Source of the DNA: Acaryochloris marina S15
GTDB lineage: Bacteria > Cyanobacteriota > Cyanobacteriia > Thermosynechococcales > Thermosynechococcaceae
Assembly: GCF_018336915.1 (NCBI RefSeq)
Contig: NZ_CP064923.1
Coordinates: 4,440,001-4,472,000, forward strand
Reading direction: 5' to 3'
DNA length: 32,000 nt
Made by a program: the position numbers and the translations under genes. Under the pieces are notes generated by a model. It saw only the letters and a program-made list of their open reading frames with translations, searched no databases and was not told the origin of the DNA. This document shows, piece by piece, positions 1 to 32,000 of the stretch (position 1 is the stretch's first letter; every line of letters begins with the position of its first letter).

Positions 1-183
1 GCTCGGGTCGTCAGTGCCCAGCAAATGGAGGATGCTGAAATCTTGGTTCCAGCCATGAAAGACATCAAAAAACTGCAGAAAATCCTGTATGAGAATCTAC
101 AGCAGGCCATGCTAGATCGCAAGTCGGTAGATCAAGCCATCGCGGATGCCGAGAAAGCCTGGAATCAAACCGTAGGGGCATAG
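1..183 (+). CDS. 3' end of a gene cut by the window edge; tail resembles an ABC-transporter extracellular solute-binding protein
   Basis: Frame 1 is open from base 1 to TAG at 181-183 (...MLDRKSVDQAIADAEKAWNQTVGA*). Only 60 aa are visible, so the family call rests on resemblance alone. Overlaps the convergent folC 3' end by 19 nt. Confidence 0.35.
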   Translation, partial: ARVVSAQQMEDAEILVPAMKDIKKLQKILYENLQQAMLDRKSVDQAIADAEKAWNQTVGA

Positions 184-1436
184 GTCTGAAGATAGTGACC
201 CACTAAATACAACGAACCACATAACACTTGCATAGAGGATGTCCCAGATTCAGGTCTATAGGCATCCTCTAATGCTTTTTCTAGGCTAGGGAAGCACTGA
301 CAACGCTTCAACTCAGGACAAACTGCCATAGCCAATTCTGCTAAGGCCTGGGGTTCGGCACTACTGTGACCGGGTACGGGCACAACCGATAGAGTATCGC
401 CTGGCCTCAACAAAATTTTCAGGATATCTTGATGATCTTTGGTGGATAACATGCCCATCAGCCAATGGACCTGAGGCGGGTGCTGGCTATCTACATACTG
501 CCGTAGCCCCTTTGCGGCTGCTACGTTATGAGCACCGTCAATCAATAATGGATGCTGTTGCCAGTTAACCCACTGCAGCCGTCCCGGCCAGCGGGTGTTA
601 GCCATCCCTTCAATAATGGCTTCATCCGAGATCTGCCAGCCTTGGAGTTGGAGCTGTTTGAGAGTTGAGATCGCAACAGCTGCATTAATCAATTGAATCT
701 CCCCCGGCAAGCTGAGGGGAAACCTAACTCCCTCCGATTCTGCCCAAGGCAAAGTATCAGAGATGGCATGAGGCGCTTCAATTCGCCGCGCGGGCTGAGG
801 CCATTGCGCTGGACAATGGAGCTGTTCAATTTTGGCCTGGACCACTGCTGCAGCTTCGGGGGGGAGCGGGCCGATCACGGCGGGGCGATTAGACTTCAAA
901 ACCCCTGCTTTTTCCCCCGCAATATCAGCTAAAGTCGGACCTAAACGCTGCCAATGTTCACGGCTCAACGAGGTAATCACACTCACTAGGGGCTGATCAC
1001 AAACATTTGTCGCATCTAGACGTCCCCCGAGTCCCACTTCAATCACTGCAATATCCACCTGTTCTTGGGCAAAGTACTGCCAAGCTAGGGCAGTAATGAC
1101 CTCAAATTGAGTGGGGGTTGGGGATGATACAAGTGTCGCCTCCAGATCCAATAAAAGCTGTGTCAGGACTGAGGTCTTGATGGGCTGATTATTAATACAA
1201 ATTCTTTCGGTCCAGTCCACCAAATGGGGAGAGGTATAGCGGCCGACTCGATACCCAGCGGCGGTTAATACAGAGGAAAGATAGGCACAAACAGATCCTT
1301 TACCATTCGTACCGGCAACATGAATGATCGGCACCTGCAGGTGTGGCTGCCCTATTCGATCTAGAAGATGCTGGATCCGCTCCAGGCCCAGATGGATACC
1401 GAACCGTTCGTAGCGATTAATCAGAGATGCAAACAA
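165..1436 (-). CDS. folC: Folylpolyglutamate synthase / dihydrofolate synthase (Mur ligase family)
   Basis: 423-aa ORF with the Mur-ligase P-loop HVAGTNGKGS near the N-terminus. FolC-like length and layout (..GLERI..LL..LG.P, DGAHN motif). Confidence 0.85.
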   Translation of the reverse strand: MFASLINRYERFGIHLGLERIQHLLDRIGQPHLQVPIIHVAGTNGKGSVCAYLSSVLTAAGYRVGRYTSPHLVDWTERICINNQPIKTSVLTQLLLDLEATLVSSPTPTQFEVITALAWQYFAQEQVDIAVIEVGLGGRLDATNVCDQPLVSVITSLSREHWQRLGPTLADIAGEKAGVLKSNRPAVIGPLPPEAAAVVQAKIEQLHCPAQWPQPARRIEAPHAISDTLPWAESEGVRFPLSLPGEIQLINAAVAISTLKQLQLQGWQISDEAIIEGMANTRWPGRLQWVNWQQHPLLIDGAHNVAAAKGLRQYVDSQHPPQVHWLMGMLSTKDHQDILKILLRPGDTLSVVPVPGHSSAEPQALAELAMAVCPELKRCQCFPSLEKALEDAYRPESGTSSMQVLCGSLYLVGHYLQTYAPTV

Positions 1437-1468
1437 TGAGGGCAGCCGAAAGAAACGAAAGGGAAGAC

Positions 1469-1969
1469 TTAGAGCCCTGGCCCTGAATCATCAAAGGAAA
1501 TGGGACGAGGTTTGCGTCCTGCCTGCTGAGGTGAAATTCGCTTAGTATAGGTCACCGGAATTTGGGAACCGAGACTATTCACCTGTTGATATTTTCGATC
1601 TTCCTCTAGCTTCTGAAGCTGAGTGTAGTCTATCCAGTGAATACAATCCACTGGGCAAGTATCAATGGCTTCTTGGACAATCTCAAACGCGTCTCCGTCC
1701 TGACGAAACACCCGAGACCGTCCATACCCCGGCTCAATATAAAACGTGTTTCGGGCGACATGGGCACAATGCCTACAGCCAATACAGGTCGGTTCGTCTA
1801 CAAAAACTCCTTTTTGACGAATCACTCCGCCCAGCTCAGGTTCAAGGCCAGTGCGCTCGCTATCAGGTCGCAACCCACCCCCTAGTTCAGGTTCTAGACC
1901 CGAGCGCGAGGGGGCAGGTTGGGTAGATTGTGGCATCCCATCGGGGGCACCAGATGTTGAATCAGTCAT
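1469..1969 (-). CDS. Single-cluster [4Fe-4S]/[3Fe-4S] ferredoxin-domain protein with a Gly/Pro/Glu-rich N-terminal repeat
   Basis: CIGCRHCAHV...DTCPVDCIHW gives a CxxCxxC...CP cluster ligand pattern. N-terminus has a duplicated GLEPELGG motif. Its ATG overlaps the upstream ycf35 stop (TAATG on the minus strand). Confidence 0.7.
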   Translation of the reverse strand: MTDSTSGAPDGMPQSTQPAPSRSGLEPELGGGLRPDSERTGLEPELGGVIRQKGVFVDEPTCIGCRHCAHVARNTFYIEPGYGRSRVFRQDGDAFEIVQEAIDTCPVDCIHWIDYTQLQKLEEDRKYQQVNSLGSQIPVTYTKRISPQQAGRKPRPISFDDSGPGL

Positions 1970-2355
1970 TACGCATTCCAGCGCTGAACCACTAGACGAA
2001 TCGAACCATCTTCATTATTGACTTGCTCGGCAACCTGAAAGCCTTGCTGAGCAGTTGTATTAATCACAGTGTGATAGGCATAGCGCTGAGTCACTTGATC
2101 TAGGAAGCGATCAACAGACCATGCCTGTTGCCAAAAGTCCATGTCAGCAACGAGCTCATACTCCTCGTCTTTTTTGCTGAAACCAATGTCGTAACCGTTG
2201 TCTTGTTCAATCACCAACTCGGCAGATTGAGTTTTGCCTTTATATCCTCTAATCGGCTGAGGGCCAGATTTCCAGTCTAGACCGAGGTCGTTTAATGCTG
2301 ACTGTAATGCAGGCAGATTACGGATTTGAGTTTTGATTTGGCTGAAATGAGACAT
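1969..2355 (-). CDS. ycf35: Ycf35-like protein (DUF1257)
   Basis: 128 aa starting MSHFSQIKTQIRNLPALQSALNDLG, which I recognise as the DUF1257/Ycf35 N-terminus. Sits in the typical DUF2997 / DUF1257 / ferredoxin neighbourhood. Confidence 0.7.
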   Translation of the reverse strand: MSHFSQIKTQIRNLPALQSALNDLGLDWKSGPQPIRGYKGKTQSAELVIEQDNGYDIGFSKKDEEYELVADMDFWQQAWSVDRFLDQVTQRYAYHTVINTTAQQGFQVAEQVNNEDGSIRLVVQRWNA

Positions 2356-2420
2356 AGTGACTTGATTTTGTGAGTGATATGAACAATTAGGAGAGGAAAC
2401 TTGAGCCTAAAATCCAGGAT

Positions 2421-2630
2421 TTACCATTGGCTATGGCCAACTTGATTCACAGCAGTTTGCTGCAAGGTTTCGGGTTGAGTAAAAAATTCTGAAGTGGGTT
2501 GATGGGTCACCACTTTTCCAAGTTGGGCTTCGATGGCGGCAGTCACTTCTGCACAGGACGCGCCCACAATACCGGTCACCATTTCCTGCACCCGACCATC
2601 CGGGTAAATGACAAACTCAAGGGTTTCCAT
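2421..2630 (-). CDS. DUF2997-like small protein
   Basis: 69 aa (METLEFVIYPDGRVQEMVTGIVGASCAEVT...). The size, sequence pattern and position immediately upstream of ycf35 fit DUF2997. Family name is from memory. Confidence 0.55.
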   Translation of the reverse strand: METLEFVIYPDGRVQEMVTGIVGASCAEVTAAIEAQLGKVVTHQPTSEFFTQPETLQQTAVNQVGHSQW

Positions 2631-3130
2631 GCTTTATATACCACCGAAAACTAGAGGAGCTGGGCAAGATCCAATGCACTCCAGCATCGAACCTAATAAG
2701 TTGTCGTAATGAACCGTTATCAATTTAGGACAAATTATAACAAAAGTTCTTGATTGAGAGAGTAATGACTTGATTTTAGTTTCTAAGAAGACTCAAAAGG
2801 CGTCAAGTCTTGATATGTAAAATTTTGTAGAGGCAGCATGGAACCGACAGCTCAAAGGGTTAACGCTAGTTCCTGAGAACTAACATCAAACTTTTTCGCA
2901 ATTGAGGCCCTGTGCTAAACCCCTTTTTTACGGATACAAGACATAGCAGTAGAGACTTAAACTGTATTTCTAGGCAAGGGAAACCGTCTCTTAGTTAAGA
3001 CCGTAACGCAGGTATGCTAAGAAAGTCATTCGTTTATCCATTCTCTAATTAAGAAAGATAAAGAAATGTATTTATCTTTACAAAAGAGACACAAAACTGT
3101 TCAGCCCACTGGCCCAAGCCACCTCATCGG

Positions 3131-4489
3131 CTAGAACGCTTTCTGCCAGCCCAGGGTTAACACCCAATCTGTTTCCAATTGGGGGCCATCTAGGGATTGA
3201 TAGACAGGCAGAGCAAATTCTACGGCCAACCGATGCCCCGCCAGGACTCCCTTATTGACTAGAAAGTTTAGGCCCAACCCCACATCCAAGCGGGTTCCTC
3301 CTCGGAGATTGGGGTTTGCAGTCGGGATAAGAGCAGGATTTAGTCGAGGATCGGCACCAGAAATATTCCCCCAGGTCGCACCATTCAACCGTATCGACGT
3401 GCTAAACCAGTTATTCCAACGGCGGGCTCCCCATCCAGTCAGGTTGAAGCGATTGCCGAGGCGATAACTATTACCATTCGTTCCTAGGCGGATGGTTCCC
3501 AATGCTTGTCCACCCCAGGACCAATCGTCTGTTTGGCCTAAATAAGTAATCCCAGGATGTAAGTCAAAGGTACCCGAACCCAGCTGCATGGGATAGGGGA
3601 GAACTTGATTCGGTCCAGCAGGGGTATCGTCTCTGCGGTTGGTCGATCCAGTCGGAAAGCTGATCCCGGCGTTGAAGTGGAGGCGCTGCCGATTCTGATC
3701 GAGAATTTTGTATAACCCCATCAACCGAATATCCCCAAAGCCATCGGATTGAGTCGTAAACCGGGTGCCCATACGGGTGACATGTTCCATGGTTTTGAAC
3801 ACATAGGGAGCCATCAAGCTCAGGGTGAGTTCATCCGTAGGGGCGTACATGGCTCCTAACATGTGCATATCCGTCGTCATTTCTGTGGGGGACACTCGGA
3901 ACTGTTGCAGCACTTGAGCAGGCGTTAAGTCGGTCGTGCCATCTCGATTCCCTGCCATATCCATGCGCATAAAGCGGTAGGAAAACATGAATTCACCGGC
4001 TTCATGGGTGTGATCACCCATGACACCGATGGGCGCATGGCCATCTGGACGACCTGCACGCCACAGGTTATCTGAGGGTTCTGTGGGTTCTGAATCGTCA
4101 TCCCTCCCAGCAGATGGTTCTTCCTCCGTTGAATCCCCCTCCAAGCGATCAGCCATTTGTAGGGGTGCTTCAACGGAGACAAGAATGTCCCAGTCCTGAG
4201 GATGATTAACCGATTTCGTTTCTAGCGCAGCTATATTCTGGAGGTCAGACTCAGCCACAACGAGTTGATCCTTAGAGGCATTGTTCCGAAGGTCAGACTC
4301 AGCAACAACGGCTTGATCCTCAGCAACCTTGAGAGAAAATAGCTCTGAAACTTCTAACAGCTTAGTTTGAGGCTGTTTTAAGTTGAGATCTTCAGCCCTG
4401 CAGGGCTCTATTCCTAAGAGAATAGCGAGGATCATTGAACTAGAAAACAGTAATGCCGGGGGAGAACACCAAAGGAAGTTGACTTTCAA
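3131..4489 (-). CDS. Outer-membrane beta-barrel transporter-like protein (MetA-pathway/phenol-degradation-like family) with an acidic repeat N-terminal region
   Basis: Signal-peptide-like N-terminus and a 16-aa tandem motif (DQAVVAESDLRNNASK / DQLVVAESDLQNIAA). Contains GDHTHEAGEFMFSYRFMRM, an alternating beta-strand C-terminal half and a terminal aromatic residue (..GWQKAF). Confidence 0.5.
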   Translation of the reverse strand: MKVNFLWCSPPALLFSSSMILAILLGIEPCRAEDLNLKQPQTKLLEVSELFSLKVAEDQAVVAESDLRNNASKDQLVVAESDLQNIAALETKSVNHPQDWDILVSVEAPLQMADRLEGDSTEEEPSAGRDDDSEPTEPSDNLWRAGRPDGHAPIGVMGDHTHEAGEFMFSYRFMRMDMAGNRDGTTDLTPAQVLQQFRVSPTEMTTDMHMLGAMYAPTDELTLSLMAPYVFKTMEHVTRMGTRFTTQSDGFGDIRLMGLYKILDQNRQRLHFNAGISFPTGSTNRRDDTPAGPNQVLPYPMQLGSGTFDLHPGITYLGQTDDWSWGGQALGTIRLGTNGNSYRLGNRFNLTGWGARRWNNWFSTSIRLNGATWGNISGADPRLNPALIPTANPNLRGGTRLDVGLGLNFLVNKGVLAGHRLAVEFALPVYQSLDGPQLETDWVLTLGWQKAF

Positions 4490-4676
4490 AACAAATCCTA
4501 TTTTTTTGCAGATAAAGATAACTCGGTATTCTCGTAAAATCCTTTTGTGGCGTCAAAAGACCAGCCGTCTTAGTTCGACAACTGGTCAAAGACAGCCGTC
4601 ACTCAGGTGAAATCCATCAACATCAGTTGTGCACAGAGTCTTTAGAGAGGGTAAACCCGCCAACGCTATGACTTGA

Positions 4677-6431
4677 TTACATCAACTGTTTGGCATACAA
4701 ACTGGCATAGCGAGATGTGCCATTAGCCATCAGCTGTTGATGGGTGCCGGATTCCACAAGTTGGCCTTGTTCAACCACAAAAATGCGATCCGCGTTCAGA
4801 ACGGTGGTTAGACGATGGGCAATCAGGATAATGGTGCAATGACCAGAGACCGACTTGCGGTCATCGGACATTAGATTCTCCAAGGCGGCCTGAACCAAAG
4901 CTTCAGATTCTGTATCCAAGGCAGATGTAGCCTCATCCAAAACCAAGATACGGGGATGATGAAAGACAGCTCGGGCGATCGCAATACGCTGCCGCTGTCC
5001 CCCTGAAAGGGTGGTACCTTGTTCTCCTAAATAGGTATGAAAGCCCTGGGGCAGTTTTTGGATAAATTCGCTAGCATTGGCGATGTCAGCGGCTTTCTGG
5101 ACCTGGACTAGATCAAAATCAGCATGGCCATAGGCAATATTTTGGCCGATCGTACCTGAGAATAAATAGGTGTGCTGCGGCACGATACCAATATGTTGAT
5201 ACCAACTCTGTCGAGGGACAGTTTGCAGATCAATCCCATCAATCAGAATTTGGCCTGCCGTCGGCTGATACAGACGCAACAATAGATGAGCCAAGGTTGA
5301 TTTCCCGGCACCAGATGGACCGATCAGGGCCACGGTCTCTCCGGGGCACACCTGAAAATTTAGGTTCTCTAATACAGGCTGCTGGGGGGTATAGGCAAAG
5401 GACACTTGCCGAAATTCCACTGCACCTTTAATGCGGGACAACGGCTTGGCATTCTGGGGTTCAGGGTGAGAAGGTAGCTCAAGGAGGGCCTGAATGCGAT
5501 CGATGGAGGCTTGTCCCTGCTTGAATTTGTTGTAGTTTTCCGTGATCAGATTGATCGGATCAATCAGTAAAACCGCCGCAGCCACAAAGCTAATAAATTG
5601 ACTGGGGGTCAGCTGCCCCAAACTGATCTGCCAGCCACCGATCAGAAAGAGTAACGAGACTGCGATCGCTTCGATAATCCCCACAATCGGATATTGAATC
5701 GCCTTGATCCGCTCGACGGCAAAGGTGGCCTGACGGCTCTGTCGAGCCACCTGCATAAATCGCTCCATTTCATAATCTTCGGCCCCATAGGCTTTCACCA
5801 CTGCCATACCGCTCAGGGTCTCCGTTAGAAGACTGGCTAATGTTGCCACCTGGGTTTGGCTTCTCCGGGCAAAGGCCAGTAGGCGCTCACCAAACCAGCC
5901 AATTACCCCGCCCACCACCGGTGCTAATACCAAAGCCGCGACGGTCAAGGTCCAGTTGAGATAAATCATATAGGCCAGAACCGCCACTAGCTGAAGCACA
6001 CAGGGCACAGATTGATGAAACAGCTGGTTGAGAATCTCGCCAATTCGATCAATATCTTCCGTCAAACGATAGACCAAATCACCAGTGGCGGATTGCTGGA
6101 AATAGGGCAAATTTTGCTGCTGAAGCTGGGCATAGGCGCGGCAACGGAGGTTTAAGGTGATATCAAAGGCAACTTTGGCCATCAACACATCTTGGCCATA
6201 TTCAAATCCGCCTCGAATCACAAAAAACAGGCCCACTACACCGGGTAAATACAGGAGTGCCTGGAGGTTTTGATCCCCCACATACTGAGCGGCCTGACCA
6301 ATTAGAAAGGCAATCATCGGCATGGACAGCACATAGACCACCGTGCAGACCAAGGCGAACGTCAATGATCGCCGATACACCCGGATATGGGGGAAAAGTG
6401 CTAAATAGGAGAAACGAGAGTTCAATACCAA
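4677..6431 (-). CDS. ABC exporter, fused permease/ATPase (MsbA-like)
   Basis: Six-TM N-terminal half, then Walker A GPSGAGKST, signature LSGGQRQR and Walker B ILVLDEATS. Confidence 0.85.
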   Translation of the reverse strand: MVLNSRFSYLALFPHIRVYRRSLTFALVCTVVYVLSMPMIAFLIGQAAQYVGDQNLQALLYLPGVVGLFFVIRGGFEYGQDVLMAKVAFDITLNLRCRAYAQLQQQNLPYFQQSATGDLVYRLTEDIDRIGEILNQLFHQSVPCVLQLVAVLAYMIYLNWTLTVAALVLAPVVGGVIGWFGERLLAFARRSQTQVATLASLLTETLSGMAVVKAYGAEDYEMERFMQVARQSRQATFAVERIKAIQYPIVGIIEAIAVSLLFLIGGWQISLGQLTPSQFISFVAAAVLLIDPINLITENYNKFKQGQASIDRIQALLELPSHPEPQNAKPLSRIKGAVEFRQVSFAYTPQQPVLENLNFQVCPGETVALIGPSGAGKSTLAHLLLRLYQPTAGQILIDGIDLQTVPRQSWYQHIGIVPQHTYLFSGTIGQNIAYGHADFDLVQVQKAADIANASEFIQKLPQGFHTYLGEQGTTLSGGQRQRIAIARAVFHHPRILVLDEATSALDTESEALVQAALENLMSDDRKSVSGHCTIILIAHRLTTVLNADRIFVVEQGQLVESGTHQQLMANGTSRYASLYAKQLM

Positions 6432-6570
6432 TTCAGTCCATCACAGCAGCATTCGGCATCCGCCCAGTAGGATAGAGAAATATCCCGCTGCCCTAAGCAC
6501 AGCGTATAAGCTCACCCCCAAGACCCCCTGCACGAAGCACTATCCGAGTCATCGACCTGACGATTGAGAT

Positions 6571-8820
6571 TTGCCCATGACATCTCCTAAACCTTCGCCG
6601 TCAAAAACCCTGTTAGGGAATGTGACGCAGGTGGTTCGTACCATTCAAGCGAAAGCAGATCTGTCAAAGCTTACCCTGAAGCGTAATGCTCGGGTGCCAG
6701 AGTTAAAAATTAATTCCGGTGAAGGGGAACCCCAAAGCTACCCCCTGATTAGCGATCGCTATATTATTGGCCGCAGTGCCCGCACCTGTGACATTGTGAT
6801 TCGCAATCCCATCGTTAGCCAGGTGCATGCCTCAATCCAGCGGGATGGTAAGCGCCGCACCTTTTTGATTCGGGATGAGCAATCCACCAACGGCATCTTC
6901 CGCCGCAAACGTCGGGTGGACTCCCATGCGTTGCGCCACAAAGATGTCTTGACCCTGGGACCTGCGGCTCTCGAAGCTGCAGTAAGTGTCGAATATATTG
7001 ATCCGCCGCCCTGGTACGTGCGAGGGATGCGCTATCTGCTCTATGGCACCGCAGGAGTCGTGGGTTTAACCCTACTCGTAGTCGCTGCAGAATGGCAGAA
7101 GTTTACCGTTCGCCCATTACCCACCACCAACCAAGGCCCCATTGTCGTTCTATCCCGAGACCAAACCCCGTTAGCACGACGTCGGGACACGGTCCATGGT
7201 GAGCTAAAAAGTCTGGATGACTTTTCTCCCTATATTAGGGATGCCTTGTTGGCCTCAGAAGATAGTCGGTTCTACTGGCATATGGGCGTCGACCCCATTG
7301 GCATTGTTCGAGCAGTGATTACCAACATCTCCGGGGGCAGCGTCAGAGAAGGGGCAAGTACGATTACCCAACAGCTCTCTCGCAGCGTTTTTCGTAGCTA
7401 TGTGGGCAGTGAGGATACCCTAGATCGGAAGTTCCGAGAAGCCGTCGTTGCTCTGAAATTAGAGACCTACTACAGTAAAGACTTTTTGTTACTGACCTAT
7501 TTGAATAAGGTCTATTTAGGCATCTATGCCAATGGATTCGAAGATGCGGCTCGCTTTTACTTTGATAAACCCGCCAAAGACTTGAGCATTGCTGAATCCG
7601 CTACCCTTGTGGGCATTTTGCCTGCCCCCAATGCTTTTAACCCCGTTCAGGACTACAACGCGGCCCTGGAATTCCGTAATCGAGTCATTACTCGCATGGC
7701 TCAGCAAGGTCGGATTAGCCAAACAGAAGCCGATCGGGCACGCCGCTCCCGCATTGAGATTAGTCCCAATGCTCGGGAAGAGCTGCAAAGCGTTAAGGCT
7801 CCCTATTACTACAGCTATGTCTTTGATGAGTTAGAGGAATTGTTAGGGGCCAGTCTGGCCCAAGAAGGCAATTTTATTATCACCACTAATTTAGATCTGG
7901 CAGTGCAAAATACGGCCGAACAAACCCTATCCAATGCCATCGCCACCTCTGGATCAACCTTTGGCTATTCCCAAGGGGCCTTACTCACCGTGGATTATGA
8001 AGCGGGAGAAATTATTGCGTTGGTGGGGGGCGCAGACTATAGCAAAAGTCAGTTCAATCGAGTCACTCAAGCCCAGCGTCAACCGGGTTCGACCTTTAAG
8101 CTGTTTGGCTATACGGCAGCCGTGGATGCCAATATTTCCCCCAACAAAACCTATTCCTGTTCTCCGTTTGCATGGCAGGGGCAAACCTTTACCGGCTGCC
8201 AGAATGGGGGGAGCGGCAACATTGACATGTTTCGGGGATTTGCCCTGTCTGAAAATGTGGTGGCTTTACGGGTTGCCCAAGATGTCGGCATTCCCAGAGT
8301 GATTCAAACCGCTCGCCAACTGGGAATTTCTTCTCCCTTACAAGCTGTTCCAGCCCTGGTCTTGGGGCAAAGTGAAGTAACGCCCTTAGAGCTAACACGG
8401 GCTTTTGCCGTTGTGGCCAACCGTGGCCGACGCCATACGCCCCGCGCCATTCGGCAGGTGCTCGATGCCGGAGACTGCAAAGATTCCCGTTCTATTTCCA
8501 CCTGCCGGGTGATCTATGAGGCTACCCAAAATGCCAGTACCCAGGTCTTAGATCCAGGGGTTGCCGTCGTTATGCAAGACATGATGCGTCAAGTGGTGCA
8601 ATCGGGGACCGGCAGCGGTGCTGGGATTGCCTCGGGAGCTGCGGGTAAAACAGGCACCACTAACCTTGGCCGAGATTTATGGTTTGTGGGTTACGTGCCT
8701 CGCCGCAATTTATTGACGGGGATTTGGCTCGGCAATGATGACAATAGTCCCACTTCAGGGAGTAGTGCCCAAGCTGCTGCTGTCTGGGGAGATTACATGC
8801 GGCAAATCATCAATCAATGA
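6571..8820 (+). CDS. Class A penicillin-binding protein (GT51 transglycosylase + transpeptidase) with an N-terminal cytoplasmic FHA domain
   Basis: FHA-like YIIGRSARTCDIVIRNPIVSQVHASIQRDGKRRTFLIRDEQSTNGIF. TM helix YLLYGTAGVVGLTLLVVAAEW. GT51 motifs EDSRFYWHMGVD and GASTITQQL. Transpeptidase motifs STFK, SEN and KTGTT. Confidence 0.85.
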   Translation: MPMTSPKPSPSKTLLGNVTQVVRTIQAKADLSKLTLKRNARVPELKINSGEGEPQSYPLISDRYIIGRSARTCDIVIRNPIVSQVHASIQRDGKRRTFLIRDEQSTNGIFRRKRRVDSHALRHKDVLTLGPAALEAAVSVEYIDPPPWYVRGMRYLLYGTAGVVGLTLLVVAAEWQKFTVRPLPTTNQGPIVVLSRDQTPLARRRDTVHGELKSLDDFSPYIRDALLASEDSRFYWHMGVDPIGIVRAVITNISGGSVREGASTITQQLSRSVFRSYVGSEDTLDRKFREAVVALKLETYYSKDFLLLTYLNKVYLGIYANGFEDAARFYFDKPAKDLSIAESATLVGILPAPNAFNPVQDYNAALEFRNRVITRMAQQGRISQTEADRARRSRIEISPNAREELQSVKAPYYYSYVFDELEELLGASLAQEGNFIITTNLDLAVQNTAEQTLSNAIATSGSTFGYSQGALLTVDYEAGEIIALVGGADYSKSQFNRVTQAQRQPGSTFKLFGYTAAVDANISPNKTYSCSPFAWQGQTFTGCQNGGSGNIDMFRGFALSENVVALRVAQDVGIPRVIQTARQLGISSPLQAVPALVLGQSEVTPLELTRAFAVVANRGRRHTPRAIRQVLDAGDCKDSRSISTCRVIYEATQNASTQVLDPGVAVVMQDMMRQVVQSGTGSGAGIASGAAGKTGTTNLGRDLWFVGYVPRRNLLTGIWLGNDDNSPTSGSSAQAAAVWGDYMRQIINQ

Positions 8821-8910
8821 CAGGGCATAATGATGAAGGTTGTATTAAGATATATTATATATTCTTACAAAAAACCTTAAGGTTAAGTTGTAATCCCTTA
8901 TGTATCACCT

Positions 8911-9303
8911 TTGGAAGATCCGGCACTAACATCAGATCAAACCTTAAATCCTGACCTCAATCTGCAAAAAGCATTATTGATGGTCCTTGGATGGTTGCTA
9001 GTGATCGCAGTGATTATTGTCGCTGTCCATCAGATGCGTTTGTCTGATCCTTATGTGCGAGATGTGTTGCACCAGGAAGGTAAGGTTTCTCAAGGCAATG
9101 CTATTTTCCAGCTCAATTGTTCTGGCTGTCATGGCACATCAGGAGATGGCAAGGTAGGTCCCAGCCTGCGCCGTGTCGCTACTCACCGGTCTCAGGTGGG
9201 TTTGATTTATCAAGTCACTAGCGGTAAAACACCACCGATGCCAAAGTTCAAAGCAAATCCCCAAGAGATGGCCGATCTGCTGGAATATTTGAAAACCCTT
9301 TAA
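8911..9303 (+). CDS. Membrane-anchored c-type cytochrome
   Basis: Heme-binding CSGCH and a distal Met in ..GKTPPMPKF. One N-terminal TM helix. The start is ambiguous: TTG at 8911 or ATG at 8980. Confidence 0.6.
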   Translation: MEDPALTSDQTLNPDLNLQKALLMVLGWLLVIAVIIVAVHQMRLSDPYVRDVLHQEGKVSQGNAIFQLNCSGCHGTSGDGKVGPSLRRVATHRSQVGLIYQVTSGKTPPMPKFKANPQEMADLLEYLKTL

Positions 9304-9596
9304 TCTGATTCCTGTTGGACTTGCACAATGGCCTGACGGAACCCCAGCACAATCACAATATTAGATAGGGTCAGAAAGACTTCTGCTGAACCATGAAGCC
9401 AGTCGAGATTGGCTAAGGAAACGTCATAGACTTTGAGGGCATAGATGCCAGCAGGGGCGGTGACCGCAATAAACAACAAGGTTAAGTAAAACCCAATTAG
9501 AGCCAGTCGGGGCGCTTGGCCAGATCGGGTCAAAAACCACAGAAACCCTAGGTAGGGGATAAGGGAAACTGCAAACAGCGCGTCTTTAAGAGCCAT
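9300..9596 (-). CDS. Small integral membrane protein (DUF3593-like)
   Basis: 98 aa with three predicted TM helices, adjacent to the DUF2499-like gene as is commonly seen in cyanobacteria. Family name is from memory. Confidence 0.45.
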   Translation of the reverse strand: MALKDALFAVSLIPYLGFLWFLTRSGQAPRLALIGFYLTLLFIAVTAPAGIYALKVYDVSLANLDWLHGSAEVFLTLSNIVIVLGFRQAIVQVQQESD

Positions 9597-9611
9597 AGTT
9601 CATCTATTAGG

Positions 9612-9917
9612 TTAAGCATCGTTAGGCTGGCGTTGAGACCAAAGCAGGGCAGCAGCACCACAGAGAGCAATATTGCCAAGGACGGTCATAGACGCTTGTA
9701 AGGTCACGAGCCATTCCAGTTCGGCAGGATTATCGAAGAAATGCCAAGTACAGGCACACATGGCCCCCACCAAGGCGGGCAGCATGGCCAAGGAAAACCA
9801 CCGCCATGCCGGATTTTGGCTGACTTCGCTATAGGTCCAAATCAGCCAAATGGCCATAATCCACTCGATCACGCTGGAGACGTGAATAATCCAAGTGGGA
9901 ATTGAGAGGGCGTGCAT
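9612..9917 (-). CDS. Ycf49-like membrane protein (DUF2499-like)
   Basis: 101 aa (MHALSIPTWIIHVSSVIEWIMAIWLIW...) with three TM helices. Pattern matches my memory of the Ycf49-like family. Confidence 0.5.
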   Translation of the reverse strand: MHALSIPTWIIHVSSVIEWIMAIWLIWTYSEVSQNPAWRWFSLAMLPALVGAMCACTWHFFDNPAELEWLVTLQASMTVLGNIALCGAAALLWSQRQPNDA

Positions 9918-9988
9918 AAACCATTCATGAATAAGTGGCTGTCTACGATAATCTTACAGAAGATTGGATTGGGAGAGGTCTGAAACCG

Positions 9989-11029
9989 ATGCGAGCAATT
10001 TTAAGTGGCTACTATGGTTTCGGCAATGGCGGTGATGAAGCTTTGCTGGCGACCCTGCTGCAAATGCTGCCGGAGGAGGTGTCGCCTTTAGTTTTGTCTT
10101 CTAATCCCAAGCAAACAGCACGGCAATATCAGGTTGAGACTTGCGATCGCAACAATTCCATCCGCGTATTGCAAGCCATGCAACAATCCCAAGCCTTTAT
10201 ATGGGGCGGCGGCAGCCTGATTCAAGATGCAACCAGTGCCCTCAGTCCGGTCTACTATATTGGCCTGATGGGATTGGCCCAAGGACTAGGCTTAAAGACC
10301 ATTGCCTGGGCTCAGGGCATTGGTCCTCTGAAGCGCAAAAGCACTCAAATCCTTGCTCGTCGGGCGTTTCGCAACTGCTCAGCGGTGAGTGTTCGCGATC
10401 CAGCTTCAGCAAAATATATCGAAGATTGGGGCATTCCCTACCAAATAGCTCCCGATCCAGTCTGGAATTTAACGGCAAAATCGGTGGGCTGGGTGGATAA
10501 GCTGCCGTCGCCGAAGGTGGCATTGGTGTTAAGGTCGCATCCCCAACTCACCCCCAATCGCTTACAAAAGCTCACCACAGCTCTACTTAAATTCCAGGCC
10601 CAAACCGAAGCCCATATCCTGATCATTCCCTTTCAAGCTACGCAGGATCTAGAGATTGCTCAATCGATTCATGACAGAATTTCAAACCATAGTTCGCTGA
10701 TTCGTCTGACCAATCCCAGCGACCTTAAAGGGGTCTTCCAAACCGTCGATATGACCATTGCCATGCGCCTGCATGGACTGATTATGGCCGCGGCCGAAGG
10801 CAATCGCTGTTTTGCCCTCAGCTATGACCCTAAGGTTCGCCAATTTATGCAGGCGCAACATTGTCCCGGCTGGAACTTGGATCAAATCCCCGATGACCCT
10901 GAGGTGATTTGCAAAAACTGGCTAGAGCATTTCCAAAAAGGAGAGGGATTGTCGAGGAATGAGATTGTAAATTGCACTCAACAAGCTCTCATGCACCAAC
11001 AGGTATTGCACAAAACTCTCCTTGCATGA
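9989..11029 (+). CDS. csaB: Polysaccharide pyruvyl transferase CsaB
   Basis: MRAILSGYYGFGNGGDEALLATLLQMLP is the CsaB-type N-terminus. I prefer ATG 9989, which is preceded by GGGAGAGG, over the GTG at 9935 given in the ORF track. Confidence 0.75.
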   Translation: MRAILSGYYGFGNGGDEALLATLLQMLPEEVSPLVLSSNPKQTARQYQVETCDRNNSIRVLQAMQQSQAFIWGGGSLIQDATSALSPVYYIGLMGLAQGLGLKTIAWAQGIGPLKRKSTQILARRAFRNCSAVSVRDPASAKYIEDWGIPYQIAPDPVWNLTAKSVGWVDKLPSPKVALVLRSHPQLTPNRLQKLTTALLKFQAQTEAHILIIPFQATQDLEIAQSIHDRISNHSSLIRLTNPSDLKGVFQTVDMTIAMRLHGLIMAAAEGNRCFALSYDPKVRQFMQAQHCPGWNLDQIPDDPEVICKNWLEHFQKGEGLSRNEIVNCTQQALMHQQVLHKTLLA

Positions 11030-11149
11030 CGGAAATAACTATCCTCACGATCAGTTCCCGTCACATGCCTGTCCGCTATCCAAAGACTTTCTGGGTCTTA
11101 TCATCTATTTCCTGTTAATGCACCTATAAATATATGGGTTACGACAAAA

Positions 11150-11422
11150 ATGACGATGACTTCTAACGAAGCATATCAAGAAGCCCAGCAACGGATTGCA
11201 GAAGCCAAAAGGACAGCGGCATCTGTTCTAAACCTGAGTAATTTAAAACTGACGGAGGTCCCCAAGAAACTCGGACAACTCGCCAATCTGAAGGAACTTT
11301 ATCTCTCCCAAAATCAACTGACGGAGGTCCCCAAAGAACTCGGACAACTCGCCAATCTGAAATCTCAATTCAACCAAATCAACTCCAGGCTATTTTCACT
11401 GATTATTGGCATGTCACTCTGA
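11150..11422 (+). pseudogene. Truncated leucine-rich-repeat protein fragment
   Basis: Only two LRR units (LSNLKLTEVPKKLGQLANLKELYLSQNQLTEVPKELGQLANLK), then unrelated sequence and a stop. Full-length cyanobacterial LRR proteins are far longer. Confidence 0.45.
11249..11361 (+). repeat. 69-bp tandem repeat (1.6 copies) encoding the LRR units
   Basis: ctgacggaggtcccca(a)gaaactcggacaactcgccaatctgaa recurs at 11249 and 11318. Confidence 0.8.
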
Positions 11423-11431
11423 AATTCTGAC

Positions 11432-11608
11432 TCATTGTCGAACCTCTATCGACACATCAGGAAAAGCAGGGTAAACACTTTCATCACTGACAGCTGTTTG
11501 AGTCGCATCATCGCCACTTCGTAAGTCTCGAAACACTGTTATCTGTCTTCTAGCGACATCAATGACCCGATATTCACAAATACCTGCTGCAGCATAGAGT
11601 TGTCTGGC
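11432..11608 (-). pseudogene. C-terminal remnant of a Uma2-family (DUF820) endonuclease
   Basis: My minus-strand translation gives ARQLYAAAGICEYRVIDVARRQITVFRDLRSGDDATQTAVSDESVYPAFPDVSIEVRQ*. It is bounded upstream by an in-frame stop at 11609-11611 and has no start codon. The LYA.AGI.EY..D...FP pattern is typical of Uma2 C-termini. Confidence 0.5.
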
Positions 11609-12282
11609 CTATCCCAAAGCACAGAATAAAGTATTCAGTCTAGATTGAACTCAAATTTTTAGTGCTTTTGTACTGCAATTCTTTATGTGATGGCTTCAAC
11701 AAAATCTTTAAAAGACTTCTTAGAATATATATTCTTTTTGCAGGCGGAATTATAACTGATACTTGTCATTCATAGAGCTTAAACGTCGATTTTTTGGAGC
11801 CAAAAAAACGATCAACAGTCTTGGCGAGACTATAAATACTGATGACCACAATATAGTTCCAACATGCACAACATATCTTGACACGAGCATCATCATATGT
11901 TTTTTCGCAGAAAAGTAATTTTTTAGAGATTATTTAAAAGTCGCGGAATTTACCTCCTACATAAAGGCTACAGGAATTACAGCTATAAATTCAATCGCTA
12001 AAAAATCTGCAATTCAAATCTCTCTTGTTTTGATATTTACTTCAGACGACAAAATGATTTATCTGTTTAGTCTTGCAAACTATGTCTTGGCACTCATGAA
12101 ATAAAAATAGACTCATTTCATCACCAATTTTTCACATTCTTAACGTAGTATTAAATTCGCTTACATTTACCTCTGATGTAAAGCAGTTGACCTTATTCCA
12201 GAAATGAGTTAATAGCAGTTTTTGTTACTCAACTGGCTAACATCGACATCTAACAATATTGCTAGGGATTTGGACCAAAAAT

Positions 12283-13437
12283 ATGCCCATTCACATTCAA
12301 GACACTTTCAATGGAACTGCAAGTAGCGAAGAAGTCATCGGTAGTGCCGGCAATGACAAGATATTAGGGGGAGGTGGCAACGATACACTTTGGGGAGCTG
12401 CGGGTAACAATACGCTCTTTGGTGGTAATGGCAACGACTACCTAGGCGATCAAGGCGGAAATAGCCTGCTCTGGGGAGGCAATGGCAATGATGAGTTGTT
12501 TGGAGATGGGGGTAACGACACCTTACATGGCGGCAGTGGCAACGACACTGTTCTAGGTGGCAATGGCAACGATATCCTGTACGCAAATTTTGGCTCAGAT
12601 ATGCTCAGAGGCGGAAATGGCCTCGATACAATTTACGGTGCAAATGGCAACGACACCCTAGTCGGTGACGGTGGTGCCGATGTTTTGTATGGCCGTGCTG
12701 GCAACGACGTTTTCGTTGGTGGCAATGAATCCGGCAAAGGTGATCGGCTCTATGGACAGTCTGGGAATGACACCATGAGTGGATGCAGGGGAGATGACTC
12801 TCTATATGGTGGCTATGGCAACGATTCTCTCAAAGGCGGTCGAGATAATGATCTATTAGATGGTGGCCATGGGCAGGATTACCTCCTTGGCGGTTTTGGC
12901 AATGACATCATCAGAGGCTCTTTTGGCAATGACACTGTAGTGGGGGGAAATGAAGCAGGTGGAGATACGCTATATGGCGATCAAGGAAATGATTCGCTGT
13001 TAGCGTGTGAAGGGGATGATCACCTATTCGGAGGAACAGGTAATGATTCTATCAAAGGAGGCGGTGGGGATAACCTGATCATGGGTAATCAAGGCAATGA
13101 CACTCTGCAGGGTGGCTATGGCAACGATATCTTCCGATTTGAATCTGCTGCAGATGGTAGCGATATCATTCTGGATTACAAGACTGCGGAGGATCAAATT
13201 GAAGTTGACGGCAGTAACTTTGGGCTGGCTAAAGGCATACTATCTGCAGATGCATTTGTCTTAGGGGCGAGAGCCCAAGACAGTGGTGATCGGTTTATCT
13301 ATAACCAAAGTTCAGGTCAGCTATTCTTCGACGCTGATGGGAGTGGTGGTCAAAGCCAAACCCTTCTAGCCACCTTGTCCAATCCTTCTTGGTCCAATCG
13401 TTCAGGATTCTCCAATAGCGAAATTTCTGTGATTTAA
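12283..13437 (+). CDS. RTX-type (hemolysin-type) calcium-binding repeat protein, probable type I secretion substrate
   Basis: More than 25 GGxGxD nonapeptide-type repeats (GGNGNDTLxG...) and a C-terminal ..DRFIYNQSSGQLFFDADGSGGQSQTLLATL module. ATG 12283 is preferred over the TTG at 12259. Confidence 0.85.
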   Translation: MPIHIQDTFNGTASSEEVIGSAGNDKILGGGGNDTLWGAAGNNTLFGGNGNDYLGDQGGNSLLWGGNGNDELFGDGGNDTLHGGSGNDTVLGGNGNDILYANFGSDMLRGGNGLDTIYGANGNDTLVGDGGADVLYGRAGNDVFVGGNESGKGDRLYGQSGNDTMSGCRGDDSLYGGYGNDSLKGGRDNDLLDGGHGQDYLLGGFGNDIIRGSFGNDTVVGGNEAGGDTLYGDQGNDSLLACEGDDHLFGGTGNDSIKGGGGDNLIMGNQGNDTLQGGYGNDIFRFESAADGSDIILDYKTAEDQIEVDGSNFGLAKGILSADAFVLGARAQDSGDRFIYNQSSGQLFFDADGSGGQSQTLLATLSNPSWSNRSGFSNSEISVI

Positions 13438-13495
13438 CAAGACCCTGTCATATTTGCCAAATTGTTTATCGGCAAATATTCCTTACTCATCATGA

Positions 13496-13556
13496 GCAAA
13501 AAGCAAGCCCATCTGCCCAGTCTTAGTCAATCTGGGCAGATGGGCTTGCTTTTTGC
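13496..13556. terminator. Perfect 25-bp stem hairpin between convergent genes (probable bidirectional intrinsic terminator)
   Basis: gcaaaaagcaagcccatctgcccag (13496-13520) is the exact reverse complement of 13532-13556, with an 11-nt loop. The A5/T5 runs lie inside the arms. A second 9-bp hairpin (atatttgcc / ggcaaatat) lies at 13450-13479. Confidence 0.6.
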
Positions 13557-13585
13557 TTGGATTTTGTAGAAACATTCATCAAGAT

Positions 13586-14272
13586 CTAGTGATTTTGCTG
13601 GGTGTTCTTATCTGTATCAAAGATATAGCGATGCCTTAGATCCGCTGCACCATAGACATTAAAGGTGTAGGTTGGTTTTTGGGCATTAGCTGAGCTGAGA
13701 GAACAGATATTATGAATGGCATCTGGCATCATTCCCAAAATATCTCCTGGCTTTAAAACACACTGACTTGCGGGGAGAAGATGAGCAAAGTTGGCTTGCT
13801 GACCATCATCTTGTCGACACCAAAATTGATTTTTTTCCTGGCCACAGGTGCTATCTCCTAACAAGGCAATGACACTCCAAGCAGCATGATTATGAACAGG
13901 AGACTGGAGGCCAGGGCTCCAGGCAACAATTTTGACAGTAAAGGGATAACCGGGTTCCCGATATAGTCTTTGGGTGGATATCCCGGACTCAGGGTCAGGA
14001 TGCGGACAAGCTTGGTAGATCCAGAGAGACTGAGTGATTAAGCGGTGAACCAGGATAGTGGCAATGCGGACACGATCGCGATCATCTGCGACAGATGCCA
14101 CCATATCTTCTAGATCGCACAGAAAACGACAAAATCGATAGGGATGACGTTCAGGAAAAAGGTCTAAGCCTGACGTTGGCAGCTGCATTGGGGTGCATTC
14201 TCCTTGGGCACCAACTTCTAGTCGATTGAAGCGAGGTGGATTAGCAGACGTCATGGATTTCCCATCTATCAA
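13586..14272 (-). CDS. Cysteine-dioxygenase-type cupin family protein
   Basis: VAWSPGLQSPVHNHAAWSVIALLGDSTCGQE resembles the CDO type I metal-binding strand (W.pGq.S.iH.H). Confidence 0.5.
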   Translation of the reverse strand: MIDGKSMTSANPPRFNRLEVGAQGECTPMQLPTSGLDLFPERHPYRFCRFLCDLEDMVASVADDRDRVRIATILVHRLITQSLWIYQACPHPDPESGISTQRLYREPGYPFTVKIVAWSPGLQSPVHNHAAWSVIALLGDSTCGQEKNQFWCRQDDGQQANFAHLLPASQCVLKPGDILGMMPDAIHNICSLSSANAQKPTYTFNVYGAADLRHRYIFDTDKNTQQNH

Positions 14273-14599
14273 AGCGGATCTAGCATACTGTATCGCTATC
14301 TGTCCCAGTCTTTACACCCCACGACTTTAGAGAGAACAGATCCCAATCCCTGGGGTGGCCACTTCTGCAATCCATGATTTTTGACAGAAATCTGTCCGCA
14401 AGCGATCAGGGACTATCCCTAAAGATCAGTTTTTTTCCAGGGGTCGTCAAAAATACCGCAGAGAATTCTTTTGGGTGCATCACAATTAAATCCCAAATCA
14501 GAAAACCCAAATCATCAGACTATCTCAACCCAGCTCTTAGACTAATCTGAGAACAGTCGCGGCTAGAGTTAGCCAGCAAGCCAGCCCTGATCATGCAAT

Positions 14600-15157
14600 T
14601 TAATCGGCAAGATGCTGATTCAGCAGCTCATTACGATTTTTCTGTGGGGCAGCTGCCAAACAAGGAACGATTTGCCATTGAGTATCCACGCGTTCCAGAG
14701 ATGCAACTAACAGCATCGTCACGCCCTGCCACTGAGCATTAGATAAGGAACACTGCAACAACACCCCTTGGTTGGCATCATCCAATAGTCGCCAAAATGC
14801 ATTCTTTGCCTGACTAAAATCTTGCTTCTGCGCTTCCCCACAATCAATAGAGACCACAAACAAAAGCTTGATGATATCTGCCGGTAACGTCAACAAATGG
14901 ATTAATAGCTGTTCATCATCCCCCTCACCTTCACCCGTCAGATTGTCATTGAGCAGCTTAATCGCCCTAGATGGATGGCGGCGATGCCCCGCATAAATCA
15001 TGCCCTCTTTCCCTTCCACCAATTTCCCATCCGCTCCAAGAGCCAAGACCGCCATATCTAGATCTAGGGCTGTTTTGGTTTGAATATCCCAGCCGAGACC
15101 ACAGCGGAGTTGAGCAACATGCTTGGGCAAAGATTGAGGTGCAGGATCAGGAGTCAT
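14600..15157 (-). CDS. TerD-family stress-response domain protein
   Basis: Motifs LRCGLGWD, LDLDMAVLALGADGKL, NDNLTGEGEGDDEQLLIHL and LLFVVSI follow the TerD-domain order. Confidence 0.7.
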   Translation of the reverse strand: MTPDPAPQSLPKHVAQLRCGLGWDIQTKTALDLDMAVLALGADGKLVEGKEGMIYAGHRRHPSRAIKLLNDNLTGEGEGDDEQLLIHLLTLPADIIKLLFVVSIDCGEAQKQDFSQAKNAFWRLLDDANQGVLLQCSLSNAQWQGVTMLLVASLERVDTQWQIVPCLAAAPQKNRNELLNQHLAD

Positions 15158-15300
15158 ACCGCAGAGTAATGTGGATGTACTCTACACAATATCAAGATCA
15201 GGGGCAGAGATTGATCAGCCGTTTATAGACCTCAACGCAACAAAAACAAAGACCATCGCCAACATGAGGTCTCCGCTGCTGTCCGATCACGCTTTCAGCC

Positions 15301-16236
15301 TTAAGACAGCACCTGAATGCCACTACTACAAAATTTAGTCACTAGAATTTCTAAATCTGGATCAGGCAGAGCCGTTTGTAACTGTGTCGCCATCAACTCC
15401 GCATTAGATCTCGACTCTGCCAACCCAAATACCGTTGGCCCAGACCCCGACATCATCGTTCCCAACGCCCCAAAGGATTGCAGTAAATCTCGAATTTCTT
15501 GCACCTGGGGATATTCCGGCAAGACCACTTTTTCCAAATCGTTATACAGATGTTGAGGCACTTCCAGAGAATCGCGATGGGTAATCGCTGCCATTAACTC
15601 CACTGAATGTCCTTCACGCCGCCGCCGTTCCAGGGCTTCTGGATCACGGGCATAGGATTCACTAAATTGTTGACGATAGGTTTTGTAGGCCCAAGGGGTG
15701 GCAACGGACAAGCTCCGATACTTTGCCAACACCCCATAAAGCTGATCCAAGTCGGGAAGGGGCGTGAGTTCTTCCCCGCGTCCCAAGGCCAAGGCCGTTC
15801 CCCCCGACACACAAAAGGGAATATCAGACCCTAACTTAGCCGCATAGGTATGGAGTTCAGCTTGGGTTAACCCCAAATTCCACATCAAATCCAAGCCCAC
15901 CAACACTGCTGCCGCATCCGCAGAGCCCCCTGCCAACCCCGCGCCAATGGGAATTTTTTTATCAATCGTAATCGCGACGCCACCTTTGCCTGGATACTGC
16001 TCCTGCATCAAGCGAGCGGCTCGATGGGCTAGGTTCGTCTCATCACAGGGCACCTGGGGATGATTGCAGTGCAATTGAATCCGATCGCCACCGAGGGGCT
16101 GTAACTCTACAATGTCCGCCAAGCTAATGCTCTGCAGCACCATTACCAACTCATGGAACCCGTCGGGTCGATCGCCAATAATTTCTAACAGCAGGTTGAT
16201 CTTGGCAGGCGCTTTCAGCGTATAAGCATGCATCAT
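15301..16236 (-). CDS. ispE: 4-diphosphocytidyl-2-C-methyl-D-erythritol kinase
   Basis: APAKINLLLEIIGDRPDGFHELVMVLQSISLAD plus the GHMP-kinase motif PIGAGLAGGSADAAA. Confidence 0.9.
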   Translation of the reverse strand: MMHAYTLKAPAKINLLLEIIGDRPDGFHELVMVLQSISLADIVELQPLGGDRIQLHCNHPQVPCDETNLAHRAARLMQEQYPGKGGVAITIDKKIPIGAGLAGGSADAAAVLVGLDLMWNLGLTQAELHTYAAKLGSDIPFCVSGGTALALGRGEELTPLPDLDQLYGVLAKYRSLSVATPWAYKTYRQQFSESYARDPEALERRRREGHSVELMAAITHRDSLEVPQHLYNDLEKVVLPEYPQVQEIRDLLQSFGALGTMMSGSGPTVFGLAESRSNAELMATQLQTALPDPDLEILVTKFCSSGIQVLS

Positions 16237-16281
16237 AAGTTAGCGGACAGATTGACCGGTGCATTCAACACTCTACCTCGT

Positions 16282-17091
16282 CTATACCTGGCTTGGATGC
16301 ACCGCATCACTTAAAGCAATCCACTGGGCTACACTCAGTTCCTCGGCACGAGCCTGGAGACTGATATTGAGGGTATTCAAGCAATCCGATAGCTGGTCTC
16401 GATCCACTAATGCCTTGAGGTTATTCCGTAGCATCTTCCGACGACTGCCAAATCCCACCTTCAATAAGGTTGAAAGCCATTGCGGGTTTTGGGCAGGTTG
16501 GGGATAGGGACGAGGGGTCAGCCGCACCACTGCCGACTCGACTTTAGGGGCGGGTTTAAAGGCAGAGGCGGGAACTGGACAAATCAATTCACAATGGGCG
16601 AGATATTGCGACCTAACCGATAATCCGTTAAAGGTCTTCGAACCCGGTTCGGCCACCAACCGATCCGCCACCTCTTTCTGGACGAGCAACACGACCGTTT
16701 CATAAATCGGTTGTGCTGGCTCATCAATACGTCCCAGGACCTTACTGAGAATCGGGCTCGTGATGTTGTAGGGAATATTGGCAACGATTTTATTGGGTTG
16801 CGCATCTGCTAGCTCTGCAGCAACATCTATGTTCAGAAAGTCCTGCTCTAATAACGTGAAATTGTCCTGGTCCTTGAAGGTATAGCGGAGAGATTTGCAT
16901 AAGTCCCGATCCAACTCAACCGAAACAACAGACTGGGCTTGAGCCAGAAGTTCTCGGGTTAAGACACCTCTGCCCGGTCCTATTTCAAGGATGCGATCGC
17001 ACTCCTGTATATTGGCTGCAACAATAATTTCACGGAGCACAGCTTGGCTTTTCAACCAATGCTGAGCAAAACGTTTACGGGGCCTAGGCAT
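16282..17091 (-). CDS. rsmA: 16S rRNA (adenine1518/1519-N6)-dimethyltransferase
   Basis: RKRFAQHWL, SAM-binding site ILEIGPGRGVLT, and NIPYNITSPIL. The rsmA-ispE adjacency is common. Confidence 0.9.
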   Translation of the reverse strand: MPRPRKRFAQHWLKSQAVLREIIVAANIQECDRILEIGPGRGVLTRELLAQAQSVVSVELDRDLCKSLRYTFKDQDNFTLLEQDFLNIDVAAELADAQPNKIVANIPYNITSPILSKVLGRIDEPAQPIYETVVLLVQKEVADRLVAEPGSKTFNGLSVRSQYLAHCELICPVPASAFKPAPKVESAVVRLTPRPYPQPAQNPQWLSTLLKVGFGSRRKMLRNNLKALVDRDQLSDCLNTLNISLQARAEELSVAQWIALSDAVHPSQV

Positions 17092-18307
17092 TGTAGAGTT
17101 ACCGAAACACCCTCATATTAGCCTGTGACTCAACCTTCACCCCATACATTCTTAATCTTTTCATAATAAACTCCTCAAATCACCCAGGCGTCTAGTAACA
17201 AACACTTAATTATTCCTGCAAAATGTATTTAAGAATACATTCTTGTGATTAGGATCACTTATCCAGATGATGTGGATCAGTAATGTACTTGCAGGTGATA
17301 GATTCTGTGTTTTTCCAACTCAACTTATTGATTCAATAGTTGAGTCATAAAGTTTGTCGTAGCATATGCCCTTAAAAGGGCAATAACACGACAACAGTTT
17401 AGTATTGGTCACTACACTCACTTTCAATAATGAACAAAAGAATATTATTCCCAAACCAGGGATACTGTAAGTTGTACAGCACAGTTTTTGTCGTCAGGAT
17501 TAACTAGCTTCACTAATAATCCTCAAACAATATCTTCTACGCTGCACAAACTGAATTCATAATTCCATAAAGAAGTGACTATAAAATCTTAGCCAGGAAG
17601 TTTTCTATGTTCGTGAATGAGTAGAGACATCTCTCTCTTTCTAAGAAAATGCCAAAAACTTTCCTCAATAGATTCAGAAAACTCATGTTCAAATTTTTGG
17701 AACGAGTTAAAGTCTATCCTTACTGAAGGCATCTTCAGTGATAAGTTCGCATATTGAAGATAGTCCTCTCTCCAAAAAAGTAGATTTAAGGTTCTAAAGC
17801 AGCTTCTTTTAATGCTAAATACCTGCATGCATAGACTCTAAACAGATGCAGCCGAGTCTTTGTCTACTATGAACCTGAGAGCTATCAAGCTTTTACAAGT
17901 CGCTTCTGACGAGTACATTCAAATATCAGTGCCATACTTAATTGATAAACTAGAGCTCAAAAAAATAGACACAAAGAAAATATTTAGAAGGAAAAGCATA
18001 GAATATTCAGATGTGTATCATCAATCCATATAATTTCTGTGGGATAAAACTATCTATCAGGCAAAAACTTTAGTGCAACTACTTTTCTCAATACAATGTG
18101 ATATCAAACAAGTGAACTAGCATATTAACAATACAATTCTTATTCTTGAGTCAAGCTCAGGAAGCCCAAGGTTTTATTTTACATTTTAGAACCTTGGGCT
18201 TTTATATATATCCCTCTAATCTCCACTCAATAAACTTTCACAAAAAAGCATCTATATACCATTATTAGGTAACTTGATTTATTTAATATTTTTTCAAAAA
18301 AAAAAGC

Positions 18308-18336
18308 TTGACTTAGAATAATCACTACGGTATTAA
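18308..18336 (+). promoter_or_regulatory. Candidate sigma70-type promoter for the peptide array
   Basis: TTGACT (18308-18313), exactly 17 nt of spacer, then TATTAA (18331-18336). It is preceded by an A/T tract (tttatttaatattttttcaaaaaaaaaa) and lies about 140 nt upstream of the first peptide ATG. Confidence 0.4.
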
Positions 18337-18479
18337 TGTAATAGACAATCAAAAGTATTCATCGGGAGCAAAATCGAATACTTCTGAAAAACCTAAACAA
18401 GCAAACTTAATTTTCAATTAAAAAATCAAGTTTGTTCCATATAAACGATTAAATACCTTAGTGCAAGTGAGGTCATATT

Positions 18480-18713
18480 ATGTCTGAATTATTTACTGAA
18501 TTGTCTGATCAGCAGCAAGAACTTGTTGCTGGTGGTTCAGTGACGCTACTCAACGTCAATGCCACAAATTTCTACTCCAATACTGAAATCCTTGGGGCTG
18601 CTGGGGCTGCTGGCTCTACTCCAGGTGGATCAGTGGCTGTTGGTGAAATTGCTGGTGCGAACCAAGAAATTTATACCAATGCTCTTGGTGTTCAATTTGG
18701 TAATGTTACTTAG
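18480..18713 (+). CDS. Double-glycine-leader secreted peptide precursor P1 (77 aa)
   Basis: Leader MSELFTELSDQQQELVAGG followed by a 58-aa Gly/Ala/Asn-rich core. GAGG lies 7 nt upstream of the ATG. Paralogous to P2-P5 and linked to the HlyD/C39-ABC genes. Confidence 0.85.
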   Translation: MSELFTELSDQQQELVAGGSVTLLNVNATNFYSNTEILGAAGAAGSTPGGSVAVGEIAGANQEIYTNALGVQFGNVT

Positions 18714-18986
18714 GAAAAGGCTAACGCTAACCTAATCATTACCAACATTCAGTTGTATTGAGAACAACCAAGAGCTGATCTTAATTGTGAACCTAGTACT
18801 CCACCACATAGAAGATGGTAGGTTCCCAAAAGCTAAGATTCATTTTTAATCAAGGGTTTTGCTTTCAGTAACTCTGCCACAATCCCTATGGCACAGTACC
18901 CGGATATTCACATTCATGTTGAGTCTGGCTTTTGGTTATTTCCAAGCTATATTCACGTTCATTTATTAGTGCAAGTGAGATCTATC

Positions 18987-19220
18987 ATGTCTGAATTATT
19001 TACTGAACTGTCTGATCAACAGCAAGAGATTGTCGCTGGTGGATCAGTCACACTACTCAACGTCAATGCCACAAATTTCTACTCCAATACTGAAATCCTT
19101 GGTGCTGCTGGGGCTGCTGGCTCCACACCAGGTGGATCAGTTGCTGTTGGCGAAATTGCTGGTGCGAACCAAGAAATTGACACTAAAGCGCTTAGTGTTC
19201 AATTCGGTAATGTTGCTTAG
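18987..19220 (+). CDS. Double-glycine-leader secreted peptide precursor P2 (77 aa)
   Basis: Internal ATG of track ORF 18888-19220. It aligns codon-for-codon with P1 and carries the same upstream tgcaagtgag motif. Confidence 0.85.
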   Translation: MSELFTELSDQQQEIVAGGSVTLLNVNATNFYSNTEILGAAGAAGSTPGGSVAVGEIAGANQEIDTKALSVQFGNVA

Positions 19221-19334
19221 GCATCGTTTTGCCCTAACAACATAATCCTATTTTGCAAGACTACTGAAAGTAGGTATAACCCATACAAACAAACTAGCGA
19301 ACATTATTTTTCTAGTTTGAATATAAGCTTCTCA

Positions 19335-20476
19335 TACCAATTTGCGTTTTAAATCGTAATTCTCATATGAGGAAAATTGGTCATAGAAGTCAGCCTATCG
19401 GGTAAATCCATGAGTTCTTTGAGTCCCTTGCACAAGGTATCGGATACCTCATCTAAAGAATCAAAAACCTGATTGTAGAAGTGCTTTTCTTTCACCTCCT
19501 CCCAGATATGCTCTACAGCATTGAGTTGTGGACTTCGAGGAGGCTGAACAATCAAGCGTATATTGTCTGGAATGACGAGCTTCTTTCCGGTGTGGTAAGA
19601 CGCTCCATCGACCTGCATCACCACAAAATAGTCTGAAAATTCATCCGCCACTTGTGCTAGGAATAAGTTCATCATCTGAGTATTGGAAAAGGGTAAGACT
19701 AAAGCACTCATCTTTCCTAACGCAGGAGCAACAGCAACATAGCCATAGAGATATTCACGGACAAGCTGCTGCCCACTTTCGGGTCGAATTCCAGGAGCAC
19801 ACCAAGCTCTTCTTACTTGCCCTAGACGACCAAAGCGCCCTTCGTCTGCTGCCATGATCACAATGGGACGTTGGTCTTCAGCTGAGCGATCTGCTACAGC
19901 GGTTTGGACCAGCCCCCGAAAGTTTTTTTAAAAGCCTCTCGTGCCGCTTTGTTTCCATTGGGATGGGACGGACGAGGCATGAGTTTGCGCCATCCGTGTC
20001 GGTCTAGCAAACGATAGATAGTACTGGGTGCCACTGACGTCTCCACTTTAGTCTCAAAGGCCGTTTGGATCTCTTGAACCGTTGTTAAATGACCTTGTTG
20101 AGCACGTTCAATAAACGATTCTAAAAATTCAATCTCTTCTTCGATACTCAGATAAGCACCGGGATTCTTCTTCCGTTTAGCCCTAGGAGCAATTGCTGCT
20201 GCTCCTAGGCGATTGTAAGCGGAAATCACCTGATGGACCGTTCGAAGACTAGTAGCAGTATGCGTGGCTATTTCGATAGCTGGGCGAGGATCTACCAGGG
20301 CGTTATAAATAATCATCCATTTTTGCTGACAGCGGGCAGTCGGAGCCGTAGCAATTTTGTCTTTCACCTCATCCACTGTTAGATGCGGTTTAACTGTACT
20401 AACTCGACTCATATACTTATGGAATGAACATAGGATTAGATCCTATCTAAATTACATCCCAAAACACAAATTGGTA
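19335..20476 (-). mobile_element. IS630-family insertion sequence, copy 1 (1142 bp), intergenic between P2 and P3
   Basis: Terminal inverted repeats TACCAATTTG(C/T)GTTTT. Flanked by the 3-bp direct repeat TCA (19332-19334 and 20477-20479). By eye it is base-for-base identical to copy 2. Confidence 0.9.
19349..20412 (-). CDS. IS630-family transposase, OrfA (HTH) + OrfB (DDE) joined by a probable -1 frameshift at an A7 run
   Basis: OrfA spans 19894-20412 and OrfB 19349-19861. OrfB has the IS630/Tc1 signature PPRSPQLNAVEHIWEEVK. On the minus strand the sequence TTT AAA AAA ACT (T7 at 19923-19929 on plus) is followed by an open -1 frame, NFRGLVQTAVADRSAEDQRPIVIMAADEGRFG, that runs into OrfB. The fusion would be about 356 aa. 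Confidence 0.85.
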
Positions 20477-20531
20477 TCAGTAGTACTTGCACCCTATTCC
20501 AAAATCTCTTAATTGCAAGTGAGGTCACATC

Positions 20532-20765
20532 ATGTCTGAATTATTTACTGAATTATCTGATCAACAGCAAGAAATCGTTGCTGGTGGTTCAATCACATTG
20601 ATCAACGCCAATCTAACTAGCTTCAACTCCAATACTGAAGTCCTTGGAGCTGCAGGTGGCGCTGCTTCTGGCCCTGGTGGATCTGCAGCGGTTGGTGAAA
20701 TTGCTGGTGCGAACCAAGAACTTCATACCACTGCCATTAACTTTCAGTTTGGCAACGTACTATAG
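20532..20765 (+). CDS. Double-glycine-leader secreted peptide precursor P3 (77 aa)
   Basis: MSELFTELSDQQQEIVAGG followed by SITLINANLTSFNSNTEVLGAAGGAASGPGGSAAVGEIAGANQELHTTAINFQFGNVL. Has the same upstream motif and GAGG spacing as P1. Confidence 0.85.
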   Translation: MSELFTELSDQQQEIVAGGSITLINANLTSFNSNTEVLGAAGGAASGPGGSAAVGEIAGANQELHTTAINFQFGNVL

Positions 20766-20922
20766 TCATCCATTTGACTGAGTTTTAGGTTTCAATACCA
20801 CACGAATAGGGCTGTATAAATTGCATGAATTCTTTGAGTGAACACCTTTTATCAAGTTCATTATGGAATCACAATTTTATCCAGCCCTATTCCAGTTTTT
20901 CCCAACGTTCAAATCACTCATT

Positions 20923-21168
20923 ATGCCTGGTAAATCTTCTGAGTTATTTATAGAGCTATCTGAAAACGAGCAGGAAATTGTTGCAGGTGGGACAACAACA
21001 TTGTTCAACCTAAATCAAACAGCCTTCTTCTCTCAGTTAAATCTCTATCAAGCGAGTGGCATAGCTACTGCTGGCCCCAACGGTGCTAGCGCATCTGGGT
21101 CAATCACTAGAACCAACCAAACCATAAACACTAGTGCGCTCAACTTTGCCTTCGGTCAAGTTGATTAA
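20923..21168 (+). CDS. Double-glycine-leader secreted peptide precursor P4 (81 aa, divergent)
   Basis: MPGKSSELFIELSENEQEIVAGG followed by a TTTLFNLNQTAFF...NFAFGQVD core. The internal ATG is chosen by homology. The longer ORF from 20863 would overlap an intergenic inverted repeat. Confidence 0.75.
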   Translation: MPGKSSELFIELSENEQEIVAGGTTTLFNLNQTAFFSQLNLYQASGIATAGPNGASASGSITRTNQTINTSALNFAFGQVD

Positions 21169-21248
21169 TACAAAAAATCGGGAAGGCAGGTATCTCAATC
21201 ATCCCAGTGCAAGTGAGGTTTTTGGATATACCCTGCTTTCCCTTTGTG

Positions 21249-21278
21249 GCTAGAACCTTGCAATCCAAGTGTTCTAGC
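21249..21278 (+). promoter_or_regulatory. Stem-loop between the peptide genes and the export genes (possible attenuator or processing site)
   Basis: gctagaaccttg-caatc-caag(t)gttctagc forms a 12-bp stem with one bulge and a 5-nt loop. There is no U-tract downstream. Confidence 0.3.
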
Positions 21279-21395
21279 TATTCAGAGAGCATATAGCTTC
21301 TCAAGGCTTAATTATAACAGGCATCAAAGATGAGCCAGCCTTTCTATACCAAACACCCTTTATCAATCTCCTTCATGAAAGATCAATAAGATTCC

Positions 21396-22691
21396 ATGAA
21401 TACCCTCCAACCTGATCAACTTCACTTTGTTCAGGAAGATGAATTTCTACCCTCCATTAGCCCATGGGTTTCCATGGGAGGAATGGTTTTGGTGCTGGTA
21501 TTCGGTGCCGCTGTCGCCATTTCTTCCACTCTCAAATTCAGCATTACCGTCAAAGCGCCTGCAGCTATCCGGCCCGCAGGTGGCCTGAGTGTTGTCCAAA
21601 GTGGGATGGACGGCACCATAACCCATATCAGCGTTGAGGAGAACCAGATCGTCAAAAAAGGCGATCTGTTTGCGCAGCTAGACGATTCAGGGTTGCAAAA
21701 CCGAAAAAGTCAACTGCAAGGAGATATCCAATCCATTACGCTTCAGAGATATCAGATCAATGCCCAACTCAGAGCTTTAGACAATCAAATTATTGCTGAA
21801 ACCCGGTTAGTCAGCCGTTCCATTGCAGCCGCAGAAGCCAACTTAACGTCCCACCGTCGTCGCTATCAAAACCTCAAAATCAGTACAGAAGCAGACTTAG
21901 AAGAAGCCCAAGCCGGATACCACCTCGCGTCCGAAGAGTATCTCCGATTTAAAGAACTAGAAGAATCAGGGGCTATTGCTAAGCTACAGGTCAAAGAGAA
22001 GGAAGCCTCTTTAAAAGCGGCATCCGCCAGGATTAAGCGTCTTAAAGCCGCAACCAATCCCACAGACGCCACCATTGATCAAGCCCTAGAACAAATTGCT
22101 CAGGAACGAGCCAGAGGCGGTGTTACCCTAGCGGGCCTCAATCAGCAAAAAGAACAGCTGATGCGCACCCGCATCGAAGCTCAGAAACAGCTCCAACACA
22201 CTCAAAAAGAGCTGCAGCAGATCGATCATGAACTCAAAGGCACCCAAATTCGGGCGCCCATCGATGGCACCGTTTTACAGCTGAATCTGCGAAATCCCGG
22301 ACAAGTCGTGCAGCCCGGAATCCCAATCGCCCAAATCGCCCCTCGCAATGCTCCTCTGATTATCAAGGCGAAGGTCGGCGCCCAAGATATCAACCAAGTG
22401 AAAACAGGACAGACGGTCCAAATGAGAGTGTCAGCCTGCCCATACACCGATTACGGCACCTTAAAAGGAACCGTTACAAATGTGTCGCCCGATGCCATTC
22501 CGATGAGTGATGCTGGCACCAGTCCCGCCTTTTATGAGGTCACCGTTCAACCTCGCACCTTATATATGGGCACTCAACAGCGCTGGTGCCGCCTGCAATT
22601 TGGGATGGAGGGTCGAGCAGATATTGTGTCACGCCAAGAAACCGTTCTCCAATTTGTGTTGAAAAAAGCCCGCTTGATGTCCAACTTTTAA
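21396..22691 (+). CDS. HlyD-family membrane fusion / secretion adaptor protein
   Basis: N-terminal TM helix (VSMGGMVLVLVFGAAVAISS), a long coiled-coil middle region, IRAPIDGTVLQLNL and a C-terminal beta domain. Located immediately upstream of the C39 ABC exporter. Confidence 0.85.
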   Translation: MNTLQPDQLHFVQEDEFLPSISPWVSMGGMVLVLVFGAAVAISSTLKFSITVKAPAAIRPAGGLSVVQSGMDGTITHISVEENQIVKKGDLFAQLDDSGLQNRKSQLQGDIQSITLQRYQINAQLRALDNQIIAETRLVSRSIAAAEANLTSHRRRYQNLKISTEADLEEAQAGYHLASEEYLRFKELEESGAIAKLQVKEKEASLKAASARIKRLKAATNPTDATIDQALEQIAQERARGGVTLAGLNQQKEQLMRTRIEAQKQLQHTQKELQQIDHELKGTQIRAPIDGTVLQLNLRNPGQVVQPGIPIAQIAPRNAPLIIKAKVGAQDINQVKTGQTVQMRVSACPYTDYGTLKGTVTNVSPDAIPMSDAGTSPAFYEVTVQPRTLYMGTQQRWCRLQFGMEGRADIVSRQETVLQFVLKKARLMSNF

Positions 22692-22736
22692 TCTTTCTCA
22701 TCTGCTCATATCGCTTGATCAAATGATAAAAGCACT

Positions 22737-22958
22737 TTGTCCATGCCCTCTTTAATGCTCCTCAACCCGCTACTCAAATCACGAAAAAGCTACCAGTGCG
22801 TCAAGCAATGGAGCGAAGAAGACTGTGGAGCTGCCTGTCTAGCCTCAATCTGCAAGTATTATGGCCGTCTACTTAGCATTACCCGTAGTCGGGAAGTCGT
22901 GGGAACCGGACAACTTGGCACCACCCTCTTAGGTCTGAAACGAGGAGCTGAAGCATTA
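22737..22958 (+). pseudogene. 5' fragment (74 codons) of the C39-peptidase ABC exporter, cut by IS copy 2
   Basis: QWSEEDCGAACLASICKYYGRLLSITRSREVVGTGQLGTTLLGLKRGAEAL contains the C39 catalytic Cys region. The ORF leaves homology exactly at the IS boundary. Possible starts are TTG 22737 and ATG 22743. Confidence 0.85.
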
Positions 22959-24100
22959 TACCAATTTGCGTTTTAAATCGTAATTCTCATATGAGGAAAA
23001 TTGGTCATAGAAGTCAGCCTATCGGGTAAATCCATGAGTTCTTTGAGTCCCTTGCACAAGGTATCGGATACCTCATCTAAAGAATCAAAAACCTGATTGT
23101 AGAAGTGCTTTTCTTTCACCTCCTCCCAGATATGCTCTACAGCATTGAGTTGTGGACTTCGAGGAGGCTGAACAATCAAGCGTATATTGTCTGGAATGAC
23201 GAGCTTCTTTCCGGTGTGGTAAGACGCTCCATCGACCTGCATCACCACAAAATAGTCTGAAAATTCATCCGCCACTTGTGCTAGGAATAAGTTCATCATC
23301 TGAGTATTGGAAAAGGGTAAGACTAAAGCACTCATCTTTCCTAACGCAGGAGCAACAGCAACATAGCCATAGAGATATTCACGGACAAGCTGCTGCCCAC
23401 TTTCGGGTCGAATTCCAGGAGCACACCAAGCTCTTCTTACTTGCCCTAGACGACCAAAGCGCCCTTCGTCTGCTGCCATGATCACAATGGGACGTTGGTC
23501 TTCAGCTGAGCGATCTGCTACAGCGGTTTGGACCAGCCCCCGAAAGTTTTTTTAAAAGCCTCTCGTGCCGCTTTGTTTCCATTGGGATGGGACGGACGAG
23601 GCATGAGTTTGCGCCATCCGTGTCGGTCTAGCAAACGATAGATAGTACTGGGTGCCACTGACGTCTCCACTTTAGTCTCAAAGGCCGTTTGGATCTCTTG
23701 AACCGTTGTTAAATGACCTTGTTGAGCACGTTCAATAAACGATTCTAAAAATTCAATCTCTTCTTCGATACTCAGATAAGCACCGGGATTCTTCTTCCGT
23801 TTAGCCCTAGGAGCAATTGCTGCTGCTCCTAGGCGATTGTAAGCGGAAATCACCTGATGGACCGTTCGAAGACTAGTAGCAGTATGCGTGGCTATTTCGA
23901 TAGCTGGGCGAGGATCTACCAGGGCGTTATAAATAATCATCCATTTTTGCTGACAGCGGGCAGTCGGAGCCGTAGCAATTTTGTCTTTCACCTCATCCAC
24001 TGTTAGATGCGGTTTAACTGTACTAACTCGACTCATATACTTATGGAATGAACATAGGATTAGATCCTATCTAAATTACATCCCAAAACACAAATTGGTA
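22959..24100 (-). mobile_element. IS630-family insertion sequence, copy 2 (1142 bp), inserted in the exporter's C39 domain
   Basis: Same sequence as copy 1. Flanked by the 3-bp direct repeat TTA (22956-22958 and 24101-24103). Confidence 0.9.
22973..24036 (-). CDS. IS630-family transposase OrfA+OrfB (copy 2; A7 frameshift site, T7 on plus at 23547-23553)
   Basis: OrfA spans 23518-24036 and OrfB 22973-23485. Both proteins are identical to those of copy 1. Confidence 0.85.
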
Positions 24101-26077
24101 TTAGGATTCAATGCCCGTTCCGTGAAAGCATCGGAAGCTTTGATTGATCGGTTACAGGAAATCCTATTGCCAGCCATCATCCACTGGAAAGGCTATCACT
24201 GGGTCATTCTTTATGGGAAGCGCGGTCGCAAGTATGTTGTAGCCGATCCAGGCGTTGGGATTCGGTATCTCACCAAACAGGAGCTGCTCGAATCCTGGAA
24301 TGGCATCATGCTTTTACTAGAGCCTGATGTCGATCGATTTCATGATCGAGGCGAAGATGAGGCGAAGTCCGGTGGATTTTCTCGCTTCCTTGGGCGTATT
24401 TGGCCCTATCGCAATATTCTCAGCCAAGCCCTCCTGATCAATATTGTGCTGGGCTTGTTGGCCTTATCCAGTCCGTTTCTGATCCAGATTCTGACCGATG
24501 ATGTCTTGGTCCGTCAGGATATGGAGTTGCTGACGGTTGTGGTAGTGGGAGTTGTCATTTCCCAAGTGTTCAGCAGTAGCCTGCAAATCATGCAGTCAAA
24601 CCTAATTGCTCACTTCAGCCAGCGGCTGCAGTTAGGTTTGGTTTTGGAATTTGGTCGCAAAATCTTGCAGCTACCGCTGAATTACTATGAGTCGCGCAGA
24701 AGCGGGGAGATTATCAGCCGTTTGCGAGATATCAACGAAGTCAATCAACTGATATCGCAAATCGTTGTTCGGGTCCCCAGTCAAGTTTTTGTTGCCTTTA
24801 TTTCCATTGGCTTCATGCTGTTTTACAGCGCGAGTTTAACCCTAGTCGCTGCCGCTATTGCCGTCATCATGGCAATAGCGACTTTACCGTTTCTGCCGAT
24901 ATTGCGGAAGAAAACCCGCAATTTACTGATTCTGTCCTCAGAAAATCAAGGGGTCTTAGTTGAGACCTTCAAGGGTGCACTAGTCCTGAAAACAACCAAC
25001 GCAGCTCCCCAATTTTGGGAAGAGTTCCAATCCCGCTTTGGCCGACTCACCAATCTCACCTTCAGCACGATTCAACTGAGTATCCTCAACGGTACCTTTA
25101 CTCAGTTGATTTCAAGTATTGGTAGTGTCGCCCTTTTAGCCACGGGGAGTCTACTGGTGATCAAGGAAGAACTCAGTATTGGTCAGTTATTAGCCTTCAA
25201 CACCATGCAAGGCAACATGCTGGCCTTAATGACGACAATCATCGGCCTCACGGATGAATATTTTCGGGCTCAAACGGCGATTGGCCGTATTTTAGAGGTC
25301 ATCGATGCCACGCCAGAATCCGTAGGAGAAGCAAACAAACCGTTTGCCCAGCTGTCTGGAGACCATGATATTACCTGCTCCCATTTAAATTTTCACCATG
25401 CCGGGCGAGTCGTTCTCCTGGATGATTTTTCCTTGAAACTACCTGGGGGGAAAGTGACCGTCATTATTGGCAAATCCGGCTGTGGTAAAAGCACCCTGGC
25501 CAAGGTAATCGCCGGTCTCTACCAAACTCAGTCTGGAACCGTCAGAATGGGTCCCTATAATTTACAGGATTTATCCATTGAGTCTCTCCGACAGCAAGTC
25601 TCATTTGTCCCCCAAGAACCTCATTTTTGGAGTCGATCCATTATTGAGAACTTCCATCTGGGTAATCCACAGGTTTCCTTTGAGCAAATCGTTAAGGCCT
25701 GCCAAATTGCGGATGCCGATAGCTTTATCAGCGAATTACCCAATACTTACCAAACGGTTTTAGGTGAGTTTGGTGCCAACTTATCGGGTGGACAGCGGCA
25801 GCGGCTAGCCATTGCCCGAGCCATTGTTAACGATCCACCCATCTTGATTTTGGATGAATCCACGGCAGGCCTCGATCCGGTAAGCGAAGCCGAAGTACTG
25901 GATAAGTTATTAGCCTATCGCCAAGGCAAAACCACCATCATGATTTCCCACCGCCCCAGCACTATCAAACGGGCAGAATGGTTGATTCAAATGGAAAAAG
26001 GTCAACTGCTTTTGGAAGGAGACTTGGCCACCTTGGCATCTCAACCTGGAGAACATCAAAAGTTTTTAAACCACTAA
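24101..26077 (+). pseudogene. 3' fragment of the C39-peptidase ABC exporter (rest of C39 domain, six-TM domain, ATPase)
   Basis: (L)GFNARSVKASEAL..IIHWKGYHWVILYG..VADPGVG carries the C39 His and Asp regions. ABC motifs are Walker A GKSGCGKST, signature LSGGQRQR and Walker B ILILDESTAG. The track ORF start at 23981 lies inside the IS. Confidence 0.85.
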
Positions 26078-26102
26078 TAAACCATCATGAGGAAGAAAGA
26101 TC

Positions 26103-26411
26103 ATGTCTCCGTTACAAAACACTCCGCCAACAGCAGATCCACCGTCTGACTTATTTATTGAATTATCCGACCCAGAGCAGGAGACGATTTCAGCTGGATT
26201 TGGGTTGACCTATCTCTTTTTTGAGCAAGAAATCATTTCGTCGTCTTCGTCCAATACGACGGAAATCGACAATTTATCTCTTAGTTCCGGCAGCGGTCGA
26301 ACGTCTCAGCAAGCCAACTACGATGCCAAGCGCACCACCTTTGCCTTCGGGGGGTTAATTCCCATTAGCTCCGTGTCTTCGTTTATTGCATCCATTCTCA
26401 AATTGTTTTAG
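26103..26411 (+). CDS. Divergent fifth member of the leader-peptide family (P5, 102 aa) with a C-terminal hydrophobic extension
   Basis: ..DLFIELSDPEQETISAG parallels P4's ELFIELSENEQEIVAGG. The core keeps the family's FAFG motif at similar spacing. AGGAAG lies upstream of the ATG, which is 25 nt after the exporter stop. Confidence 0.6.
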   Translation: MSPLQNTPPTADPPSDLFIELSDPEQETISAGFGLTYLFFEQEIISSSSSNTTEIDNLSLSSGSGRTSQQANYDAKRTTFAFGGLIPISSVSSFIASILKLF

Positions 26412-26493
26412 CTGGGGCGCTGCTGGAGCTGCATAGCTGCGTAAATTGGCCATTGCGGTTGCATGATTACTTCTTTATAAGATTGAGTTCAAC

Positions 26494-27831
26494 ATGACTA
26501 AGACGCTGGTGACAAATACTGTTTTAAGGCAGGATAGTGGAGAGAGTGACGTTTCATCTCATAAGGTGATCCGATTGGATCGCCCCCTGAGTCCTTGGAT
26601 CACAGGTGAAGCGTCTATATCCTTAGGACCCACCATGTTGCAGTCTCTTGGACAACTTGTTTACACCAGTTTTCCTAACGTCGGTTTTAGGCACTTATCG
26701 AGTCCCCAAATCCCGCAAGAGATTCAACATGCGTTTGTCCATCAAGTGGTCTACTTACGCTGGAACTCTTATAATCCACCGGCTGCTGACTACCGGGCCG
26801 CCTACCTTTATCAGATCAATCCAAACAACACTTTATTTGGGTGGTTATATGGCGATGCAACGGATGATGTCGGTCGCCATGTTCCCTATTTTATTGGCTA
26901 TCACCTCGCAGAACCGTTGACGGATGATTATCTAAACAGTATTTATATTTGTCTGCAGAGAGGGCCAACGGCAATTTCTGATAAGGAAGAGCTCAGTCAA
27001 GGGGTTATAGAAAATATCTCTATTCCAGATATTCGCGGTTATCCCCCTGCCAGAATTGGCGTCGATATCCCCGATGATATTCGCAACTACAGCCGCACGT
27101 TTTTGCAGATGCAAGAGTTGCTTAATATCTTTGTACCCGCAAGCGAACGCCAGTCCAGACTAGCCCCCCCAACTCCTATACCTGAAGTAGATCTAGCCCA
27201 ATCCCTCTCCAAGCAAAACACCATTATTCAACCGAGGAAGAATCAGCCAGGGACGACGGTTCAACCCCGCCAGCCTCAACCAGCCCAACCTCAATCAGCC
27301 CAGCCTCAACCGGCCCAGCCTCAACCGGCCCCAATGAACTATCTTGAGCAAATTCTCTATGAATTAATTGCCAAGCCCATTGGGATTCAAAGCGCGTTTT
27401 TAGTGACCATAGACGGGCAGCCCATCACTTCTCCCATTGGTATTAGCGAAAACAGCGCCTTGATTATTGCGGGCACCATGCTGTATCTCGCCAGAAGTAC
27501 TCACGAAGAATTGCAGTGGCAAGGCATTGAGAAAATTTCGGTCCAGGCCCAGGAAGGATACGTCATTTTAGCGAACTGTACATCGGAGATCTTTCTGCTC
27601 GTCAAAGCGGCTAAGGCTTTAACAGGTCTACTGGATGGCGAGATCAACCGCACCATCAAGCGTCTACAAACTGCACTCCAAATTGAACATTTGGATAAAG
27701 ATACTGAGTTATCCCCAGAGGCCAGACAAGAGCTAGTATCCCAACTCAATTTGGATCAGCCCGCCTCGGCCCCGTCAGCAGAATCTGCCCTCAAACCTGA
27801 CATGCAGTATCGAGGCAACTCTATCCAATAG
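26494..27831 (+). CDS. Protein with an unknown N-terminal domain, a Pro/Gln repeat linker and a C-terminal Roadblock/LC7 (MglB-like) domain
   Basis: C-terminal LEQILYELIAKPIGIQSAFLVTIDGQPITSPIGISENSALIIAGTMLYLARSTHEEL..EKISVQAQEGYVILANCTSEIFLLVKA fits the Roadblock/LC7 alpha-beta pattern. The start codon is uncertain (26494 or 26635). Confidence 0.6.
   Translation: MTKTLVTNTVLRQDSGESDVSSHKVIRLDRPLSPWITGEASISLGPTMLQSLGQLVYTSFPNVGFRHLSSPQIPQEIQHAFVHQVVYLRWNSYNPPAADYRAAYLYQINPNNTLFGWLYGDATDDVGRHVPYFIGYHLAEPLTDDYLNSIYICLQRGPTAISDKEELSQGVIENISIPDIRGYPPARIGVDIPDDIRNYSRTFLQMQELLNIFVPASERQSRLAPPTPIPEVDLAQSLSKQNTIIQPRKNQPGTTVQPRQPQPAQPQSAQPQPAQPQPAPMNYLEQILYELIAKPIGIQSAFLVTIDGQPITSPIGISENSALIIAGTMLYLARSTHEELQWQGIEKISVQAQEGYVILANCTSEIFLLVKAAKALTGLLDGEINRTIKRLQTALQIEHLDKDTELSPEARQELVSQLNLDQPASAPSAESALKPDMQYRGNSIQ
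27271..27330 (+). repeat. 15-bp tandem repeat x4 encoding (QPQ[PS]A)n
   Basis: Units are cagcctcaaccagcc, caacctcaatcagcc, cagcctcaaccggcc and cagcctcaaccggcc. The last two are identical. Confidence 0.9.
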
Positions 27832-27979
27832 AGACCCGCTCCTCATTGTTATAGGCCACTCTCTTATTCTTTCATCCCATCAACGTCGGATAGTAGTCTC
27901 TTGAGGCTTCTGTTGACGTTCCATTGAATTCAACTTTCTATTTCCCCATTCAATCTCTAGTCGTTAAATATTTAAGAAA

Positions 27980-29344
27980 ATGAGCTTATTATTTGGAGAT
28001 ACTCCTAAAGCCATTAATTTACTGAGTATTGGTGAACGTGGCGTCGGTAAAACTGTTTTTTTAGTCGGTAGCTACACCGAGTCAAATCATAGCCATGACG
28101 GAGATCGACAAACAAAACTATGGTTTGACTGTGAAGAGCACGGTGCTCACGAAAATATCCAAGGGGTATTAAACTATATTGCTCAAACGGGCCATTATCC
28201 ACCCCCCACCATGAAGATCTCTGACTTCACCTTTAGCTTGAAACAGCAAAGGTTTTGGGGCACCCAAACCCTCTGTAACTTCCGTTGGTGGGATATGCCA
28301 GGAGAAATCTGTGATCTGAACAACCGTCAGTTTCAATCGATGGTGTTGAGTTCCCAGGGCTGCTGCGTCTTTATTAATGCCTATGCGCTGATTCACGAAC
28401 CGGCCTATCTGGATTCGGTCAAAGACATTCTCGAATTGGTAACTGCGATCGCATCTTTGATCAAGCATCACAACTTGCAGTATCCCATGGGGTTAATTTT
28501 CACCCAATGCGATCGCTTAGAAGCAGGCCCCTTAGGCCAATTACAAATTGAGAAATGTCTAGAACCCCTGATTATTCGCCTAGAGAATGCCCGCACCAAC
28601 TATCGACGGTTTTACTCCTCTATCCCGATTGTGCGCATAGATGGCACGCCCGTTCTGCGGGCCAGTGGCTCTGCCGATGGCCTAGTTTGGGTCACCTCTG
28701 AACTATGCAAAGCCCGTTCAGTCCAATCGGGGCAAGATTTGGCCACGAGTTTATCTCAAAGCACCTCCCTCGATCAGGGTGTATCCACCCCACGACGCCC
28801 CGGCTTTACCCTGGGACTTATTTCGGCTGGCGTTATCGGCTTCTTAACCGTGGGATTTGCCCTGACGTCACTCTGGTCAACCCAACCACCGCAACAGGCT
28901 CAAGCCACCCAAAGAACGGTCCAAGATCACCAAAACGTCTTGACCCGAGATCCGAATAATTTAGATTCCCTGATTTCTGTCTACGACCATTATGTAGAAG
29001 TGGGTCAACTGGCAAAAGCGGTGCCGTTGTTAGAGAGAATTGTGGCTCAAAAGCCCACCCATCTCGATCTGAAATTTAACTTGGCAGACCTCTACGAATT
29101 AACCGGAGACAAGCAAAAAGCCGAAGCAACTTATGATGCAATTCTGACAGCACAGCCCCAGGACGTAAAAGCCATCGTTGGCAAAGGGATTCTTAGGGGC
29201 GAAGCGGGAGATTTACAAACCGCTCAATCATTATTTCAGCAGGCTGAGAACATCGCTGTTACTCAAGAAGCCAAAGGCAAAATTAAAGAGATTGCAGCCC
29301 AAACGCTCCAAACGAAAGCCCCCACGAACACAATAAAACCTTGA
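27980..29344 (+). CDS. Membrane-anchored Ras-like P-loop GTPase with a C-terminal TPR-like domain
   Basis: G1 GERGVGKT, G3 WWDMPGE (DxxG) and G4-like TQCD. One TM helix (FTLGLISAGVIGFLTVGFALTSLW), then helical repeats (..LISVYDHYVEVGQLAKAVPLLERIVAQKP..ADLYELTGDKQKAEATYDAILTAQP..). Confidence 0.6.
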   Translation: MSLLFGDTPKAINLLSIGERGVGKTVFLVGSYTESNHSHDGDRQTKLWFDCEEHGAHENIQGVLNYIAQTGHYPPPTMKISDFTFSLKQQRFWGTQTLCNFRWWDMPGEICDLNNRQFQSMVLSSQGCCVFINAYALIHEPAYLDSVKDILELVTAIASLIKHHNLQYPMGLIFTQCDRLEAGPLGQLQIEKCLEPLIIRLENARTNYRRFYSSIPIVRIDGTPVLRASGSADGLVWVTSELCKARSVQSGQDLATSLSQSTSLDQGVSTPRRPGFTLGLISAGVIGFLTVGFALTSLWSTQPPQQAQATQRTVQDHQNVLTRDPNNLDSLISVYDHYVEVGQLAKAVPLLERIVAQKPTHLDLKFNLADLYELTGDKQKAEATYDAILTAQPQDVKAIVGKGILRGEAGDLQTAQSLFQQAENIAVTQEAKGKIKEIAAQTLQTKAPTNTIKP

Positions 29345-29680
29345 CCCGCCCCTAGTTTGAATTGAAGATAAGGTGCGTTTCATCGGACTGATGTGGATGG
29401 ATATTGCCGATTAGACCTCCTCGCTCTGTATCATTTGTTTAATTCTCACGATTTTTGGTACACACTAAAAAAGTAAAGATTAATCATCTCTCCTGTTGAT
29501 GGTAATCACAGCGCTTGTAATCAAGACAGGCTATCTTAGTGGCGTTTGGCCTTTCAGATGATTAACCTAAGAGGTTATCTCAGAATTTAGCTCAGATTGA
29601 GCAGCCCCCAGGGGTAAAGACCACACCATCTTGAGTTCTTAAGCCAACTATCCTCAAAATAATCGTGGAGCAAACATCTT

Positions 29681-30025
29681 ATGTCCTGGAGAAAAATTGT
29701 TGAGATCCTATCCGGTGGACTCGCAGGATATTTGTTAGGAAAATATGCCAGTCTAGCCTTATACACCACAGCCATTGGCCCGATCAAGCTCGGCAATACA
29801 GGCCTCTTTCCGCTGCTCATCTCTACAGTACTAGGATTAATCTTTTGTCTCATTCCCTTACTACTAGGGAATGGCTTACTGCTGTCGTTCTTACCTAAAA
29901 TTGGGCTCTGGTCAACGGGGATTTCGGTGGTGATGAGTTTATATACGTTAGCCCTGGTTGCCATTGCCATCACCTTTGGAGTATTTGGCAATAATTCGCC
30001 GCTTCCTCTCCCCTTTTGGTTTTAA
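29681..30025 (+). CDS. Small polytopic membrane protein (hypothetical)
   Basis: 114 aa with 3-4 hydrophobic helices. Preferred over the overlapping minus-strand ORF 29587-29991, whose sequence is not protein-like. Confidence 0.4.
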   Translation: MSWRKIVEILSGGLAGYLLGKYASLALYTTAIGPIKLGNTGLFPLLISTVLGLIFCLIPLLLGNGLLLSFLPKIGLWSTGISVVMSLYTLALVAIAITFGVFGNNSPLPLPFWF

Positions 30026-30133
30026 CCCCCTGAGATTTAGGGCTAGGCTTCAGCCCACTCAACCACCCCCGGGGACAAGGGGCTGAACATCAATGTTTTA
30101 GGATAGGGGTATCAACATGCCCGCGCTAACGCT

Positions 30134-30511
30134 ATGGAAGACTCTCGCGACGTTTTAGAAAATAGAACATTAAAGCGTCTTTTTCTGTTCATTTATTTGG
30201 TCCCTGTCTTTGGCGTTGTCCCAGCCCTCTGGACCCTCAGTCGACGAGATAGCGATCGCAAGCAGCGAGAAGTCAGTCGAGTGGCCACCCTGATCGGCTT
30301 AGCATGGCTAATAGGAACCCTATGTCTCACTTCTGGTGTTGCCATCACTAGCGGAGAGAACGCCCAGAGTATGGGAATTTCGCAGTTATTGTTCAATAGT
30401 TTATTTACATCCGGCTATTTTCTCAGCAACTTGTGGCTGATGGTCCGGGTTTGGCGACGTCAGTCCCTCGACATTCCAGGGCTGAAACGCATCACTAAGT
30501 ATTTGCCCTAA
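30134..30511 (+). CDS. Small membrane protein (hypothetical)
   Basis: 125 aa with three predicted TM helices. Its stop lies 3 nt before the next gene's ATG. Confidence 0.45.
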   Translation: MEDSRDVLENRTLKRLFLFIYLVPVFGVVPALWTLSRRDSDRKQREVSRVATLIGLAWLIGTLCLTSGVAITSGENAQSMGISQLLFNSLFTSGYFLSNLWLMVRVWRRQSLDIPGLKRITKYLP

Positions 30512-30514
30512 ACC

Positions 30515-32000
30515 ATGGCTTGGCCCCGCCTCTTCATTCTGCTGTTAGGCCTCGCCATTATTTTGGGGCTGATGCTCTGGCTGATTAGCTCATTGCAATG
30601 GCTATACACGCAAGTTGCCCTGACATCTCCCTTTTTGGCCAACTTACTGGTGTTCTGCCTGATTGCTTTGATGGCAGTCTTAATGGGAGCTTTTCTATAT
30701 TACGGTTGGCAGTTTCGGAGCAAGAAAAAGCCGAAGAAGAAGCGTCCTCCCCAAGTGCCCACGGATAAAGTTGATGCTGCTGCCTCCAATCTGCGCGCCG
30801 TCCATCGGCAGATTCAGCAAATCCAAGACGAAGTGACTCGCCAAGCCCTGCTGAAAGAAACTCGGCAAATGGCGAAGACCTTCACCCGCCGGGCACTCAA
30901 AATCGTTGTCTTTGGCACAGGGTCTGCGGGCAAGACCTCCTTAGTCAATGCAATTGTGGGACAAATGGTGGGGGAAGTCGGGGCAACCATCGGCACTACG
31001 GCCGTGGGTCAAACCTTTCGCTGCCAGTTACGCAATGTTGATCAGGAATTGCTGATTACAGATACCCCCGGACTATCAGAACCGGGCGTTGCCGGCACCG
31101 ATCGCGAACAGGCTGCCCGTAAGTTAGCGACGGAAGCCGATTTACTGCTGTTTGTGGTCGATGGTGATTTAACCCAGTCTGAATACCAGCCTCTACGGGC
31201 GTTGGGACGGATGGGTAAACGGTCTCTGCTAGTTTTCAATAAAACCGATTGCTATACCCAAACCGATCAAGACCTGATTCAGGAACGACTGCATGAGCGT
31301 GTCCAGAACTGGATTCAGCCGGAAGACGTGGTTGCGATCGCAGCCCGTCCCCAACCCGTTCGCTTAGCCTCTGGAGAGACCTTAGAACCAGAGCCAGACC
31401 TAAAAGCACTGATACAAAGAATTTCCCGAATCCTGCGGCAAGAGGGAGAAGATTTATTCGCTGATAATATCCTGCTCCAGTCCCAGCGTTTAGGGGCAGA
31501 AGCCCGACAACAGATTGATCAAGAGCGTCGACAACAGGCCGACCAAATTGTCGATCGGTTTCAATGGATCGGCGCTGGCGTTATTTGGGTGACCCCTGTC
31601 CCAGTGATTGATTTGCTGGCAACCGCTGCCGTCAACACTCAAATGGTGATTGAAATCGCCAAGATTTATGGCTGCGATCTAACCCTAAATCGGGCTAAGG
31701 ATCTAGCCCTCTCCCTCGCTAAAACCATGGTGAGTCTCGGCATTGTTAAAGGCGCGATCGAACTCTTTGCCCGGGCCTTGCAGTTCAGTGTGGTGGGATT
31801 TGTGGTCGGTAAAACCATTCAAAGCGTGGGAGCCGCCTATTTAACCCGGATCGCGGGCAAAAGCTTTATTGAATATTTTCGCAACGATCAAGAGTGGGGA
31901 GATGGTGGCATGACAGAAGTTGTCCAGCGCCAGTTTCAGCTCCATCGCCGCGATCGATTCGTCAAAGCCTTTATTCAAGAAGCCATCACCAAACTACCGA
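30515..32000 (+). CDS. Membrane-associated GTP-binding protein with a C-terminal DUF697-like domain (3' end outside the window)
   Basis: My own translation from ATG 30515 stays open to the window end. N-terminal TM helices, then G1 GTGSAGKTS, G3 DTPG and G4 NKTD. C-terminal hydrophobic region IGAGVIWVTPVPVIDLLATAAVNTQMVIEIAKIYG. It is absent from the ORF track because it has no stop codon. Confidence 0.7.
   Translation, partial: MAWPRLFILLLGLAIILGLMLWLISSLQWLYTQVALTSPFLANLLVFCLIALMAVLMGAFLYYGWQFRSKKKPKKKRPPQVPTDKVDAAASNLRAVHRQIQQIQDEVTRQALLKETRQMAKTFTRRALKIVVFGTGSAGKTSLVNAIVGQMVGEVGATIGTTAVGQTFRCQLRNVDQELLITDTPGLSEPGVAGTDREQAARKLATEADLLLFVVDGDLTQSEYQPLRALGRMGKRSLLVFNKTDCYTQTDQDLIQERLHERVQNWIQPEDVVAIAARPQPVRLASGETLEPEPDLKALIQRISRILRQEGEDLFADNILLQSQRLGAEARQQIDQERRQQADQIVDRFQWIGAGVIWVTPVPVIDLLATAAVNTQMVIEIAKIYGCDLTLNRAKDLALSLAKTMVSLGIVKGAIELFARALQFSVVGFVVGKTIQSVGAAYLTRIAGKSFIEYFRNDQEWGDGGMTEVVQRQFQLHRRDRFVKAFIQEAITKLP

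Follow-up and report, generated by a model that had tools for sequence, protein, structure and literature searches.

Roadblock/LC7-fold proteins encoded beside a GTPase are known from the MglA/MglB systems of Myxococcus and Thermus and from the conservons of Streptomyces, which consist of a sensor kinase (CvnA), a Roadblock protein (CvnB), a DUF742 protein (CvnC) and an MglA-like GTPase (CvnD). In class II bacteriocin and competence loci such as ComC/ComAB/ComDE and BlpC/BlpAB/BlpHR, a GG-leader pheromone and a C39-ABC exporter are combined with a histidine kinase and a response regulator. Another group, the DO-GTPases, is defined by a conserved Walker-B glutamate (Kaur, Burroughs, Iyer & Aravind 2020; PMC7159879), and DO-GTPase/GAP1 systems (Pfam PF19993/PF19975) were described as 'nearly completely absent in cyanobacteria' (PMC7159879). 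Eukaryotic longin/Roadblock platforms include SRX-SRbeta, Ragulator-Rag, Mon1-Ccz1 and DENN (Levine et al. 2013, PMC3747258). GG peptides of the CTB/EbfG type are reported as matrix components of Synechococcus biofilms (PMC4997328). Here we describe a Roadblock and a GTPase gene (ORF1 and ORF2) behind a GG-peptide export cassette in a window of 32,000 nt from Acaryochloris marina S15, together with a survey of the GTPase family in 80 cyanobacterial loci.

Results

Both reading frames of the pair were present on the plus strand as drawn in the initial annotation, and the gaps of 25, 82 and 148 nt that it gave after the ABC gene, P5 and ORF1, respectively, were reproduced (Table 1). The upstream genes for GG-leader peptides (four CTB genes forming direct repeat family D1), an HlyD protein and a C39-peptidase ABC exporter correspond to the definition of a cyanobacterial GG-peptide export cassette, and in related loci the HlyD gene is co-conserved with the ABC gene. 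As the latter is broken by an IS element, the export system may be inactive in S15; in silico excision of the IS restored the reading frame of A. marina MBIC11017, in which the gene is intact. An intact cassette is also present in Leptolyngbya sp. NIES-3755. Neither a histidine kinase nor a DNA-binding or enzymatic effector was found in the locus. No immunity gene was evident in it either.

Table 1. Features of the ORF1/ORF2 locus and of the export cassette (positions in the window)
Feature	Position	Strand	Details
ORF1, N-domain + PQ-rich linker + Roadblock protein	26494-27831	+	445 aa as drawn
ORF1 N-domain, residues 48-222	26635-27159	+	~175 aa; AF2 pLDDT >90
ORF1 Roadblock/LC7 domain, residues 283-403	27340-27702	+	AF2 pLDDT ~90
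ORF2, GTPase + one TM helix + TPR protein	27980-29344	+	454 aa
ORF2 G domain, residues 1-250	27980-28729	+	invariant motifs; EF-Tu G-domain Foldseek match
G1, GERGVGKT	28031-28054	+	
DMPGE (DxxG plus Glu)	28292-28306	+	
TQCD (NKxD-type)	28502-28513	+	
ORF2 TM helix, residues ~276-298	28805-28873	+	hydrophobicity scan
ORF2 TPR domain, residues ~305-443	28892-29308	+	Pfam TPR_19 E 3e-11
P5, GG/AG-leader peptide of 'P5 type'	26103-26411	+	between C39-ABC gene and GTPase pair
C39-peptidase ABC exporter gene	22737-26077	+	Pfam Peptidase_C39 in both fragments; ABC_membrane + ABC_tran in second fragment
IS element inside C39-ABC gene	22958-24101		1144 bp
HlyD-family membrane-fusion protein of export cassette	21396-22691	+	Pfam HlyD_3 E 6e-24
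CTB-family GG-leader peptide genes, n=4	18480-21168 (span)	+	NCBIfam CTB family bacteriocin E 1e-14
Individual CTB peptide genes	18480-18713, 18984-19220, 20532-20765, 20923-21168	+	
IS copy among CTB peptide genes	19334-20477		

ORF1 most likely starts at M48 (26635), giving a protein of 398 aa, as suggested by the start of most homologues at this methionine and by a dN/dS of 0.54 (at a dS of only 0.09) over codons 1-47 compared to 0.03 and 0.04 for the N-domain and the Roadblock domain downstream. The C-terminal Roadblock/LC7 domain proposed in the initial annotation was borne out at the level of the fold: the AF2 model shows the element order a-b-b-a-b-b-b-a, and Foldseek against the PDB led to Asgard and Streptomyces Roadblock proteins, LAMTOR2/3 and MglB (E 7e-8 to 5e-5), with TM values of 0.63-0.83 for the Roadblock, MglB and LAMTOR structures. 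Pfam Robl_LC7 stayed below threshold on S15 ORF1 alone (E 0.0035; 17.5 bits, cut-off 23) and matched 31 of 49 family members (best E 1.5e-9). That account of ORF1 was incomplete, however, since a conserved domain of about 175 aa before the Roadblock domain had been overlooked. Seven N-domains queried against Pfam gave no match at E<=10, nor was a sequence match detected in the PDB, and a search of 1.84 billion proteins led to only 327 representatives, in which the domain is always N-terminal. Residues 48-222 are a novel, strongly conserved domain and not filler, and ORF1 is a soluble protein composed of this domain and a Roadblock domain. The predicted order of secondary-structure elements in the N-domain (b-b-a-b-b-b-a-a, AF2 model) may tentatively be read as longin-like from element order only; longin structures were absent from the top 50 Foldseek matches of the ORF1 model, all of which were Roadblock proteins, and hhalign detected no relation of the N-domain to Roadblock.

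For ORF2, the GTPase fold and its G1, G3 and G4-like motifs held up as originally assigned. GxxxxGKT, DxxG and T(Q/K)xD, the motifs of a P-loop GTPase fold, were invariant over 35 homologues (G18-T25, D105/G108 and T175/D178), as was the Walker-B glutamate in D105-x-P107-G108-E109, and the model matched the EF-Tu G domain in Foldseek (E 2.7e-5). The proposed Ras-like or MglA-like nature was not supported: Pfam profiles of Ras, Arf, Roc and MglA gave no match at E<=10 to the G domain of S15 or of four relatives, and a profile search against the PDB led only to a match to Rab32 at the level of the P-loop (E 0.07). Instead, 18 of the 35 full-length homologues matched DO-GTPase2 (PF19993; best 6e-8), and relatives from L016 and L085 (42-51% identical) reached 28.4 and 32.4 bits at a cut-off of 27; S15 ORF2 itself had no DO-GTPase2 match in Pfam. 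ORF2 is a probably active TRAFAC GTPase of a DO-GTPase2-like family. A small Ras-superfamily GTPase was also rejected from its architecture, as 454 aa with TM helix and TPR differ from the single-domain type of ~200 aa. The single TM helix followed by a TPR domain was confirmed by hydrophobicity scan and TPR_19, with the TPR part modelled as helical repeats (pLDDT 75-95) that gave TPR matches in Foldseek. Because of Arg-Arg on the N-terminal side of the helix, the sequence implies an N-in/C-out topology, and this predicted topology would place the TPR domain outside the cytoplasm, in the periplasm or the thylakoid lumen. Of the 80 family GTPases, 75 have one TM helix at about residues 265-370; most of the other five come from truncated contigs.

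We were further interested in how constant the pair is. ORF2 homologues with 40-50% identity occur across cyanobacteria including Gloeobacterales, and the family is ancient, mostly vertical in distribution, without signs of diversification and apparently restricted to this phylum, with several paralogous pairs per genome. Gene order was identical in six Acaryochloris genomes at dS up to >2, with strong purifying selection on ORF1 and ORF2 (dN/dS 0.03-0.11 on every domain and P5), and the same domain pair is also adjacent in Xenococcaceae and Crocosphaera. A gene with the N-domain adjoins the GTPase gene in ~55 of the 80 loci, and the partner gene usually lies downstream. The constant gene neighbour is the N-domain and not Roadblock, as the C-terminal parts fused to it can be Roadblock, TM-WD40, TM-PstS or caspase-TM-WD40. 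Of the proposed Roadblock-GTPase pairing, the conserved pair thus stands, whereas Roadblock is one swappable C-terminal module. The architectures of the partners are complementary across TM-anchored pairs: GTPases with G-TM organization pair with N-domain-TM-WD40 proteins and those with G-TM-TPR organization with N-domain-Roadblock, N-domain-TM-PstS or N-domain-caspase-TM-WD40 proteins, so that in every such pair at least one partner carries a predicted extracytoplasmic repeat or binding domain. In L081 and L085, N-domain-Roadblock genes are directly preceded by genes for soluble paralogues of the GTPase (42-45% identical).

In 20 of the 80 loci, and additionally in L086 and L089, the GTPase gene has a C39-ABC gene as neighbour. 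At least five arrangements occur, including the Acaryochloris order, the type-B order, a divergent order (L009), a downstream position (L012, L014) and a long-type exporter accompanied by a HetP-like gene (L061). This adjacency recurs in Nostocales, Leptolyngbya, Chroococcidiopsis, Myxacorys and Xenococcaceae, and the exporter-linked GTPases belong mostly to one clade that includes Acaryochloris. In L029, L052 and L086, the genes are as close as in an operon, with gaps of 6 nt or a start codon that overlaps the preceding stop codon. From ~3.4 bacteriocin clusters per cyanobacterial genome (PMC3140520), adjacency to an exporter would be expected by chance in about 1% of cases. Peptides at positions equivalent to P5 and with a shared core (FFQQTAIDxF...SRTGYSFRQTTFAF) were present in nine loci (L015, L016, L024, L026, L028, L029, L036, L052 and L062), and the type-B core profile picked P5 as top match of 582 window ORFs, with a weak E of 0.015. 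The P5-type family comprises 27 clusters, and dN/dS of P5 is 0.10. Two loci (L087, L088) contain P5-type peptides and an exporter without the pair, so that the pair is facultative for export; conversely, ~60 of the 80 GTPase loci have no neighbouring exporter, and therefore the module has a more general role than peptide export. Full-text searches found no description of the pair or of P5-type peptides in such clusters, and GTPase, Roadblock, TPR and tetratricopeptide are all unmentioned in the cluster survey PMC3140520; the module is apparently undescribed so far.

Discussion

From the conserved pairing, the complementary architectures and the recurrent exporter linkage, we infer as best reading that the pair works as a GTPase switch across the membrane, with a role in sensing or regulating the export of GG peptides; such a switch is probably of a new kind, linked to the secretion or sensing of peptides. 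That ORF1 and ORF2 form a two-subunit membrane GTPase module, restricted to cyanobacteria and functionally attached to the export cassette, is proposed tentatively, at somewhat less than an even chance. The GTPase domain and ORF1 would be placed at the cytoplasmic face of the membrane, where the N-domain together with Roadblock could form a platform (GAP, GEF or effector) setting or reading the nucleotide state, as Roadblock and longin platforms do for MglA, Rag and SR-beta. Outside the membrane would be the TPR domain, which in sister architectures seems replaced by a WD40 propeller or PstS-type domain on the partner; its ligand may be an exported molecule, with the co-encoded P5-type peptide as the most plausible candidate, or else the export apparatus. 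In this way, the module might link the peptide status outside the cell with a GTP switch in the cytoplasm and so control export or a cell response. A more specific form of this reading, a 'receptor-coupled GTPase' in which a single-pass GTPase under longin-like and Roadblock control senses the P5-type peptide through a TPR, WD40 or PBP domain outside the cytoplasm that belongs either to the GTPase or to its partner, is rather unlikely to be right in full. Were it true, the pair would found a class of cyanobacterial 'receptor-coupled GTPases', and bacteria would possess an alternative to two-component quorum sensing that relies on a G protein and on the same platform folds by which Rag, Rab and SR GTPases are regulated in eukaryotes.

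The same linkage may be explained by a pair that is an accessory of secretion or assembly, with a structural or regulatory function in the export route instead of a sensory one, with the periplasmic TPR or WD40 domain scaffolding or chaperoning P5-type and CTB peptides or bridging to an outer-membrane component and with the GTPase and its N-domain/Roadblock partner gating assembly or localisation of the machine. The constant placement of the pair right behind the ABC gene and P5, translational coupling in the three loci with operon-like gaps, low-scoring TPR matches that include BcsC, PilW, PgaA and SycD from secretion and assembly, and the occurrence of GG peptides of the CTB/EbfG type in the Synechococcus biofilm matrix (PMC4997328) all agree with such a function. 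However, P5-containing cassettes exist without the pair, most GTPase loci are not near an exporter, and PstS-type ligand-binding and caspase fusions suit sensing or signalling better than scaffolding, and we regard an accessory role as not very likely. Still more doubtful is an immunity or conflict module, in which a cyanobacterial offshoot of the DO-GTPases would recognise damage to the envelope or bacteriocin-like peptides arriving from outside and react with protection or a suicide-type response; it would accompany bacteriocin cassettes in order to protect the producer from itself. The DO-GTPase2 match and the Walker-B glutamate as defining feature of those conflict-system GTPases, the downstream partner gene as for GAP1, a caspase domain on some partners and several paralogous pairs per genome would be in line with this, and bacteriocin loci normally have immunity genes, none of which is evident in the S15 locus. 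Against it, GAP1-N/M/C, GASH and FNIII were all absent from the matches of 49 or 65 partner proteins, neither ORF1 nor ORF2 had a PADLOC match, most architectures are without an effector domain, the age, mostly vertical distribution and purifying selection of the family do not resemble a diversifying one, and DO-GTPase systems are nearly absent from cyanobacteria (PMC7159879).

The initial annotation had also cautioned that the adjacency could be fortuitous, with an independent MglA/MglB-like polarity or motility switch abutting a horizontally acquired GG-peptide island with its border at ~27.9 kb. HIP1 sites were indeed present at 28445 and 28509, and the stretch from 17001 to 28444 is free of them. 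The GC content is low at 17-19 kb, IS activity is seen within the island, and exporters are missing from most loci of the GTPase family. A stretch of 11.4 kb without HIP1 is only mildly unusual at the density of the window itself (Poisson ~0.04, an estimate), though, and the conserved partner of ORF2, ORF1, is itself within the HIP1-free part. Gene order kept in six Acaryochloris genomes at such dS, the missing Ras/MglA profile match and the recurrence of the GG-peptide-export link in distant cyanobacteria speak against this caveat as well, which makes chance very improbable as an explanation; as far as comparative sequence data can tell, the adjacency of pair and exporter in S15 does not appear fortuitous.

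The transmembrane switch favoured here differs from each described system in some respect. As in MglA/MglB and the conservons, a Roadblock/LC7-fold protein is encoded beside a GTPase, MglB and the Roadblock proteins of Streptomyces can be superposed on the C-terminal domain of ORF1, and by analogy the logic of a Roadblock platform regulating a nucleotide switch is likely shared with MglA/MglB. In contrast to MglA, ORF2 is not a small Ras-superfamily GTPase, its family matches DO-GTPase2, and it is membrane-anchored with a predicted extracytoplasmic TPR domain; in contrast to MglB, the Roadblock domain is fused to the C-terminal side of the novel domain of 175 aa, the actual partner throughout the family, and the pair is linked to a peptide exporter instead of motility genes. 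Since the GTPase is not demonstrably Ras/MglA-like and the constant partner is the N-domain, the analogy to both systems holds only as 'Roadblock next to a GTPase'. A conservon was rejected, CvnA kinase and CvnC being absent: no kinase or DUF742 gene was found around the pair or among recurrent neighbours in the 80 loci.

DO-GTPase/GAP1 systems share a TRAFAC GTPase with Walker-B glutamate (DxPGE; relatives of ORF2 pass the DO-GTPase2 threshold), a dedicated partner whose gene usually follows the GTPase gene immediately, frequent membrane association and variable accessory domains including caspase. Unlike these, the ORF2 family has no zinc ribbons, its TM helix is C-terminal to the G domain, its accessory domains are mostly binding modules (TPR, WD40, PstS, Roadblock), and it is apparently confined to cyanobacteria and embedded in GG-peptide export operons. 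With the eukaryotic platforms, the pair shares a Roadblock domain and a second alpha/beta domain of longin-like element order beside a membrane-anchored GTPase; the GTPase SR-beta, too, has a TM anchor and binds a longin domain, and LAMTOR2/3 match the ORF1 Roadblock domain structurally. ORF1 and ORF2 are bacterial, involve a different GTPase family and showed no sequence relation to these platforms; an evolutionary connection is speculative.

With CTB peptides, HlyD and a short-type C39-ABC exporter, the S15 cassette is typical of the cyanobacterial group I-VII bacteriocin clusters (PMC3140520) and of the EbfG/PteB biofilm peptide clusters (PMC4997328); in L061, the pair adjoins a long-type HetC-like exporter and a HetP-like gene (compare HetC/HetP; PMC4133259, PMC10986499). 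As in the pheromone/histidine-kinase loci, a GG-leader peptide is encoded beside its exporter and a membrane protein pair with a predicted extracytoplasmic domain, and by this analogy an autoinducer-and-sensor layout is plausible for S15, in which, compared to the Gram-positive loci, a GTPase and its N-domain/Roadblock partner stand in place of the histidine kinase and response regulator.

The GTPase and its Roadblock-domain neighbour

The proteins encoded by ORF1 and ORF2 show ~91% identity to their counterparts in A. marina MBIC11017, and a protein on a Logan contig matches that of ORF1 at 100% identity. As Pfam and NCBIfam, when run directly on the window proteins, gave only TPR matches and one sub-threshold Roadblock match but no GTPase family, family-level scans were needed. 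End-to-end alignment of 35 ORF2 homologues (40-97% identity) revealed invariant G18xRGVGKT25, D105xPGE109 and T175xxD178, the full G1/G3/G4 set of the GTPase fold proposed in the initial annotation, with Glu (E109) where Ras carries Gln61. The Ras-like or MglA-type assignment proposed along with this fold found no support, as neither ORF2 nor four relatives matched a Ras, Arf, Roc or MglA profile at E<=10; a Rab32 match of the G-domain profile against PDB sequences (E 0.07) is at P-loop level only and was rejected as support for Ras membership. Pfam DO-GTPase2 matches 18 of the 35 family members, and its gathering score is passed by relatives 42-51% identical to ORF2. What defines DO-GTPases among TRAFAC GTPases is a glutamate in Walker B (PMC7159879), and it corresponds to that of DxPGE in ORF2.

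The AF2 model of ORF2 (pLDDT 74) comprises an alpha/beta G domain and seven TPR-like helices, with a hydrophobic stretch (residues 276-298) left unmodelled, and Foldseek matches were TPR proteins and the EF-Tu G domain (E 2.7e-5). The single TM helix expected after the G domain (~265-370) was detected by hydrophobicity scan in 75/80 family GTPases, the remaining five being mostly on truncated contigs. Since Arg-Arg precedes this helix and the need for GTP is cytoplasmic, the TPR domain would be located outside the cytoplasm.

Both domains of ORF1 were modelled with pLDDT >90. The C-terminal a-b-b-a-b-b-b-a domain (residues 283-403), already suspected to be a Roadblock domain, superposes in Foldseek on Asgard and Streptomyces Roadblock proteins, LAMTOR2/3 and MglB (E 7e-8 to 5e-5, TM <=0.83); Pfam Robl_LC7 remains sub-threshold on the window ORF1 and matches 31/49 relatives. 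Residues 48-222 form a second, very strongly conserved domain (dN/dS 0.03), the N-domain, located at the N-terminus in all members found, and its profile collected only 327 members (E<=0.001) among 1.84 billion representative proteins. Its modelled element order, b-b-a-b-b-b-a-a, is the longin order, and the 50 Foldseek matches listed for the whole ORF1 model were all Roadblock. No Pfam match at E<=10 and no PDB match by profile was obtained for the N-domain, and hhalign put the probability of a relation to the Roadblock domain of the family at 0.2%.

The true start of ORF1 is probably M48, which was missed initially and is the start in most homologues. Codons 1-47 compared to MBIC11017 gave a dN/dS of 0.54 at an unusually low dS of 0.09, whereas dN/dS of the downstream domains was 0.03-0.04. 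These 47 codons are conserved at the DNA level among Acaryochloris strains (dS ~0.5 elsewhere in ORF1), missing from other cyanobacterial homologues and without Rfam match; the segment resembles coding DNA less than it does a conserved regulatory region or 5' leader.

A two-gene module with a constant partner domain

For the family survey one genome per species was scanned, which led to 127 loci, 80 of which were kept. All 80 are cyanobacterial and span Gloeobacterales to Nostocales; the family is frequently multi-copy, with more than one paralogue in several genomes. An N-domain gene adjoins the GTPase gene in ~55/80 loci (tblastn and ORF analysis), and both architectures are complementary, every TM-anchored pair carrying at least one predicted extracytoplasmic repeat or binding domain and soluble pairs none. 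The proposed pairing of Roadblock protein and GTPase thus stands as a conserved gene pair, but not as regards the Roadblock domain: because the C-terminal parts of the partners vary among GTPase loci, the constant partner, as judged from these loci, is the N-domain, with Roadblock, WD40, PstS, caspase and TPR domains as interchangeable add-ons.

Architectures of GTPases and partners (L numbers, loci of related cyanobacterial genomes; G, GTPase domain; Ndom, N-domain)
GTPase	Partner	Occurrence
G-TM, ~320 aa	Ndom-TM-WD40, directly downstream	
G-TM-TPR, ~450 aa	Ndom-Roadblock	Acaryochloris, Xenococcaceae L061, Crocosphaera L073/74/79
G-TM-TPR, ~450 aa	Ndom-TM-PstS	L042, L044, L053, L055, L057
G-TM-TPR, ~450 aa	Ndom-caspase-TM-WD40	second A. 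marina pair, L058
Soluble G, 260-277 aa, 42-45% identical to ORF2 G domain	Ndom-Roadblock, directly downstream	L081, L085

The second MBIC11017 locus (L058, 9974-14516 of that locus) encodes a G-TM-TPR protein of 460 aa followed by a 1044-aa N-domain/caspase (C14-like)/TM/WD40 protein, with no exporter nearby, and this architecture was also found in four other Acaryochloris genomes. In the Ndom-TM-PstS proteins, which lie beside G-TM-TPR genes, a TM helix joins the N-domain to a PstS-type periplasmic phosphate/solute-binding domain; their public annotation as 'PstS family phosphate ABC transporter substrate-binding protein' is probably misleading. Annotations of the family read only 'TPR repeat protein' or 'hypothetical'. 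An ammonium-transporter-like gene lies beside G-TM-TPR genes in ~10 loci without an N-domain gene within 10 kb, in L017-L019, L032, L034 (Snowella) ~0.1-1.7 kb upstream of the GTPase gene, which is probably lineage synteny.

Gene order in the window and an interrupted exporter gene

Features of the 18.4-29.3 kb gene run and its flanks
Feature	Position	Strand	Remark
Low-GC stretch	17000-18500		directly 5' of first GG-peptide gene
Promoter-like hexamer pairs, several	17.5-18.3 kb		in low-GC stretch
CTB-family GG-leader peptide genes, four		+	start of gene run
GG-peptide genes, direct-repeat family	18476-18731, 18983-19238, 20528-20783		
IS element, second copy	19334-20477		among GG-peptide genes
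HlyD gene	21396-22691	+	after CTB peptide genes
C39-peptidase ABC exporter gene		+	between HlyD gene and P5; IS-split
IS element	22958-24101		in C39 domain of ABC gene
P5, fifth GG/AG-leader peptide	26103-26411	+	3' of ABC gene
ORF1	26494-27831	+	3' of P5
ORF1, first 47 codons	26494-26634	+	
ORF1, M48	26635	+	
ORF2	27980-29344	+	3' of ORF1
Small predicted membrane protein, 114 aa	29681-30025	+	3' of ORF2
Small predicted membrane protein, 125 aa	30134-30511	+	3' of ORF2

The gaps of 25, 82 and 148 nt quoted initially for the genes from exporter to ORF2 are exact. Overlooked at that stage was the 1144-bp IS element interrupting the ABC exporter gene, which is 100% identical to the second copy; in both copies the transposase is encoded by two minus-strand ORFs, and the terminal inverted repeats start ATACCAATTTG. 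Taking the element out regains the MBIC11017 reading frame of the ABC gene, and export function in A. marina S15 may be silenced by the insertion. Three of the GG-peptide genes are direct repeats of one another, the other two copies being 88% and 74% identical to the first, which indicates that CTB precursor genes were recently duplicated in tandem. GC falls sharply to 31-36% in the low-GC stretch, which may be the promoter region of the cassette or an acquisition scar. A promoter/terminator scan gave a signal no higher than shuffled expectation, the sole + strand terminator-like site in 26.1-29.3 kb falls within the TM-coding part of ORF2, and an Rfam search of 17-31 kb gave no match. The 114-aa and 125-aa proteins occupy the same position in 4 and 5 of the other six Acaryochloris genomes, respectively; they were not found near the GTPase gene in other loci and matched no Pfam family.

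Association with the exporter cassette and the P5-type peptide

A C39-ABC gene with 59-97% identity to that of the window adjoins the GTPase gene in 19/80 loci and on the truncated contig L052, and the pair beside C39-ABC/HlyD genes, as sought by a synteny check, recurs in several cyanobacterial genera; L061 has a long-type C39-ABC gene at this position, and L086 (Leptolyngbya sp. NIES-3755) and L089 the same layout of exporter and pair. In L029, L052 and L086 the gap from P5-type gene to GTPase gene is 6 nt, and the start codon of the partner overlaps the GTPase stop codon.

Layouts of exporter and pair
Layout	Occurrence
HlyD-ABC-P5-[Ndom-Robl]-[G-TM-TPR]	six Acaryochloris genomes
HlyD-ABC-P5-[G-TM]-[Ndom-TM-WD40]	Nostoc, Scytonema, Desmonostoc, Dendronalium, Myxacorys, Leptolyngbya
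Divergent	L009
Exporter genes downstream	Chroococcidiopsis L012/L014
Long-type ABC-HlyD-HetP-like-[Ndom-Robl]-[G-TM-TPR]	L061

ORF clustering over the 80 loci led to ABC, HlyD and GG peptides as the sole functionally coherent recurrent neighbours. Given ~3.4 bacteriocin clusters per cyanobacterial genome (PMC3140520), ~1% adjacency is expected by chance compared to 25% observed among these phylogenetically non-independent loci, and the link between pair and exporter is real. In a rough neighbour-joining tree of G domains one large clade holds nearly all exporter-linked members including Acaryochloris, with L061 separate, which suggests that the association is old and was lost later in some members.

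Between exporter genes and pair, L061 (8501-8860, +) and L009 (8233-8601, -; both in locus coordinates) encode small proteins with EAILAGKYSWACVLILRF(A/T)GYNPLxYIPYRTYNRL, which we take to resemble the HetP family and which may point to a tie with developmental export systems of the HetC/HetP type.

Nine loci with the G-TM gene followed by the Ndom-TM-WD40 partner carry a GG-leader peptide between ABC gene and pair, with the common core (F/L)FFQQTAIDxFxE...SRTGYSFRQTT(F/L)AF...F. A profile of this core ranked P5 first of 582 window ORFs (E 0.015), with the motif order kept in the alignment. The P5-type family is tiny, with 27 clusters among 5.8 billion proteins, all annotated hypothetical. In 4/4 further contexts (L086-L089) such a peptide lies 3' of CTB peptide(s)-HlyD-C39-ABC, followed by the GTPase pair in L086 and L089 and without it in L087 and L088. 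Since these latter two do without the pair, gene order argues that P5 is part of the exporter cassette, which the pair often, though not obligatorily, accompanies. The peptides without downstream pair lie at 7001-7297 in L087, where a TauE-family gene takes the place of the pair, and at 4009-4290 in L088.

Possible function of the pair

Every part of the system is under purifying selection (dN/dS 0.03-0.11). We tentatively favour, at somewhat less than even confidence, a cytoplasmic platform and an outside ligand sensor joined to a GTPase switch that is coupled to peptide export. The N-domain/Roadblock protein would set or read the nucleotide state of the GTPase. A ligand that has been exported, the P5-type peptide being the most plausible one, would be bound on the outside by the TPR domain (or by WD40/PstS of the partner), and the switch would couple export or presence of the peptide to a cellular response. 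Less likely, though to be kept in mind, the pair is an accessory of export or assembly. We consider it rather improbable that the pair serves immunity or conflict as a relative of DO-GTPase systems: the ORF2 GTPase is probably related to these, but it comes without their GAP1, GASH or FNIII partners, PADLOC gave no defence-system match for ORF1 or ORF2, and DO-GTPase systems are nearly absent from cyanobacteria according to the family's authors (PMC7159879).

The least probable explanation is an independent polarity switch that became a neighbour by accident. It derives from the caution in the initial annotation that an island border may separate the two genes, and the HIP1 palindrome GCGATCGC indeed has nine sites in the window, of which two (28445 and 28509) fall within ORF2 and none between 17001 and 28444. 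However, this gap is only mildly unusual at the HIP1 density of the window, and such a border would put ORF1 and ORF2 on opposite sides, contrary to the synteny across genomes, and it was therefore rejected as a reason for fortuitous adjacency.

Comparison with known systems

In cyanobacteria, GG-peptide systems are the basis of biofilm formation (EbfG/PteB) and heterocyst development (HetC). As the pair is repeatedly inserted after HlyD, C39-ABC and a dedicated peptide, this overlooked family is a concrete candidate for the regulatory, sensing or immunity role still missing from these systems. It would give bacterial GTPase switches a new connection, which can be tested in tractable strains with the same cassette. 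If the N-domain is longin-like, the pair would also inform on the history, among prokaryotes, of longin/Roadblock platforms for GTPases.

To our knowledge, the few bacterial GTPase switches studied (MglA/B, conservons) include none tied to peptide secretion and none that spans the membrane once and exposes a repeat domain on its outer side. A Roadblock protein beside a GTPase is the sole likeness of the pair to MglA/MglB and conservons, and membership was rejected as the defining features of those families are absent. In agreement with the initial annotation, full-text literature searches found no description of the pair, its family or a link to GG-peptide exporters, and a survey of cyanobacterial bacteriocin clusters (PMC3140520) does not mention such genes. 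With the defining features of MglA/MglB and conservons lacking and the PADLOC and literature searches negative, we class the pair as a putative switch of the GTPase/Roadblock type that is new in its partner domain, membrane architecture and genomic association.
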